Part shown: piece by piece, positions 1 through 64,000 of the stretch | Layout of the letters: each line of letters begins with the position of its first letter | How positions within the stretch are numbered: the stretch's first letter is position 1 | Origin: a bacterium | GTDB lineage: Bacteria > Planctomycetota > Planctomycetia > Pirellulales > Pirellulaceae | Direction of reading: 5' to 3' | Assembly (NCBI GenBank): GCA_024743355.1 | Contig: JANSWS010000002.1 | Span: 2,475-66,474, forward strand | Length of the DNA stretch: 64,000 nucleotides | Made by a program: the position numbers and the translations under genes | Notes under the pieces: generated by a model | Databases searched by the model: none | The model's input: only the letters and a program-made list of their open reading frames with translations | What the model was told of the DNA's origin: nothing

Positions 1-14
1 CTCTGGCCGGAATT

Positions 15-74
15 GTCGCCTCTTGCTCCGCGAAAGCTGCGGAAAAGTAGCATTCTCGCGGAGCAAGAGGCGAC
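15..74. repeat. REP/REPIN-like long inverted repeat (GTCGCC...GGCGAC family), copy 1
   Basis: Perfect 19-bp arms GTCGCCTCTTGCTCCGCGA (15-33) and TCGCGGAGCAAGAGGCGAC (56-74). A related copy lies at 14922-14982. Confidence 0.8.
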
Positions 75-149
75 TATCGGACACGAATTGATCGAAGGTT
101 ACAGAAGCATTCTATTGCTTGCTTAATCAGTGGCCTAATATGATGGCGT

Positions 150-219
150 AGAATCTATCCGAAAACCGAAGAGAACCGCGGCCAATGCCCAAGCGGCTAA
201 TGCTTTGCGGATAGGTTCT
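150..219. mobile_element. 70-bp MITE-like element, copy 1
   Basis: Imperfect 18-bp terminal inverted repeats AGAATCTATCCGAAAACC / GCTTTGCGGATAGGTTCT. About 81% identical (57/70, hand alignment) to the reverse complement of 23687-23756. Confidence 0.65.
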
Positions 220-238
220 CAATACACCACCGTAGGGG

Positions 239-910
239 ATGGGTGGGAAGAACTTGCCTTATAGCGACGTGCACTCAATGAAGCCTAAGCAGAATCCAAT
301 TGGATTTTTGAAAACAACAGCCATCGGCGGTTTGCTTTTTCTACTGCCCGTGATCGTTGTCGGTGTGCTGATTGGACAATTGGTTCCCATTGTCATGACG
401 ATCAAGGATTTCTTGGCCGACGTTTTGCCGGGATCATTCAAAACTCCACAGGGCGTAGCTTTTCTGGTGCTGCTGTCGATCGCCATCATTCTGTCGTTGT
501 GCTTCGTATGCGGTTTGCTTGCTCGACGATCGCTCGGGCGAAACCTGAACAGCATGTTTGAGAAGAAGCTGATGATGCTCTTTCCTCGCTACGCCATCAT
601 CAAGGAGCAAATGGCGGATAGTATTGGTGGCGAAAAGACAATCAATCAGATGAGGCCCGTCGTCGTGCGTTGGGACGAGCATCTGCGACTGGGGTTTGAG
701 ACCGAACGCGATGAGCAGGCCGCCATCGCGGCAGTCTATATGCCTGGTTCTCCCGACCCGTGGACCGGACATTACGTGATGATCGAAACCAGCCGCATTC
801 AACCGCTGCCGGTCGACTTCGGACAGCTGGTGAGCACCTTTGAGCAACTGGGGCGAGGGTCGACAAAACTGCTGCCTCCCCAGAGCTCAAAGCGGCTTTC
901 GGATTCATAA
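239..910 (+). CDS. DUF502 family membrane protein
   Basis: TTAIGGLLFLLP N-terminus, two TM helices, then LGFETER and VYMPGSPDPWTG motifs typical of DUF502. Confidence 0.8.
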   Translation: MGGKNLPYSDVHSMKPKQNPIGFLKTTAIGGLLFLLPVIVVGVLIGQLVPIVMTIKDFLADVLPGSFKTPQGVAFLVLLSIAIILSLCFVCGLLARRSLGRNLNSMFEKKLMMLFPRYAIIKEQMADSIGGEKTINQMRPVVVRWDEHLRLGFETERDEQAAIAAVYMPGSPDPWTGHYVMIETSRIQPLPVDFGQLVSTFEQLGRGSTKLLPPQSSKRLSDS

Positions 911-979
911 AGGCGATCCAATACGCGGCTCGCGTATCGCCGACTCGATCCGTCAAGCTAGGCAAAATTGTTTGCCTCG

Positions 980-2212
980 CTATGCCGGATGTTCTTTCCC
1001 CAAATCTTCGTTTTCCAGGTGCTCTTTGTCGGAGCGATCTTTGTTCGATCGCAGAGTGCTGGCCCGCTTCAAGGCATCGTGGCCGAATTCCCGACGAATG
1101 CGGTCCGTGGCTGCGTCGAGATCCGCTGACTTGAGCTCGGCGGCAATCTCCGACGGATTCTCGAACAATCCGAGTTGGATGGGGCGCTGCTTCTCAAGTC
1201 CCGAGACGCCGACTCCCACAAGCCTTACCTCCAGCTTTCGCTGCGGAAGCGTCTGGTGCAACAAGCGACTGACCTCGGGCCATAGCCTATCGGTAGCATG
1301 AGTCGCACGCTGAAAAGTGTATGAGCGGGTGAGCGTGTGGAAATCGCTGTAGCGGAGCTTCAAACAAATCGTGCGTCCGCGGAGCCCACTACGTCGTAAT
1401 CGTTCGGCTACTTGTTCGGTCAACTCCAAGAGTCTGCTAGCCAAGATGTCCCTATCGCCGACGTCGATGGCGAAGGTGGTTTCGTGAGAAATGCTTTTGG
1501 CTTTGCGTTCCGGTGTTACGGTCCGCGAATCGATACCCTGGGAGAGCTTCCAGAAATGCTCCCCTACGGACCCGAACAGCTGGCGAGCCGTTTCCTTTCC
1601 TAACGCGCGAAGTTGTCCAAAGGTATGAATTCCAACGGATTCAAACTTGCCGGCCGTTACACGTCCCACACCCCAGATCCGGCTAATCGGCAGCGGGTCC
1701 AACCAAGGCTGAACGTTGTCTGCCGGGACGACGGTGAATCCGTCGGGCTTCTCCAGATCGCTGGCGAGCTTGGCCAGAAACTTATTGGGTGCGACACCCA
1801 CGGAAGCGATCAGTCTTAGCTCACGGTGAATGTCAGCCTTAATGCGTCGAGCAATTTGTTCCGCGGAACCAAACAGACGCTGTGAGCCGCTGACATCCAA
1901 AAACGCTTCGTCTAGCGAGAGTGGCTCTACCAGTGGTGTATAGCGGTGGAAAATATCGCGGATTTGATGCGAAATTTCGGCGTAGAATCGCATTCTGGGA
2001 CGGACGATATTCAGCCGAGGGCACAGCTGCAATGCGCGACGGGCGGGCATCGCACTGTGGATACCATACTCGCGGGCTGCATAATTCGCGGCGGAAACCA
2101 CGCCGCGGCCCTCCGGCGATCCGCCGACAATCAACGGATGACTTTTCAGCTTCGGATTCTCGCGCTCTTCAACCGACGCGTAGAAAGCGTCCATGTCAAC
2201 ATGCAGAATCAT
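980..2212 (-). CDS. dinB: DNA polymerase IV (Y-family)
   Basis: ILHVDMDAFYASVE, SLDEAFLD and APNKFLAKLASD motifs, plus a little-finger domain. Confidence 0.97.
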   Translation of the reverse strand: MILHVDMDAFYASVEERENPKLKSHPLIVGGSPEGRGVVSAANYAAREYGIHSAMPARRALQLCPRLNIVRPRMRFYAEISHQIRDIFHRYTPLVEPLSLDEAFLDVSGSQRLFGSAEQIARRIKADIHRELRLIASVGVAPNKFLAKLASDLEKPDGFTVVPADNVQPWLDPLPISRIWGVGRVTAGKFESVGIHTFGQLRALGKETARQLFGSVGEHFWKLSQGIDSRTVTPERKAKSISHETTFAIDVGDRDILASRLLELTEQVAERLRRSGLRGRTICLKLRYSDFHTLTRSYTFQRATHATDRLWPEVSRLLHQTLPQRKLEVRLVGVGVSGLEKQRPIQLGLFENPSEIAAELKSADLDAATDRIRREFGHDALKRASTLRSNKDRSDKEHLENEDLGKEHPA

Positions 2213-2508
2213 TGTCGGTCAGCCCTGGACGCCAGCGGTTTTTGAGTCGGGTTCAAGCTTGCTCAGACGCTTTCAATTCCAAATGACGAGTGACGAAGTG
2301 TTCGCCGATATAAAGCCTTTCATGGTTGGGTTTCACAAGCGGCTTTCCATTGCGGTCCGTCATCAGCAACGCATTTTAGCGAATCGCCGTCTCGTCACGC
2401 GGCCTTTCGGACAGTCTGCCGCAAGCCTCACTCTCAGGAACGGATCCCGCACCTCCCGACCTGTGTGACCCGCTACTGAAATGACGGTGCAGCGGCTAGA
2501 CTTTTCGT

Positions 2509-4818
2509 ATGCCGAAGAATCCCAGGAAAATTGCAAATTCGACCGACCGCCGTGCGGACCAGAAGCCGGCCAATCCCGCTATGGGTGAGCGCATCTTCTT
2601 GCGGACGCCCTATTTTGCCAAGAAACAGGCTTGGGCTTGGGGTGTGGCGGTTTGCTTCTTGATCTACGCGCTGTGGTTTTTTCGGCAGCCGGCCTCCTTG
2701 CCGCTGACCGATCCCGAAGGCATGACGGCTAATCGTCTGGCGGAACTTTTTGTAATGCCCATGACCCTTGCCGATATGCGAGGAGACGGAGTTCAGGAGT
2801 TGGGGTGGACCGATCGAATACCGATCGTGCTGGCCGCCATACTATGGCTGGCACTGGCATTCTGGAGCGGGCGCAAATGGGTGTCGCCGTTGTTGAGAAG
2901 ACAGGGGTGGTTGGTGACAGTCCCTGTCGCGGCCTTGGTCGGTCTGGCACTTCTGTCTAGCTTGACCCTCGTGGTGGGCCTGGCTGGAGGATTGCAATCG
3001 CGTTGGCCCCTGCTGTTGAGCGTACTGTCGCTAGCGGCCATCAGTTGGTTGTGGCCAAACGCCAAAGCGATCGAGTCCCCCGAGCAGGAAAGTTCCGATG
3101 CCACTTGGGAACTCGAGCCATCGAATCTGGGCGGGTTGTGGATGATGCGGTTGATCCCTCTGATGACTTGTGTGCTCGCCGCTCTATACGTGCTTGGTGG
3201 GGCCATGCCGCCGTGGGAGTACGACGTCTTGGAATATCATCTGCAGGCTCCCAAGGAATATTATCGGCAAGGCTCCATTCGTTTCATCGCCAACAACGTC
3301 TATGCCAATATGCCTCTCGGTACCGAGATGCACAGCCTGGCATGGATGACTCTCATCGGAGGCGAGCGCGGTTGGTGGTGGGGGGGCATTGTCGGAAAGA
3401 CGATCTCGGCCGCCGTTTCGCTGCTCACCGCCGCCATGCTGGGTGGATTGGTGGGGCGAAGACTCGGAAGAAATTGCGGCTGGGCCATCGCGGGACTGTT
3501 TCTGGCAACCGCCGGAAATATCCACGTCAGCTCCACCGGACTCGTGGACATGGTGCTAGCCGGCTATCTGTTCGCATCCCTAGTGTCGTTGGCGTTGGTG
3601 CTGCCAAAGATTGGCAGCGTCCAGGTGAGTTTCCGAGACTATCTGGTAATCGGATTGCTTGCCGGCGCGGCCGGGGCGTGCAAATACCCTGGGCTGGTTC
3701 TGGCTGTCGTGCCATGTTTTTGCGTTTTGGGCTTTTGCGTTTTGGCCAATGCCTGCAGCGCCGGCAAGTCGTGGTCGGATTTATGGGTGATGACCGTGAC
3801 TTTTGTATTGGCGTTCGGCGTCACCTGCCTGCCCTGGCTGATCAAGAACTGGGCGCAGACAGGCAATCCAGTTTATCCGTTGGCTACCAGCTTTTTTCCA
3901 ACGCCGGGCATGTCGGTCGAGCAAGTGGAAAACTGGGCGCGTGTTCACAGTCCGCCATCCGTTGACGGCGTCCCTGCATTCTCCATCACGGCGGCCGCCA
4001 AATCAGTTCAGCAACTAATGGTGCGTTCTCCGTTCTTGAATCCAAGCCTGGTTTTTCTTTCACTGCTTGGCATTTTGGCGTTGGTCGCCCGACGCGAAAC
4101 ACGTTGCGGCACATTATGGACGGTAGCCCTGGCAAGTACGGTTTGGGTTTTGGCCGTATGGTGGTTCTTTACGCATCGTATTGACCGCTTCTGGTTGCCC
4201 GTGCTTCCGGCCATGAGTTTGCTGGCAGCCTTAGGCGCCACCTACGCGGCTCGCCAGGCTTCGCGGACGGTTGTGATCGCTATCGTCTTTGTCGGAGTCG
4301 GTTATGGTCTGTTACAGGCTCTATCCGGGGCCGCCGTCAATGACAATCGTTTTCTCGTCAGTCTGCGGGCATTGAGTGACGAATGGGATGGCCGCGGAGA
4401 AGCGCCGCCTGGAAACCGATCGGTGGCCTGGGTGAATGCCAATTTGACCGCCCAGGATCGCGTGCTCTTAATTGGAGAGATGAAGGCCTTCGGTTATCAG
4501 GTCCCAATTGTTTTTGCCACGTGTTTCAACGAGCAGCCCGCCGAACAGTGGCTGGCCGGGAAATCAACTCAAGAGCAGTCCCAAAGCTTGCAGGCCCAGG
4601 GCATCACGCATGTGCTTGTCGATTGGGGAGAGTTGGAACGCTACCGCAGTCCAGGCAATTACGGTTTTAGTGACTGGCCGAGTCGGGAACAAATCAAGGC
4701 CATGGTGGACTCAGGCTTACTGCGTCCGCTAGAGACTTCCATGGACCCCGAGCTGGTCGAAGTCTTCCAAGTGCGACAGGGATCGATCGATGATCCCAAC
4801 GCCGCTCCGCAGGGATAA
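2509..4818 (+). CDS. Polytopic membrane protein, probable GT-C (ArnT/PMT-like) glycosyltransferase
   Basis: 769 aa with many TM helices, DVLEYHL loop motif, ACKYPG, PWLIKNWAQTGNPVYP and RFWLP motifs, and a periplasmic C-terminal domain. Confidence 0.65.
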   Translation: MPKNPRKIANSTDRRADQKPANPAMGERIFLRTPYFAKKQAWAWGVAVCFLIYALWFFRQPASLPLTDPEGMTANRLAELFVMPMTLADMRGDGVQELGWTDRIPIVLAAILWLALAFWSGRKWVSPLLRRQGWLVTVPVAALVGLALLSSLTLVVGLAGGLQSRWPLLLSVLSLAAISWLWPNAKAIESPEQESSDATWELEPSNLGGLWMMRLIPLMTCVLAALYVLGGAMPPWEYDVLEYHLQAPKEYYRQGSIRFIANNVYANMPLGTEMHSLAWMTLIGGERGWWWGGIVGKTISAAVSLLTAAMLGGLVGRRLGRNCGWAIAGLFLATAGNIHVSSTGLVDMVLAGYLFASLVSLALVLPKIGSVQVSFRDYLVIGLLAGAAGACKYPGLVLAVVPCFCVLGFCVLANACSAGKSWSDLWVMTVTFVLAFGVTCLPWLIKNWAQTGNPVYPLATSFFPTPGMSVEQVENWARVHSPPSVDGVPAFSITAAAKSVQQLMVRSPFLNPSLVFLSLLGILALVARRETRCGTLWTVALASTVWVLAVWWFFTHRIDRFWLPVLPAMSLLAALGATYAARQASRTVVIAIVFVGVGYGLLQALSGAAVNDNRFLVSLRALSDEWDGRGEAPPGNRSVAWVNANLTAQDRVLLIGEMKAFGYQVPIVFATCFNEQPAEQWLAGKSTQEQSQSLQAQGITHVLVDWGELERYRSPGNYGFSDWPSREQIKAMVDSGLLRPLETSMDPELVEVFQVRQGSIDDPNAAPQG

Positions 4819-4918
4819 AGTCTGGGGGCGGTGCGAGACCGCTTCTCAGGACAAGTGCCCCAGTGTTGGCTGGGTCCAGTGTTGAGTGTTGACTGGGTCC
4901 AGTGTGACTGGGGCCAGA

Positions 4919-5104
4919 CTATTCCGCTTGATCAAGCGACTGATGACCGCGCTGTTCCGCGGGGGGCTTGTCGTCGATCAGCATGCGTAGCGGAGGGGAA
5001 TCGAGATCGTCGTACTGGCCGCTGCGAATGGTGATAATACAGGCCCAAAGTCCAGCAGCACCCAACAACAAAGCGATGGGCAAGGCAATGTAGAGTACGC
5101 TCAT
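4919..5104 (-). CDS. ccoS: cbb3-type oxidase assembly protein CcoS
   Basis: MSVLYIALPIALLLG...SGQYDDLDSP. Last gene of the cco operon, overlapping the ccoI stop. Confidence 0.93.
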   Translation of the reverse strand: MSVLYIALPIALLLGAAGLWACIITIRSGQYDDLDSPPLRMLIDDKPPAEQRGHQSLDQAE

Positions 5105-7707
5105 AAATTGAGCTCCTCGAAACTTCGGGAAGCCAGGGTGACTGCCATGACGCTAACGGAGCTGATCGGCATGAGCACTGCGGCGACCAACGGGCTGATT
5201 AATCCGGCCATGGCGAAGGCAACCGCGATCATATTATAGGCCAGGGATACTGCAAAGGTGATATAGATGACGCGAGTTGTTTGTGACGAGCCTCGAAACA
5301 ATTGAACCAGACTGGAGAGCTTGCCGGTGGCAATAAAAACCGGAGCTGCTTGCAAGCTCACTTCGGCCCCGCCGCGGACCGCGATACCTGTGTCCGCAGC
5401 AGCCAGCGCAGCTGCGTCGTTGGCTCCGTCTCCCACCATGGCGACCTGTTTGAATTGAGCGCGACTGCGATGGATGGACTGCAGTTTCTCTTCGGGACTC
5501 AGACCGCCAAAACATTGATCTTCGGGCAAACCCAATTGCTGTCCCACCAGCCTGGTGATACTGGGGTGATCGCCGGAAAGAATGCCGACCTGCCAGCCCA
5601 GGTTTTTCAGGCGGTTGATGACAGATTTGGCGTTCTCGCGAAGCGGATCTGCCAGCCCGACCAACGAGACCACCGCACCGTCCACCGCGATGTAGATCGG
5701 CGTCTCACCTTGCCCTAAAAAGGTCTCCGCGGCGGCGGAAATATCTGGCGGGATATAAATGCCCTGAGCTTGCATGAGCTGGCGGTTGCCGACGGCGATG
5801 GCATGTTCTTCCGCGATTCCAAGTATCCCGCCCGTAACCAATTGTTCAAGCTGGCCGTCTCCTACAGGTTCTAATCCGCGTCGAGCGGCTTCGCGGGTGA
5901 TGGCTTGCCCGATGGGGTGTACGCAATGCTCTTCAACGGCTGCCGCTAGCCTTAAGCCCTGTTCTGAGCCGACCAGACTGGTGACCCTTTGTCGGCCTTC
6001 GGTCAAGGTTCCCGTCTTGTCAAACCAAACGTAGCCAGGCTTGGAGAGTTGCTGAAAGGCAGAGCCGTCGCGAATGAGAATGCCGGCGCGAGCAGCTCGG
6101 CCCAAGCCAACCGCGACTGCCAGGGGTGTGGCTAGAGCCAAAGCACATGGGCAGGCAACAATGAGTAAGGCCGTAGCATGGGAAGTGGCCGTGGAAAGAT
6201 CCGCGTAACGCAACCAAAGCAAAAAAGTGATGGTGGCTAGTACGGTAACCGTGATGACAAAGTATCCTCCCACTTTGTCGGCAAGCATTACGATGGGCGT
6301 CTTTTCCGCCGACGCGGCTTCAACCGACTGCATGACCTTTCCGATACGGCTAGCATCACCGGTCGCCGAAACACGTACTTGCACTGGAGATTTGAGATTC
6401 ACCATGCCAGCGCAAACCTGGCTGCCAGGCTTGGCTTGAATCGGTACGCTTTCACCCGTCAATAACGATCGGTCCACGGCAGTCTCACCAGACACGATCT
6501 CTCCGTCCGCAGCGACACTCTCACCCGGAGCGACTAAAATCTCGTCACCGGGCATCAGGCTGTCCACCATCACTTGGCGAGTTTGTCCCTCGCGCACCAA
6601 GGTAGCGTGCTGCGGCGTAATGCGGAGCATCAAGTCGACGGCTCGTGCCGCCCGGCGTTGTTGACGAAACTGAATCCACCGCCCAATGAGCAAAAAGAAC
6701 ACCAGGGTGGCCAGAGAGTCAAAGTACACATGACCACTGCCGCGGAAGGCATTCCATAGTCCCACTGCGGCTCCCACCGAGAGTCCCAAAGCCACCGGCA
6801 AATCCATGTGGGGAGTCCAAGTCCGCAAGGCTGCCAGAGCACCCGTAAAAAAAGTTCTTCCCGGTCCCATGACCGCCGCGATACCCAGCGCGGTCCCCAT
6901 CAGCCCCAAGAAATATCGGTGATCCGCGGCGACGCCCGTAAATTCACCGGCATACAGGGCGATGGCAATCCACATGGCGTTTGCCGCCAGAAATCCCGCA
7001 ATGGCTATCTGGATCAGCAGCCGGCGATTCTCCAAATGGATATGGTTTTCTTGGGATGCGTCGTAGGGTGCCAGCTGATAACCCAGGCTGTCCATCAGCC
7101 GAGCAATTTCGCTGAGCTTTATCCGCTGCGGATCATAAATGAGCTGAAACGTGTGCTCGCTCATCTTGATCCGCGCGGAGAGGATTCCCGGTTTTCTGAG
7201 CGATGCATTCTCAATCAGCCACGAACAGGCACCGCAGTGCAGACCGTGCACGGCCAGTTCCGTCGAACAAGTGCCATCGTTTCGCACGCGTGGCGTCGAG
7301 GGACCTAGATACTCCGGTGACTCAAATTGTTCAAAGCGCTCCGACTGTCCGGCTGCTCGGGCGGCCCCGGTCAGCTTGGCCTGGTCACGTAGAGCGTAAA
7401 AATCGCCTAGCCCCCAACCCTGGATCAAATGGTAAGCGGCACGACAACCGGGACAGCAAAAAACTTGATTTGCCGCTGTGTCGCTTGCGGAGGGTGTCGG
7501 CTCACCGCAATGGATGCAGGGCAGCGTCTGCTCGCTATCGACGCTCGGCCCTGAATCAGCCGCAGCTGAACGGTGCTGGTCGCTGGCTGAATCGGAACGG
7601 CCCTGGCCGGTGGCGGGAGCTTCTCGAGACTCTGTTCGTAATGAGGCTTTCACCTCCGGCGTTACGTCCACGGACGTTTCCGAAGAGCCTGCCGGTTCGA
7701 GCATCAA
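5101..7707 (-). CDS. ccoI: Copper-translocating P1B-type ATPase CcoI/FixI
   Basis: CIHCG/FCCPGC N-terminal Zn domain, HCGAC HMA motif, and TGES, CPCAL, DKTGT and GDGAND motifs. Located in the cco operon. Confidence 0.95.
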   Translation of the reverse strand: MMLEPAGSSETSVDVTPEVKASLRTESREAPATGQGRSDSASDQHRSAAADSGPSVDSEQTLPCIHCGEPTPSASDTAANQVFCCPGCRAAYHLIQGWGLGDFYALRDQAKLTGAARAAGQSERFEQFESPEYLGPSTPRVRNDGTCSTELAVHGLHCGACSWLIENASLRKPGILSARIKMSEHTFQLIYDPQRIKLSEIARLMDSLGYQLAPYDASQENHIHLENRRLLIQIAIAGFLAANAMWIAIALYAGEFTGVAADHRYFLGLMGTALGIAAVMGPGRTFFTGALAALRTWTPHMDLPVALGLSVGAAVGLWNAFRGSGHVYFDSLATLVFFLLIGRWIQFRQQRRAARAVDLMLRITPQHATLVREGQTRQVMVDSLMPGDEILVAPGESVAADGEIVSGETAVDRSLLTGESVPIQAKPGSQVCAGMVNLKSPVQVRVSATGDASRIGKVMQSVEAASAEKTPIVMLADKVGGYFVITVTVLATITFLLWLRYADLSTATSHATALLIVACPCALALATPLAVAVGLGRAARAGILIRDGSAFQQLSKPGYVWFDKTGTLTEGRQRVTSLVGSEQGLRLAAAVEEHCVHPIGQAITREAARRGLEPVGDGQLEQLVTGGILGIAEEHAIAVGNRQLMQAQGIYIPPDISAAAETFLGQGETPIYIAVDGAVVSLVGLADPLRENAKSVINRLKNLGWQVGILSGDHPSITRLVGQQLGLPEDQCFGGLSPEEKLQSIHRSRAQFKQVAMVGDGANDAAALAAADTGIAVRGGAEVSLQAAPVFIATGKLSSLVQLFRGSSQTTRVIYITFAVSLAYNMIAVAFAMAGLISPLVAAVLMPISSVSVMAVTLASRSFEELNL

Positions 7708-8624
7708 TGCGTCGCGTCCTTCGACTTGGCATCGGTTTCCCGAGACGCCGGGGTCGTTCCAGGGGGTTTCGCGTTGGTTCCATGGTCCACGCAGCAGGGA
7801 AGCGGGGCGTCAACCAGCACCTCGACGGCCTGATAGAAGTCGCCGGGAGCTTGGCTTTCGGCGGCCGCCGGCTGTCCATTCAATGGCATGCTGGAGCGGA
7901 GCATCATGTCGCTGGCAGCCTGCAGATCGGTCAACGAGTTCAATTGTGCAAAGCCCCGACCCGACGCTGTGTAACAGCCGCCCGCGATCAGCAGTATTGC
8001 CACCGCAGCTGGAACCAGTTTGCGAAAGCGTTGCGCGAGAGAGTGCGTACCAACCACCAAACCCACCAAGGCAGGAACGGTTCCCAACCAGAAGGCCGCC
8101 ATCACCAGCGAACCGGCTAACCAGGTGCCTGTCCCGGCCGCCACCAAAGCGAACAGATAGAGCCAGCCACAAGGGAGCAAGGCAGTCAATAAACCTGTCG
8201 CCAAGGCTCGTGCCGTCAGAGGCAATTGAAAAATCATGGGCCTTAAGCGAATTAGAATTCGCGTCATCAACGGTGGCTGAGTCGGAGTTGGTGCGACACG
8301 ACGCGAACGATGGAAAAGATTCCAAAGTTGATATCCGCCCAGGAACACCATCAAGAGTCCCACGATGCGGGCAGCCACCAACTGAATTCCAATCCATTGT
8401 CCGCCCATATCCATCAACCCGCCTACCCAACCCGCTACGGCTCCTGCCAGCGTGTAAGTCAATAGGCGTCCGAGGTGATAGCCAGCGGTGGCAGTTGCCG
8501 CGCGGTGGCGACTCACGTTTTCTCCACTGCCGCTGGCCCACAACGCCAGCGGACCACACATGCCGACGCAATGCATGCTACCCAGCAGGCTGGCGGTTGC
8601 AACGGCACCGATCAGAATCCACAT
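7704..8624 (-). CDS. DsbD_2/TauE-SafE-like membrane protein (cbb3 assembly)
   Basis: GSMHCVGMCGP and LLPCGWLY motifs, C-terminal PCCVDH. Located in the cco operon. Confidence 0.85.
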   Translation of the reverse strand: MWILIGAVATASLLGSMHCVGMCGPLALWASGSGENVSRHRAATATAGYHLGRLLTYTLAGAVAGWVGGLMDMGGQWIGIQLVAARIVGLLMVFLGGYQLWNLFHRSRRVAPTPTQPPLMTRILIRLRPMIFQLPLTARALATGLLTALLPCGWLYLFALVAAGTGTWLAGSLVMAAFWLGTVPALVGLVVGTHSLAQRFRKLVPAAVAILLIAGGCYTASGRGFAQLNSLTDLQAASDMMLRSSMPLNGQPAAAESQAPGDFYQAVEVLVDAPLPCCVDHGTNAKPPGTTPASRETDAKSKDATH

Positions 8625-8750
8625 CTGTCATCCACGTTTCTATTTGAAGGGCCGCGACTGTCGCGACGGAACTGGGCTGAAAACGAATTTCGGAGGGCAC
8701 GCAGGCGGATGCTGGTGAGCACAGAAGCGAATCCAATCCTGGCTTTTTTC

Positions 8751-9236
8751 TCAAGCGGGCGCGATTCGAACACTGCTGACGGGCTGCGATTCTTTGACAG
8801 GTTCCGCAGGAAGCTTGAGCACCAATACCGGACAATGCACAAGCCGCGTTACTTTCTCCGCTACCGAGCCCAGCAACAGTCGCGAAAAACCCGTGCGGCC
8901 ATGCGAGCCGACAATCACCAGATCGGCATGCAAGCCTTCGGCGAATTCAGTAATCACGCGGCCCGGATCCCCAAGTTGGACCTCCAACTGCAAGTTGCCA
9001 AACTGGGATGTGGGAAGTGTCTCAGCCAAAGCCTGCCGCGCGTGGTCAATGCGGCTTTGGTCGTCGACGGTATCCCAAACAGCTCCGGGATCTGTGGGAA
9101 TCATAAAGGGCAGCACGTGCAAAACATGGACGTGGTTGGGCTGTTCCGCGATTTCCACTGCCCGGTGAATCGCTTGTCTGGCATGGTCGGAAAAATCAAA
9201 GGGCACGACAATGGGACCTTGAACACTCCACGGCAT
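8751..9236 (-). CDS. Universal stress protein (UspA family)
   Basis: IVVPFDFSD and DLVIVGSHGRTGFSRLLLGSVAEKVTR motifs. Start refined to ATG 9236 (track start 9290). Confidence 0.92.
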   Translation of the reverse strand: MPWSVQGPIVVPFDFSDHARQAIHRAVEIAEQPNHVHVLHVLPFMIPTDPGAVWDTVDDQSRIDHARQALAETLPTSQFGNLQLEVQLGDPGRVITEFAEGLHADLVIVGSHGRTGFSRLLLGSVAEKVTRLVHCPVLVLKLPAEPVKESQPVSSVRIAPA

Positions 9237-9277
9237 CGCTTGTACTCCCCGTAAATTTAAGGAATGAACTGCCTCAG

Positions 9278-9781
9278 CTATTCTACCCACAACTCACTGG
9301 AGTCGGCTGCGATTCCGTGATCTCCTTCCACTTGCAGATCGATCTGCCATTGCCCGCTCTGTGTAAGAGCCGTTTGACCGGCGTACAAACCGGGCGAAAT
9401 CTCCTGAAGCTTGAGCTGGTAAATGTCGGCGCCGCGTGCGTGGTGAAAAAGTCGTGCCGAAAGGTTCAGATTTTCGACGGGTCGCTGTTTTGAATCTTGC
9501 ACTTGGATGCGCACTTCACGTCGCTTGGTTTGTGGGTCAACGGGACCAACAAAGCGCATGATCTTCCATCTTAAATCCAGCATCAATTTTCGTGCGCGAC
9601 GCGTCGAATCCCAGTTGACCGCCGACTGGTAGTAGTTGGGGATGATGGCCGCCGAGGAATCGCCGGTGGCCAACATGACAGTAAAGACGCCCGTGACGAC
9701 CTGCAATCCAAGCAGGCCGACAATAATGCTGACCCATACCCGTCTCGCACGACGTTCGGCTTGAGCAATGTCATTTTCCAT
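9278..9781 (-). CDS. ccoH: FixH/CcoH family protein
   Basis: N-terminal TM helix, NYYQSAVNWD motif and Ig-like C-terminal domain. Follows ccoG. Confidence 0.85.
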   Translation of the reverse strand: MENDIAQAERRARRVWVSIIVGLLGLQVVTGVFTVMLATGDSSAAIIPNYYQSAVNWDSTRRARKLMLDLRWKIMRFVGPVDPQTKRREVRIQVQDSKQRPVENLNLSARLFHHARGADIYQLKLQEISPGLYAGQTALTQSGQWQIDLQVEGDHGIAADSSELWVE

Positions 9782-9819
9782 GTTGATATGGACCTCTCAA
9801 TATCGGCCAGGTGTGCTTG

Positions 9820-11283
9820 TTAACGGGGACCCAGAAGCCGGAAAGAAACCTCTCGCTTGTTCTCGCTCGAGTCGACCACCTGCAACAGGATGGGCTCATT
9901 GCCATCACCAAATGTCAGTCGACTTGGGAAGCGGACATGAATAGGCACCATGGCCGTTTCTCCGGCATCCAGATTCAAGCCTGTTTCGTCTATGACTTCC
10001 AACTCCGCCTCAGTAGGTGACTGGATCGTCAGCTGATACCGCTGAGCCTCGTCGGTGCGATTAACCAATCGCAGATTGAATGAGTTGACCACGGTGCGTT
10101 CAATCGTTGTAAAGGGAGCGCCCTTACCGCGAATGATGCGAGCGTCAAACCCGTACTTGGTCGACAGTGCGAAAGCCAGAGCAGAAACCAGCCCCACCAA
10201 AACGAGCGGATAAATGATGGTTCGGGCTCGCAAAAATCTTCGCTGCTTGCCCTCCAAGGATTCCTGGGACGTGTAGCGAATTAATCCTCGAGGAAGGCCA
10301 ACTTTGTCCATGACCGTATCGCAAGCATCGATGCACTGCGTGCAGTTAATGCACTCCATCTGCAAGCCGTTTCGAATGTCGATGCCGGTTGGGCAAACAA
10401 CCACGCATTGGTTGCAGTCAACGCAATGCCCAGCCTTATCCTCCAGATTGTGCTTGCCCTTCTTGCGAGGCTCACCGCGATTGTAGTCGTAAGCCACGAT
10501 CAGCGACTGTCGATCCAGCATCACGGACTGAAATCTGCCGTAGGGGCAAGCAATCAAGCAAGTCTGCTCGCGGAAGAAGTAGAAGTCATAGGTCAGCAGT
10601 CCCGTCGTGACCGCCATCACCGCAAAACCGGCAGGGTGCTCCATAGGCGAGCCCCGCATCCAGGTCGCCAGTCGTTCGGGACCGACAAAGTAGGCCAGGA
10701 AGGTGTGGGCTAAGAACATGCACAACAGCACATACAGACCAAAGCGGACTAGCTCCAGGAGTCCCGAGAGTTTGCGTTTAGCTTGACCACCTTTGCCCAC
10801 GGTGCCTTCGAACAGCCGGTCAATAGGGCGAAATAGAAATTCGATATATACCGTTTGGGGGCAAGCCCAGCCGCACCAGGCGCGACCGGTGACCGCCGTG
10901 ATAAAGACGATGCTGATGAACGCAGTCAGCATCGTCAATGCCAAGAGCAGCGTATCCGTTGGCAAGAACGTATGCCCGAAAATGGTGAATTCACGGGCGG
11001 CGATATCCAATTGAATGAGCGGTTTGCCACCGATGCGGATATAGGGCACGACGACAAAGATCAACATAAGGACATAGGCCAGGATGCGGCGACGGTGCCA
11101 CCACAGGCCTTGCGACAGTTTGGGACGCAACCAGCGTCTTTTGCCATCTCTCTCCAGCGTGCTCAGCACGTGTTCAGGTGGTGGAAGCAAGGGCCCGTTG
11201 CCACCTTCCGGCATGCCTTGGGCAATGTTGGCCTCGCTAGATTCCTTTCGCTCTTTCGTAACGGATTCGCTCATGGTATTCAC
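9820..11283 (-). CDS. ccoG: Cytochrome c oxidase accessory protein CcoG
   Basis: GRAWCGWACPQTVY, CLIACPYGRFQ and CVDCNQCVVVCPTGIDIRNGLQMECINCTQCIDAC motifs. Confidence 0.97.
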   Translation of the reverse strand: MNTMSESVTKERKESSEANIAQGMPEGGNGPLLPPPEHVLSTLERDGKRRWLRPKLSQGLWWHRRRILAYVLMLIFVVVPYIRIGGKPLIQLDIAAREFTIFGHTFLPTDTLLLALTMLTAFISIVFITAVTGRAWCGWACPQTVYIEFLFRPIDRLFEGTVGKGGQAKRKLSGLLELVRFGLYVLLCMFLAHTFLAYFVGPERLATWMRGSPMEHPAGFAVMAVTTGLLTYDFYFFREQTCLIACPYGRFQSVMLDRQSLIVAYDYNRGEPRKKGKHNLEDKAGHCVDCNQCVVVCPTGIDIRNGLQMECINCTQCIDACDTVMDKVGLPRGLIRYTSQESLEGKQRRFLRARTIIYPLVLVGLVSALAFALSTKYGFDARIIRGKGAPFTTIERTVVNSFNLRLVNRTDEAQRYQLTIQSPTEAELEVIDETGLNLDAGETAMVPIHVRFPSRLTFGDGNEPILLQVVDSSENKREVSFRLLGPR

Positions 11284-11288
11284 ATCTT

Positions 11289-11912
11289 TCAGGCGCCCTC
11301 TTCGGACGCCGTCTCTTGATTCGCCTCACCGCTGGCCGCGGAATCGGAGAGTTCCGGCCATGGCGGAATCACATTGCCTTCCGGCCCCTTGCCGTCTGCG
11401 TTTTGGCCTCGCAGCGACGCGACGTAAGCTGACACCAGCACAACTTCATTGGGGTGCAGCCGGTTCGACCAGGCCGGCATTGCGCCTTTACCAGCCCCGT
11501 CGTTGATGACGCGGGCGATATCTTCAATCTTGCGGACATTCTTGTAAGAGTCGTCCGTCAGGTTGGGCCCAACTTTGCCTTCTCCGACCCGTCCGTGACA
11601 AGAAACGCAATTGGTCTTGTAAACCACGGCTCCCACCTTGAGCCAGTTGTCTTTGTTCATGTAGGCCACCAACGTGGACTCATTCGGTTGCAGATCACCG
11701 ATTTCCTGAAACTGCAAGCGCGTGTTGGCTGCGAGTTCCGTATCGTACTGGTCGATGATCGTTCTTCCCGGAGCTCCGATGTGGAAGTACATCGCGTAGA
11801 AGAAACTGAAAACAATCGTGCCCACGAACATCCATGTCCACCAACCAGGCAGTGGGTTGTCATATTCTTGGATGCCATCGTAGGCATGCTCTTTGAGGGC
11901 TTCATTACTCAT
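11289..11912 (-). CDS. ccoP: cbb3-type oxidase subunit III CcoP (short, one heme)
   Basis: HAYDGIQEYDNPLPGWW N-terminus, single CVSCH, GPNLTD and MPAW motifs. Start refined to ATG 11912. Confidence 0.92.
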   Translation of the reverse strand: MSNEALKEHAYDGIQEYDNPLPGWWTWMFVGTIVFSFFYAMYFHIGAPGRTIIDQYDTELAANTRLQFQEIGDLQPNESTLVAYMNKDNWLKVGAVVYKTNCVSCHGRVGEGKVGPNLTDDSYKNVRKIEDIARVINDGAGKGAMPAWSNRLHPNEVVLVSAYVASLRGQNADGKGPEGNVIPPWPELSDSAASGEANQETASEEGA

Positions 11913-12084
11913 CGCGTGGATCCTGGACTTTATCGCTGAGGGGAATCGAGGCAAAACGGTCTGTCGACTCTCGGCTCAGCCTGAGAGCACCGTACAGCAT
12001 GATGCCGAACGCAATCACAAAAAGCAGCAGAGCCGCCTCGGCGCAATCGGAATAGTCGAGCGCGCTGACAATGTCTTTAATCAT
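11905..12084 (-). CDS. ccoQ: cbb3-type oxidase subunit IV CcoQ (59 aa, absent from the ORF track)
   Basis: Hand translation MIKDIVSALDYSDCAEAALLLFVIAFGIMLYGALRLSRESTDRFASIPLSDKVQDPRDE. One TM helix and an FASIPL motif. Lies between ccoO and ccoP and overlaps the ccoP start. Confidence 0.85.
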   Translation of the reverse strand: MIKDIVSALDYSDCAEAALLLFVIAFGIMLYGALRLSRESTDRFASIPLSDKVQDPRDE

Positions 12085-12147
12085 GGCAAATCAATGTGGA
12101 AATAGTTTTGTAACTTGGCCGACGCTTGAACCGCAAGCGTGCGTCAG

Positions 12148-14523
12148 CTATTCATCCGCCAATGCCAGTTTGTCCTGGGCATTCGCGGCTTCCGTATCGT
12201 TCTCTTCCGCCAAAACCTCTTCGGCGGCCTCACCCGGAACATCGCCGGGGGATTCTGTCTCAGCGGGTTCTTCCGTGCGGAAGTAATCCACACCCACGCG
12301 TTGCAAGTAGGCAATCAAGGCCGTGGCTTGCTTGTCAAACTTGCCCGCGGGTCCACCCTGGCTGACGATCTCGGCCGCGATGACCTCGGCTTGTTGGCGC
12401 GAAAGTTCTTCGGCATTCTCCAGCTCCTCGTCCGAATAGGGCGCACCGAGCATCGAGGCTGCCCTCACAAGCGGCGGAATGGCTTCGAACTTTAGATCTT
12501 TTTCCAGCAAGTGCTCATAGCTTGGCATGACCGAGCCCTCAGAAACCAGGGATGGATTCTCGAAGTGCGTCCAGTGCCAGAAGCTGCTCTGCTTTCCGCC
12601 TTCGCGAGCCAAGTCCGGTCCGATACGACGGCTGCCCCACTGGAAGGGGCGATCGTAAATGAACTCGCCCGGCTTGCTGTATTCACCATAGCGCTTGGTT
12701 TCCGCCACCATCGGGCGAATCTGCTGCGAATGGCAGTTGTAACAGCCTTCGGAAACATAGATTTCACGTCCGGCCAGCTCCAAGGGTGTATAGGGTTTGA
12801 CCGTGGCAATAGTCGGAACGTTGCTGCGGATCAAAAACGTGGGAATGATTTCGAACAACGAGGCCACGATCACGGCAATCGTGGTGAGCACGGTGAACTT
12901 GACCGGCAACCTCTCCCAGCTTCGGTGCCAGCTCATTTGCGACCAGACATCCAGTTTCTTGCCAAACTCCAAAACCGGTGCACCTGCTAGTTCAGTGGTT
13001 GGGGCAGGCGCATGATCGTGATATTCCCTGGCCAGGCGCGGAGCCTGGATAACGGGCACTTCGTAAGTTGCAGGACGACTCATCCAGGTCATCAACGCGT
13101 TGTAGGCCAGCATCACGACACCGCCTACATAGAGTAAACCGCCGAGAACTCGCATCCACCACAAGGGCACGATCGATTGGGTCGTTTCGATGAAGTCGGG
13201 ATACAGCAACTGTCCCGTCTGTTGGTCGATGGCACGCCACATCAGGCCTTGCATCAGGCCGGCAGCATAGATCGGGATGACATACAGCAGAATGCCAAGG
13301 GTACCCGTCCAGAAATGCAAGCTCATCAACCGGTTGCTCCAAAGCTTGGTCTGGAACAAACGTGGCAAGAGCCAATACACCATGCCAAAGGTCATGAAGC
13401 CATTCCAGCCCAAGGCTCCCGAGTGAACGTGGGCGATGGTCCAGTCCGTGTAGTGGCTCAAGGCATTGACGCTCTTGATCGACAACATGGGACCTTCAAA
13501 AGTGCTCATTCCATAAAAGGTCACACCTACCACAAAGAACTTCAGAATGGGGTCGGCCGCGACCTTGTGCCAGGCGCCACGCAGCGTCAGCAACCCATTG
13601 ATCATTCCTCCCCAACTCGGCATCCACAGCATCAGGCTAAACAGCATGCCCAGCGTGCTGGCCCATTCAGGCAGTGAGGTGTAGTGCAAGTGGTGAGGAC
13701 CTGCCCAGATGTAAATGAAGACCAGCGACCAGAAGTGGATGATACTCAGCTTGTAGCTAAATACCGGACGCTCAGCCGCCTTGGGCAAAAAGTAATACAT
13801 GAGTCCCAGGAAGGGTGTGGTCAAGAAGAAGGCCACAGCATTGTGACCGTACCACCACTGCATGAAGGCATCCTGGACACCCGCGTAAAGCGGAAAGCTG
13901 TGAAACAGCCCGGTCGGCAAAACTAAATTATTGAATACGTGTAACACGGCCACGGTAACGATCGTGGCAATGTAGAACCACAACGCCACGTACATATGAC
14001 GTTCGCGGCGGTGGATCAAAGTCATCATGAAGTTGCCACCGAAAATGAACAGCCACACAACTGCGATGGCTATATCGATGGGCCACACCAACTCCGCGTA
14101 TTCCTTGCTCTGAGTGATGCCCAACGGCAAGGTGACGGCGGCCGCCACAATGATTGCTTGCCAGCCCCAGAAATGGAGGCGACTCAAGGTGTCGCTCCAC
14201 ATCCGCGTTTTGCACAGCCGCTGCGTGCTGTAATACACCGCCGCGAAAATGGCATTTCCCGCAAAAGCGAAAATGGCAGCATTGGTGTGTAAAGGCCTCA
14301 AGCGGCCAAACGAAAACCAAGGTAGGTCGGCAGTCAGCCACGGCACGACCAGAATGATAGCGACAATCAACCCTGCCAGCGTTCCCACCAAGCCCCAGAC
14401 AATTGTGGCTGACACGAACATGCGGACGATTTGATCGTCGTAGGAAAAACTCTCGATCTCGGTCTCAGACCTTGCCGTGGATTCGCTTGCAATTGTCGAC
14501 ATGGGCTTTATCAGTGTTTCCAA
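12148..14523 (-). CDS. ccoNO: Fused cbb3-type cytochrome c oxidase subunits I/II (CcoN-CcoO)
   Basis: GRLRPLHTNA, QWWYGHNAV, WAGPHHLHY and HVHSGALGW motifs, then EGCYNCHSQ and WGSRRIGPDL. Confidence 0.98.
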   Translation of the reverse strand: METLIKPMSTIASESTARSETEIESFSYDDQIVRMFVSATIVWGLVGTLAGLIVAIILVVPWLTADLPWFSFGRLRPLHTNAAIFAFAGNAIFAAVYYSTQRLCKTRMWSDTLSRLHFWGWQAIIVAAAVTLPLGITQSKEYAELVWPIDIAIAVVWLFIFGGNFMMTLIHRRERHMYVALWFYIATIVTVAVLHVFNNLVLPTGLFHSFPLYAGVQDAFMQWWYGHNAVAFFLTTPFLGLMYYFLPKAAERPVFSYKLSIIHFWSLVFIYIWAGPHHLHYTSLPEWASTLGMLFSLMLWMPSWGGMINGLLTLRGAWHKVAADPILKFFVVGVTFYGMSTFEGPMLSIKSVNALSHYTDWTIAHVHSGALGWNGFMTFGMVYWLLPRLFQTKLWSNRLMSLHFWTGTLGILLYVIPIYAAGLMQGLMWRAIDQQTGQLLYPDFIETTQSIVPLWWMRVLGGLLYVGGVVMLAYNALMTWMSRPATYEVPVIQAPRLAREYHDHAPAPTTELAGAPVLEFGKKLDVWSQMSWHRSWERLPVKFTVLTTIAVIVASLFEIIPTFLIRSNVPTIATVKPYTPLELAGREIYVSEGCYNCHSQQIRPMVAETKRYGEYSKPGEFIYDRPFQWGSRRIGPDLAREGGKQSSFWHWTHFENPSLVSEGSVMPSYEHLLEKDLKFEAIPPLVRAASMLGAPYSDEELENAEELSRQQAEVIAAEIVSQGGPAGKFDKQATALIAYLQRVGVDYFRTEEPAETESPGDVPGEAAEEVLAEENDTEAANAQDKLALADE

Positions 14524-14921
14524 TAGAAAGAGTTTGCCGCATTAAGCAAATACATTTGACGTGGTACCCGAAAGCACACGCAGTGCCAGACGTGCATCAA
14601 GTCACAGAAGTAGATGGATAAGTCTTATACAAAACGTGGATCTATGCAGCCTCGTGTGCCAGTTTGCCGCAGACAATCGGCGTCGCGTGGCGTGCGAAAT
14701 ACTCGCGACGTTCCACTTTGCCACACTCCGGCGCGCGTCGCAACCGCCAAGCCGTGCTGACTCGCACACTTTGACGGGCTCGCCTCCCTGTCTATCGGCT
14801 GAATCTAAGTTGACCGACGCGAGGGAAGCGAAATTCTCTGGCGATTGCGCTCGAAAGCGAACCCGTTGCGGGCTTTGACGAGGAAAATAACCTGCGGACT
14901 TGGGGCGTTCGATCAATAACT

Positions 14922-14982
14922 GTCGTCTTTCGCTTCCGCGAACGCTACGGAAAACGCTACTTTCGCGGGAGCGAAAGGCGAC
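14922..14982. repeat. REP/REPIN-like long inverted repeat (GTCGCC...GGCGAC family), copy 2
   Basis: 21-bp arms GTCGTCTTTCGCTTCCGCGAA / TTCGCGGGAGCGAAAGGCGAC (two G-U pairs) with a 19-nt loop. Confidence 0.8.
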
Positions 14983-15194
14983 TTTCAAAAGAGTATGCAC
15001 GGGAACGGATGTTCAGAAAACAGCAGTCGCAAACCGTTCAAAACGTTCAGGCTCACCGGCAATTAGCTGCTCTCTGTGTGCAGGGCGACTCTTGGCAGCT
15101 GCGTCCAGCAGTACGCGGCCTGCATCCTCAACTTGCCGTGAACGGCAGGGGCTCCGCTGTCTGAATTCATTGCAAGCCAAACCTGTGCCTCGAC

Positions 15195-15578
15195 CTATCC
15201 ATCCTGGTCAGGCTTGGGGCTGGCTTCGACCGGCTCTTGAATCTGGATATTGCCGTTCATCACTCGCACCCGAAAGGTGTCGATGCTGATTTTTGGATTG
15301 TCCAGCCAGCTGCCATCTTCAATAGAGAAACGCCAGTGATGCCAGGGGCAAGCGACCGCGCAATTTTCAACATAGCCCTCGGCCAAGGATGCACCCTGGT
15401 GAGGACAGAAATCGTCGATGGCGAAGTATTTACCTTGCGAAAGAAAAACCGCGACCATGCGTTTTCCGACCGCAAAGGCGCGACCTTCGCCTTCGGGAAT
15501 ATCACCGACTTTGGCTACCGTTACGTAGGCTGGTTCCGTGGGTTCATCCGAGAACAGCGGCGTTTCCGAGGAAGGCAT
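15195..15578 (-). CDS. Rieske [2Fe-2S] ferredoxin (NirD-like)
   Basis: CPHQGASL and CPWHHWRF motifs. Start refined to ATG 15578, which overlaps the upstream stop (TAATG). Confidence 0.92.
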   Translation of the reverse strand: MPSSETPLFSDEPTEPAYVTVAKVGDIPEGEGRAFAVGKRMVAVFLSQGKYFAIDDFCPHQGASLAEGYVENCAVACPWHHWRFSIEDGSWLDNPKISIDTFRVRVMNGNIQIQEPVEASPKPDQDG

Positions 15579-16264
15579 TAGATGGATACCGTCTTTCCAA
15601 CTTCGAGCACCATGGGCTCGGCGCCCGTGTGTTCGCGGATCGCGGAGGCCCACAGTTCTACATCTTGTTCGATGGGCGGCCAGGTATTGTAGTGGGCGGG
15701 AATCACTACCTTAGGCTCAATTAACTGGACCGCCTCTATGCTATCTTCGGGGCCCATGGTGAACAGATCACCGATCGGCAGCACTGCCACATCGATTCCG
15801 CCCGCCGCGATCTGTCGCATGTCGGAAAACAAAGCCGTGTCGCCGGCGAAATAAAGCCTTCTGTCTGCTAGCTCGAGCAGAAATCCGCCCGGATTCCCTC
15901 CGTAACTCCCATCGGGAAGCTGGCTCGAGTGGTGAGCTACCGTCATCTTCAGGCGTCCAAAGGGCAGGCTTACGCTGCCCCCTAAATTCATGCCTAGCGT
16001 GTCTTCAACGTGGTGATGCTGTTGGAACCAGCTAGCAATTTCGAAGTTCGCAATCAGCTTCGCGGAACAGCGTCGGGCAATGCTGGCCGCATCCGCCACA
16101 TGATCAAAATGCCCATGCGTAATCAGAACGAAATCCGCCGTCAGATCATCCGCCTTTACGGTTGCCGCCGGGTTCTCGTTGACAAAGGGATCGATCAAGA
16201 TGCGATGTTCGCCGGTTTCAAGCAGCCAAGTCGCATGGCCATGCCAGGTTAATTTCAATTCCAT
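15578..16264 (-). CDS. Metal-dependent hydrolase, metallo-beta-lactamase fold (UPF0173)
   Basis: TWHGHA, ITHGHFDHV, YFAGDT and VIPAHYNTW motifs. Confidence 0.93.
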   Translation of the reverse strand: MELKLTWHGHATWLLETGEHRILIDPFVNENPAATVKADDLTADFVLITHGHFDHVADAASIARRCSAKLIANFEIASWFQQHHHVEDTLGMNLGGSVSLPFGRLKMTVAHHSSQLPDGSYGGNPGGFLLELADRRLYFAGDTALFSDMRQIAAGGIDVAVLPIGDLFTMGPEDSIEAVQLIEPKVVIPAHYNTWPPIEQDVELWASAIREHTGAEPMVLEVGKTVSI

Positions 16265-16444
16265 CGAATAAGCTCCTCACGTTCTGGTTTTGAAAAAAGG
16301 TGACGAGAACCAAAATGCAAAGTACCCTACGGGACATTCGGCTTTTGGTCCTGGCACCTTTTCCAATATTCCGTATCGCTACGATCGCGAAGCGATCGGC
16401 GACTATGTCAAAGGTTAGTAATGCACTTGGCCTCACGTTGTGGT

Positions 16445-17866
16445 TCAACGTCCCAGATTTCGGTTCATGTTCTTCTTGTAAGCCTCGACGCCTGGTTGGC
16501 CGTAGGGGTTGATACCCAGCAGTCGCCCCTCGACCACGGTTGCCAACATCAGCATCTGGAAGAACTGCCCCATGAAGTATTCGTCTACACGCGGCATATA
16601 CAGGTTGGTGGTTGCACGCCCGTCATCCTTGAGAGCTTCGTTGGTGCCCGCGATAGCGGCCGACATCACGTCCGGCAGAGATTTGTCGGCAATGTCGTTC
16701 AATTGATCCGGATCCGACTCCCTGTGTCCAATTACTAAGGGATCAAAACGATAGTTTTCAACAATGACATTGTTGATGATTTTGTCGCGGCGGCCTTCTT
16801 GGTGCTGTTGGTGTCTGGAGTGAAGATCGCGGGTATTCACGGTGGTGAGAGGCATCGCGCCTTTTTCAAATTTGCCCAGGCTCTCAGCCAGCAGCTGGTC
16901 ATACCACATGCCGGCGGACTCCAGAGCCTTGCTCCAAACGCTCATCAGTCGGATGCAGGCGCCGCGTTTGGTTTCCATCAGGTGATTGATGGCCGTGTAT
17001 TGGAGAACGATGTTGTCCTGAGCTTTGCTCGTTCGAAAGTGTTCGTTCATGTCGGCAGCACCCTGCAGGAGCTTCATGACGTTGATTCCCATCAGAGCGG
17101 CTGGAACGAGTCCAACGGCGGACAGGACCGAGAATCGCCCGCCCACGCCATCTGGTACGGGAAAGATGTCTTGGCAGCCGAGTTGACTGGCGAAGTCAAA
17201 CAGTTTGCCGCTGGTGCCCGTTACTGGAATGACACGCTGACGCACAAGATCTGCGTTGCCGCCACAGGTCTTCTCTAGTGCATGCAGAAACTGTCGAAAG
17301 GCAGTCGCTGTCTCCAGCGTGCCGCCGCTTTTGCTGATGACCACCAAGCCCCAACTGTCTTCAACACTCCCCTGCCCTTCCGGTTTATGGGCGCCCAGTA
17401 GATGCAGCAGTCCCTGAGACGCATCGTTGTCCACGTTGTTGCCTTCGAAGTAGATTCTCGGTCTACTCCCCCGTTCACCGCGCGAAAGCTCGTTGAAGTA
17501 GGGTTGGCAGCAGGCATCCATCAACGCCCGGGCTCCCATGTAGGAGCCGCCGATGCCCAGCACTACCACGCGGTCGACTTCGGACATGAGTTGCTTGGTA
17601 ACGGCCAAGATCCTTGCCAGCTCGCTGCCCTGACGATCCGCTTCGTATTCCGCCAGCAGCCGTTCGGGCAGCAGGTAGAATCCGGCGTCCAGCGGCTGCT
17701 TGGAATCCGGAGTTGCGATTTCGCCATTCAACATCTTGACGTCGATATCACAAATCTCGTCCCGCAGCTTCTCCAGCTGCGGTCCCAAGCTGGCCACATC
17801 GCTCGGCTCAAGTCCCGTACCGGTCAGATAGGATGCGGACGGGTCAAAGCGGAGCAAGTCGGTCAT
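16445..17866 (-). CDS. pgi: Glucose-6-phosphate isomerase
   Basis: LGIGGSYMGA, VISKSGGTLET, VGGRFSVLS and NPYGQPGVEAYK motifs. Confidence 0.95.
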   Translation of the reverse strand: MTDLLRFDPSASYLTGTGLEPSDVASLGPQLEKLRDEICDIDVKMLNGEIATPDSKQPLDAGFYLLPERLLAEYEADRQGSELARILAVTKQLMSEVDRVVVLGIGGSYMGARALMDACCQPYFNELSRGERGSRPRIYFEGNNVDNDASQGLLHLLGAHKPEGQGSVEDSWGLVVISKSGGTLETATAFRQFLHALEKTCGGNADLVRQRVIPVTGTSGKLFDFASQLGCQDIFPVPDGVGGRFSVLSAVGLVPAALMGINVMKLLQGAADMNEHFRTSKAQDNIVLQYTAINHLMETKRGACIRLMSVWSKALESAGMWYDQLLAESLGKFEKGAMPLTTVNTRDLHSRHQQHQEGRRDKIINNVIVENYRFDPLVIGHRESDPDQLNDIADKSLPDVMSAAIAGTNEALKDDGRATTNLYMPRVDEYFMGQFFQMLMLATVVEGRLLGINPYGQPGVEAYKKNMNRNLGR

Positions 17867-18129
17867 GGAACTAGCCTTTCATGGGTTTTAGTTTTTCAAT
17901 GCCATGGCAAGCGCGCCTGGCAGCGCGAGCTTGCCAGTGGCTCTCGGAGTGAGCGAACTGGCATCTCCGCAGAGCCAGCTTCCCGGCACGTGTGGGATGT
18001 CGATTTCCGCAAAGGAGATGCGTGGAATCTAACGCATGTACGCGATTGTATAAACTCCCTGAAATTCTTTCAGGTAACGAATTCGTTCTTGGGATGCATG
18101 TATCGCCGCTAAGTGGGCGAACAAGTTTC

Positions 18130-18157
18130 TTGACAAGCGGATCTCGGCTGCTATTCT
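18130..18157 (+). promoter_or_regulatory. Putative sigma70 promoter for the cobalamin riboswitch leader
   Basis: TTGACA-N16-TATTCT immediately upstream of the riboswitch. Confidence 0.6.
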
Positions 18158-18167
18158 CTGGTCACGC

Positions 18168-18508
18168 TTGTGGTGGCGGGAAATGCAGCTCATTTCTCGC
18201 GAACAGGGAACCCGGTGAGAATCCGGGACGGACCGGCCGCTGTAAGCTACCGCCTGCACTCTAGTGGCAGTTGCTCATGGGCTTTCCAAGTCACATGGGC
18301 TTTCCAAGTCACATGGGCTTTCCAAGTCACATGGGCTTGCCCTTCACACAGTGCAGTGCCAGACAATCTGCTTCTTGGGACGGCCATTGTTCCCGTATAA
18401 GTTTTCGTCAGGGCTCGAAGCGGCGAAGACGATCGCTGGTCTAAGAAAAACCGGCGGAGGGAATGAGAAGGCAACGGGTTGTCGATGTAGCGAGTCAGAA
18501 GACCTACC
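18168..18508 (+). ncRNA. Cobalamin (AdoCbl-class) riboswitch, extended
   Basis: P2 hairpin GCGGGAAATG/CATTTCTCGC. Core AACAGGGAA-CCCGGTGAGAATCCGGG-ACGGACCGGCCGCTGTAA (18202-18245). B12-box elements GCCATTG (18383) and GAGAAGGC (18465). 3' element GAGTCAGAAGACCTACC (18492-18508). Confidence 0.92.
18276..18338 (+). repeat. 18-bp tandem repeat (3.5 copies) inside the riboswitch
   Basis: CATGGGCTTTCCAAGTCA three times exactly, plus CATGGGCTT. Confidence 0.95.
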
Positions 18509-18587
18509 ACAGGCGAGGTCGAAGCTTTCTCCGGTGGATAGGAAGCCGATCGCGTTCCAGTCTCGCTGTCATACCTGAGGCAATTTT

Positions 18588-19403
18588 ATGCGCCCTTCCT
18601 TGCCAGGCTGCGCCCGCTTGCGGTTGCGCCCAGCGTTTACGCTGGTCGAACTCCTGGTGGTCATTGCCATTATCGGGATTTTGGTATCGCTCCTGCTGCC
18701 TGCTGTACAGGCGGTCCGCGAGGCAGCTCGCAAGGCGAGTTGCCAGAACAATCTGAAGCAGATTGGCATCGCGCTGCACAACTTTCATGATGCCCATCAT
18801 CGGTTGCCGATCGGCTGCGTGGAATGGCGCGGGCCAGGCAAACCCAATACGCACCGTCAGTTCGCTTGGTCCGCTTATCTCTTGCCCTATCTCGAGCAGC
18901 AAAATCTGTTCAACGCAATTGATTTTTCTTTGCCTTTCGATGCACCAGAGAATGCGCAGCCGGCCGCGGTGCGGGTCAGCGTTTTCGAGTGTCCAACTGC
19001 TGACAAACGCGAGCTGATTCGCGGGCAAACCGATTATGGTGGTCTGTTCGGTGAGCGGATGGTCACTCGGCAGGCCGATGATGGTGTTTTTCTTTACGGC
19101 CAGGAAATTGCATTCGAGGATATCCGCGATGGTTTATCCCAAACCATTGCGGTCGCCGAAGATGTGGGTGGACCCGACAGTGAATGGATCAACGGCAAGA
19201 ATGTGTTTGTGCAATCAGGCGGGATCAATGATCCCAATGCATGGATCGGCGATAACGAAATTCGCAGCCGACATCCATCCGGTGCGATGGTTCTGTTCGT
19301 CGACGGCCACGTCGCGTTCCTGGGGGACAGCGTCGACCCTAAAGTTCTGGGTGGACTAATTACCAGAGATGGCCGCGAAGTGGTTCCTGAAAACGCTTAT
19401 TAG
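18588..19403 (+). CDS. DUF1559 prepilin-type N-terminal methylation / H-X9-DG protein
   Basis: AFTLVELLVVIAIIGILVSLLLPAVQAVREAARKASCQNNLKQIG N-terminus and C-terminal RSRHPSGAMVLFVDGHV. Confidence 0.95.
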   Translation: MRPSLPGCARLRLRPAFTLVELLVVIAIIGILVSLLLPAVQAVREAARKASCQNNLKQIGIALHNFHDAHHRLPIGCVEWRGPGKPNTHRQFAWSAYLLPYLEQQNLFNAIDFSLPFDAPENAQPAAVRVSVFECPTADKRELIRGQTDYGGLFGERMVTRQADDGVFLYGQEIAFEDIRDGLSQTIAVAEDVGGPDSEWINGKNVFVQSGGINDPNAWIGDNEIRSRHPSGAMVLFVDGHVAFLGDSVDPKVLGGLITRDGREVVPENAY

Positions 19404-19421
19404 TCTTATTGATTCTTATTG

Positions 19422-20339
19422 ATGGCGGTTACAGCGATGAAATCAAAATCTGCAACTTCACTCGTGGCTGTTTGTCTCGCGTGGTTGATGCCTGTCTGCT
19501 TATCGGGCCCTGGCGGATCGGTCTGGTGGGTGAACTCCGCCACAGCAGCCATTGTGACTTTCGAAGATGTTGGCGACGGTTTGCCCTTCGACGGCTTTTA
19601 CAATGGTGGCCCCAGCAATAACAGCGATGGCTGGTCCAGCGGTGGGGTGCAATTTGAGAATACGTTCACCGATTTTGGCGGTGGCTTCACCGGCTGGGAG
19701 GGATGGGCTTACTCCACGGTCCGCGATATAGTGACCGCCGGATTCGCCAATCAGTACGCCGCCTACTCGGCCAGCGGTACCGATGCCGGCTTCGGATCCG
19801 GGAATTCTCGTACTTATGCGCTGGCTTTTCCCGGTTCCCAGCGGAATAACAACGGAAGTGTTCTGAGTTTTGCCACCACGGTCGCGGTAGAATCCATCGA
19901 TGTGACCAACACCACCTATGCCCTGCTGGGATTGCGTGATGGAAACGACGGAGGGGCGGGTTTCGTGGCCCAATTTCAGGACGGTGATTTCTTTCGGCTC
20001 TCCATCACCGGCTTCGATGGCGCGGCGGGCAGTGGCAACCCGACGGGAAGCGTTGACGTGGAGCTGGCCAACTATGGCGGAGCTGGTGCCGACGACAATC
20101 AGATCATTGACGACTGGGTCAACGTGGATTTGAGCGGTTTGGGGCAGGTACGTTCACTGCGTTTCTCACTCGATTCGAACGTCGTCGACACCTTTGACGG
20201 GATTGCATTTCTGAATACACCATCGTACGTGGCGATCGACAATTTGAGCTTCAGCATTGTGCCTGAACCGTCCGGCTTAGGGCTGGCCATGGTCGGATGG
20301 GCAATGTTTTGCAGGCGGCGTAGCAAACGGGCAGCCTAG
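19422..20339 (+). CDS. DUF4465-like secreted protein with PEP-CTERM sorting signal
   Basis: Signal-like N-terminus. WEGWAYS...NQYAAY, VTNTTYA...DG...GDFFRLSITG and TPSYVAIDN motifs recalled as DUF4465. C-terminal VPEPSGLGLAMVGWAMFCRRRSKR. Confidence 0.8.
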   Translation: MAVTAMKSKSATSLVAVCLAWLMPVCLSGPGGSVWWVNSATAAIVTFEDVGDGLPFDGFYNGGPSNNSDGWSSGGVQFENTFTDFGGGFTGWEGWAYSTVRDIVTAGFANQYAAYSASGTDAGFGSGNSRTYALAFPGSQRNNNGSVLSFATTVAVESIDVTNTTYALLGLRDGNDGGAGFVAQFQDGDFFRLSITGFDGAAGSGNPTGSVDVELANYGGAGADDNQIIDDWVNVDLSGLGQVRSLRFSLDSNVVDTFDGIAFLNTPSYVAIDNLSFSIVPEPSGLGLAMVGWAMFCRRRSKRAA

Positions 20340-20504
20340 TCCGGATTTCTCACGTAGGCCGTCAACAAGGTCGCTAGACGGCTGCAGACCAGGAGTTTCG
20401 AAGGCTAGAGACAAGCCGCCCTGGTTCATGTGCGCAGAGTTGTCATAATCTGCCGTCATCGAAACGAATCCGTCAAACTGCCTCAGTCTGGAGCACAAGC
20501 CATC

Positions 20505-21710
20505 ATGGATATGCACGAGCTGACCCGTGAATTGCAAATTAAGAACAAGACCAAGATCGTCATGCTGGTAGGCGATGGTCTGGGCGGCTTACCGATGACC
20601 CCTGATGGGAAGACGGAACTGGAGGCGGCCGAGACACCCAATATGGACGCCTTGGCGGCCAAGGGCGTCCAGGGACTGAGCATTCCGGTCAAGCCGGGAA
20701 TCGCTCCCGGTAGCGGACCCGGACATCTGGGGCTGTTCGGCTACGATCCGCTGAAATACCAAATTGGACGTGGAGCGCTCGAGGCAACCGGTATTGGTTT
20801 CGAGATGCAGCCCGGCGATGTGGCCATACGCTGTAACTTCTGTACGCTCGACGCCGATGGGAACATTGCGGACCGTCGGGCGGGCCGGATTCCCACGGAG
20901 GAAAGTGCCCCGCTGGCAATTTCACTGCGTCAAATACAGATACCTGGCATCGAAGTCTTCGTGGAGCCCGTCAAGGAGCACCGTTTTGTGGTGGTCTTCC
21001 GCGGACCGGGATTAGGCGGAAACGTACGGGACACCGATCCCCAGGCGACGGGAGTGCCGCCGCTGGAGCCCGAAGCTGTCGATGAAGGCAGCCGCAAGAC
21101 CGCAGACGTGGCTCGGCAATTCCTGATACAAGCCCGAGAGATCCTCAAGGACGAGACCAAGGCCAACTTCCATACCATGCGAGGCTTCGCGGCTCGGCCA
21201 GATCTTCCTTCCTACGAAGAGGTTTATGGGCTCAAGGCCGCAGCCATCGCCGTATACCCGATGTACAAAGGCCTGGCACGATTGGTGGGCATGGACATCG
21301 TGGGCGAAGCCACGTCGCTCGATGAACAGATGCAAGTGCTCAAGGAGAATTGGGAAAGCTACGATTTCTTCTTCATTCACTTCAAGTACACCGACAGCAC
21401 CGGTGAAGATGGGAACTACGCCGAAAAGGTGAAACGCAGGGTGCAATTGGATGCCTGCATTCCGGCCATCACGGAACTCGGTCCCGATGTGTTGATTGTG
21501 ACTGGAGATCATTCCACGCCGGCTTACCTGAAGAGTCACAGTTGGCATCCGGTGCCCACGCTGCTGGTTTCGGATTGCTGCCGTCCCGATCCCCATACTT
21601 CGTTCGGAGAGTCGCAGGCGATCACCGGCGGTTTGGGACAGTTTGAAGCTCAGTACTTGATGCTGCTAGCCCTGTCCAACGCGGGCCGCATGGGTAAGTA
21701 CGGCGCCTAA
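20505..21710 (+). CDS. apgM: 2,3-BPG-independent phosphoglycerate mutase (ApgM type)
   Basis: DGLGG, TELEAAETPNMD, PGSGPGHLGLFGYDP and TGDHSTP motifs. Start refined from 20430. Confidence 0.92.
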   Translation: MDMHELTRELQIKNKTKIVMLVGDGLGGLPMTPDGKTELEAAETPNMDALAAKGVQGLSIPVKPGIAPGSGPGHLGLFGYDPLKYQIGRGALEATGIGFEMQPGDVAIRCNFCTLDADGNIADRRAGRIPTEESAPLAISLRQIQIPGIEVFVEPVKEHRFVVVFRGPGLGGNVRDTDPQATGVPPLEPEAVDEGSRKTADVARQFLIQAREILKDETKANFHTMRGFAARPDLPSYEEVYGLKAAAIAVYPMYKGLARLVGMDIVGEATSLDEQMQVLKENWESYDFFFIHFKYTDSTGEDGNYAEKVKRRVQLDACIPAITELGPDVLIVTGDHSTPAYLKSHSWHPVPTLLVSDCCRPDPHTSFGESQAITGGLGQFEAQYLMLLALSNAGRMGKYGA

Positions 21711-21799
21711 TCTGCCGACGATCCCAACCATATCCTTACCAGGCTCAAGCTTGCAGCCCGCGATTTGGCTAGCTCCGACTTGTCGAAGCTATGTGTTAG

Positions 21800-22750
21800 T
21801 CAGCAAGTCGTATCTCGCTTGCGGGAGCCCAGCTTGCGGACCCAGTTGGGATCGACGAAGGCGAAGTTGGCTACCATCATGATGAAGCCAAAAGTTACCA
21901 TGCCCAGTCCGAGGGCAATACCTGCATGGACGAAAACCGCCATGGCTAAGGTGAGTGGACGGGTTAGCTTGGGCCACACCAGCGCGCAGTAAAAAGTCTC
22001 CCAAAAGATAGTGGCAGCGGTCAACGTGGCAATCGTGATCCGCGATCGACCGAGCCAGGTCAGATCCATGGACTGGTATTCGTAGTTGACGATCGTGTAC
22101 CACAAAGCGCTGCCATCAAACCACATTTCGCCCCGCATCTTGCTCAGTCCACCAAATAGATAGATAACGCACAGATGCAACTGAATCAGGCGTGTGACGA
22201 CGTTGTTGGCAACGGCCCTGTCGGCGGAAGGGAACAACCAACTGGTTCCCCACCTGCGACGGAGTGATGCATCGCAGCTCCATACTGATCCGCAACGCGA
22301 CCACATGAGGTACATCGAAAGCATGACGACGATTTGATCCAAGCCAAACAGAGCCAGCGTTTGGCGATGACAGACCATCAGCGTCAAAAACCAGACCAGC
22401 GGAATGGATAAACGGGTCAGCAAGCCAAACATCATCAACAAAGCGGCGATGATGGCGACTGTCTCATGTACCAGCACCAGCGTTACGCTGTCGCTGTACC
22501 ACAACCAGCTCCAGGCCCAATCTTGCGCGTGCAATAGGCGGCTGGTGTCTCGATGAATCCAGGCATGTTCGCCGAAAAAATCGCGAGCGCGACTGGCCCA
22601 GATCAAATGCACGTAGGCCAGCATGCCGCCACAGCAGATGCGAATTACCGCCAACGTGTGCGGATACCGCGGTTGAAACCAAAAATGATTCCAGCCGGAA
22701 AATAACTGTTCGAAATACCGTTGAACGGATCCCCAGGCATATGGGCTCAT
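21800..22750 (-). CDS. HTTM-domain membrane protein (SdpB / VKG-carboxylase-like)
   Basis: Multiple TM helices, RLIQLHLCVIYLFGGLSKMRGEMWFDGSAL and FVHAGIALGLGMVTF motifs. Confidence 0.85.
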   Translation of the reverse strand: MSPYAWGSVQRYFEQLFSGWNHFWFQPRYPHTLAVIRICCGGMLAYVHLIWASRARDFFGEHAWIHRDTSRLLHAQDWAWSWLWYSDSVTLVLVHETVAIIAALLMMFGLLTRLSIPLVWFLTLMVCHRQTLALFGLDQIVVMLSMYLMWSRCGSVWSCDASLRRRWGTSWLFPSADRAVANNVVTRLIQLHLCVIYLFGGLSKMRGEMWFDGSALWYTIVNYEYQSMDLTWLGRSRITIATLTAATIFWETFYCALVWPKLTRPLTLAMAVFVHAGIALGLGMVTFGFIMMVANFAFVDPNWVRKLGSRKRDTTC

Positions 22751-23505
22751 GGCAGCTCCTCCCGGGGTGGTGGCAATGGCAGTGGAGCCGATGCCGCTGC
22801 AGGATCCGTTTCTGGCAAGGGAGCATCTGGCAACAGCATATACAGTCGGCGATCGTTCAGTCGCATCCTCTGCCGCAATACCTCGTCGTCGCTGGGCAAG
22901 CGATGTTCGACCCGATCGACCGTCACGTCCGTGGCCCCGTAGCGATGCGAGACATGGTCGATCATCGAATCACGAACCATTTCAAATCGCCTTCGATCCG
23001 CTTGCCAATCGTTCAGCAGGCCCGGGTCGATGTCGCCGGCGATCTGCGGATCTAGCGGAGGCGCCCAAAGCTGATGCAAGTTCTCAGCCATCATGAAATG
23101 CCGGTGATAGAGCAAGCGTGGCCATTGTGCTTGTCGGTCGGGAAAACGCAGCGTTGCTCTGTCGCCGTCCTCTAGCGTAAGTCCACACTCGATCAGATGG
23201 CTCGGCCCAGGCTCAGGGGCAAAGAAAAAATAGCCATGATTCAAATAGGCAAACTCAATCCAGGGTGCCAAGGCGCGCCGCGGCGGATCCGAAATCGGCG
23301 AAGTGCCTCGCGGGCTGCGGGTGAAAAATCGAAAAGGCTCGGCAACAACAGCCAGCAGCTGAATCAAAATCAGACCACTCAAGATCCACCGCAACGCCGC
23401 GGAAGGCAGAGTTGCCGCGGATTCCAGCTCCGATGGATCGTCTTTCGATGAGGGCTGAGGGCTTGGCCCGTCTGAGGCCTGCGTAGACCTGGTCTTTTTT
23501 CGCAT
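22747..23505 (-). CDS. HTTM partner protein (SdpA/DUF5819-like)
   Basis: One TM helix and a GYFFFAPEPGP motif. The stop overlaps the HTTM start (ATGA-type coupling). Confidence 0.6.
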   Translation of the reverse strand: MRKKTRSTQASDGPSPQPSSKDDPSELESAATLPSAALRWILSGLILIQLLAVVAEPFRFFTRSPRGTSPISDPPRRALAPWIEFAYLNHGYFFFAPEPGPSHLIECGLTLEDGDRATLRFPDRQAQWPRLLYHRHFMMAENLHQLWAPPLDPQIAGDIDPGLLNDWQADRRRFEMVRDSMIDHVSHRYGATDVTVDRVEHRLPSDDEVLRQRMRLNDRRLYMLLPDAPLPETDPAAASAPLPLPPPREELP

Positions 23506-23651
23506 CGGGATAGCCTGGCTCGGAAGGGATCGTTTTCAATGGCGGGAGATACGAGCGGCTTGCCTGGTCGCGAAATCCAGCCGTGGCGTCGCCTCCGTTC
23601 ATGGGCAATCGCCCAATGTCGTCCCTTCTAGCCTGGGATGCAACTGCAAAT

Positions 23652-23679
23652 AAAAAACCCCTGCTGGGTGGCAGGGGTT
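23652..23679 (-). terminator. Intrinsic terminator downstream of the TIGR03000 gene
   Basis: 9-bp stem AACCCCTGC/GCAGGGGTT with a 6-nt loop and a T-run on the minus strand. Confidence 0.8.
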
Positions 23680-23686
23680 GTGCTTA

Positions 23687-23756
23687 AGAATCCATCCGAA
23701 AACCATAAGCCGCCTTGGCGTTAACCGCGGTTCTCTTCGGTTTTCGGATAGGCTCC
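23687..23756. mobile_element. 70-bp MITE-like element, copy 2 (inverted relative to copy 1)
   Basis: TIRs AGAATCCATCCGAAAACC / GGTTTTCGGATAGGCTCC. Same length as and about 81% identical to 150-219. Confidence 0.65.
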
Positions 23757-23783
23757 AGATATCGCTATGTGCGGCGTGCGGAG

Positions 23784-24887
23784 TTAACGTGAAGCCAACT
23801 TGTCAGCCGACTCGTCGAAGGCAAAGGTCAACTGGAGTTGATCTCCGCCAATCAAGCGAATGGTGCGACTCTTTACTTCGTCGCCCAGACGAACCGTTAC
23901 CTGGTATTCATCCCAAACATCGCCGGGAGACAACTGAGTGGTGCGGTAAGTGCGTTTGGCTCCCACTGCATTGGTTTGATTGCCGCCCAGCTCCACTTGG
24001 GCGCCCTCGGGAACGTTCAAAACCAATTCGGTTTGAATCGGCTTGTTGTAGTCCGAAAATGCAAACTGCACATTTTCGCTGTCGCCCGCGGATGCGACCA
24101 ACGTCTTCGTCTCGACCATGGGCTCGCCATCGGCGGCCGTCAATTCCGCACGCACTTCAAACTTGTAGCTCTTGCCGACTTCCAGGCCGCGGCTGACGAA
24201 CTGACGCAGCGTTCCCGAGCTGGTGGTGGCTTTTCCGTTAACAAAGACCCTGGCGTCGGCCGGTACTGCAACCGTCAAGTACACCTCGTCACCATCCACG
24301 TCGGCGGCGAAGGACGACATACTAGCGGCGGAACGCGTGGATGCTCCGTAGTAGGTGGAGCCGACGCTGCCATAAGAGGTACCGCTGCTGCCGTAAGACG
24401 ATCCACTGCTACCGTAACTGACGGAAGCAGAATATCCGCTGGAACCGTAGCTGCTGGAGTAGGAGCCTGAGCTTCCGCCCGAAGAGCCGTAACTCGAATA
24501 TCCGCTTGAGCCGTAGCTATGGCCTGAGCTGCCGTATCCGCTACTGCCGTAGGAGGAATAACGCGCCGCGCGTCGAGCCGCATGACGAGCCCTCTTGGCT
24601 GCAATATGAGCATGCAGCCGAGCACCTAAGCCAATGTGTCCCGAAGAACCCAAGCTGGTATAGCCGCTGCTTCCATACGACGAATAGCCGCTGCTGCCGT
24701 AAGAGGCTGCATAACCACTACTTCCGTAACCGCTGCTGCCGTAGCCACTGCTGCCATAGCCCGCAGCGTAAGCTCCGCTGGAACCGCCGTAGAGATGCCC
24801 CCAACCAGCTTGCACCAGATCGGGCGAGGCCAAAAGCATGACTCCCATCATCAAAGGAGCCGTATACCGCAGGGATGTGTACTTCAT
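23784..24887 (-). CDS. Secreted TIGR03000-domain protein with Gly/Ser/Tyr-rich repeat region
   Basis: Signal peptide, about 15 GSSG repeats, then VYLTVAVPADARVFVNGKATTSSGTLRQFVSRGLEVGKSYKFEVRAE and a second similar domain. Confidence 0.88.
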   Translation of the reverse strand: MKYTSLRYTAPLMMGVMLLASPDLVQAGWGHLYGGSSGAYAAGYGSSGYGSSGYGSSGYAASYGSSGYSSYGSSGYTSLGSSGHIGLGARLHAHIAAKRARHAARRAARYSSYGSSGYGSSGHSYGSSGYSSYGSSGGSSGSYSSSYGSSGYSASVSYGSSGSSYGSSGTSYGSVGSTYYGASTRSAASMSSFAADVDGDEVYLTVAVPADARVFVNGKATTSSGTLRQFVSRGLEVGKSYKFEVRAELTAADGEPMVETKTLVASAGDSENVQFAFSDYNKPIQTELVLNVPEGAQVELGGNQTNAVGAKRTYRTTQLSPGDVWDEYQVTVRLGDEVKSRTIRLIGGDQLQLTFAFDESADKLASR

Positions 24888-25117
24888 GTTTGCAATTCTC
24901 CGTGAGCCCGCGAGGGCGAAGCGACCTGTAGTTCGCGCGAGTAAACAATTGCCGCACCTAACTCACCACTAGCATATCTGCTGGTTACTGCGGTTCAAGC
25001 AGACTGCGTAGAATTTGATGGATAGTAAGCCGCGGAAAGATCTAGAGAAAACGTAGCTTTTTCTTGCGGGTTTGCGCTTGTGTAGTTCCTCTAAAATACC
25101 AAGATTGTGCGATGCCG

Positions 25118-25299
25118 CACGCTTTGGCAAGCGTAGCTACCTTCGCCAGAAGGTGGTCTTGCCTCAACCACGCTTTGGCAAGCGTAGCTACCTTCACCAG
25201 AAGGTGGGCTTGCCTCAACCACGCTTTGGCAAGCGTAGCTACCTTCGCCAGAAGGTGGTCTTGCCCAACCACGCTTTGGCAAGCGTGGTTACCTTAGCG
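25118..25299. repeat. Tandem array (about 3.6 x 51 bp) of GTAG-type REP doublets
   Basis: Unit CACGCTTTGGCAAGCGTAGCTACCTTCGCCAGAAGGTGGTCTTGCCTCAAC starts at 25118, 25169 and 25220, with a partial copy at 25270. Confidence 0.9.
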
Positions 25300-26598
25300 A
25301 CCAAGGGGTTCCACTCGGACGTCGTCAAAGGCCGCAGAACCGGTAGCACCAAATAACCCGATGGACACGATGGCAAAGCGCGAGGCGGGCGGAACTCGAA
25401 AAATCCGACTCTCACGTTTCCACGGGCGGGTCCCGCTAAAAGAACCCAAGAATTGAGTTCCCAGCATTTCTCGCTGCTCGTCGTAATACCGGATGGTGAC
25501 AGCGGGCAGTTCTTCTCGGCCGAGTCCGCGTTGAACATCATTCGTCTTGACGGTCGCAGACAGTCGGATTCGAGGGACCTGGCGACCATCCAAGGCGACA
25601 CCTTGGATGAGCGTTGCTGGCCGGCCAGACACGTCATTGTCAAAGGCTACGTGATGCTGGCCCTCAGGACTGTCTCCTTCGATCCAGCTTAGTTGGCGTT
25701 GGTAATACCAACCTGGAATGAAACCGTTCTCGGGTGGTTGCTCCTCAAAACTTCCGTTGAGTAATTGCGGTTGAGCGGGGTCTCCTTCCACCTGACGTTG
25801 GTCTTCCGCCGTCCCGGTCATGGGAACAAATAGCGTTGGACGAAGGGCTTCACGCTCAAGTTGGTCGCCTTTCTTGCGCATCAAGTACAGGGTTTGCTGG
25901 TAGCGTTCGCCCACAGGAATGATGATCAGCCCACCATCGGCCAATTGATCGATCAAAGGTTGCGGCACATCTTCTGGGCTGCAGGTAACAATGATCCGGT
26001 CGAAGGGTGCGTGCTCAGGCCAGCCTTGAAAGCCGTCGCCTATTTTCGTGAAAACGTTTCGGTATCCCAATGAATTCAAGACTTGCCGGGCTTTCGTGCC
26101 CAGTTCAGCCACAATCTCGATCGAATACACCTCTTTGACCAAGGGGCTCAAAATGGCTGCCTGGTATCCGCTGCCCGTACCGATCTCCAAGACCTTGTGT
26201 TCCGGCTCCGTTTTCAACTCTTGCGTCATGAGCGCTACGATGAACGGGCTGCTGATTGTCTGCGATGCGCCGATTGGCAGCGAAATATCGAAATAGGCGC
26301 GATTTCGCTGGCTGGGGGGGACGAACTCGTGACGCGGCGTATTGCGAACGGCAGTCAGAACTCTTTCGTCATGGACTCCGCTGGGAATCAACACATCCTG
26401 GATCAGACGTTCGCGAAGCTCACTGTAGTTGGTGAAGGGAGGTAGTCCTGCCTGGCCAAAAAGCGAAGGAATGCAAGACAGATGCCAGAGCAGCAGGCCC
26501 AACCATACCGGGAATCGAAGCCGAGCATTTTCAGAATTTCGATTGGCACGAGTCGGGTTCCATCGGTTTCCGACCAGATCTTTACAATGCATTCTCAT
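25294..26598 (-). CDS. pcm: Protein-L-isoaspartate O-methyltransferase with C-terminal carbohydrate-binding-like beta-sandwich domain
   Basis: PRHEFVP, QTISSPFIVALMT, VLEIGTGSGYQAAIL, GDGFQGWPEHAPFDRII and FVPMTG motifs. C-terminal LLNGSFEE...FDDVRVE. Start uncertain (track start 26718). Confidence 0.9.
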   Translation of the reverse strand: MRMHCKDLVGNRWNPTRANRNSENARLRFPVWLGLLLWHLSCIPSLFGQAGLPPFTNYSELRERLIQDVLIPSGVHDERVLTAVRNTPRHEFVPPSQRNRAYFDISLPIGASQTISSPFIVALMTQELKTEPEHKVLEIGTGSGYQAAILSPLVKEVYSIEIVAELGTKARQVLNSLGYRNVFTKIGDGFQGWPEHAPFDRIIVTCSPEDVPQPLIDQLADGGLIIIPVGERYQQTLYLMRKKGDQLEREALRPTLFVPMTGTAEDQRQVEGDPAQPQLLNGSFEEQPPENGFIPGWYYQRQLSWIEGDSPEGQHHVAFDNDVSGRPATLIQGVALDGRQVPRIRLSATVKTNDVQRGLGREELPAVTIRYYDEQREMLGTQFLGSFSGTRPWKRESRIFRVPPASRFAIVSIGLFGATGSAAFDDVRVEPLGR

Positions 26599-26868
26599 CT
26601 CGCTGACTTGGCATTCGGCGGATTGGCAACTCTCCCAACAACCGTCAAATCTTAGCACACGCATGACTCTTCGAGGTTCGGGGTAACCGTTAGAATCTGC
26701 ACAGCGAGAGCTGGTCAAGCGGCATAAACGCTACGATCTTAAAGCGTGCTGTCCGCATTAAGAGGTCTTGGACGCAGAAGCCGATAAACACAATTAACGT
26801 AACGCCGGTACCAGCAGTCGGGAAGCCTGCGGGGGCAAACTTCAATTTCATCAAGCGGATGGATTCGC

Positions 26869-27375
26869 ATGACCAGCAATTTTCGATACGCGCTTCTGGC
26901 GGCCTTGATGGCGTCTAGCCTCTGTGTTCCGTCGGTCCTGGCCGGAGAGCCTGTTCTTTTGCATCGCACGGAGCGGCCCACACTTAATCCTTACGATGGC
27001 GACCCGCGCCCGGATATACTCCCCTACTACATTCATCACCGAATTCCAGAGTATCGACGCGTCTACAACCGTCCGCGCTTTTGGGGAGGGTTCATTGCTC
27101 ACGTGATCGAGCCGACCAGCCAGGAGGCAATGGCCTGGGAAGAGAATCTTCATGCGGGGGCCTACGACGGTAAGCACTGTCCGCCACGCTACAAGCGTTA
27201 CTTTGCCCCCAAGCCTTGGGAGGTCCTGCAGACTTCTTCGCGGCCGGACTTTCCAGAGCGGGAGGCGCTCGTTCCCAGTGCGTCCGAGCTCGAGGAGCAA
27301 GCCACAGACGCTGCGGTGGAAGTCTTGGAAACGCCCGACGAAACGGTGCCGGGTGTACTGCGGTACGATCAATGA
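26869..27375 (+). CDS. Hypothetical secreted protein
   Basis: Signal-peptide-like N-terminus, 168 aa, fills the gap between pcm and bioA. No family recognised. Confidence 0.7.
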   Translation: MTSNFRYALLAALMASSLCVPSVLAGEPVLLHRTERPTLNPYDGDPRPDILPYYIHHRIPEYRRVYNRPRFWGGFIAHVIEPTSQEAMAWEENLHAGAYDGKHCPPRYKRYFAPKPWEVLQTSSRPDFPEREALVPSASELEEQATDAAVEVLETPDETVPGVLRYDQ

Positions 27376-27409
27376 TATTCGCCAGAGCAAGACTTGCTAA
27401 AAGATGACT

Positions 27410-28795
27410 CTAGGCGGCGGTGGGGGCGAATACTTGTTCGAGTCCATACTCGACGGCATCGATGATCTGCCTCAAGTGTTCAGCGGTAACGCTGAGCGGG
27501 GGCATCATGACGATGACATTTCCAAGCGGTCGCAACCAGACATTTTTCTCAAGGGCCGCCTGGCAGACCAGATGGCCCTTGCGCTCCGCCCAGCCAAAAC
27601 CCGTTTGAGTCTCGCGATCCTGGACCAATTCGACCGCGGCAATCAAGCCTTGGCTGCGAATGTCACCGACATGCGGATGCCCGCGTAAGCGCTCCAATTG
27701 CTGTTGCAGTTCGTTCTGCATTTGGTTGACATGTTGCAACGTGTTCTCGGTTTCGAATAGTTCCAGTGTGGCCAGGGCCGCCGCGGCTCCCAGTGGATTG
27801 CCACCGAAAGTGTGTCCATGAAACAGGGATCGCGACTGGGAGTATTCACCGAGAAAAGCATCCCAGATACGTCGGGTGGTGAGCGTGGCCGCCACGGGCA
27901 AATAACCGCCGCTCAATCCTTTGCCGGTGCATAGAAAATCGGGACACACGCTCTCTTGTTCACAGGCCCAGAGGGTGCCCGTGCGCCCCATGCCGACAGC
28001 GATTTCGTCGGCGATCATCAGCGTTCCATATTCGTCCGCCAGACTCCTGAGACCTCGCAGAAATCCTCGGGGGTGCATGATCATGCCTGCCGCCCCTTGG
28101 ACAAGCGGCTCGACGATGATGGCCGCAATGCGATCGGAGAATCTCTCCAGCAACTCGCGATAATGTTGCAGATAGTGTGCGCACAGTTGACTGGCATCCC
28201 TGATCTCAGGTGGCCAGCGATAGCTATCCGGGCAGGGGCCGCGAATCACCTCAAACAGCAACGGGGCGAACATCGCATGGAATCTGGAAACACCGCCAAC
28301 GCTGACGCTGCCCAGCGTATCGCCATGATAGGCATTACCGACCGCCAGAAAGAGGTTGCGGCCGGGTTCTGGCTCGGGGCACTGGCGCCAGTACTGGAAT
28401 GCCATTTTTAAAGCTACTTCCACCGCGCTGGAACCATCGCTGCTAAAGAACACGCACTGCAAGGACTCCGGCGAAAGCTCCACCAAGCGCCTGGCGAGTT
28501 GGATCGTGGCGGGGTTGCTTTGGCCCAGCGACGTAACGTGCGCGACCTGATCCAGTTGCCGGCGGATCGCCGCATCGATATGCGGATGTCGATGACCGTG
28601 GATGTTACACCACAGGCTACTGACTCCGTCCAGCAGTTGACGCCCTTGCGAATCGTAGAGCCAAACGCCTTCCGCCCGCTCGATAATCAGCGGCTCGTAC
28701 TCGGCCATCTGGGTAAAAGCGTGCCAGTAATGCTGGCGGTCCCATGATTCCAATTGATCGTTGGAGGGCCGTTGGTGGTGTTGTGTTGGAGCCAC
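27410..28795 (-). CDS. bioA: Adenosylmethionine-8-amino-7-oxononanoate transaminase
   Basis: WHAFTQM, LDGVSSLWCNIHGH, YHGDTLG, VQGAAGM, GKGLSGGYLP and FHGHTFGGNPL motifs. Confidence 0.95.
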   Translation of the reverse strand: MAPTQHHQRPSNDQLESWDRQHYWHAFTQMAEYEPLIIERAEGVWLYDSQGRQLLDGVSSLWCNIHGHRHPHIDAAIRRQLDQVAHVTSLGQSNPATIQLARRLVELSPESLQCVFFSSDGSSAVEVALKMAFQYWRQCPEPEPGRNLFLAVGNAYHGDTLGSVSVGGVSRFHAMFAPLLFEVIRGPCPDSYRWPPEIRDASQLCAHYLQHYRELLERFSDRIAAIIVEPLVQGAAGMIMHPRGFLRGLRSLADEYGTLMIADEIAVGMGRTGTLWACEQESVCPDFLCTGKGLSGGYLPVAATLTTRRIWDAFLGEYSQSRSLFHGHTFGGNPLGAAAALATLELFETENTLQHVNQMQNELQQQLERLRGHPHVGDIRSQGLIAAVELVQDRETQTGFGWAERKGHLVCQAALEKNVWLRPLGNVIVMMPPLSVTAEHLRQIIDAVEYGLEQVFAPTAA

Positions 28796-28842
28796 GACGT
28801 TACCGGGAGAATTCTCGAACGGAAACTTCTACCAGGAAACCC

Positions 28843-29139
28843 CTACCAAGAAACTTCAACCCGGGCGCCTACTTGGACCCCCAGCATAGCGCTGGCGCTG
28901 TCGTCAACCAAGGAGATTTTGATCGGTCCCGAGTCGGCCGCGATAGCAACCAAGGTCATAGATGGTTGCTGATGGTTCGGAGGATAAAGACCGTAGGTCT
29001 CGTGTTCGTCCACGACGATCCGCAATGACGCATCACGAGGCGCGTCCGCAAGATCTCCAGCCTGAATGTCGGTAATCAGACTACCAGCTTCGTCCACCGC
29101 GACGACTTTTCCGGAAAGCGTCCCTGTCACTGCGTTCAT
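28843..29139 (-). CDS. Stand-alone SAM hydroxide adenosyltransferase (DUF62) C-terminal domain
   Basis: GKVVAVDEAGSLITDI...LVAIAADSGPIKISLVDDSASAMLGVQVGARVEV resembles the C-terminal domain of the adjacent DUF62 protein. Confidence 0.7.
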   Translation of the reverse strand: MNAVTGTLSGKVVAVDEAGSLITDIQAGDLADAPRDASLRIVVDEHETYGLYPPNHQQPSMTLVAIAADSGPIKISLVDDSASAMLGVQVGARVEVSW

Positions 29140-29283
29140 CTCGACTCTCTAATGAGGACCCGGCCATCCTGACAATCAACGGTGGCAAGCGATTCCCTGC
29201 GTCTGCCGCCGACATTTCATGGGCGAATTGTAGCAACTAGCCACGGGTTTGACACGCACCATTGTTAAAAGGCAGGTTAATAC

Positions 29284-30117
29284 TCAATCCAAACTGAGCA
29301 CGTCACCAACCGTGAGCCCATAGGTTTTAGCCGCGGAGCCGTTCACGATGGCCAGTTCCCACAGACCGCTGGAACCTCGCAGCAAGACCAATTCACCGGG
29401 CTCCGCTGCACCATAGGTGGAGACGACGGGGACACACAGCCCCTCGCAGGGGAGCCTTCGCATTGCCTGGGTTTCCAATTTGGGGCCCGAGTTTCCAGCT
29501 TGCAATGGGCCTGTCAGCCGAAGGCTTGAATCTGCAGGGGGCGAGAACGACCCCTCCAGTTGCACGTTGCCAAAATGATCAATGGCCACAATCCTTGGTT
29601 GCTTTGGGTTGAGAGATCCCCCCGAAGGGTGTTTGTCTGCCAGCCTTTGCAGATCTCCGGCTGGTTTTCCGAGTTCGGCCAAGCAAACGCCATTGGCAAG
29701 GTGGGCCGCCACGGGGGCCATGATATCCCGTCCATGAAAAGTCGGGCTAATCGCAGGTCTCCAAAACTGTTGGTTTTCGACTACCACGCATTCACGGCAC
29801 TCGTAATCCTGCAGGACCTGGCTGAGCAAGCCGTTGTCGGGCAGAACAAACAACTGAGCGGCAATCTCCGCGGCAACCACGCGTCGGCTGGTGCCCACTC
29901 CTGGATCCACAACGGCGACATGGATCGTTCCGTCTGGAAATGCCGGGACAATTTCACGCAGCATTCTGGATGCGGTGGCTATATCCTGCGGTGGGACGTG
30001 GTGCGAGACATCGATTAGCCGACTGAGAGGGGATAGTGAGAGAATCACTCCCTTCATCTGAGCGACGTAGCTATCTTGAAGACCAAAATCCGTGAGCAAA
30101 GTAATAACTGCAGCCAT
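29284..30117 (-). CDS. SAM hydroxide adenosyltransferase / chlorinase-fluorinase family (DUF62)
   Basis: ITLLTDFG, FPDGTIHVAVVDPGVGT, PDNGLL, TFHGRDIMAP and DHFGN motifs. Confidence 0.95.
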   Translation of the reverse strand: MAAVITLLTDFGLQDSYVAQMKGVILSLSPLSRLIDVSHHVPPQDIATASRMLREIVPAFPDGTIHVAVVDPGVGTSRRVVAAEIAAQLFVLPDNGLLSQVLQDYECRECVVVENQQFWRPAISPTFHGRDIMAPVAAHLANGVCLAELGKPAGDLQRLADKHPSGGSLNPKQPRIVAIDHFGNVQLEGSFSPPADSSLRLTGPLQAGNSGPKLETQAMRRLPCEGLCVPVVSTYGAAEPGELVLLRGSSGLWELAIVNGSAAKTYGLTVGDVLSLD

Positions 30118-30202
30118 GATGGGTCCACCCGCAAATTGACACCCGATTTAAAGAGCCAGGCATGACCTTGCGATATCGAAAGCTTGTAGCTGGCGAAAGT
30201 TT

Positions 30203-31678
30203 CTAAAGCTCCGCTTCGATGATCTTCTGGCTTAATTCCCTGACTAGCCGCGGGTCCGCATTGGCATTTTTTTTCTTGGCCGCACCGATCAAAGCTCCTA
30301 GAGCTTTAGTGTTGCCCTCCTTGTATTGCGCGACGATCTTAGGATTCTCCGCCAGCAATTCGCGGCACAAGGCTTCGATCTCGCTCTGGTCTACGTCCTT
30401 GATTCCCAAGGCTTGCTTGGCAGATTGAACATTGCTGCCGGGATGTTGCAACCAATATTGGAAGACGTCCTTAGCCCGCGTGGTGTCCAGATCACCAGCA
30501 TCAACAGCCAGAACCAGCTCCGAAAGCTGCTCAGCGGTGATGCAGAAATCTTCTATGCCCTGATTGGACTCGTTCATCACTCGCAAGACCTCTTGCTGAA
30601 TCCAACTGCTGCTGCGTTTGGCGTTGGCCCCGGCTTGAATCATGCGGTCAAAGTAATCGACAACCCCCCTGCCCTGCGAAACAATAACGTCGGCGTCGTA
30701 AGGCTTCAGGGCATGTTCATTGACCAAGCGTTGGCGAATGGCGCTCGGGGATTCACCGAGCTGGCTACGAGCGTATTCCAATTGCTCCGAAGTTATGTGC
30801 ACGGGTACCAAGTCGGGGTCAGGAAAATAGCGATAGTCGCTGGATTCCTCCTTCTCGCGTTGCGGAATGGTGACACCGCGTTGGTCGTCCCAGCCAAAAG
30901 TCCGCTTTGGCGCATCGCCTAGAACCGCGCCCGTGCGTTGCCATTCATCGTATTGTCGCTGGGATTCATAAATCAGAGCACGTTCGACAGCCCGGAAGCT
31001 GTTCAAGTTTTTGACTTCCACGATGGGAGTGGCCAAGGTTTCACCATCCCGATCGATATGAAGATTGATGTTGGCGTCCGCCCGCAGGCTGCCCTCCTGC
31101 ATGTTGCAATCGGAAACACCGAGATAGGTCAGCAACAGCCGCAACTCGGTCAGGTAGGCTTTGGCTGCTTGAGGAGAGTGCAAGTCGGGTTCGGATACGA
31201 TTTCCAACAAGGGCGTCCCGGTCCGATTCAAGTCAATGCGACTGGCTGATTTACCGGCAGCTTCATCGTGCATACTCTTGCCGGCATCTTCCTCCAAGTG
31301 AGCACGGATGAGTCGCACACGCAACATTTGCTCGGGTTGGTCTGGATCACTGAACTCTAAGTATCCCGGACCGCAAATTGGCTGATCAAATTGACTGATC
31401 TGATAGCCTTTGGGCAGGTCTGGGTAGAAGTAGTTCTTGCGATCCCATTTGGTAACCGATGCGATCTCACAATTGAGCGCCAAGCCTGTGCGAATTGCCA
31501 AGTCTATGGCCGAGCGATTCATAACCGGCAGCGCTCCGGGCTGCCCTAAGCAGACCGGACAGACTTGGGTGTTGGGAGCCGCTCCGAACTCGGTCGAGCA
31601 ACCGCAGAATAGCTTGGTGCGTGTACTCAACTGCACATGAACCTCCAAGCCAATCACAATCTTGTAGGGTACTTCCAT
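30203..31678 (-). CDS. gatB: Asp/Glu-tRNA amidotransferase subunit B
   Basis: IGLEVHVQL, RKNYFYPDLPKGYQISQ, DLNRTGTPLLEIVSEP and YRYFPDPDL motifs. Confidence 0.98.
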   Translation of the reverse strand: MEVPYKIVIGLEVHVQLSTRTKLFCGCSTEFGAAPNTQVCPVCLGQPGALPVMNRSAIDLAIRTGLALNCEIASVTKWDRKNYFYPDLPKGYQISQFDQPICGPGYLEFSDPDQPEQMLRVRLIRAHLEEDAGKSMHDEAAGKSASRIDLNRTGTPLLEIVSEPDLHSPQAAKAYLTELRLLLTYLGVSDCNMQEGSLRADANINLHIDRDGETLATPIVEVKNLNSFRAVERALIYESQRQYDEWQRTGAVLGDAPKRTFGWDDQRGVTIPQREKEESSDYRYFPDPDLVPVHITSEQLEYARSQLGESPSAIRQRLVNEHALKPYDADVIVSQGRGVVDYFDRMIQAGANAKRSSSWIQQEVLRVMNESNQGIEDFCITAEQLSELVLAVDAGDLDTTRAKDVFQYWLQHPGSNVQSAKQALGIKDVDQSEIEALCRELLAENPKIVAQYKEGNTKALGALIGAAKKKNANADPRLVRELSQKIIEAEL

Positions 31679-31858
31679 CAGGCTTGCCTGTCATCGCGAT
31701 TGAATTTTGCGTAAACTAGAATGTTGCCCCGCTTTGATTTCACTTTGTGGATGCCATAAAGGCGGCGGCTCAAGCGTTTCCTCGCTCAGGACACATTCTC
31801 TCTGTTGGGTGAATCTGAGAACCTCTCAAAGTTCGCGTTTGGGAATTGCTTTGCTTGC

Positions 31859-33346
31859 TCATGTAGCCGGTGGTTCAGCCACTTGCGGTGTGAACAATCC
31901 CGCCTGTTGTAGTTGGAAGGCCGCATTAAGCAATCGGGATTCTTCCAACGCGGGCGCCTGCAATTGAACAGCAACTGGCAGGCCCTCCGATGTAAAACCT
32001 GCAGGAACAGAGATCGCGGGAAGCCCTGCCAGATTGGCGCCAACCGTGAACAGATCTCCCAGATACATCTGCACGGGGTCATCTAGTTTCTCACCCAAGG
32101 GATAGGCGGGAGTCGGGGTGACGGGCCCCAGCAGCAGATCGACATCTTGGAACGCACGATGATAGTCTTGCGTAATCAATCGTCTTACTTGCAGGGCTTT
32201 CTTGTAGTATGCGTCGTAGTAACCTGCGCTCAATGCAAAGGTCCCCAGCATGATGCGTCTCTTCACTTCAGGTCCGAAGCCTCGACTGCGGCTGCGCGAA
32301 ATCATGGCGTCTAAGGGCGATTCGGCGGAGGCGTCACCCAGTTCCCGGTACCCATAGTGCACACCGTCATAACGCGAGAGGTTGCTGCTGGCCTCGCAGG
32401 GAGCTACCAGGTAATAGGTAGGGACTGCATATTCCTGGTGAGGAAAGTCAATTTCCAGAATACTCGCCCCTAATTCCTCGAGCATCCGCTGTGTGTGGGA
32501 AACGGCGTCGCGAACTTCGGCTTCCAAAGCGGCGTGTTCGACTTGCTCTCGAATGATCCCGACCTTCAGGCCCTTGAGAGGACGTCCCAATTCAGCCAAG
32601 TAGTCGGGAACTTCCGCAGCGAGCGAAGTGCTGTCTCGGTTGTCGTGCCCGGCCATGATGGCCATGCAAGCCGCTAAATCCTGGACGTGATGCGCCAGTG
32701 GCCCAACCTGATCGAGGCTGCTGGCAAAAGCCACCAGTCCGTAACGACTGATTCTGCCATAAGTCGGCTTCAAGCCGCAAACGCCACAAAATGCCGCCGG
32801 CTGCCGTACGGAACCTCCCGTGTCGGAGCCGATGGACAAAGAGCACATGCCGGCAGCCAAAGATGCCGCCGCGCCGCCGCTCGAACCGCCGGGGGTTCGC
32901 TGCACATCCCAGGGGTTGCGGGTGGGGCCCAGATAGCTGCTCTCGGTGCTGCCGCCCATCGCAAATTCGTCCATGTTGGTCTTACCGACAATCACCAGAC
33001 CGGCATCCACCAACTTCTGTACGGCCGTGGCCATATACGGTGGACGATATTCGCTGAGCATGCGAGAGCCGCAAGTCGTCCGATCTCCGATCGTGCAGAG
33101 CACATCCTTGATGGCAATCGGCACACCGGCCAGGGGCGAAAGTTGCTCCCCCGACTTTAGACGCGAATCGATTTGTTCGGCTCTGTCCAGCGCCCCTTCG
33201 GCGAGGTGGGTGAAAGCATGGATGTGCTGTTCAGTCTCCGCGATGCGGCTGAGAAAGTACTGCGTTGCTTCAACGCTGGAGAGTTCCCGCGCTTGGATTC
33301 GAGTGGCAAGTTCCAGGGCGGATAGGGTGCACAGATTCATGTTCAA
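31859..33346 (-). CDS. gatA: Asp/Glu-tRNA amidotransferase subunit A
   Basis: GKTNMDEFAMG, PGGSSGGAAA, GSDTGGSVRQPA and ASSNLSRYDG motifs. Confidence 0.98.
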   Translation of the reverse strand: MNMNLCTLSALELATRIQARELSSVEATQYFLSRIAETEQHIHAFTHLAEGALDRAEQIDSRLKSGEQLSPLAGVPIAIKDVLCTIGDRTTCGSRMLSEYRPPYMATAVQKLVDAGLVIVGKTNMDEFAMGGSTESSYLGPTRNPWDVQRTPGGSSGGAAASLAAGMCSLSIGSDTGGSVRQPAAFCGVCGLKPTYGRISRYGLVAFASSLDQVGPLAHHVQDLAACMAIMAGHDNRDSTSLAAEVPDYLAELGRPLKGLKVGIIREQVEHAALEAEVRDAVSHTQRMLEELGASILEIDFPHQEYAVPTYYLVAPCEASSNLSRYDGVHYGYRELGDASAESPLDAMISRSRSRGFGPEVKRRIMLGTFALSAGYYDAYYKKALQVRRLITQDYHRAFQDVDLLLGPVTPTPAYPLGEKLDDPVQMYLGDLFTVGANLAGLPAISVPAGFTSEGLPVAVQLQAPALEESRLLNAAFQLQQAGLFTPQVAEPPAT

Positions 33347-33461
33347 AGTCGTGTGGGAGTTCGGCCAGGGAAACGCCTCTGCTCAGTTAGTCCTATGGAC
33401 GCGAGCGAGAGCCAAAACGAGGCTGCGTTAGCATGCCCATAGCGGCGAAAAGAGGCTGCGG

Positions 33462-33770
33462 TCATCTGCTGCCGTGTGACTTTTGTCCTAGGACCGGCGG
33501 CACCAAGAAGCACTCGTCATCGTGGCTGGGAGCGTTGTGTAATGCAGATTCACGCGACAGTCCAGGCTGCAATTCGTCCGCTCGCAATACCGAGTGGACA
33601 TCCAGCGGGTGGGCCATCTCCTCCACGCCCGCCGTGTCTACCTCGTTCAGCTTTTCCACAAAAGCAACGATTCGGGATAGTTGCGTCGAAAAGGACGCCA
33701 ACTCTTGCTCGGAGAACTCCAGCCGCGCAAGCGACGCTACTTTGCGAATATCGTCGGTCGAAAGCTCCAT
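33462..33770 (-). CDS. gatC: Asp/Glu-tRNA amidotransferase subunit C
   Basis: KVASLARL, LNEVDTAGVE, LRADE and FLVP motifs. Upstream of gatA. Confidence 0.95.
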   Translation of the reverse strand: MELSTDDIRKVASLARLEFSEQELASFSTQLSRIVAFVEKLNEVDTAGVEEMAHPLDVHSVLRADELQPGLSRESALHNAPSHDDECFLVPPVLGQKSHGSR

Positions 33771-33927
33771 GACGACTGAGCCTAAGCAAATGCGAACCTA
33801 GTTGTATGCCGTCGAACAAGAACGCTTCGCTTTGAGCGCGCGTCATCTCCTCGACCGAAGGTGCGAACGGGCCAAGCAAGCGGCTGGGCGAAAACCATCA
33901 CCGACTTGCTGGTGTCAGCAGGCCAAT

Positions 33928-34191
33928 TCATTTGGTCGGCAGAGCAAATGGTTTCTGTTTGACAACCTTACGGATCACGCCGCTGCGAATGCATTGGGTG
34001 CAGACACGCATCTTCTTGTGCTCACCGCTAGGCAGTTCGACTTTGACGCTCTGCAGATTGGGCTTGAACTTACGGCGGGTGATACCAGTAACCTTGGTAC
34101 CGACACCCCCTAAGTACTTCGCCTTACCGCGGGTTTCTATCTTGTTTCCAACCGAGGCTTGCTTGCCGCAAACTTCACATTGCCGTGCCAT
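33928..34191 (-). CDS. rpmB: 50S ribosomal protein L28
   Basis: MARQCEVCGK...RRKFKPNLQ...RVCTQCIRSG. Confidence 0.97.
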   Translation of the reverse strand: MARQCEVCGKQASVGNKIETRGKAKYLGGVGTKVTGITRRKFKPNLQSVKVELPSGEHKKMRVCTQCIRSGVIRKVVKQKPFALPTK

Positions 34192-34472
34192 GATACGCAG
34201 TCCGCTGATCTATTCTGTTACAAAGCTGATGTTCCGATGAAATGGCATCTGGTGTTACTGCACCGACCGGTGCAACCACACCCTCTACCGCACAGGGGTC
34301 ACTTCGTAGATGCCGGAGTTGAACCGATCCACGAAATTCTCGCCGAACTCATTTTCACGAAGCCGAGCCGTTGGCTGCTCGCTGAGCCCAGATTACTGAG
34401 ACCACATGAGTCCCCTGAAGCCGCTCACCTTTCGGGGGGTGAGCCGTAAGTCTAATAAGAGACTTGGCCCAG

Positions 34473-34500
34473 AGTATACTCCCCGGGCGGCTTGCGACAA
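34473..34500 (-). promoter_or_regulatory. Possible sigma70 promoter upstream of a long rpmB leader
   Basis: TTGTCG-N16-TATACT on the minus strand. Confidence 0.35.
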
Positions 34501-34584
34501 CTGCAAACCGGCGCTACCCCCTCCTGCGGTGAACGCCATCGCCTTCGAATTTCCTGTCGACCGGGCGCCTGAATCTGACTTGCG

Positions 34585-36054
34585 TCAGGCAACTTCGGGC
34601 ACCACGTAGGGGGCTCGGTACTGACGCTTCAGGAAGGAATTGGCTTGTTCGGCGCGATCGCCGACGAACTGACCCTGGTCAACGTTGAATTCCAGCATGG
34701 GGCTGAGACGCACACCATCTTCGGCGGGTTGCACCCCGTGTGCCGCCATGTGTTGCAGCATTTCCTCGTGCAGGCCACCCCAAGTAGGAATTTCCTTGGC
34801 GAGTTCCGCAGCTTCGGCGGCCGTATAGGGCTGGCCTGCCTGAAACGCGATATTGGCCAAATTGCACCAGCCCGTGGATAGATTCCCCATCTCCACCGGA
34901 GTATTCAGCTGGCTCGCATCGCGACTGCGGCAGCAATCGATGAAGTTCTCCTGGTGCAAGCGGCCACCGCTATTCCCTTTGAACTCTCGAATGACCTTTC
35001 CGTCGTTGTCATAGGCGGCAGCCCGACCACGTTGGCCTTCGAATCTTCCTCCCTCGCAGTAGGCGATGTAGCCGCTGCCTGGGCCCGGATGTGCGGGTGA
35101 CTTGGGTTGGTCGGGACCGGCCGTCATGTTGGACAGTCCAATGATGGTAGGGATCTCACCGGTGTCGAAATAAACAAAGTGCACATTTGGCGTATCACCA
35201 GCATCATTCCAAGCAACGCGGCCTCCGCCACCCATAATTCGTTTGGGAAGCGCGACTTGGTCTTGGAAGATGTTATTACGCGCATCATCCAAAACATGCA
35301 CACCCCAATTACCCATCTCACCCGAACCTGTATTGAAGTCCCAGTGCCAATCGTACTGAAGCTTGTCACGAAAGATGGGCTTCTCTTGAGCAGGGCCAAG
35401 CCACAGGTCGTAGTCGATGGATGAGTCGATCTTCAAAGGCGTATCGCGGCGACCGATGGGCTGACGAACACCATAGCGATTGACGCGGCAACTGAGGATT
35501 TTTCCGAGAGCCTTTTCTTCGTGCAGGAACTTTTTGATTTCCGCTTGCATGGGATCGGAGCGCTGTTGCGTTCCAACCTGACAGATGCGTCCGTACTTGC
35601 GGGCAGCTGCCACCGTTTGGTCACCTTCCCATTGCGAATGCGAAAGCGGTTTCTCGACGTAGACGTCTTTGCCCGCCTCCATGGCCCAGATGGCGGCCAG
35701 ACAATGCCAGTGGTTGCAGGTGGCAACGACTACGGCGTCGACATCTTCGGCGTCGAGCAATTCGCGGGCGTCTGCAAATTTCTTGGCCATGGGAGCCACA
35801 TTGGCGCTGGCTGTTTCCACCCGCGAAGCGTCCGGATCACACAATGCGGTAATGTTCACGCCATTCATGCTGCGGAATACCTGCATGTGCTGACCGGCCC
35901 GGCTGCCACAACTGATGAAGCCCAAGCCGATTTCATCGTTGGCCATGGCTCTGAGCGGAGTGGCAGGGAAGCTCCACACGGCTCCAGCGGCGGCGGCGGC
36001 TTTCAAAATCGAGCGGCGATTCAGTTGGTTTTTTTCAGGGGGTGTTTTAGTCAT
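34585..36054 (-). CDS. Tat-exported Gfo/Idh/MocA oxidoreductase
   Basis: NRRSILK Tat signal, and NHWH, GKDVYVEKP, QVGTQQRS and GNWGVHVLD motifs. Confidence 0.93.
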   Translation of the reverse strand: MTKTPPEKNQLNRRSILKAAAAAGAVWSFPATPLRAMANDEIGLGFISCGSRAGQHMQVFRSMNGVNITALCDPDASRVETASANVAPMAKKFADARELLDAEDVDAVVVATCNHWHCLAAIWAMEAGKDVYVEKPLSHSQWEGDQTVAAARKYGRICQVGTQQRSDPMQAEIKKFLHEEKALGKILSCRVNRYGVRQPIGRRDTPLKIDSSIDYDLWLGPAQEKPIFRDKLQYDWHWDFNTGSGEMGNWGVHVLDDARNNIFQDQVALPKRIMGGGGRVAWNDAGDTPNVHFVYFDTGEIPTIIGLSNMTAGPDQPKSPAHPGPGSGYIAYCEGGRFEGQRGRAAAYDNDGKVIREFKGNSGGRLHQENFIDCCRSRDASQLNTPVEMGNLSTGWCNLANIAFQAGQPYTAAEAAELAKEIPTWGGLHEEMLQHMAAHGVQPAEDGVRLSPMLEFNVDQGQFVGDRAEQANSFLKRQYRAPYVVPEVA

Positions 36055-36346
36055 GGTTGTCAGCGTGTGTCTTGCGGTATTGGTTGTTGTTGAGACAGAT
36101 TGGGCAACGACATCTTAACCCAGTTTAAGTGCGTGTGGCAACTTAGCCGTGAAGGTAAGCCTGCCAGCTCAGATGGAGCATGCCGATGATACTCCTGCCG
36201 TCATGCTGGTGGCGGCAAGGCCTTATGCAGGTGCTTGCAGTGGCATTCAGGCTGCTGTGAACAACCAAGCATCAGGCAGAAACGTGATCGAGGGACGCGG
36301 CCCAGTGGCCCAGTCCGAGCCTGCAAGATGAAAAGCGTCCGCATGA

Positions 36347-37399
36347 CTACGGCTTGGCCAGCCACGCCACATGCCCAGGCGTGGTTACGGGAATACTCCA
36401 CAGCTTATGGCCGCTAGTAATGAATAGGGTCTTCAAGTCATTTCCGCCAAAGGCGCAATTGGTAATCATGTCGATAGGCACGGGAATGGTAGCCAGGAGT
36501 TGGCCCTGGTCAGTGGAGATCTGTTCGGGGGAGATGACGTACACTGCGGCCCGGTAGCGGCTCGCCGTCTCATGGGGTGGGGCAGGCTCATTCAAACCGG
36601 CAGTCACGTACAGGCGTCCCTGTTGATCGATCGCCATGCCATCCGGTCCCCTCTCCGTTCCCCAGTCGAACAACAACGTTTGCGAGTTCGGCACAATCTC
36701 TCGAGAATCCGAAAGCTCGAATCTCCAAAGCTTACGCGAATTCGCATAGGCATCGTTGGCGTTATCGGCGATGTAAAGAAATCGGTCATCGGGCGATATG
36801 GCAATCCCGTTGGGTCGCTCGACCTCGTGAGCAAGGAGCATCTTGATTTCACCTTGCGGCGAGATTTGATATACGCCTTCGATGACCTCTCCCTTCTCAT
36901 CCAAAATTTCCAACCCGTCGCGCTCGCCATAGCGCGGGTCGGTGAAATAGATGTAGCCACGCATATCGATCGTAATATCGTTGGGAGAATTCAGCTTTCG
37001 ACCCTCAAAATTATCTGCCAGTACACGGATGGTGCCATCTTTTTCCGTACGAGTTACGCGGCGATTGCCACCCTGTCTGGCTCCTTCGCAGGCGAGCAGG
37101 CGTCCTTGCAAGTCGAACACAAGACCATTGGCTCGTCCGGATGGATGGCGAAAAACTTGCAAGTTTCCAGACGGATCTCGCCGCATGATCCGGTTATTCT
37201 CCACGTCGGTGAAATAGACGCTGCCGTCGGAATGCCACGCGGGGCCTTCGGTAAATGCAACCTGCGCCTGCGATTGGACCCGAGCTCCGGGCGGCAGTAC
37301 GTCTTGGGCCAAGCTGCTCAGGCTGGAAGCCAGATAGACGATGGCTGGTAGATAGCAGGCGACCCGAATTGGGGCGATGGCTGGCGGTTGTTGTGGCAT
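36347..37399 (-). CDS. SMP-30/gluconolactonase/LRE family protein
   Basis: FTEGPAW, NSPND, PNGIAISPD, PDGMAID and TNCAFGG motifs. Confidence 0.93.
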   Translation of the reverse strand: MPQQPPAIAPIRVACYLPAIVYLASSLSSLAQDVLPPGARVQSQAQVAFTEGPAWHSDGSVYFTDVENNRIMRRDPSGNLQVFRHPSGRANGLVFDLQGRLLACEGARQGGNRRVTRTEKDGTIRVLADNFEGRKLNSPNDITIDMRGYIYFTDPRYGERDGLEILDEKGEVIEGVYQISPQGEIKMLLAHEVERPNGIAISPDDRFLYIADNANDAYANSRKLWRFELSDSREIVPNSQTLLFDWGTERGPDGMAIDQQGRLYVTAGLNEPAPPHETASRYRAAVYVISPEQISTDQGQLLATIPVPIDMITNCAFGGNDLKTLFITSGHKLWSIPVTTPGHVAWLAKP

Positions 37400-37486
37400 G
37401 AATGGACTCCCGAAAAATCATCTGGCGATCGCTGTCGCCCTTTAGCCATCGCCAGCTGCCATCGCCCACTCGCGATCCCCCAGACG

Positions 37487-40060
37487 CTATCGCAGCAGCG
37501 AAAGGTCGGTGGCAGCTGAAGTCGGTTTAAAGAGCATGATTCGACTGGGGCTGAGGTATAGGATTTTATCACCCACGACGACCACGTTACCACCATCATT
37601 GCTGCGAGCCCCAAGGCTGATGCGTCGCTTGAGTTTTGGCAGAAGTTCCATCTGCTTGGGTGGGGAGGCAGGCTTGGGCAGCGAGGCATTGAAGACCATC
37701 AGCTCGCCGGCCACGGGCCATAGTACATCGCCGCCGGCAATGAATCCTCTGCCGACGCCACGCGGTTGCGGCGGCGCGTGCACAGGTCCGCTCGTGCTGG
37801 AGCCAGGAAAACGAGCATCCAAGCGGCCCGTCCATCGATTCAGCCAAGCGATACGATCTCCGCTGACAATCAAATGCTCTTCGTGCAATCCCAGCAAATG
37901 GATAGCGTCGGCGACCTGAACGGAATCCGTTGCCCAGATCAAATGGCCGCTGGTTGCGTCGAGAGCGAAGATCTCCGGGCAGTCCTGCGGTGCGCAGTAC
38001 ACCAGTCCGCGATCGCACAGGCAAGGCGTCAAATCGCGATAGCGAAAACGATCGGCGTGGGCTGTCTGGTTGGTGTCCTGCAATTGACGTTCGTACTGGG
38101 TTATCCAAACGACTTGACCGTCCAGCGGATCCAAGCACGCAATGACACCCAGGTTGGTGTTGTAAAACAGCCTACCGCCTGCTTCCGTCAAAATCTGATG
38201 CGAGATCAGATTGGCACGCTCGGTACCCTTGATCGCTCCCGCCGCCAGCACGCCCGATCGCCAGGCCAACTGTCCATTGTCACGACGAAAGGCGGCGACG
38301 CTGCGACGTAATCCCACATTGTCGCGTTGAACGATGGCCACGATGAGCAGCTCGCCCCACACGATCGGCGGGCCTTCAAATTCGCACCCGACAAACTCAG
38401 GAGGAAGCAAACGCAAGGGAAAGCCACTCAGCATGCTGCCTTGTTTCGTGAGATCCAAGCCAATCAGATAGCTTAGGGACCCGCCATCCTCGGCCGATTC
38501 TCCGTTAGCTGGGGCCGTAATGGCCGGACCCATACGGGCAAACAGACAGTCTTGATCGATGCTCAGCGTCCCCCGGGGTGTGCCAACGAAAGGGTAGCCA
38601 AGTGGCAGATGGGCGACGGAGGATACTCCGCTGTCGTAAAGAGCCGAACTCACGTTGCGTTCTGGCCAAGGTCTGCCATTCGATATTTCGTAGGCCGTAA
38701 TGCTGGTTAACTGATTCACATAAACGCGATCGGCATGGGCAACGGGATGGTAGGGTAGCGCTCCCCGGGAAGTCTCTCCCACGCGCGGCTTGCTTGCCGG
38801 ATTACGGTCGCTGTTGGCGGTGAAGAGCGGCAGCGTCTGAGTCCAAGCAGGCCACTGGCCGACGTCGATGGTAGCCGCCGAACCTGGATTACGGCGGTTG
38901 TTTCCGGCAAAAGTCGCCATGCTCGCATGGTCGCGTGACCTATCAGCAAGACGTTCCTGACTCAACTCCTCGCTCAGCCGCTTTTGTTGGGGTTGGGGCA
39001 ACAGTTCTTGTGCCCGGCTCGCCCATTGCAACCACAATTGCTGGTCGACGGATTCCGGGTCGATCGTAGCTGCGTCGAGAATACGCACTGTTGACTGAAC
39101 CAGCAGTTCCGCCGGAGGAATGTCCCATAGCGAGGGTTGTTGCAGAGAGTCTTGCAGTACTCGTTGGTTCTGCTGATCGTTTGGATCCGCCTGACGCCAG
39201 ACGATTGGCCAAGGAATGTTGCCTGCTGCGGCTGCATCGGAGACCGGGGTTCGCAGGCTCGCGCAGGCCCGCTCCGCGGCTTGCACTGCCGCGATGCCCC
39301 AGCCGCGTTCGAGATAAAGATCGGCCAAGAGCCAACAGAATAGATGCCCCCTGTCGGTAGCGAAGTAGAGCTTGGCGGCCTCTTTAGCAGCCAGGATGTC
39401 TTTGGAATCCTGAATGCGTTTCCATTCCAAACTGGCCAAATCAGACAGACGCCGCTGAAAGGTATCGCGAAGTGAGCCTTGAGAAGCCAATAGACTGACG
39501 AGTCGCCTGCGAGCCCATTCCCCCAAGGGAATAAAACGCTGCACGGCAAGTGTTCCAGCCCTTTGCACATCTCCGTCGGCGACGATGCGAATCGCCGAAC
39601 GATCAAAGAGTTTCTCGATATTAGTAATGGCCTCTTCGTACTCCCCCGCCTGAACCAATTCCTCAATTTGCTCGAGCATAAGCTTTTCGGCTGAAGATGC
39701 TTCCAGCGGAGGTGGGGGCTGAGACCATTTAGGGAGATTTGTCGACTCTTCCACGACTCGCTTATCCAACCCATTCGCATCCGCCGCAGTCGCATCCAAC
39801 GCCGCTTGGGAAGCAGGCGACTGGTCAGATTCGCCCGCGTCGACCCGTGAAGTCGAGGAAGCTTCGTTGCTGGACTGACTCCAGGCTGGGGATAGGCACG
39901 AGAAAAACCCCGAGAGCAGAATGAGCAGCATCCAGATTATTGAACTCGGGCGGCTTGGCATAGCCAAAATCGGCGACACGACTTCCGCAGTCATCTCACG
40001 CGAAATGAAAACAACTTGCCCAACAATGGGAGCGGTCTGGAGTTCGCGGAGGCGAGGCAT
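37487..40060 (-). CDS. PQQ/BamB-like beta-propeller repeat protein
   Basis: DGQLAWR, LDGQVVWITQY and ATSGHLIW repeats after a TPR-like helical region. Start may be 39961. Confidence 0.75.
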   Translation of the reverse strand: MPRLRELQTAPIVGQVVFISREMTAEVVSPILAMPSRPSSIIWMLLILLSGFFSCLSPAWSQSSNEASSTSRVDAGESDQSPASQAALDATAADANGLDKRVVEESTNLPKWSQPPPPLEASSAEKLMLEQIEELVQAGEYEEAITNIEKLFDRSAIRIVADGDVQRAGTLAVQRFIPLGEWARRRLVSLLASQGSLRDTFQRRLSDLASLEWKRIQDSKDILAAKEAAKLYFATDRGHLFCWLLADLYLERGWGIAAVQAAERACASLRTPVSDAAAAGNIPWPIVWRQADPNDQQNQRVLQDSLQQPSLWDIPPAELLVQSTVRILDAATIDPESVDQQLWLQWASRAQELLPQPQQKRLSEELSQERLADRSRDHASMATFAGNNRRNPGSAATIDVGQWPAWTQTLPLFTANSDRNPASKPRVGETSRGALPYHPVAHADRVYVNQLTSITAYEISNGRPWPERNVSSALYDSGVSSVAHLPLGYPFVGTPRGTLSIDQDCLFARMGPAITAPANGESAEDGGSLSYLIGLDLTKQGSMLSGFPLRLLPPEFVGCEFEGPPIVWGELLIVAIVQRDNVGLRRSVAAFRRDNGQLAWRSGVLAAGAIKGTERANLISHQILTEAGGRLFYNTNLGVIACLDPLDGQVVWITQYERQLQDTNQTAHADRFRYRDLTPCLCDRGLVYCAPQDCPEIFALDATSGHLIWATDSVQVADAIHLLGLHEEHLIVSGDRIAWLNRWTGRLDARFPGSSTSGPVHAPPQPRGVGRGFIAGGDVLWPVAGELMVFNASLPKPASPPKQMELLPKLKRRISLGARSNDGGNVVVVGDKILYLSPSRIMLFKPTSAATDLSLLR

Positions 40061-40073
40061 GCGGACGACCGAG

Positions 40074-40529
40074 CTAAGGACCAGCGTTAGGGGGTAAGTA
40101 CAGTTGGTACAGCATAAGGTAGACCAGCACGCCCGTCACGGAAACATAAAGCCAAATGGGCCAAGTCCATTTCGAAAGACGTTTGTGTGCAGCTCGACGG
40201 TCGGTCATTCCCAAATAAACGGAGCCCAAGGCCAAGAACGGAACCGCCATGGCAAGCACAACGTGGGTCAGCAGCAAACCGTAATAAAAATACCTGGCTG
40301 CGAGCGGTGCAATGCTGGTGTCAGTCGGGAATTTCTTGCTACCGCCTTCGATATTGAAATGGTAGGTCAGGTAGCTGGCCAGGAACAATGCGCTTACAGC
40401 TAGTGCGGCCAACATGACGGCGCGATGTGCTTTCTCCTGTTTGCGTTTGATGAGCACAAAGCCAGCAATCAGCAGCACGGTCGCGAGGCTGTTCAGTGTT
40501 ACGTTGACATGTGGCAACCACTCGATCAC
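40074..40529 (-). CDS. DUF420 family membrane protein
   Basis: LPHVNVTLN, HRAVML, YLTYH and TWPIWLYVSVTGVLVYLMLY motifs. GTG start at 40529 overlaps the SCO stop. Confidence 0.92.
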   Translation of the reverse strand: MIEWLPHVNVTLNSLATVLLIAGFVLIKRKQEKAHRAVMLAALAVSALFLASYLTYHFNIEGGSKKFPTDTSIAPLAARYFYYGLLLTHVVLAMAVPFLALGSVYLGMTDRRAAHKRLSKWTWPIWLYVSVTGVLVYLMLYQLYLPPNAGP

Positions 40530-41290
40530 GCTGAGTCGCCTTTCTGTTGCTGAATCGCGCTGACATTTTCTGAAGGCTGTCCATCCGCCTGCGCGGAAGC
40601 TTCCGCATCCGGGAGAACGCCGCCTGCGTCGAGCATGCGTTCGATATCGGCGACCAAAGCAGCCCACTGGGCATCGTCCGACCAAGTGTAAAGACCGTAG
40701 ATCTCTCCTTCCGCATCCACCAGTGCAAATTTCTCGGGATGTCCTCGGCGGACAACTCCCAAGCTGAAAATTTCCGCACCGACACGTCGGATATAGTCCA
40801 TCTTGCCGGTGAAGAACAACCATTGCTCAGGGTCTGCGTTAAACCTTTCTGCATACTCGGATAACACCTCGGGACTGTCCACTTCCGGGTCGCAAGAAAT
40901 ACTGACCAGCCGAACCGGTCGGCCTTTGAACTTTTCCTGCAGCTCCTTCACCTTGCCATTCTGCTGAACACATATGGACGGGCAGGTTGAGAAAAAGAAG
41001 CCGGCAACGTAGGGCTGTCCCTTTAGCTGCTGGCTGCCCATCTGTTGCCCCGAGCGCTCCGTTAGAACGAATTGGGTCAGCCATTCCTCGTCGGAACCAT
41101 CTGCGGCCGGACGTTTGGGTATCTTGGTACGCTCCGCATCGCGATCGCCGGTTGCCAGCACCAATTCTCCAGACTCATTCTCGACGTAGGCTCGGCCAGC
41201 CTGATCCTGGCGCAACGAATCGCCGCGGCGGGTCATGATGATCACCGCCACTCCCAGCAGTACTAGCAAAATGCCGATGAATATTCTCAT
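40526..41290 (-). CDS. SCO1/SenC copper chaperone
   Basis: FFFSTCPSIC (CxxxC), ISCDPEVDSP and a conserved His (RGHPEKF). Start refined to 41290. Confidence 0.92.
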   Translation of the reverse strand: MRIFIGILLVLLGVAVIIMTRRGDSLRQDQAGRAYVENESGELVLATGDRDAERTKIPKRPAADGSDEEWLTQFVLTERSGQQMGSQQLKGQPYVAGFFFSTCPSICVQQNGKVKELQEKFKGRPVRLVSISCDPEVDSPEVLSEYAERFNADPEQWLFFTGKMDYIRRVGAEIFSLGVVRRGHPEKFALVDAEGEIYGLYTWSDDAQWAALVADIERMLDAGGVLPDAEASAQADGQPSENVSAIQQQKGDSA

Positions 41291-42192
41291 TTCAGATCTC
41301 CTTTGGCGGGGCGGAGTACAATCATCCACGCTCCGACAAATGTTACGACCAAGAACACTATTGAGACTAGCCAACTGACCGTCAAACTTGGCAACCAATA
41401 ATTTGCGACTTCAGAATTACTGGCCAATCCGCCCGATGACGGGGACAACATCATGTGCCTCAGGCAAGACACTAAGTAGCTCATCGGATTGCAACGCATC
41501 AACCAATGCATGGCAACTTGGCCCACGCCGCTGCCCGCAGTTGGGGGTGGAATGGGAAAGAAAGCGCCACTCAGCAGCCACATGGGCAGCAGGACAAGGC
41601 TCATAACGGCATGAAATCCCTGGGTCGAGTCCATCGGCCAGGCAAACATGAATCCCAATGCGGTCAAAGCCAAAGAGGCGATGGCCAGAGCCGCCACGAT
41701 GCCCAGTAAAGCAGGACTGAAACCGAGATTTCCAGTGGCCAAGGTCAGAGCCACGAAAGCCAAGGCCTGGACAAAAGCGATGGCTCCGCCGCCGAGAATC
41801 TTGCCCAACGCAATCGTCCATCTCGGGACAGGAGCAACGAGCACATTTTGCAAGAAGCCTTCTTTGCGATCTTCAATCACCGAGATGGTCGTAAATATCG
41901 CCGTGAAGAGCACGATCAAGGCAAAGGTGCCTGGCAGATAGTACGTCATAAAATCCTGGCCGCCACTGCGGAACGCAGAATGCAACCCAGTTCCAAACAG
42001 CAGCCAGAAGAAAATCGGCTGGCCCACGGCCGCTACCACTCGATTGCGTTGCCGGAAAAATCGTATCCATTCGCGTTTGGCAAGCATCCAAACCGTAGAG
42101 CCAACGTTATTGCGAAACGGAGGTCTTAATTCCGAAGTTGCAGCTTCGCTAGAAGATGAGTGGCTCGTATGCTTCAGTTCAGCAGCTGACAC
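41287..42192 (-). CDS. ABC-2 type transporter permease
   Basis: REWIRFFRQ, EDRKEGFLQNVLVAPV, LLSGAFFP and NPMSY motifs. Confidence 0.92.
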   Translation of the reverse strand: MSAAELKHTSHSSSSEAATSELRPPFRNNVGSTVWMLAKREWIRFFRQRNRVVAAVGQPIFFWLLFGTGLHSAFRSGGQDFMTYYLPGTFALIVLFTAIFTTISVIEDRKEGFLQNVLVAPVPRWTIALGKILGGGAIAFVQALAFVALTLATGNLGFSPALLGIVAALAIASLALTALGFMFAWPMDSTQGFHAVMSLVLLPMWLLSGAFFPIPPPTAGSGVGQVAMHWLMRCNPMSYLVSCLRHMMLSPSSGGLASNSEVANYWLPSLTVSWLVSIVFLVVTFVGAWMIVLRPAKGDLK

Positions 42193-42249
42193 GTTTGATC
42201 TCGAGGCAGGAGGCTATGAATTGTGGGCGGGTAAATTTTCAGGGCTTTC

Positions 42250-43203
42250 CTATGCCGAAACCGAGGCGTCGTATTTCCAGAAGCGATGACCGGTCTTGGC
42301 GATAAAAACGTCTTCCAAGCTTGGCTGTCCCAAGGTGATGGATTGGATGAGATCTCCCATCTGTTTGGACAGGGGGGCAACGATGTCCATGGCGTTCGGG
42401 ATGCTCACCAGGATCTGATCGCTCAACTTCTGGCAGGGTACCGAGTGCTCTTCGAGCCACGCGATCACCGCATTCATGTTCGTCGAACGAATACTCAGCA
42501 CCTGATTCCCCAAACTGGCCCGCAATTCGGCTGGGGGGCCCTCGGCAACGACTGCTCCTCGATCGAGGATCGCGATGCGGTCCGCCTTGTCGGCCTCTTC
42601 CAATAGATGGGTCGTCAGCAGTACGGTCACACCACTTTCCGTGCGAAGTTGCTGGATGGCATGCCAAAGATCCAGGCGTGAAGCGGGATCAAGTCCCGTG
42701 CTGGGTTCGTCCAGCAATAGCAACTTCGGCTGGTGAAGAATTCCTTTCGCCAACTCAGCTCTACGCTTGAGGCCGCCGGAAAGTTTTTCGGTCGGCGTAG
42801 CCAGTCGCTCCTCAAGCCCCAGTTGTTCTGAGACGGCTTGGATTCTTTTTCGCAAGTCTTGCCCCGAGATACCGTACAGTGCGGCTTGGCAGCGAATGTT
42901 CTCTTCCACGGTCAGCTTGGGGTCCAAGCTCGGGTTCTGGAATACTACTCCCAGCAATGAGCGAACCGCCGCCCTTTGTTTTCTAACCGAATGGCCGAAT
43001 ACCGAGATCTCACCTTCCTGGATCATCGCCAGTGTCGAAATCAAACGGAACAGAGTCGTCTTGCCGCTTCCATTGGGGCCGAGCAGTGCAAAGATGTCAC
43101 CGCTGGCGACCGATAGATCCAAACCATCGAGGGCATGCGATGCATCGTAGCGGTAACGAATGCTACTGGCGACCAATGCTGGAAGGGTCGTTGATAAAGT
43201 CAC
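42250..43203 (-). CDS. ABC transporter ATP-binding protein (DrrA-like)
   Basis: GPNGSGKT, LSGGLKRR, LLLDEP and LLTTH motifs. Start refined to GTG 43203. Confidence 0.93.
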   Translation of the reverse strand: MTLSTTLPALVASSIRYRYDASHALDGLDLSVASGDIFALLGPNGSGKTTLFRLISTLAMIQEGEISVFGHSVRKQRAAVRSLLGVVFQNPSLDPKLTVEENIRCQAALYGISGQDLRKRIQAVSEQLGLEERLATPTEKLSGGLKRRAELAKGILHQPKLLLLDEPSTGLDPASRLDLWHAIQQLRTESGVTVLLTTHLLEEADKADRIAILDRGAVVAEGPPAELRASLGNQVLSIRSTNMNAVIAWLEEHSVPCQKLSDQILVSIPNAMDIVAPLSKQMGDLIQSITLGQPSLEDVFIAKTGHRFWKYDASVSA

Positions 43204-43363
43204 TTCGTTCGACCGGTAAGTTTGCTGTGGAAAGTAATGGGCAAGGTGGTCGGCAATAACGTCGCAGGTAGTCTCGCCAACCGCGGAATGGCCTTCCCGG
43301 CCGGAAGTTGCGTTGGTGACAGGGGCATGAACGCGGGGCTGCCACACAGGCGACTGCAGAGAT

Positions 43364-44257
43364 CTAAAGCCAGCAGGAAAGCAGAATCAGAAGCATCGTC
43401 AGTGGGAGGTGGAGCAGGCTTACATGAAGCATGCGACGCGCCGTACTTCTCTCTGGGCGACGCACGAATTGAATTGCAGCTTGCAGTTGCCAAACTGCGA
43501 CCGCGACAGCCAAGAGCATCAGGCACCAGCCGAAGACACTGCTGGCGGGAACTGCCAGCGGGGCCAACACGACCAGAGCCAGAGAACCGAGGATCGCGTG
43601 AAGCCCAGCCCCCACGCCGGATTTGTCCGTAACGGTAATCATCTTGTAGCCGGCCAATTCATACTGTTCGGCATACATGAAAGCGATGGCCATGAAGTGC
43701 GGTAACTGCCAGGCGATCAAGATTCCCAGCAGAACCCAGGCCTGGGGATCCCACAGTGATCCATCGGCAGCCGTCCACCCCATCCATACGGGCAGCGCGC
43801 CAGGGATCGTACCTACCAAAGTGTTCGTCCAGCTTACGGTCTTCAGGGGAGTATAAACCCAAACATACAGAAACCATGTCGCCAGGCCACACCACATGGT
43901 CGGCAGATTGACCAGCATGCCCAAGTACACGGAACCCACCACAACCATCAGCCAGCCCATCCAGGCTGCCTGGCTGGAGGCCACTCGACCACTGGGAAGC
44001 GGGCGTTTGCTGGTTCGAACCATCACCGCATCACGGTCACGCTCCAACCACTGGTTCAATACGCTAGCGCTAGCTGCCACCAATGCCGTTCCGATGCATG
44101 CATGCAGCACCGTGACCAAGCCAACGCTAGAACCCACGGCAACCATCGCGATCACGACAGTCAGCAGAATCATGATCAAGATTCGCGGCTTGGTGAGTTC
44201 GATGTAATAGGAGAGCCGTTTGGCTGGAATCGCTGGTTTTAGAGTTGTTGCTTCCAC
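43364..44257 (-). CDS. ctaB: Protoheme IX farnesyltransferase (heme o synthase)
   Basis: ELTKPRI, NQWLERDRDAVMVRTSKRPLPSG, YTPLK and WQLPHF motifs. Confidence 0.96.
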   Translation of the reverse strand: MEATTLKPAIPAKRLSYYIELTKPRILIMILLTVVIAMVAVGSSVGLVTVLHACIGTALVAASASVLNQWLERDRDAVMVRTSKRPLPSGRVASSQAAWMGWLMVVVGSVYLGMLVNLPTMWCGLATWFLYVWVYTPLKTVSWTNTLVGTIPGALPVWMGWTAADGSLWDPQAWVLLGILIAWQLPHFMAIAFMYAEQYELAGYKMITVTDKSGVGAGLHAILGSLALVVLAPLAVPASSVFGWCLMLLAVAVAVWQLQAAIQFVRRPERSTARRMLHVSLLHLPLTMLLILLSCWL

Positions 44258-44267
44258 ATTTGCCTCG

Positions 44268-45308
44268 CTAATTCGCGGGAACTTGCGTGCTTGTCGCCCG
44301 CGAACGCCATGCTCGAAGAGCCACCACGGTTGAAAGACTGATGATCAGTGCACCCGTGGCCACATGCGCCGTGACTACCAGGCTTTCCCAGTAACCCTTG
44401 GCCGAAATCGTGTAAGATGCCAACCAAGCGTTGAGTTCGGCCCACGGCAACGCATAGTTTACGATCCAAGTCCCAATTCCTAAAGCGATCTGAAGCAAAA
44501 CCGCGGCAAACACCAGGAAAACGGCTCGGCGCACCCGAGCGGGCAAGCCCCCGTTGAAGATGCAGGTCAGCAATAACCCCGAGGCGATCAGGGCCACCAG
44601 ACCTGCGAGCCCCAAATGCATATGCACAAAGCCTTTAAAGAGACTGTGAGGTACGGATCCGGTGACGTGTCGCAGTTGAGCTCCGACAATCAGTTGCAGG
44701 TAACTTGCGACCAATAAAGAGGAAGCCAACCAGCACAGGAACGGGCCTGTGGCATTTTGTCCTAGGGCAGTCTGGGAGCTGGCTTCTGCCGCTGGACGCT
44801 CGATCCACCAGCGAGAGCTCATCACAGCTGTGGCGGCAGCCATGGCGAAAAACAAGGGTCCGGTGCAGCCATGAATCATGGCAACCGTCCGCTCGTCCAG
44901 CAAGACCCGCGCGCCGCCCAACGCTCCCTGGGCGATCACCGCCAGCAGCAGCAGCAAAGTCCAGCGGCGAAACCAGGGCCGGCCGTCGTTCCGAAAGGCG
45001 GCTACCACCAGAGCAATCGACAGCAGGCCTGCCAGAGTTCCCAACAGCCGATGGCTATGCTCGACCAGCAAATCGAAGGGACCAAACAACCACGTGGAAG
45101 CGGGGTAGGCGAACATGTTCCAGCCGTAGGTACCCGGCCAATCCGGAACCGCCATCCCGGCGTCGTAGGTGGTGACCAATCCACCCACCCATATCAATGG
45201 AAAAACAGCTACCGTCAAAATGACCGACAGTCGGTGGACTAACGCACTGTAACCAGTTGCCAAGGAACGGTCGCCGATGTGCTTGGGATCAGGAGTTGGA
45301 TCAGCCAT
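44268..45308 (-). CDS. ctaA: Heme a synthase (COX15/CtaA)
   Basis: GMAVPDWP, EHSHRL, QGALGG and conserved TM histidines. Confidence 0.92.
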   Translation of the reverse strand: MADPTPDPKHIGDRSLATGYSALVHRLSVILTVAVFPLIWVGGLVTTYDAGMAVPDWPGTYGWNMFAYPASTWLFGPFDLLVEHSHRLLGTLAGLLSIALVVAAFRNDGRPWFRRWTLLLLLAVIAQGALGGARVLLDERTVAMIHGCTGPLFFAMAAATAVMSSRWWIERPAAEASSQTALGQNATGPFLCWLASSLLVASYLQLIVGAQLRHVTGSVPHSLFKGFVHMHLGLAGLVALIASGLLLTCIFNGGLPARVRRAVFLVFAAVLLQIALGIGTWIVNYALPWAELNAWLASYTISAKGYWESLVVTAHVATGALIISLSTVVALRAWRSRATSTQVPAN

Positions 45309-46677
45309 TTTTCGCTTGGGAACTCCCTTCCAGATCGGAAGTGGTTGCGGTCGACAGGCTATCGTCGCTCAGGTTCAACAAATAGTTCACGATGTCCCAT
45401 ACTTGGTTTGCAGTTAATCCCTGAGGATTGTCGGGCTTCATCGGTAACGCGGGCATCGGTGTACCCTCGATTCCAAAGACGATGCGACGGTAAAGATCTG
45501 CTGGTGATGAGCCACCGCGAAATACTCCCAGACGTAGATTTCTTGGCAAGATGTTTCGAGGTTTTAACGCACCTTCCTCCAGCATGGGAGACAGGGCTTC
45601 GGGATCGCGTGGATCGAATCCCAATGTCCAGTCACGCGTCCATTCGTCGTAATTGTTTTGTTGCCCATCGCCCGCGCCTTCCGGCCCGTGGCAAAAAGCA
45701 CAGCTGGCCACATTGCCTTGGAACAACTGTTTGCCTCTGGCAATGGACTGCTCGAGGGCATCGGGCATTTGAGACAAGTTGATTGATTCCGCAGCTCGCA
45801 AATCCACCCATCGTCCCACCGGCAGTTCGGCTGGCGGGCCTTCAATCGCCACCACTTGGCTTTCGGCTTCTGACCATTGCTTGGCAATCCGCTGAGTTTG
45901 AGACTGGATATGCAGCATCTGCTCCGCGTAGAGCTCAGGATCAGATTCTTTGGCAGCCTCATCGAAGACCCGTTCACCGCCATCGAAGTCCAGTTCCAAA
46001 GCCGCCTCGTTTAGCAGTCGACGCTCTAACTCTCCACGAATGGATAGATAGATCACATAGTCCGTCAGCGCTTCTAAATCCTCATCCTCCAACAAGGAGA
46101 AAGATGGCATGCTGGTTCCGACGACACCACGCAAAAGAAGCTGTTTGAGGTCGTCGCGAGTTGGCTTGCTGCCGATGGGTGTGGATTTGAATTTAAACTT
46201 TCCCAGTCGGAAGTCGCGGGGGTAGGGATTTAGCAACGCAGCCGTGGGGCCTAAACCATCACCGTTGGTGCCATGGCAACTAACGCAGTGTTCACGGAAC
46301 AGTCCAAAATGCCGACCTTCTTCGTCACTGCTGACCGCGCCGCCGGCTCGCGCCAGTCGTTCACGTGAAATCAGCGGCTGTTCGCCATCGAGAAATTCGG
46401 GCCACTTCGGTGTGTCGGGGGTACCAAAAAGAACTTCCAAGGCCTGTCCCACATCGGCCGTCGCTTGCTCCATTGGAACGGACTCGGACAATTCCAACCG
46501 CTTGGCGAGCACACGATTGGGCTCGAATGAGGGCTGTTGGCGGTTGCATCCGACTGCCATGGTCAACAGGCTGCCGACCACTATCAACGCCCGAAAGGCG
46601 GCAGCCCGAGTTGCGGTCTGCCATCGAGCCGGTAGGCCTCGCGAGGCCAGATGCCTGAATTTCCAAACTAAAAACAT
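45301..46677 (-). CDS. Diheme cytochrome c, probable lipoprotein (paralog A)
   Basis: CVSCH and CAFCH. PYPRDFRLGKFKFKSTP and GIEGTPMP motifs. Lipobox-like AVGC. Start uncertain (track start 46806). Confidence 0.85.
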   Translation of the reverse strand: MFLVWKFRHLASRGLPARWQTATRAAAFRALIVVGSLLTMAVGCNRQQPSFEPNRVLAKRLELSESVPMEQATADVGQALEVLFGTPDTPKWPEFLDGEQPLISRERLARAGGAVSSDEEGRHFGLFREHCVSCHGTNGDGLGPTAALLNPYPRDFRLGKFKFKSTPIGSKPTRDDLKQLLLRGVVGTSMPSFSLLEDEDLEALTDYVIYLSIRGELERRLLNEAALELDFDGGERVFDEAAKESDPELYAEQMLHIQSQTQRIAKQWSEAESQVVAIEGPPAELPVGRWVDLRAAESINLSQMPDALEQSIARGKQLFQGNVASCAFCHGPEGAGDGQQNNYDEWTRDWTLGFDPRDPEALSPMLEEGALKPRNILPRNLRLGVFRGGSSPADLYRRIVFGIEGTPMPALPMKPDNPQGLTANQVWDIVNYLLNLSDDSLSTATTSDLEGSSQAKNG

Positions 46678-47235
46678 TTCGATTTGATTTCTCGGAATTG
46701 CTGAACAACTATCCGCTTGACCAAGAGCCACGGCGTGCTTTACCTCTGCCCCGCCCTGCCCTTGCGGCGAAAAGCCACTGCTCCGCCGACGCATGCAACT
46801 TTCCATTTCAAAGTCATCAGGCCAGTCGAGGCGGGCGGCTTGGCGTCCATCCTGAATTGTTCGTCCACGTGCTTTCCTGCGTTAGCACCTGAATACCTGT
46901 GTTAGCAACGGGATATTTGCAGGCACAATCCATTGAAATGCCACTCTCCACGGAAACCGCTGACAGACTCGACTGCTTCCCTGAAGGCAACCGGAAAAGA
47001 TGGTGGATCTTCACGTGCCGGGTTTTCGTTTCAAACAGCGGGGGAGCGTCGTCAGGCCCTGCATTCTCCCGCTAACGGCTTCAAAGTGCAGTCCCTACAT
47101 GGCTTCCTGAGCACTAGTGAAGCAACAGGATCCAAGATTGGCAACGCGTAATCTAGCAAGCTGTTTTGGGTTGCCAAGCGACTGCAACCTTGGGATCACC
47201 AACACCGCAGGCAGAGCCTGCAAAACATCGGGTTA

Positions 47236-47382
47236 CTAGCTGGACAGCGCCACATTCGATTAGCCGTATGGGCGTTAGCCCCGGTTTTCGAAGGGTTTAG
47301 GCACCACATAGCCAGCAATCGTATTATCACGGTCAACCAGGAGTTGTCAGGAGCTTTATCGAAAGTGGCGCTGTCCAGCTAG
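47236..47382. mobile_element. MITE-like element with 21-bp TIRs flanked by CTAG
   Basis: CTAG-CTGGACAGCGCCACATTCGAT (47236-47260) and ATCGAAAGTGGCGCTGTCCAG-CTAG (47358-47382), with one mismatch in 25. Confidence 0.75.
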
Positions 47383-47573
47383 GCAGAGCCCAGTAGCCAG
47401 TTGGTTGAGAACGAGCAAGAAAGCACTGGAACTGTGCGGAGAAGCACATTTATGGCGTTTTTTTTGGACTTTTCCTGGACTCATGAATCGAACCAAAGAA
47501 GGGCCATGCAAATGACGATAACTAGGTAAAGGGGAACGGTAATGACATCTGACCAGTATTTGAGGGGGCGGCG

Positions 47574-48110
47574 ATGAGAGTATTCAGCAAGCGAAAGTGG
47601 CTCTTGGCGGCTGCTATCACAGTGCCGATGGCGGCTAGCTGGATTGCCACCTCTGGGTCGGCTCAACAAAACGATGAGGTAAAGTCAGACATTCTCAATG
47701 CGGTTCCGGATGCTAATGCCGCTGTGCTCATGCGGGCTAAGCTGGGCAGTTCTCAAAAAATCGTCGAAGGCCTGATGGCAGGCGACTTCGCAATGATTCG
47801 CAAGGGTGGGGATGATTTGGAGAAGATCTGCGATTCCAGCAACTGGAGACGGTTGGAAGACCAAGTGGTGACCCACTATCGCAGCGAATTGCGGCGAGGT
47901 GCTACCAAGCTATTGCAGCACGCCGAAGCGGAGAATCTGGAAGGCGCCGCCTACACCTACATGCACACGCTCACGACCTGCATCAACTGCCATGAGTATT
48001 CGCGTAATGTTCTGAGGATCGCCAAAGCGGATCAACCGGGTCCAGTTGTGCGGATCCCCGTCACCGAACGCGAAGCGCATTCCTACGAGCATGCCCGCAT
48101 CATACGCTAG
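47574..48110 (+). CDS. Secreted cytochrome c'-like protein
   Basis: Signal peptide, helical body, single C-terminal CINCH, as in class II cytochromes c. Confidence 0.7.
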   Translation: MRVFSKRKWLLAAAITVPMAASWIATSGSAQQNDEVKSDILNAVPDANAAVLMRAKLGSSQKIVEGLMAGDFAMIRKGGDDLEKICDSSNWRRLEDQVVTHYRSELRRGATKLLQHAEAENLEGAAYTYMHTLTTCINCHEYSRNVLRIAKADQPGPVVRIPVTEREAHSYEHARIIR

Positions 48111-48170
48111 GGTCTTCACGTCCTGACGGCATTGCGTGGGAGCGATGGGATTGAAGCTGCACAGGCTTCG

Positions 48171-48680
48171 CTACGCGAGCAGGCTGGGGTCCACTTCGAA
48201 GGGTTCCAGCTCCATCGCATAGAACGCATCGCAGCCCGAATGCCCGGTGTTTCCCAAGCATTGCTGCAAGCGGCTGAAGCCAAGTTTCTGGTATAGCTGG
48301 CGGGCCACCTGCATTCTTTCCAGTGTTTCGACGTATGCACGTCGATAACCCAAGCGTCTGGCATCCAGCAGCAGCGTTTCGCCCAGTAGTCGGCCCAAAC
48401 CTTGCCCGCGGGCCGAGGGCAGGAAGTACATCTTTTGCAGTTCGCAAACTTCTTGTGGGCTGCCCTTCAGCTGAGCAAGTCCGCCGCATCCAACGATGTT
48501 TGCACCTTGTTGCAAGACGTAGAACACAGAGCGGTCGTCCGTGTAGGCCTCATACATCGCATCCACTTCGGGGTCTTCGATGGAGTAGCCCGGTCCGACC
48601 GCACCAAACTCGGTCATCACCGCTCGGATAATGGTGGCCACGCAAGCGTTATCTTCGGGCTGGATTTTTCGCAGCAGCAA
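48171..48680 (-). CDS. GNAT family N-acetyltransferase
   Basis: ELQKMYFLPSARGQGLG, YVETL and ARQLYQKLGF motifs. Confidence 0.93.
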   Translation of the reverse strand: MLLRKIQPEDNACVATIIRAVMTEFGAVGPGYSIEDPEVDAMYEAYTDDRSVFYVLQQGANIVGCGGLAQLKGSPQEVCELQKMYFLPSARGQGLGRLLGETLLLDARRLGYRRAYVETLERMQVARQLYQKLGFSRLQQCLGNTGHSGCDAFYAMELEPFEVDPSLLA

Positions 48681-48747
48681 GTGATCTCAATTCCATGTCA
48701 AACAGATCGTATCCCAAATTTGTCCCTAGTTTGTGCTCTGGGAGGGT

Positions 48748-50172
48748 TTATAGGCTGGACGACATAGCAACTTTCTCGCCTGCTGCTCCGCTTGGCTGAC
48801 CGGGCGTGTCGGGATCGGGTTCCGGCACGTATAGGGAGCGAACGAAATTGATCAGATCCCAAATCTGTTGCGGTTCCAGTTCCGCAGCCGGCATGGGCGA
48901 ACCCTCGATACCCAGCGAGATCCGGCGGTACAACTGCTCCGGTTCGCTGCCTCCGCGGAAAACACCTTCGCTGAAGTTTCGCGGGATAGCCTTCCGCACG
49001 GGCAGTGCCCCGCGGGCGATCAGCGGAATATGGGCTTCTTCGTCGGTCGGATCGACTCCGAATTTCTTGGTCCAATCCTTCGCCCACTCGTCGTAATCAT
49101 CGGTCTGTCCATCTCCCTTGCCTTCTTTCCCGTGGCATTTGGAGCAAGCAGCCTTTTCGCCCAAGAACAATTTTTTTCCTCGCGCGACGGATTCCTTAAC
49201 CGGGGATGACTCACTGGATTGCATGGCTGCCAAAACCTCTTCCGCCGTGTCGGGTACCACAGTGGCATCCCGCTCCGGAACGTCTTTCACCTCATCCGGG
49301 GCTTCCAGCCAGTTGTCAGCGACGTCCAGCACGAACTCTTGCAGCAAGTCCCATTGATCTGCAAACAGCTCTTGCTGTTCTTCACTGCCATTTTTCAGTG
49401 ACGGATCATAAAGCGATTCTGGATTTTCCGCATCGGTGAAATCCAATTCTCCGGCCTCGAACAACAGGCTGCGTTCGACTTCTCCTCTCCAGGAGAGATA
49501 GATCACGTAGTCGACCAAAGCATCAATGTCCGCGTCGGTCAATTCAGGGATCTTGACCATCGTCGTACCCGTGATGCCGTGCTGGATCAAATAGCTGATG
49601 TCTTGCTTGGTTGGTTTGGTGCCGATGGGGGTGCTTTTGAATTTGAAGCGTCCGAGGCGAAAATCTCGTGGATAGGGGTCAACCAACGCTGCCGTGGGTC
49701 CGCGACCGTTGCCGGTTACTCCGTGACAAGTGACGCAGTGCTTGCGAAAGAGTCCTCGCTCGCTCGCATCCGCCGGGCCGGATGCTTTGATGAGATGATC
49801 CATGCTGATTAACTGAGCGTACTCATCGTCCTCGGATACGAACTCAGGCAGTTTGGGCTCATCAGGGGTTCCAAACAGATCCTGCAGAGCTTGCTGAGTC
49901 TGGGACATGGCCAAATCCATGGGTTGTTCCGAACGTTGGCCAACGTTGTAGGCGAATACCCAGTTCGGCTCAAACTCTGCAACCACCGGTCCTTCTTCGG
50001 CACAACCGCAAAGCAGAACCAATCCCAGCAAAGCAAAACCTAGCAATCTTTTCACGGCTACGATCCTAAACGGTGACATGCAAACCTGCGTCTTGTTCAT
50101 TATAAGTCTATCCAGGACGGATTGTGTTTTATTGAATTCAACGTTCTGTCGAGAGGTTCCGTCTGGGGCCAA
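48748..50172 (-). CDS. Diheme cytochrome c, probable lipoprotein (paralog B)
   Basis: CVTCH and CSKCH. PYPRDFRLGRFKFKSTP and GIEGSPMP motifs. Lipobox-like LCGC. Start may be 50100. Confidence 0.87.
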   Translation of the reverse strand: MAPDGTSRQNVEFNKTQSVLDRLIMNKTQVCMSPFRIVAVKRLLGFALLGLVLLCGCAEEGPVVAEFEPNWVFAYNVGQRSEQPMDLAMSQTQQALQDLFGTPDEPKLPEFVSEDDEYAQLISMDHLIKASGPADASERGLFRKHCVTCHGVTGNGRGPTAALVDPYPRDFRLGRFKFKSTPIGTKPTKQDISYLIQHGITGTTMVKIPELTDADIDALVDYVIYLSWRGEVERSLLFEAGELDFTDAENPESLYDPSLKNGSEEQQELFADQWDLLQEFVLDVADNWLEAPDEVKDVPERDATVVPDTAEEVLAAMQSSESSPVKESVARGKKLFLGEKAACSKCHGKEGKGDGQTDDYDEWAKDWTKKFGVDPTDEEAHIPLIARGALPVRKAIPRNFSEGVFRGGSEPEQLYRRISLGIEGSPMPAAELEPQQIWDLINFVRSLYVPEPDPDTPGQPSGAAGEKVAMSSSL

Positions 50173-50175
50173 TGT

Positions 50176-51600
50176 TTACTGCAGTTCCAAGTCTGTGCGG
50201 CCCGCAGGCAAGTCAAAACAGCTGATGCATCGGTCTTCCGACTGGAAAAAACAACCTGGTTGTAAAGCTGTCAGTGATCGAACCGGACGCAGGGAGATCT
50301 TCTCAACTGAGTCGGATTGACGAGGTTCTGGATGGCCAGATTGGGTCACAACGACTTTTGAGAAACGGCCGGGCAGGCTCAGGGTGAAAGCTGGGCAAGC
50401 GAAGGGAGCCGCCAACTGCACTGCATTGTTGGTCGCCGAGATCCGCGTCAGCTCCTTGGCAGCCCAGTAACGAGCGATCTCGCTGACTTTCATCCACAGC
50501 GTTTGATTGGCAAACCGCTTCTCCAACGCGATCACAACTTCTTGAAAATCGTGAAAACCCTCCTTGCTGCCTCCGCAATACATTCCGGGCCAGTGACAGA
50601 GCATAATGGCTGGCTGTCGTTTTTCGATCAGCTCGACCATGCGACCACTTGTCGCATCTTCGTTGCTGTAGAGCGAGCCACGACTTTCTTCGGCGCCATC
50701 CCAGCCACCAAACCAATCTCCGGTTCCTGCCAGCACATTCATCACCAGATCGGGTGTGCCGCCGTCTCTGGCGTGGAAGGCTTCTACGCGTGGATGCGGA
50801 TCTTCGTCGCCTTCGGCGATGTATTTGAAATAGTGCGGCAAATCGACTGAGTACACGTCGCGGACCGCCTCGAGAACTGCGTGAGGCAGTTTGTCTTTGA
50901 CGCGACTTCCGAATCCGCCTGGCGTGGTGATGCCTTCGCAAGGCAGGTCGCAGTTCTTGAGGATTCGCAATGCGTAGGCCAGGTAGCTGGCCAGATAATC
51001 CACACTGACATCTTGCTGGGGATACGAATTCTCCATCCGCGCTGGCGAATAATCCTGGAAAGGTCGCCCTGTTTTCAGATCGATGACACGCGTGTGCGTG
51101 ATCATCTCAGGATGGATATCCCAATTCGGCAACATTAGCTTCTGCACGAGCTGAATGCTCTCGCGTAGTTGCTGTTGTGACCAGCCGGGCAAGACCCGGT
51201 CGAGCCATCCGACACAGGCCGGGTAAGGGACGATACTGTATTTCCCCTTCACACCGTGTTCGGCGCACCACTCGCCGAATTCTCGCACGAAGCTGTCTGG
51301 GATTTCATCTGGCCATTCCTGCCATGGCTTTTGGTAATCCGCTCGCTGCGGGTAAGTGGCGGCGAACTGGGGCATGCAGAACTTGCCCATGTTCACCAAG
51401 CAGGTCGAGTCATCAATAATGAAGGACAGCGGAACGCGGCCACGAGGTAACTCCACTTGGATGCCCGTGGAATTCGGATCTTGCTGCGGGGCCTTGGGAG
51501 ATGGACCGGCCCAGCTCGTTAGGGGACTTATAGACTGGTGGATCGCCAAGCCACCTGCGGCCATCGCAAATGTCCTGCGATTGAAATTGCGGTTGGTCAT
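50176..51600 (-). CDS. Tat-exported hypothetical protein, possible NodB/deacetylase-like barrel
   Basis: NRRTFA Tat signal, FIIDDS, GKYSIVP, HPEMITH and GITTPGG motifs. Start refined to 51600. Confidence 0.65.
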   Translation of the reverse strand: MTNRNFNRRTFAMAAGGLAIHQSISPLTSWAGPSPKAPQQDPNSTGIQVELPRGRVPLSFIIDDSTCLVNMGKFCMPQFAATYPQRADYQKPWQEWPDEIPDSFVREFGEWCAEHGVKGKYSIVPYPACVGWLDRVLPGWSQQQLRESIQLVQKLMLPNWDIHPEMITHTRVIDLKTGRPFQDYSPARMENSYPQQDVSVDYLASYLAYALRILKNCDLPCEGITTPGGFGSRVKDKLPHAVLEAVRDVYSVDLPHYFKYIAEGDEDPHPRVEAFHARDGGTPDLVMNVLAGTGDWFGGWDGAEESRGSLYSNEDATSGRMVELIEKRQPAIMLCHWPGMYCGGSKEGFHDFQEVVIALEKRFANQTLWMKVSEIARYWAAKELTRISATNNAVQLAAPFACPAFTLSLPGRFSKVVVTQSGHPEPRQSDSVEKISLRPVRSLTALQPGCFFQSEDRCISCFDLPAGRTDLELQ

Positions 51601-51649
51601 AACTAATTGCCTCGTAACTCGTTGGATACCATCAGAAAGCATAACAAAA

Positions 51650-52453
51650 GTGGCCGGTGTTTTCTCACTTCTCATTGCACTGACGATCTCGCTGATCGTT
51701 ACTCGGGTCGCAACTCTGGCATTAATGTTTACGGGCTTGTCACGGGAGGCCGCAAGATTCCAGGCACGCTCGGCCTTTTCGGGCTGCGGCTACACCACCC
51801 GCGAGGCGGAAAGTATCGTCAATCACCCGGTTCGCAGGCGGATCGTGATGCTGTTGATGTTGCTGGGCAATATTGGCATCGCGACCGTCATTGCCACGGT
51901 CATCATATCGATTAGTTCTGCCGGAGGTTCGAGTTGGAAGTATCAGCTGGCGATGCTGTCCATACTGACCTTGGGCGTTATCGCGCTGTTCCTATTAGCA
52001 TCCAGTCATGGAATCGAACGGTATTTGAATCGGCTATTTGCCTTTGCACTGCAGCGACTGACCGATCTTGAAGTTCGCGATTACCAGGCTCTGTTGCAAT
52101 TGGCCGATGGATACGCGGTGTCCGAAATGCTTGTCGAGGACCGTCATTGGCTGACCCAGGCTCCGTTGAGGGAGCTGAAGCTATCTGACGAGGGCATTTT
52201 GGTGCTGGGGATTCATCGGGCGGAGGCTGGCTACACCGGTATTCCTGGCGCCGACGATGTGATTCAAGAGGGAGATACCATCATCGTCTACGGCCGACTG
52301 GAGAATATTCGCTGCTTGGATCGAAGACGGACGGGAGCGCGTGGAGATCGCGAGCATCGCCAGCAAGTTCTCGAGCAGGAAGCTCAGTCGTCAGCTGTGC
52401 CTGAAAGCTCGGATGCTATGGAAGCTGGGACCGCCAAGTCGCAAGGTCCTTGA
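51650..52453 (+). CDS. TrkA-C (RCK_C) domain membrane protein
   Basis: TGLSREAARFQARSAFSGCGYTTRE pore-like motif and EGILVLGIHR RCK_C. GTG start inferred (track start 51356). Confidence 0.85.
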   Translation: MAGVFSLLIALTISLIVTRVATLALMFTGLSREAARFQARSAFSGCGYTTREAESIVNHPVRRRIVMLLMLLGNIGIATVIATVIISISSAGGSSWKYQLAMLSILTLGVIALFLLASSHGIERYLNRLFAFALQRLTDLEVRDYQALLQLADGYAVSEMLVEDRHWLTQAPLRELKLSDEGILVLGIHRAEAGYTGIPGADDVIQEGDTIIVYGRLENIRCLDRRRTGARGDREHRQQVLEQEAQSSAVPESSDAMEAGTAKSQGP

Positions 52454-52627
52454 GAAAGACGCGCGGGCGGACTGCCGCGGCCCGACCAAGGTAGCTGGAA
52501 GCGAGCAGCGGAACGCATCCGCCCTGTCGCAGGTTGCTTGTCTGCCGTCGTCGATGCAAATTCACAATCGCTTTCGCAGGCTCTTCGCGGTGTAGCCAAA
52601 GTCGCGAACTCCGTGCATGATAGACAC

Positions 52628-54682
52628 ATGAATAACCCCCAAAAAACAAGCTCGGGCTCGGCTGGCGATGCCCTGCCATCTTTCGCTTCCGACTCGGATT
52701 CCTTTGTTCGTGTCACCGCGGCAACGCATCCGGTTGAAGTCGGGAATCCCATGGCCAATTCCGATTTTGCCATGGAATCGCTGCGCCGGCATCGGGACAG
52801 TCAGGTCGTCGTGTTCGGTGAGCTCTCCTTGAGTGGTTATTCGTGTGGAGATTTATTCGCACAGGATTGCTTGTTGGAAGCGGTGCTGAAAGTTCTGGCA
52901 AGGATGGCCGACGCCACGCGAGCGAGCGGCCAGCTGGTTGTGGTTGGACTGCCGTTACAGGTGGATGGCAAGCTCTTTAACGTCGCGGCTGCTATTTTTG
53001 ACGGCCAGGTGCGAGCCATTGTGCCTAAGCAATACGTGCCGAACTACCAAGAATTTTACGAAGCCCGCTGGTTTCACCCGGCCACTGGAGACGAACCTGC
53101 ATCGGTCTGCTTGGAAGGCTTGGGCAACATCCCTTTTGGGATCGATTTGCTGGTTCAATGGGGCGGCTTAATCGTGGGGATCGAGATTTGCGAAGACCTG
53201 TGGATGCCGCTGCCTCCCAGCAGCTGGCAGTCGGCAGGCGGCGCGAACCTGCTGCTAAATCTTTCGGCCAGCAATGAGCTAATCGGTAAGCCCGAGTGGC
53301 GCGAATTGCTTGTCCGCAGCCAGTCGGGACGCTGTCTTGCCGCCTACGCATATGCTTCCGCTGGCCCCAGCGAATCCACCACTGACGTGGTCTTTGGAGG
53401 TCACTGTATGGTCGCCGAGAACGGCAGCCTGATTGCCGAATCAAAGCGGATCGGCCACGCCGGCTGCACCTGGCTGGAGCATGCCGATGCGACCGCCGAT
53501 ATCGACTTGCAGAAACTGCGGCACGATCGACGGATCACCAATAGCTGGCAACTGGCTTGTGATCGAGCGACCAAGCCCTTTCGCCGTGTTGTCCTGAAAG
53601 CAGCAAGAACCTGCGATGGCAGTCGTCGTCGCGTGTCAGCGCATCCCTTTGTGCCCGAACCCGGTCCAGCTTTGGAGCGGCGGTGCTCGGAAATCTTTGG
53701 GATTCAATGTGCCGCGTTGAGCAAACGCGTACAGCGTCTGCCGGCGGAGTTGCCGCTGTACATCGGAATTTCAGGCGGCTTGGACAGCACCTTGGCCTTG
53801 CTGGTGGCGGTCAAGACCTGTGTCCAAAATGATTGGCCGACCTCCCGCATTCACGGGATTACCATGCCGGGGTTTGGAACCACGGAAAAAACACTCAACT
53901 CGGCCCGTGAACTGATGCAATTGCTACACGTGAGTGCGTCGGAAATCGACATCCGCGGGCTGTGTTTTCAGACCTTTTTGGCGATGGGACATCGTCCTTT
54001 TGGCATCGATATCCAGCCTGGCGCCATGACTGATTTCCTGGAGGCGGTGCAGGCCCTGCCCAAGCAGCAGCGAAAGGATCTAATTTTCGAGAATGTACAA
54101 GCCCGAATGCGAACGATGCTATTGATGAACAGCGGATTCGTTCTGGGGACGGGCGATCTTTCCGAACAAGCGTTGGGCTGGAGTACGTACAACGGCGACC
54201 ATATGTCGATGTACAACGTGAATACTTCCATTCCAAAGACGTTGGTGAAATTTCTGGTTGAGTATGTCGCCCTGAACGAGTACGAAGGCGACGCCCGGGC
54301 TTGTTTGTTGGGGATTTTGGAAACCCCCATCTCGCCGGAATTGTTGCCAACGGGTGCGGCTGGACAGATTGAGCAGCATACCGAACAGGTGCTCGGTCCC
54401 TACGAATTGCACGACTTTTTTCTTTATCATCTGATCCGCCACGGCACGCAGCCATCAAGAATTCTGCGGCTTGCATCGTTGGCGAAGTTTTCCCAGGATT
54501 ATTCGCATGACTTCATGCGAGCTACCCTGCGGACTTTCCTGAAGCGATTCTTTGCCAACCAATTCAAACGTTCGTGCGTGCCCGATGGACCTAAGGTGGG
54601 TAGCGTCAGCCTCTCGCCTCGGGGAGATTGGCGAATGCCAAGCGATGCTGAGGTTTCAGCCTGGTTGGAAGACCTCGAGTAG
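52628..54682 (+). CDS. nadE: Glutamine-dependent NAD(+) synthetase
   Basis: Nitrilase-type E/K/C motifs (GELSLSGY, PKQYVPNY, EICEDLW), GISGGLDST, ENVQARMRT and SPRGDWRMPSD. Track start 52538. Confidence 0.96.
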   Translation: MNNPQKTSSGSAGDALPSFASDSDSFVRVTAATHPVEVGNPMANSDFAMESLRRHRDSQVVVFGELSLSGYSCGDLFAQDCLLEAVLKVLARMADATRASGQLVVVGLPLQVDGKLFNVAAAIFDGQVRAIVPKQYVPNYQEFYEARWFHPATGDEPASVCLEGLGNIPFGIDLLVQWGGLIVGIEICEDLWMPLPPSSWQSAGGANLLLNLSASNELIGKPEWRELLVRSQSGRCLAAYAYASAGPSESTTDVVFGGHCMVAENGSLIAESKRIGHAGCTWLEHADATADIDLQKLRHDRRITNSWQLACDRATKPFRRVVLKAARTCDGSRRRVSAHPFVPEPGPALERRCSEIFGIQCAALSKRVQRLPAELPLYIGISGGLDSTLALLVAVKTCVQNDWPTSRIHGITMPGFGTTEKTLNSARELMQLLHVSASEIDIRGLCFQTFLAMGHRPFGIDIQPGAMTDFLEAVQALPKQQRKDLIFENVQARMRTMLLMNSGFVLGTGDLSEQALGWSTYNGDHMSMYNVNTSIPKTLVKFLVEYVALNEYEGDARACLLGILETPISPELLPTGAAGQIEQHTEQVLGPYELHDFFLYHLIRHGTQPSRILRLASLAKFSQDYSHDFMRATLRTFLKRFFANQFKRSCVPDGPKVGSVSLSPRGDWRMPSDAEVSAWLEDLE

Positions 54683-54759
54683 TCAGAACAGTGGGCCAAG
54701 AGCGACTACTCGCTGTGCGGATGGCCAGATGAGATCGGCGACGATTCTCAGATGGCGAG

Positions 54760-55263
54760 TTACATGTCGTAGATTTCGGGGTCTTCCTCGGGAGCTTCCG
54801 TCATGCGTCTCACGACACCCTTCAACTTGTTTTCGCCGGTGCCGAAGGGATCTTCATTTTCCAGAATGTCACCCAGGTCCTCCTCGATCTTATCCGGGTC
54901 TTCACCTGACTCCATGCGACGGATGGCTTCCTCCATTCCCTCGCCGAGATTCATCCCGGTGGTTTGCATCAGCTTGCGCATCATGTGGGCCATGGCCCTG
55001 GGATCTTCTTCGTCTGCCCCCTCCAGTTCACCGGCCATTTGCATCATGGCTTGTTCCATTTTCTCATCGTCGAAGTCCATGCCCTGAGGGCCCTGATCGT
55101 CCGTTTCGCCGCGCCCTTTTGAAATCGCGAATCGCGACATCTGGCGACTAAGCTTGTGTTTCCCCGATTTGGGACAACTCGGAACGGTTTGCGTGTCCAC
55201 CTTGCGCGATAAGAAGCTGTAGATCGTGTGACAGTCGCGGCAATAAAATTCGTAGATTGGCAA
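54760..55263 (-). CDS. FmdB-family zinc-ribbon protein
   Basis: MPIYEFYCRDC...CPKSG N-terminus with a Met/Glu-rich helical C-terminus. Confidence 0.85.
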   Translation of the reverse strand: MPIYEFYCRDCHTIYSFLSRKVDTQTVPSCPKSGKHKLSRQMSRFAISKGRGETDDQGPQGMDFDDEKMEQAMMQMAGELEGADEEDPRAMAHMMRKLMQTTGMNLGEGMEEAIRRMESGEDPDKIEEDLGDILENEDPFGTGENKLKGVVRRMTEAPEEDPEIYDM

Positions 55264-55353
55264 GATTGCGGCTCCATCAGCGAGCGTGATGACGAAACAG
55301 TTTCAATGCAGCCTGCCTAAGTTCGGTCAGCTCGGGCGCTGCGTGCGGGATGT

Positions 55354-57048
55354 TCACGGCTTACTCGATTCTTCTTCCGTCCCGGGAGCACTAGGGCTTC
55401 GCAGGCGTTGCAGCGACATGCCGCCACTCAGGTTGTGAACTCCCTGAAATCCTTTGCCTTGCAGCAAGCAGGCGGCGACATGGGCCCGCTTTCCGGAATG
55501 GCACACCGTCAACATGGGTTTGTCGTTCTGCAAATCATGCAATCGATCTGAAAGCTCGTCCAGAGGTATATGTGTTGCCCCTGGCAGGTGAGGGAGCCGC
55601 GAGAGTTCCGACGCGCTGCGGACATCCACAATCTGAAAATCGGAGAAGTCGGCGTCGAAGGCGGCTAAACGCGGGGCCATGGCAAGATCGTTTTGTGCCA
55701 CAAAAGCGGCCATGTGGATCGGGTCTTTGGCAGCCCCAAAGGGTGGCGCGTAGCACAAGTCTAGATTGGCCAAGTCGTCAATCGTGCCGCCCATGTGCAG
55801 CATCGTGGCCACTACATCGATGCGTTTGTCGATCCCTTCCGGGCCCACAGCTTGCGCCCCGAGCAGTTTACCGGAGGGTGCATACAGGATCTTCAGCGTC
55901 AAAAGTTGAGCCCCAGGGAAGTAACCGGCATGATGAGTAGCCTGGATTGTGGCCGTCCGGTATTCGATTCCAGATTGCCTGCAGGCCCGCTCATTGAGCC
56001 CGGTGCATGCGGCGGACAGCTCAAAGACCCGAACAATCGCAGTGCCTTGGACTTGTCCCAAAGGCTTGGCAGTACCACAGGCCGCATGGGCTCCTGCCAC
56101 ACGGCCAGCGCGGTTGGCAGGTCCGGCCAGAGGCATCAACGTCCGTGACTGCAAGGTACCGTGATAGTACTCGACCATGTCACCCACCGCATAAATCTTG
56201 GGGTCACTGGTCTGGCAATAATCGTTAATGAGCAGGCCACCAGATTGCCCCAGCTCCAGCCCCGCCTCACGGGCCAATTGAGTACGGGGACGTACTCCGG
56301 TTCCCGCAATCACCAAGTCCGTGGCTATTGTCTGACCGTCCGCCAATTCAACGGCGGAAGTTCGCTGATTATCCGTCAGCAGACGTTCCACGGAAGCGGA
56401 CAAATGCAGTTGCACACCGCGGGCGAGCAGTTCGTGTTCAACCAGCCTGGCCATTTCGCTGTCGAGAGGTGATAGCACCTGTGGCAGTCGTTCCACCAAA
56501 CTCACTTCGATTTCGCGCCGCTGAAGTTGTTCCACAACTTCCAGACCCACGAATCCCGCGCCTATTACCGTGGCTTTCTTGCAGGGGCGTCGTTGCATGT
56601 AGTCCAGGATGGCGTCCATGTCGTCCAGGGTCCAAAGCTGAAACACATTCTGGCCGCCATCCTCCATGAAGGGTGGCCGGTACGGCTCCGATCCTGTCGC
56701 CAGAATCAGCCGATCGTAAGGCAGTTTGAAATCCTTGCCCTCGCGTGTCCTCCCCGTAACGGTGCAAGCCTGTCGATCGATGTGCGTTACTTCGTGTCCG
56801 GTTTTGACGCGGATGCGAAATCGATTCCAGAAGAGCTCCGGGGTTGCGACAATCAACTTGTCTCGACTTTCGATTTCACCCCCCAGGTGATAGGGCAGTC
56901 CACAGTTGGCGAAAGAAACCGCCGGGCCTTTCTCGAGGACGGTGATTTCCGCGTCCGCATTGCAACGGCGAGCGCGGGCGGCGGCGGAGGCGCCGCCGGC
57001 GACACCTCCCACAATGACGATTCGCGGCGGATTCGGCAGGTCGATCAT
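55354..57048 (-). CDS. CoA-disulfide reductase-like FAD oxidoreductase fused to rhodanese
   Basis: GGVAGGASAA, SFANCGLPY, GAGFVGLE, YAVGD and YAPPFG motifs, then a C-terminal rhodanese CHSGKRA. Confidence 0.93.
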   Translation of the reverse strand: MIDLPNPPRIVIVGGVAGGASAAARARRCNADAEITVLEKGPAVSFANCGLPYHLGGEIESRDKLIVATPELFWNRFRIRVKTGHEVTHIDRQACTVTGRTREGKDFKLPYDRLILATGSEPYRPPFMEDGGQNVFQLWTLDDMDAILDYMQRRPCKKATVIGAGFVGLEVVEQLQRREIEVSLVERLPQVLSPLDSEMARLVEHELLARGVQLHLSASVERLLTDNQRTSAVELADGQTIATDLVIAGTGVRPRTQLAREAGLELGQSGGLLINDYCQTSDPKIYAVGDMVEYYHGTLQSRTLMPLAGPANRAGRVAGAHAACGTAKPLGQVQGTAIVRVFELSAACTGLNERACRQSGIEYRTATIQATHHAGYFPGAQLLTLKILYAPSGKLLGAQAVGPEGIDKRIDVVATMLHMGGTIDDLANLDLCYAPPFGAAKDPIHMAAFVAQNDLAMAPRLAAFDADFSDFQIVDVRSASELSRLPHLPGATHIPLDELSDRLHDLQNDKPMLTVCHSGKRAHVAACLLQGKGFQGVHNLSGGMSLQRLRSPSAPGTEEESSKP

Positions 57049-57064
57049 GATTCAGGTTCCGGCA

Positions 57065-57121
57065 GGTTGTATTTACAAGATGAGGTTGTGTTTACAAGAA
57101 GCGGGTGTGTTCACAAGATGA
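57065..57121. repeat. Three tandem imperfect 19-bp operator-like repeats
   Basis: GGTTGTATTTACAAGATGA / GGTTGTGTTTACAAGAAGC / GGGTGTGTTCACAAGATGA, each with a TTGT-N4-ACAA-type dyad. Confidence 0.75.
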
Positions 57122-57130
57122 AAGTTCCTC

Positions 57131-60100
57131 TCAGTGTTTGGCGGAGGTTTGTGCAGGCATCGTGTGGCTCCCATTGCTCCGCCCGGCGTTATCGGCCTTG
57201 CTGCTGGAACCGTCGCCGAAGGTCTGTGAGTTCAGCCAACGGGAAAATGGCTCTGGTAAACTGCGGACGTGCAAATCACGCTGCGGGAACGCTATTTCAA
57301 TCTCGGCTTCCCTCAGGGCTCGGTAGATCTTCCCGTGTAATTGATGAATCGTGGCCAGCCGGTTTTCCAGGCTGGACAAATAAGCCCGTACGACCAGATT
57401 GAGCGTATTGTCACCAAAGCCTTCAAAGGTCACCAAGGGAGCCGGGTCTCGCAGTACTTCGGGATGTTCGCTGCAAATCTGTTGAATGATCTCGCAGGCC
57501 CGCTCCGTGTCGGATCCATAGGCCACTCCCACGTTGAGCAAGATACGATTGGTGGAATCCGAGAGTGTCCAATTGATCAGGGTACCAGTGATCAGCTGTT
57601 TGTTGGGGACAATCAATTCCTGCCGGTCCCAATTGGTAATCGTGGTTGCCCGCATCCGGATCTTGGCCACGGTGCCGGTCGTGCCGTCGATGGTGACGAT
57701 GTCTCCCACTCGAATCGGTTGCTCGAACAGCAGGATGATTCCCGAGATAAAGTTGGCAAAAATCTCTTGAAGCCCAAATCCAAGGCCAACTCCCAAACCG
57801 GCCACCAACCACTGGTAGTTGGCCCATCGCAGGCCGATAGTCGAACTGACCAGGACGATACCAAGACCTACCAGGATGTAGCGTGCCAGGGTTGTGACAG
57901 CGTAGCGTGCGGCGCTGGTTAATGGCAGATGCTGCAGCAGTGCTATTTCGAGTAGGCCCGGGGCGTTGCGAGTCACGATGGCGGTCAACACCAAGATCGG
58001 GATGACAGCCACCAGATTGGCCAGGGTGATTGAAATGGTTTCGTCTGGCAAATCGCCTGGCACCTGCCACAGCACAAAACGCTCCAGCAATTGAACTGCA
58101 GGAATCACATCTGACCAAACCAAAAACAGGATGACCAAGCCCATGGCTACGAACCCACTGGTCACCAGTCGTTTCGTTTGCGTGTTCAAGTCGACCAGAT
58201 TCAATTGACTTTCGCTGGCAGGCTGCAACGGCAACTCACCTTCAGCGCTCTTCTTGGCGGCGGCCTCTAGTCTTTGGCGGGCTTGTGCCATCATCAACTT
58301 GCGGCGATTGAGCAACAGCCAACGCTCGGTAAGACAGAAAGCCAGCAGCAGAAAAATGGCCGCGCAGGCAGTGCTGTCGAACTTTGCTGTCAGGTGAAGT
58401 GCGGTGTAGAAGTAACCTGTAATACTGAGCGTGGCCAAGGCCAGTGGCAGCAAGATGATGCAGGGATACCAGAGGAATTTCAGCTGATCGATCCAACCTC
58501 CGCGATGCGCTTCCAGAAATCCGCTGAAAATGCCATTACTGGGAGCCAGCACGCGCGAAAAAAAGACGCTGAAGAGCACCATCAGTGCTATGAACGCCAG
58601 GCGCCCAAGTGAATCCTCGAATTGAGAATCCAGTTGGTAGTCAAGCAGCAAAACTAAGACAACCAACGGAATGGTGAAATCAATCAGCCACCGGAGATTG
58701 CGTTTGAGCATCAATGTTGGTTCGGTTGGCCAACCGAAATGTGAGATGCCCAAGCCGCTGGACCTGCAAACTTGTCGGAGCAATTCCATCGAAACAAAAG
58801 TGCTGGTGGTCCACAGGCAGGCAACTGCGAGAGACCGTGGAAAACCTGTTTCCAAGCTCGACTCGCAGGCCACGTTGAGACGCCAGGCCAGGAAGACTAA
58901 GACCAGAGGCACCGGGGCGGCGATCAAGAACGTCATGGCCGTGGCCCGTAGGCTCAGTCCAAAGTCTGTGCAAGTATTTCTGCGGGCGAGCTTAGCATTC
59001 TCCGCCAAGTTTTGTCTCAGTTTGCCCTGGTTGAACAACAGGCTGCCAAAGGCCAGCAGAAATGCCACATACCAGGCCGGATTCTTGAAGAAGTCTTGCA
59101 GAAGCACTCGGCCCACGGTGCGCCAGTTTGCGGCGTCCAGCAACCAACGCCCAGCGGTCACTGCTTCTCCAAAGTCAGCAATCTGCAATCGGGAAACGCT
59201 TGGTGTCCACAGTAACTGCTTATCGATGAAACTGCGATAGTCGTCGGCCATCGAAATGAGCTGTGTTTTTGTGTCGGCCAGCAAATACAAATCGTTGAGG
59301 TAGTCGTCGGCATCCGCCTTCATGGCGGTAAGCGTTTCCAGGCAGACTTCGAGTGGCTTCCTATCAGCCTCTGCGAATGTGTTGGAAGCGATGGATGCCT
59401 GGCGTCCGCGCAGCTCGTCTATGGTGTCGCTCAGATCGTATTGCAGGGACTCGGCCAACCGCATTTCGCTTTCATACTGTTGAAGCCGGGCGGCCAGCAG
59501 ATTCGTATTCGGAAGTTCGTCTCTCTGTTTCCGCAGCCTTGCCACAACCCACTGATTGGACCCGGGGGCGCTCTCAATGCGACTGTCCGGTTCGATCCGG
59601 CCTTTGACCAGAGCTTGCCTTGCTTTCCAGCGATCCAACTCCTCTTGCACGCCACGGATTTCTGATGTCACCGAATCTTGCTTCTTGGCCAATTCAAACC
59701 AGGTGATACCGTTGGGGGCTGAGCCGTTGGGTGGTGTTGCGGCCGGATCCATGGCCAGCCAGAAACGAATTTCGTCAAACGCTTCTGACTCGGGTAAGCT
59801 CAGCTCTTTCAGCTTGTCGCGAAAGCCTGCGATGCGGCTCGCACGTTGCTTTGCCAAGGCGCTATTCAAGACCTCGACCTGTTGTTGCAGAAGATTTTCT
59901 GCTTGGCGGGCCACCTCCAGTTGCAGTGGTAGTAGCGGGGTCTCCGCATCGTAGGCCCTTAGTTCTTGCTCCAACGTCCACAGAGTCTGGGTTGCCAGCA
60001 GACGGCTCGCATTGTTGGCCTTCCGCAGGGCTTCCACCATGACAGGGTCGGCGGCGGCGTCGTCCGCGATACGCGATTCATTTATATCTTGAAGCTTCTT

Positions 60101-60826
60101 CTTGGCTTCCGAAATGAGTTGAGGCAGTTCCTTGCGACGATTGGCCCGTAGTGCGATTTCGTTGTTTAAATTGTTCTTGCGTGTGCGAACTGCTTCGAGC
60201 TCTGTGGTGAGCTCTCGTAAGCGAGCTTGCCCCTCATCAAAGTCCATGGCGGCCAAAACCGCTTTTTCCCCATAGCTAATTTCTGTGCTGGACAGATCTT
60301 TCTGTTGTTTAAGTTGTTCGACACGGCTTGGTGCCGAGGTAGCCCTACCCTTCCATTCGTTGCCTTTGCCCAACAGCTCTTCGGTCTTTTGCAGTTCCGT
60401 GATCGCCTGCTGGATTACCTTGTTCAAGGCCTCGCGAGCCGGATCGTCGGTCGTGGCGTCCGCGGCCAGTGACTCGGCGCGCTGCTGCAATTCCTCGCGG
60501 AGCTTGGTGATCTGGGCGGCAATGTCGCTGTTCGAACCCAGGACGCTTGCCGCCGGATCCGCTGGCAACTGAGTTACTTCGGCCGGAGCCTGTTGAGATG
60601 TGGCCGTTGGGGCCATGGCTGCCGGTGTGGTTCCGCTTTGGCCGGTAGCCTCCACGGGGCGCATGGTTGGCGAATCCGTCGCATCGTTCGTTGTCTGCAA
60701 GCCAGGTTGGGAGATGACCGACTGTGGATGAACTGTAGCCGCGAAGCCAACCAGCAACATGCAGGATAAGAGCAAAGTACGTGGCTGAATGCACGGCCGT
60801 GAAGGCGACGGCAAATCGTAATTCAT
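57131..60826 (-). CDS. Large mechanosensitive channel, MscK/MscS family
   Basis: Long periplasmic coiled region, many TM helices, GLGFGLQEIFANFISGIILLFEQPIRVGD and IAFPQRDLHV motifs. Confidence 0.92.
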   Translation of the reverse strand: MNYDLPSPSRPCIQPRTLLLSCMLLVGFAATVHPQSVISQPGLQTTNDATDSPTMRPVEATGQSGTTPAAMAPTATSQQAPAEVTQLPADPAASVLGSNSDIAAQITKLREELQQRAESLAADATTDDPAREALNKVIQQAITELQKTEELLGKGNEWKGRATSAPSRVEQLKQQKDLSSTEISYGEKAVLAAMDFDEGQARLRELTTELEAVRTRKNNLNNEIALRANRRKELPQLISEAKKKLQDINESRIADDAAADPVMVEALRKANNASRLLATQTLWTLEQELRAYDAETPLLPLQLEVARQAENLLQQQVEVLNSALAKQRASRIAGFRDKLKELSLPESEAFDEIRFWLAMDPAATPPNGSAPNGITWFELAKKQDSVTSEIRGVQEELDRWKARQALVKGRIEPDSRIESAPGSNQWVVARLRKQRDELPNTNLLAARLQQYESEMRLAESLQYDLSDTIDELRGRQASIASNTFAEADRKPLEVCLETLTAMKADADDYLNDLYLLADTKTQLISMADDYRSFIDKQLLWTPSVSRLQIADFGEAVTAGRWLLDAANWRTVGRVLLQDFFKNPAWYVAFLLAFGSLLFNQGKLRQNLAENAKLARRNTCTDFGLSLRATAMTFLIAAPVPLVLVFLAWRLNVACESSLETGFPRSLAVACLWTTSTFVSMELLRQVCRSSGLGISHFGWPTEPTLMLKRNLRWLIDFTIPLVVLVLLLDYQLDSQFEDSLGRLAFIALMVLFSVFFSRVLAPSNGIFSGFLEAHRGGWIDQLKFLWYPCIILLPLALATLSITGYFYTALHLTAKFDSTACAAIFLLLAFCLTERWLLLNRRKLMMAQARQRLEAAAKKSAEGELPLQPASESQLNLVDLNTQTKRLVTSGFVAMGLVILFLVWSDVIPAVQLLERFVLWQVPGDLPDETISITLANLVAVIPILVLTAIVTRNAPGLLEIALLQHLPLTSAARYAVTTLARYILVGLGIVLVSSTIGLRWANYQWLVAGLGVGLGFGLQEIFANFISGIILLFEQPIRVGDIVTIDGTTGTVAKIRMRATTITNWDRQELIVPNKQLITGTLINWTLSDSTNRILLNVGVAYGSDTERACEIIQQICSEHPEVLRDPAPLVTFEGFGDNTLNLVVRAYLSSLENRLATIHQLHGKIYRALREAEIEIAFPQRDLHVRSLPEPFSRWLNSQTFGDGSSSKADNAGRSNGSHTMPAQTSAKH

Positions 60827-61010
60827 CACAGTATCTGTAAGCACTCCCTTGCTCCCCAAAACGAAGTTGGCAGATTTTCAAGAAATACGGCGGGCCTCAA
60901 GCATGGCTGGACTCCAACCCGGACGATTGCGGCTGGTAGCACAGCAAACGTCTTTTATTGTCGTGCATTCGGCCGCATCGGTGTAGGTGACCTGGAAACG
61001 GCGATTGTTA

Positions 61011-62402
61011 TCAAATGCGAGCATTGATCTGACGGAGTGGCTTCGGAAAGTGATTCTTCAGCACGCCGTGGGAGAGCTTTCCCCATCCAAGGGGGCGATT
61101 ACGCCACAGAATCTGGGTCCAGCCGGATGCTTGGCCCGACACATTGAAAGAGTCGCCGGCGACATATCGGCAGGCTTCTTGATCCTGCAACTGCAATTGC
61201 GAGACGCTGCGCAGCATATGCTGCGGTAAGCGACCGCCGCCGTAACAGGGTAACCACAACTTGGATCTCATTTCCGCCCACCGAGTCCCCCAGATTCTCT
61301 GCTTAGGAAGCTGCTCCAGATGGGGCCAGTTGGGAACGAGCATCGTCATGTTGCCCAGCCGGATCAATCTTGCCGATTCGGCATGCAAGTCGACCTCATC
61401 CAGGGGATTTGTTGCCTCCGTCCACAAACCATCGGAATCGCGAGAGCGTCTGCTTTGCGGGCGGCGACGATGGTTTGACTCGGAGCTGGTCGGCAGGGTC
61501 GCGGCGTTCCCACCGGTTTTTACCAGGCAAGCGGCAAAGGCTCCAGCGCAGCCGTCGCGATGCGGCCACACGCGATAAGCTCCTTCCAACAGTCCGCTCT
61601 GCCAGGCGGCAAGTTTCGGCACGCTTCGGCATTCCCAGTCGGAATTCCGCTGCAGGAAATCTAGGATGATCGCTTCATTCTCCGCGTAGGAGTAGGTGCA
61701 AGTCGAATAAACCAGGCGTCCACCACCGGGCCGCACAAGACGCGCCGCCGAGTTGAGGATCTTGGTCTGGCGAGCTGCAGAATGGTCAATCTGACGGGGT
61801 GAAAACGCCGACAGCGATTGCTTGCCTTTAGGAATCATCGACTGTCCCGTACAGGGGGCGTCGACCAGCACGCAATCACAACATGCCTCAAAGCTGGCTG
61901 CCAATTTGGGGAGCTCGAGGTTGGTGAGCAAGAAGTTTCCGCAACCCGCCCGCTCGAGATTGATCTGCAGGATCGGGAACCTGGAAGCGATCACCTCATT
62001 GGCGATCAAAACACCGTCCGTTCCAATCGCTTCCGAAATTGCCGATGCTTTGCCTCCGGGGGCGGCGCACACGTCCGCTATCACCTGGCCAGGTTCCATC
62101 TCGCACAAGGCCAGAGCCAGCATCGAGCCGGCATCTTGCACGTAGTAGTCCGCCGCCGCGTGCTGCAAAAAGGAGCCCGGTAAGCAATCTGCTTCGCCAA
62201 CGAATCTTCCTCGACAAAACCAGGGAACGGGTTCACTGGAAAAGGGAAGCTCTGGGACGGATTCGGTAGGCAGGCGAATAGCTCGGCGGGAGTGAGAGCT
62301 GGCCGACTGCGCAAAGTCCATGAACTCACCGGATGGGAGTCCGCAGTCGCTACCCAGGAGCGGCCCCAGAACCAACTCCCAATCAATGTTTTCTTGCACC
62401 AT
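61011..62402 (-). CDS. RsmB/RsmF (NOL1/NOP2) RNA m5C methyltransferase
   Basis: YYVQDAGSM, DVCAAPGGK, VDAPCTG, YSTCT and RVWPH motifs with a PUA-like C-terminus (RsmF-like). Confidence 0.9.
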   Translation of the reverse strand: MVQENIDWELVLGPLLGSDCGLPSGEFMDFAQSASSHSRRAIRLPTESVPELPFSSEPVPWFCRGRFVGEADCLPGSFLQHAAADYYVQDAGSMLALALCEMEPGQVIADVCAAPGGKASAISEAIGTDGVLIANEVIASRFPILQINLERAGCGNFLLTNLELPKLAASFEACCDCVLVDAPCTGQSMIPKGKQSLSAFSPRQIDHSAARQTKILNSAARLVRPGGGRLVYSTCTYSYAENEAIILDFLQRNSDWECRSVPKLAAWQSGLLEGAYRVWPHRDGCAGAFAACLVKTGGNAATLPTSSESNHRRRPQSRRSRDSDGLWTEATNPLDEVDLHAESARLIRLGNMTMLVPNWPHLEQLPKQRIWGTRWAEMRSKLWLPCYGGGRLPQHMLRSVSQLQLQDQEACRYVAGDSFNVSGQASGWTQILWRNRPLGWGKLSHGVLKNHFPKPLRQINARI

Positions 62403-62523
62403 GCGCGAGAGTGCCGAGCGTCGAAGTTGCAGGACCTGCCGAGAACAAGCCTAGAGCGGCTGAGCAAGCATAGCAGGTTAATGAAGACCGCGGACGCTGC
62501 AACGGTCATTAGCAACTCGAGGC

Positions 62524-62564
62524 AAAAAAAAACGACTTGCAGTCGAAGACTGCAAGTCGCTTTT
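62524..62564 (-). terminator. Strong intrinsic terminator after the Cys-rich gene
   Basis: 12-bp stem CGACTTGCAGTC/GACTGCAAGTCG with a GAA loop and an A9 tract (T9 on the minus strand). Confidence 0.85.
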
Positions 62565-62605
62565 CAAACGTATCTCGATTCTACTAGCTTCGGTAGGCCA
62601 AAGGC

Positions 62606-63457
62606 TTATCGATTGTAGCTGGCAGCTTGAATGACACGTCGATTGGTTTGCAAGTAAGCGCTGGGATCAACGATCGGCGCTGGTGGTGCTGGTGCTGCGT
62701 CGCCGCTAACAGCTGGAGCTGCTACAGGAGCAGGAGCTGTTGACATGCAGCTGCTGCAAGCAGGTGCGGCGCAGGATACTTCGCATCCACAGGTCGGAGC
62801 AGCAGCGCAACCGCTGTCGCAGCAGCTCTTGCTCTTCTTCTTGAACAGCTTGCCCAGCAAACCGCCACAGCTGCGCTTCTTGCTGCCGCAGCCGCTGTCG
62901 CAACCACAAGGATCGCAAGCAACAACTTCGCAACCGCAAGAGGGTGCACAAGCGTCAGCAATTTCGCATCCGCAGGTCGGAGCAGCACCGCAACCACAAG
63001 GATCGCAAGCAGCAACTTCGCAACCGCAGGTGGGCTCAGCGCAGCAACCAGTGTCACATCCGCTGTCGCAGCCCTTGCCGCATCCGAGGAGCGACATCTT
63101 CTTGTCGTGCATCTTGCTCAAGAAGTCGAGCAGAGGCTTACGACGAGGCTTGCTGCAACCGGTGTCGCAACCACAAGGATCGCAGGCAACCACTTCGCAA
63201 CCACAAGAGGGTGCACAAGCGTCTGCACAAGCAGTCTCGCATCCACAAGAAGGTTCGCAAGCGGTAGCACATCCGCTACCACAAGCCGAAATTTCACAAC
63301 CACAAGTCGGATCGGCGGAGCAACCCGTGTCACAGCAAGCGCTGTCACAACCAGAGCCCTTCAATCCGAGCATGTGATCCAGCAATCCCCCGCCAAAGCT
63401 AGGGGCGCTCAGGCTCATGCCGAGCATCAAGGATCCAATTACTATGTTCCATTTCAT
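62606..63457 (-). CDS. Secreted cysteine-rich repeat protein
   Basis: Signal peptide MKWNIVIGSLMLGMSLSAPSFG. About 47 Cys in 283 aa (hand count) and seven P[ST]CGCE motifs. Start refined from 63658. Confidence 0.85.
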   Translation of the reverse strand: MKWNIVIGSLMLGMSLSAPSFGGGLLDHMLGLKGSGCDSACCDTGCSADPTCGCEISACGSGCATACEPSCGCETACADACAPSCGCEVVACDPCGCDTGCSKPRRKPLLDFLSKMHDKKMSLLGCGKGCDSGCDTGCCAEPTCGCEVAACDPCGCGAAPTCGCEIADACAPSCGCEVVACDPCGCDSGCGSKKRSCGGLLGKLFKKKSKSCCDSGCAAAPTCGCEVSCAAPACSSCMSTAPAPVAAPAVSGDAAPAPPAPIVDPSAYLQTNRRVIQAASYNR

Positions 63458-64000
63458 CGAGCCACAACTCCCTATTACGATGAACTCTTTTTCTTGCGTG
63501 AACTGGTCAAACGGGGGATGTAGGTGGCCGAGACCGGTTTCGACGAACGAAGTCGCCGCCGAAATCGCCCTCGTGCCTTGCCGACAACGAACCGCATGCA
63601 AATGCGGCCCTACTTCGTGGTGCCGATTTCGGTTCTCCCTCAAGGGTGCTGATGCCATGAGGGAACACGCTACAACTACTTTTTGACTTGGGTCTTCACG
63701 CCTGGACCTGAAGAATCATTCCGTAGATTCCCGGTCCTCGAATCGGGGCTTCCTGCATTCAGGAGCCCGAGTCACATGAGGGTATCGGCCAGTCGGAAAG
63801 AACGGCTTGAGCTAGCTGCAAGCTTTTTTGTGGGAAGGACTTAGGGCGATGTGTTGTGCCGGTCGTGAGTCCTGCGGAGGATAGTTTGATTGGGAAGACT
63901 TTGCGGCTGCTGGGCCCTTTCTGAGACGATAATACCGCTCGATTCGGCACACCGATGTGCGGCTTCAGGGTGCCATTTGGGGGCAATTATCTCGCAATTC

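What the first reader, a model, noticed from the sequence alone, without database searches (positions are those of the whole stretch)
18130..20339. B12-riboswitch-controlled two-gene module: DUF1559 pseudopilin plus DUF4465-like PEP-CTERM surface protein (candidate corrinoid-capture system)
Seen: a sigma70-like promoter, a full cobalamin riboswitch, then two closely spaced co-oriented genes (18-bp gap) before unrelated apgM. Established: cobalamin riboswitches usually repress B12 uptake or synthesis genes, or B12-independent isozymes. DUF1559 genes are greatly expanded in planctomycetes and have no assigned function. PEP-CTERM proteins are sorted to the surface by exosortase. Inference: under B12 limitation the cell makes a pilin-like subunit and a surface-anchored corrinoid-binding protein that together scavenge B12. 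No BtuB or BtuFCD gene is in the unit. If so, this gives a ligand-specific role to a DUF1559 member and suggests that DUF1559/PEP-CTERM pairs act as nutrient-specific capture modules.
Basis: partly seen in the sequence, partly recalled or inferred. Interest (0 to 1): 0.82.

Follow-up and report, generated by a model that had tools for sequence, protein, structure and literature searches.

The report
B12-switched pilin plus B12-binder operon
A vitamin-B12-sensing RNA switch, the only one found in this planctomycete genome, controls a known type of B12-binding surface protein and a dedicated pilin-like protein from a very large family of unknown function, in a bacterium that needs B12 but shows none of the usual B12 import genes.

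Summary
Window 18154-18525 (+) is a cobalamin riboswitch (Rfam 62.8 bits; 84.6 bits with a model built without it). It is followed by a DUF1559 / H-X9-DG prepilin-like gene (18588-19403) and a DUF4465 gene with a PEP-CTERM tail (19419/19437-20339).

DUF4465 is the BtuJ family. Eight members, one from a planctomycete, bind B12 (PMC13398666). Both conserved B12-contacting tyrosine motifs are present here.

The host has MetH but no detected MetE, CbiC, CbiB, CobS, TonB-dependent receptor, BtuF or BtuC. Only one cobalamin riboswitch was found in the genome.

Among 80 species-level DUF4465 loci, 71 have a co-oriented prepilin-type gene and 67 have the riboswitch. The 58 DUF4465-adjacent DUF1559 proteins group apart from the 40 other paralogs tested. 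A confident model (pLDDT 95) has a type IV pilin fold, not a solute-binding-protein fold.

The reading as a B12-repressed capture module is well supported. What the pilin does is inferred. 14 of 20 module-bearing genomes do have TonB-dependent receptors elsewhere.

I found no paper on the DUF1559-B12 link. This scan has reported the same module in at least 21 other genomes.

The parts
18130..18157 (+). Sigma-70-like promoter match (TTGACA, 16 nt, TATTCT, TG-extended)
   Evidence: 10 of 12 matches. The TATTCTC block is also present in the Aureliella helgolandensis leader. Consensus match only; the transcription start is not determined.
18154..18525 (+). Cobalamin riboswitch aptamer (RF00174)
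   Evidence: 62.8 bits, E 3.6e-13, full model; 84.6 bits with model R1, which was built without the window. The core blocks AGGGAAC..GGTG..AATCC and the B12 box AGTCAGAAGACCTACC are invariant in the five leaders aligned.
18276..18338 (+). Perfect 18-nt tandem repeat (3.5 copies) inside the 142-nt insert in the variable peripheral region of the aptamer
   Evidence: The related leaders lack this insert. A related strain's contig has about 21 fewer letters here (record 13).
18577..18580 (+). Shine-Dalgarno-like GAGG, 7 nt before the ATG of gene 1
   Evidence: Read from the sequence. No terminator-like hairpin lies between the aptamer and the start codon. No significant expression-platform fold was found (z +1.37).
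18588..19403 (+). Gene 1: DUF1559 / H-X9-DG prepilin-like protein, 271 aa. Prepilin motif A16|F17-T-L-V-E21; H229-X9-D239-G240.
   Evidence: PF07596 180.6 bits, N_methyl, TIGR04294; model pLDDT 95.2; best structural matches are type IV pilins and pseudopilins; member of a DUF4465-linked lineage.
19396..19423 (+). 10-nt repeat (CTTATTGATT, 2.9 copies) spanning the stop codon of gene 1 and the spacer
   Evidence: Significance unknown.
19419..20339 (+). Gene 2: DUF4465 (BtuJ-family) B12-binding protein with an N-terminal signal-like hydrophobic segment and a PEP-CTERM tail. The likely start is the ATG at 19437.
   Evidence: PF14717 129.4 bits. (PDB 9HMU E 3.8e-14, plus 9QPM, 9FCT, 4JQR)..
19908..19919 (+). 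N164-T-T-Y167: the DE-loop helix tyrosine motif of DUF4465
   Evidence: Nearly invariant in 47 homologues. Aligns with VTNT.Y of 9HMU and 9QPM. PMC13398666 names this tyrosine as B12-binding.
20214..20228 (+). N266-T-P-S-Y270: the HI-loop NTPxY motif of DUF4465
   Evidence: P268 is invariant and Y270 nearly invariant. PMC13398666 reports a conserved NTPAY motif, with the tyrosine kept in 97% of homologues.
20259..20336 (+). PEP-CTERM-type tail: V-P-E-P, a hydrophobic stretch, then an Arg-rich end
   Evidence: P282, E283 and P284 are invariant. Pfam gives 13.3 bits, below the cut-off. NF038120 gives a partial match. The genome has three exosortase-family matches.

Best explanation
This is a B12-repressed vitamin-capture operon of a cobalamin-auxotrophic Pirellulaceae planctomycete.

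Proposed mechanism:
1. When cellular adenosylcobalamin is high, it binds the leader aptamer and shuts the unit off. Control is most likely at translation initiation or through Rho, because there is no intrinsic terminator.
2. When B12 is scarce, two exported proteins are made.
3. The first is a BtuJ-family (DUF4465) beta-jellyroll protein that binds B12 tightly. It is sorted and anchored at the cell surface by its PEP-CTERM tail and an exosortase.
4. The second is a dedicated member of the DUF1559 family with a type IV pilin fold. Prepilin peptidase would process it, and it would be presented on, or as part of, a type II secretion / type IV pilus-like fibre.
5. The two act in one pathway that brings B12 from outside to the inner membrane. 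In other phyla a TonB-dependent BtuB gene sits beside the binder. In many relatives the next step is encoded in the same operon, either an ECF-S-component-like DUF6580 protein or BtuFCD.

Shown here:
- the riboswitch;
- the family assignments;
- the conserved binding motifs;
- the conserved and lineage-specific pairing;
- the pilin fold;
- the auxotrophy markers;
- no detected classical Btu genes.

Inferred: the OFF logic, co-transcription, B12 binding by this particular protein, and the whole role of the pilin.

My odds:
- B12-regulated B12 acquisition unit: about 0.85.
- The pilin-like protein works in the same acquisition pathway: about 0.7.
- It directly carries or passes B12 across the outer membrane or periplasm: about 0.3.
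For: Riboswitch:
- Confirmed.
- It is the only one found in a 98.5% complete genome, and a loose two-block motif scan finds only this site.

Binder:
- DUF4465 assignment, with the NTPSY and NTTY motifs.
- Family-wide B12 binding, including a planctomycete member, is reported in PMC13398666.

Auxotrophy and missing classical route in the own genome:
- MetH present.
- MetE, CbiC, CbiB and CobS not found.
- TonB-dependent barrel and Plug not found.
- BtuF-type binding protein not found.
- The only FecCD hit is an ABC-3 metal permease.

Conserved pairing:
- All 6 other DUF4465 loci in 401 sampled Planctomycetota genomes have the riboswitch and a prepilin-type gene.
- Named genomes show the same order: Aureliella helgolandensis (also the same pgi...apgM flanks), Crateriforma conspicua and strain SH139.
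- Of 80 species-level loci, 51 have DUF1559 upstream, 3 have it downstream, 17 have a distant prepilin type downstream, and 67 have the riboswitch.
- In G239 the two genes are divergent and each has its own cobalamin riboswitch.

Lineage:
- The 58 adjacent DUF1559 proteins lie on one side of a branch against 40 other paralogs.
- The best hit of the window protein in G330 is the DUF4465-adjacent copy, 255 bits against 127 for the next.

Fold and machinery:
- Model pLDDT 95.2. Twenty of the top 21 VIA-align matches are pilins or pseudopilins.
- The genome has 6 secretin, 15 T2SSE-ATPase and 3 exosortase matches.

Locus-level swap: the Myxococcota and gammaproteobacterial DUF4465 loci carry a TonB-dependent receptor and no pilin.

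Downstream step: DUF6580 looks like an ECF S component. BtuFCD follows in L009, L046, L080 and L099.
Against: - No expression evidence. Metatranscriptome contigs cover the leader and both genes at low depth, but they begin upstream of the predicted promoter and do not bridge the two genes. DNA carry-over cannot be excluded.
- No expression platform could be defined.
- The complex prediction for the two proteins gave no answer, so contact between them is unsupported.
- 14 of 20 module-bearing genomes do have TonB-dependent receptors elsewhere. This includes all the Verrucomicrobiota tested. 'Pilin instead of BtuB' therefore holds at the locus, not for whole genomes.
- In G156 the divergent DUF1559 genes have no detectable riboswitch of their own.
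- The -1 residue of the prepilin motif is Ala here, not the usual Gly.
- Structural Z-scores to pilins are low (5.5 at most). About half of the 271-aa protein is family-specific elaboration with no solved counterpart.
- The deepest node of the linked clade has only moderate support: SH-aLRT 72, FastTree 87.
Confidence: 0.72

Rival explanations
1. The pilin-like protein is an export or display factor. As a pseudopilus subunit of a type II secretion-like machine, it helps push or position the DUF4465 protein on the cell surface. It never handles B12 and plays no part in inward transport.
For: Pseudopilins of type II secretion systems act in export (established knowledge). The protein has the pilin fold. 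The genome has many secretins and T2SSE ATPases. The two genes keep tight linkage in either order.
Against: The binder already carries its own sorting signal (PEP-CTERM), and exosortases are present. Substrate-specific pseudopilins encoded next to their cargo are not a known feature of type II secretion. In the Myxococcota and gammaproteobacterial loci the same PEP-CTERM binder has no pilin partner.
Confidence: 0.15
2. The DUF1559 protein is itself a second B12 binder. It would stay tethered in the inner membrane by its N-terminal helix and shuttle B12 across the enlarged planctomycete periplasm, a BtuF-like role, without being built into a fibre.
For: No BtuF-type protein was found in this genome. 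Pfam names the family SBP_bac_10. DUF1559 domains occur fused to BlaR1-type and Ser/Thr-kinase membrane sensors, as ligand-binding modules often are. The close ortholog group has invariant Trp and Cys residues beyond the family core: C77, W80 and W219.
Against: The confident model matches pilins and no periplasmic binding protein. In L009, L046, L080 and L099 the pilin-like gene coexists with a true BtuF in the same locus. There are no binding data.
Confidence: 0.15
3. The unit is B12-regulated but serves hoarding or competition rather than import. The surface binder would hold B12 as an extracellular reservoir or deny it to neighbours. The pilin would mediate attachment to B12-producing partners such as algae-associated bacteria.
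For: A bioRxiv preprint title and abstract describe BtuJ1 of Bacteroides as an extracellular vitamin reservoir (listing only; I did not read the paper). The best DNA match for the window is a phycosphere metagenome. Adhesion is a common pilin role (established knowledge).
Against: The host has MetH, no detected MetE and no detected corrin pathway genes, so it must import B12. This is its only B12-regulated unit. In relatives the operon continues into transporter genes.
Confidence: 0.07
4. The adjacency is chance. DUF1559 genes are so numerous in planctomycetes that one happens to lie next to the binder.
For: 46 to over 112 DUF1559 matches per genome.
Against: 71 of 80 loci have a co-oriented prepilin gene. 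The adjacent copies form their own lineage. In G239 the DUF1559 gene has its own riboswitch. The window protein belongs to a group of over 100 database clusters at 58-80% identity. All three named-genome members I looked up sit beside DUF4465, and five others lie on contigs of the same length as a DUF4465 hit.
Confidence: 0.01

Closest known systems
Bacteroides thetaiotaomicron btu loci with the accessory surface binders BtuJ1/BtuJ2 (DUF4465), BtuG and BtuH around BtuB
   Same: Cobalamin riboswitch control. A surface-exposed DUF4465 B12 binder with the same conserved tyrosine motifs. Role in scavenging scarce B12 (PMC13398666).
   Different: In Bacteroides the binders are lipoproteins that feed a TonB-dependent BtuB, with BtuFCD encoded in the same loci. 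Here the binder has a PEP-CTERM tail and no obvious lipobox, the partner is a pilin-like protein, and no BtuB, BtuF or BtuC was detected in the genome.
DUF4465 proteins D5EK51 (Coraliomargarita akajimensis, PDB 9HMU) and 'Pan' (Mucisphaera calidilacus), shown to bind B12
   Same: Same family and same PVC superphylum. 9HMU is the best PDB sequence match (E 3.8e-14).
   Different: PMC13398666 reports association with ABC, TonB-dependent and beta-propeller genes. A term search of it finds no mention of pilin, DUF1559, PEP-CTERM or Planctomycetes.
Type IV pilins and type II secretion pseudopilins (PilA4, EpsG/PulG, ComP, PilV)
   Same: N-terminal methylation motif with Glu at +5. A long alpha-1 helix packed on a beta-sheet. 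Twenty of the top 21 structural matches belong to this class.
   Different: The protein is about twice as large, with family-specific insertions and the C-terminal H-X9-DG motif. It falls below the equivalog cut-offs for GspG and others. It is encoded away from any pilus machinery, next to a vitamin binder and under a riboswitch. The competence pilins that take up DNA are the nearest functional analogy, and only as an analogy.
Planctomycete fibres as 'fishing rods' for polysaccharide uptake
   Same: The idea that pilus-like fibres serve nutrient capture in a phylum poor in TonB-dependent receptors.
   Different: Here a specific pilin-like lineage is tied to a specific ligand by a riboswitch.

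Membership tests
Cobalamin riboswitch (Rfam RF00174) | Covariance-model score above the curated gathering threshold over the full model | tested here: met
   62.8 bits against 31.5, model positions 1-189. 84.6 bits with an independent model.
Cobalamin riboswitch (Rfam RF00174) | Conserved core and B12 box | tested here: met
   AGGGAACCCGGTGAGAATCC and AGTCAGAAGACCTACC are present and invariant in the five leaders aligned.
Cobalamin riboswitch (Rfam RF00174) | Ligand binding and ligand-dependent repression | not testable with these tools
   Needs in-line probing or ITC and reporter assays. No expression platform could be defined.
DUF4465 / BtuJ B12-binding family (PF14717) | Pfam domain above the cut-off and sequence homology to solved members | tested here: met
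   129.4 bits against 25. 9HMU E 3.8e-14, 9QPM, 9FCT, 4JQR.
DUF4465 / BtuJ B12-binding family (PF14717) | HI-loop NTPAY motif with the B12-binding tyrosine, and the DE-helix tyrosine | tested here: met
   N266-T-P-S-Y270 and N164-T-T-Y167, conserved in 47 homologues.
DUF4465 / BtuJ B12-binding family (PF14717) | Export signal; most members are lipoproteins | tested here: inconclusive
   An N-terminal hydrophobic segment is present. By eye there is no canonical lipobox before the Cys residues. A PEP-CTERM tail is present instead. No signal-peptide predictor was available.
DUF4465 / BtuJ B12-binding family (PF14717) | Measured B12 binding | not testable with these tools
   Needs purified protein and UV-visible spectra or ITC.
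DUF1559 / H-X9-DG prepilin-like family (PF07596, TIGR04294) | DUF1559 domain, N-terminal methylation motif and C-terminal H-X9-DG | tested here: met
   180.6, 26.9 and 33.5 bits, all above their cut-offs. H229-X9-D239-G240 read from the sequence.
Type IV pilin / type II secretion pseudopilin | Pilin fold (alpha-1 helix plus beta-sheet) | tested here: met
   Model pLDDT 95.2. Twenty of the top 21 VIA-align matches are pilins or pseudopilins, though Z is only 2.6-5.5. Foldseek E-values are not significant.
Type IV pilin / type II secretion pseudopilin | Membership of a named pilin equivalog (GspG, PilA, ComGC and others) | tested here: not met
   The best is TIGR01710 at 34.4 bits against a cut-off of 88.85. 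Only the N-terminal helix matches.
Type IV pilin / type II secretion pseudopilin | Gly at -1 and Glu at +5 of the prepilin cleavage site; assembly into a fibre | tested here: inconclusive
   Glu21 (+5) is present. Position -1 is Ala here, while the ortholog consensus is Gly. Cleavage and assembly cannot be tested here.
PEP-CTERM / exosortase sorting | C-terminal P-E-P, a transmembrane stretch and a basic tail, with an exosortase in the genome | tested here: met
   P282-E283-P284 are invariant. There are three PF09721 matches in the genome. The Pfam PEP-CTERM score itself is below the cut-off: 13.3 against 20.7.
Classical BtuB-BtuFCD cobalamin import | TonB-dependent receptor, BtuF-type binding protein and FecCD-type permease in the locus or genome | tested here: not met
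   PF00593, PF07715 and PF01497 gave no match. The single PF01032 match is an ABC-3 metal permease. The genome is 98.5% complete, in 823 contigs.

The most novel reading that the evidence does not exclude
A dedicated DUF1559 pilin is the working part of a TonB-independent route for vitamin B12 across the planctomycete outer membrane. Carried on a type II secretion / type IV pilus-like fibre, it would take B12 from the surface DUF4465 binder and draw it in through a secretin. It would then hand the vitamin to an ECF-S-like DUF6580 protein or to BtuFCD. This would be the first defined function for a family with over 200,000 sequence clusters, and a new class of nutrient-uptake pilus.
Probability: 0.22. 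Interest if true: 0.85.

Novelty: new variant of a known kind. Interest (0 to 1): 0.62.

Why it matters
DUF1559 / H-X9-DG proteins are among the largest uncharacterised families in Planctomycetota and Verrucomicrobiota. A search of 50%-identity cluster representatives gave 235,149 matches at E up to 0.001, and single genomes hold 46 to over 112 matches. A riboswitch ties one lineage of the family to one ligand, which turns an open question into simple experiments: B12-dependent expression, binding, and uptake in mutants.

The finding also points to how planctomycetes that lack TonB-dependent receptors and BtuFCD take up a 1.3-kDa vitamin they cannot make. That matters for B12 exchange in phycosphere and sediment communities.

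The binder and the riboswitch themselves are ordinary members of known families.

Tried and rejected
- **Complex prediction.** DUF4465 residues 45-280 with DUF1559 residues 40-271 gave no answer, score 0.00. This is not evidence either way.
- **First structure model.** The model from 47 close orthologs was poor (pLDDT 62.5) and its fold search was uninformative. It was replaced by a model from 93 more diverse sequences.
- **Foldseek against the PDB.** With the good model it gave no significant match. Only the exhaustive VIA-align search showed the consistent pilin series.
- **Solute-binding-protein fold.** The Pfam name SBP_bac_10 suggests one, but no such match appeared.
- **Metatranscriptome and metagenome contigs laid on 17800-20700**. 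There were fragments only. None bridged the two genes, and pieces began upstream of the promoter-like site. This says nothing about transcription or co-transcription.
- **Expression platform.** Folding 18480-18610 gave nothing better than shuffled sequence, and there is no terminator-like hairpin before the start codon.
- **Second riboswitch for the divergent DUF1559 genes of G156.** None was found at E up to 1.
- **Reciprocal best hits to more distant genomes.** In G239 and G156 the adjacent DUF1559 is not the top hit of the window protein. The tree still places these copies in the linked clade.
- **TPP riboswitch in the own genome,** as a test of the generalisation to other vitamins. None was found.
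- **'Module-bearing genomes lack TonB-dependent receptors.'** Rejected as a general rule, because 14 of 20 have them.
- **Own-genome FecCD hit as a BtuC candidate.** Rejected. It is an ABC-3 metal permease fused to an iron-dependent repressor domain.
- **Locus search with the 47-sequence DUF4465 alignment.** It failed for lack of a conserved stretch and was repeated with a 14-sequence alignment.
- **Subfamily-specific residues of the 58-member clade.** G151, N205, Q209, A233, L254 and T259 are too few and too plain to suggest a site.
- **Literature.** Four papers mention DUF1559. I did not open them, and none has it in its title or abstract. None mentions DUF6580. A combined search for planctomycetes, cobalamin, riboswitch and pilin found nothing relevant.


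Full report
**1. What is in the sequence**

The window carries a full-length cobalamin riboswitch at 18154-18525 on the + strand.
- Rfam RF00174 scores it 62.8 bits against a gathering score of 31.5, E 3.6e-13.
- I built a covariance model from eight planctomycete aptamers that did not include the window. It scores the same stretch 84.6 bits.
- The two most conserved blocks, AGGGAAC..GGTG..AATCC and the B12 box AGTCAGAAGACCTACC, are intact and align with the leaders of related genomes.
- The aptamer is unusually long because of a 142-nt insert in its variable peripheral region. The insert includes a perfect 18-nt x 3.5 tandem repeat at 18276-18338. A related strain's contig has about 21 fewer letters there.

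A sigma-70-like match lies at 18130-18157: TTGACA, 16 nt, TATTCT, 10 of 12 matches, TG-extended. It is only a consensus match.

No terminator-like hairpin lies between the aptamer and the first start codon. No significant alternative fold was found either. Control of translation or Rho-dependent termination is therefore more likely than intrinsic attenuation. This is inference.

**2. The two genes**

Gene 1 (18588-19403, 271 aa):
- It matches DUF1559 (PF07596, 180.6 bits), the prepilin N-terminal methylation motif and the H-X9-DG C-terminal motif.
- A first AlphaFold model from close orthologs was poor. A second from 93 more diverse sequences is confident, with pLDDT 95.2 and pTM 0.88.
- An exhaustive structural comparison with 48,161 PDB chains put type IV pilins or pseudopilins in 20 of the top 21 places: PilA4, ComP, EpsG, PilV, PulG, PilE and others. 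The Z-scores are low, 2.6-5.5. No periplasmic binding protein appeared, despite the Pfam short name SBP_bac_10.
- The protein is therefore a pilin-fold protein about twice the usual size.
- The residue before the predicted cleavage site is Ala rather than Gly. Glu at +5 is present.

Gene 2 (19419-20339; the likely true start is the ATG at 19437):
- It is a clear DUF4465 protein: 129.4 bits, and PDB 9HMU at E 3.8e-14.
- A 2026 paper shows that eight divergent DUF4465 proteins bind B12, including one from the planctomycete Mucisphaera calidilacus. It names two conserved B12-contacting tyrosines (PMC13398666). Both motifs are present here, N164-T-T-Y167 and N266-T-P-S-Y270, and are conserved in 47 homologues.
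- The C-terminus is a PEP-CTERM-type tail. The P-E-P is invariant, although the Pfam score is below the cut-off.
- The genome has three exosortase-family matches.

**3. Genome context**

The genome is 8.3 Mb, 98.5% complete, in 823 contigs.

Found:
- one cobalamin riboswitch and one DUF4465 gene, both in this unit. A loose motif scan of the whole genome also finds only this site;
- MetH;
- one DUF6580 gene on another contig. This family looks like an ECF-transporter S component by predicted structure;
- six secretin and fifteen T2SSE-ATPase matches.

Not found:
- MetE, CbiC, CbiB and CobS;
- TonB-dependent barrel and Plug domain;
- BtuF-type binding protein;
- a FecCD-type B12 permease. The one FecCD hit is an ABC-3 metal permease.

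On these markers the organism needs complete cobalamin from outside and lacks the classical import route. This operon is its only recognisable B12-regulated unit.

**4. Is the pairing real?**

Sample of 401 Planctomycetota genomes:
- Six others carry DUF4465.
- All six loci have the riboswitch, and all have a prepilin-type gene beside the binder.
- In G239 the two genes are divergent and each has its own cobalamin riboswitch. This shows B12 control of the DUF1559 gene independently of co-transcription.

Relatives of the window protein:
- The window's DUF1559 protein belongs to a group of more than 100 database clusters at 58-80% identity.
- I looked up members of this group in three named genomes (a fourth look-up found no record): Aureliella helgolandensis (also flanked by pgi and apgM as here), Crateriforma conspicua and strain SH139. 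In each, the order is riboswitch, DUF1559, DUF4465.
- The last two continue into DUF1289 and DUF6580.

Scan of one genome per species, which returned 80 DUF4465 loci:

| Feature of the locus | Loci (of 80) |
|---|---|
| Riboswitch on the same strand upstream | 67 |
| DUF1559 gene immediately upstream | 51 |
| DUF1559 gene downstream | 3 |
| More distant prepilin-type gene downstream (Phycisphaerae and Verrucomicrobiota, including Akkermansia, Luteolibacter and Haloferula) | 17 |
| No prepilin-type gene | 9 |

- Of the 9 loci without one, three or four are cut by contig ends. One is a gammaproteobacterium with a TonB-dependent receptor nearby.
- A Myxococcota locus likewise has the binder next to a TonB-dependent receptor and no pilin.

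Phylogeny:
- In trees of 98 DUF1559 proteins, the 58 copies adjacent to DUF4465 fall on one side of a branch. On the other side are 40 paralogs: 37 from the window's own genome, two non-adjacent copies in L061, and the L092 copy 1.4 kb downstream of the binder.
- Support for that branch is moderate: FastTree 87, IQ-TREE SH-aLRT 72.
- The window's protein sits in a 27-member all-linked clade at 99.

Chance adjacency is excluded.

**5. What remains open**

Nothing here shows what the pilin-like protein does.
- The complex prediction gave no answer.
- The RNA data are uninformative.
- The attractive idea that the pilin replaces BtuB holds at the level of the locus, and for this genome and six others with no TonB-dependent receptor. 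Fourteen of twenty module-bearing genomes do have such receptors elsewhere.
- DUF1559 domains also occur fused to BlaR1-type and Ser/Thr-kinase membrane sensors. That hints at a ligand- or partner-binding module, but it is only a hint.

**6. Comparison and novelty**

The riboswitch and the binder are ordinary members of known families. The system works like the riboswitch-controlled Btu accessory relay of Bacteroides. It differs in four ways:
- the anchor is PEP-CTERM, not a lipid;
- the partner is a pilin-like protein;
- no BtuB lies in the locus;
- no classical pathway gene was detected in this genome.

I found no paper that links DUF1559 to B12.

Earlier agents of this scan reported the same module in at least 21 other genomes, and a later check priced the bold reading at 25 in 100. 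My own tests agree with those notes and add four points:
- the lineage test;
- the confident pilin-fold model;
- the complete negative inventory of classical Btu genes in this genome;
- the caveat about TonB-dependent receptors elsewhere.

**Verdict:** a new variant of a known kind of system, moderately to highly interesting, with the mechanism of the pilin unresolved.

Noticed in passing
window 18276-18338: A perfect 18-nt tandem repeat (3.5 copies) sits inside a 142-nt insert in the variable region of the riboswitch. Related leaders lack the insert, and a related strain's contig has about 21 fewer letters here. Repeat number may therefore vary between strains. Any effect on switching is unknown.
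   Followed up: partly
window 19396-19423: A 10-nt repeat (CTTATTGATT, 2.9 copies) spans the stop codon of the DUF1559 gene and the spacer before the DUF4465 start.
   Followed up: no
L017 7866-8784; L018 7918-8828; L027, L028; own genome G000:C408:2684-3262: In Crateriforma conspicua, strain SH139 and others, the operon continues with a small Cys-rich DUF1289 protein and a DUF6580 membrane protein. The predicted structure of DUF6580 resembles ECF-transporter S components (TM about 0.7), which makes it a candidate inner-membrane B12 carrier. In the window's genome the single DUF6580 gene lies on another contig, without a riboswitch.
   Followed up: partly
L009 7700-8827 (-); L013 7493-8530 (+); L010 7567-8472 (+); L097 5077-5952 (+); L046 1154-2386 (+): A third conserved partner has no Pfam family (one member has a dockerin tail). 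It accompanies DUF4465 in Phycisphaerae, Verrucomicrobiota, some Planctomycetia and a gammaproteobacterium. In L063 and L082 it shares one open frame with DUF4465.
   Followed up: partly
L011 10596-10721 (-) and 10926-11130 (+): Two cobalamin riboswitches lie back to back. One serves a divergent DUF1559 gene and the other the DUF4465 gene.
   Followed up: yes
P0329, P0298, P0252, P0268: DUF1559 domains without the pilin helix occur as three or four matched stretches per protein. In some proteins they are fused to a BlaR1-type M56 sensor or to a Ser/Thr kinase with a SecDF P1-head domain.
   Followed up: no
own genome G000:C254 (L015 1036-2694): An ABC-3 metal permease is fused to an iron-dependent repressor (DtxR-type) C-terminal domain. 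It lies next to an ABC ATPase and a second ABC-3 permease.
   Followed up: no
window 16445-17866 (-) and 20430-21710 (+): The module sits between pgi and apgM, two glycolytic genes. Aureliella helgolandensis has the same arrangement. In other genomes the flanks differ, so the module moves as a unit.
   Followed up: partly
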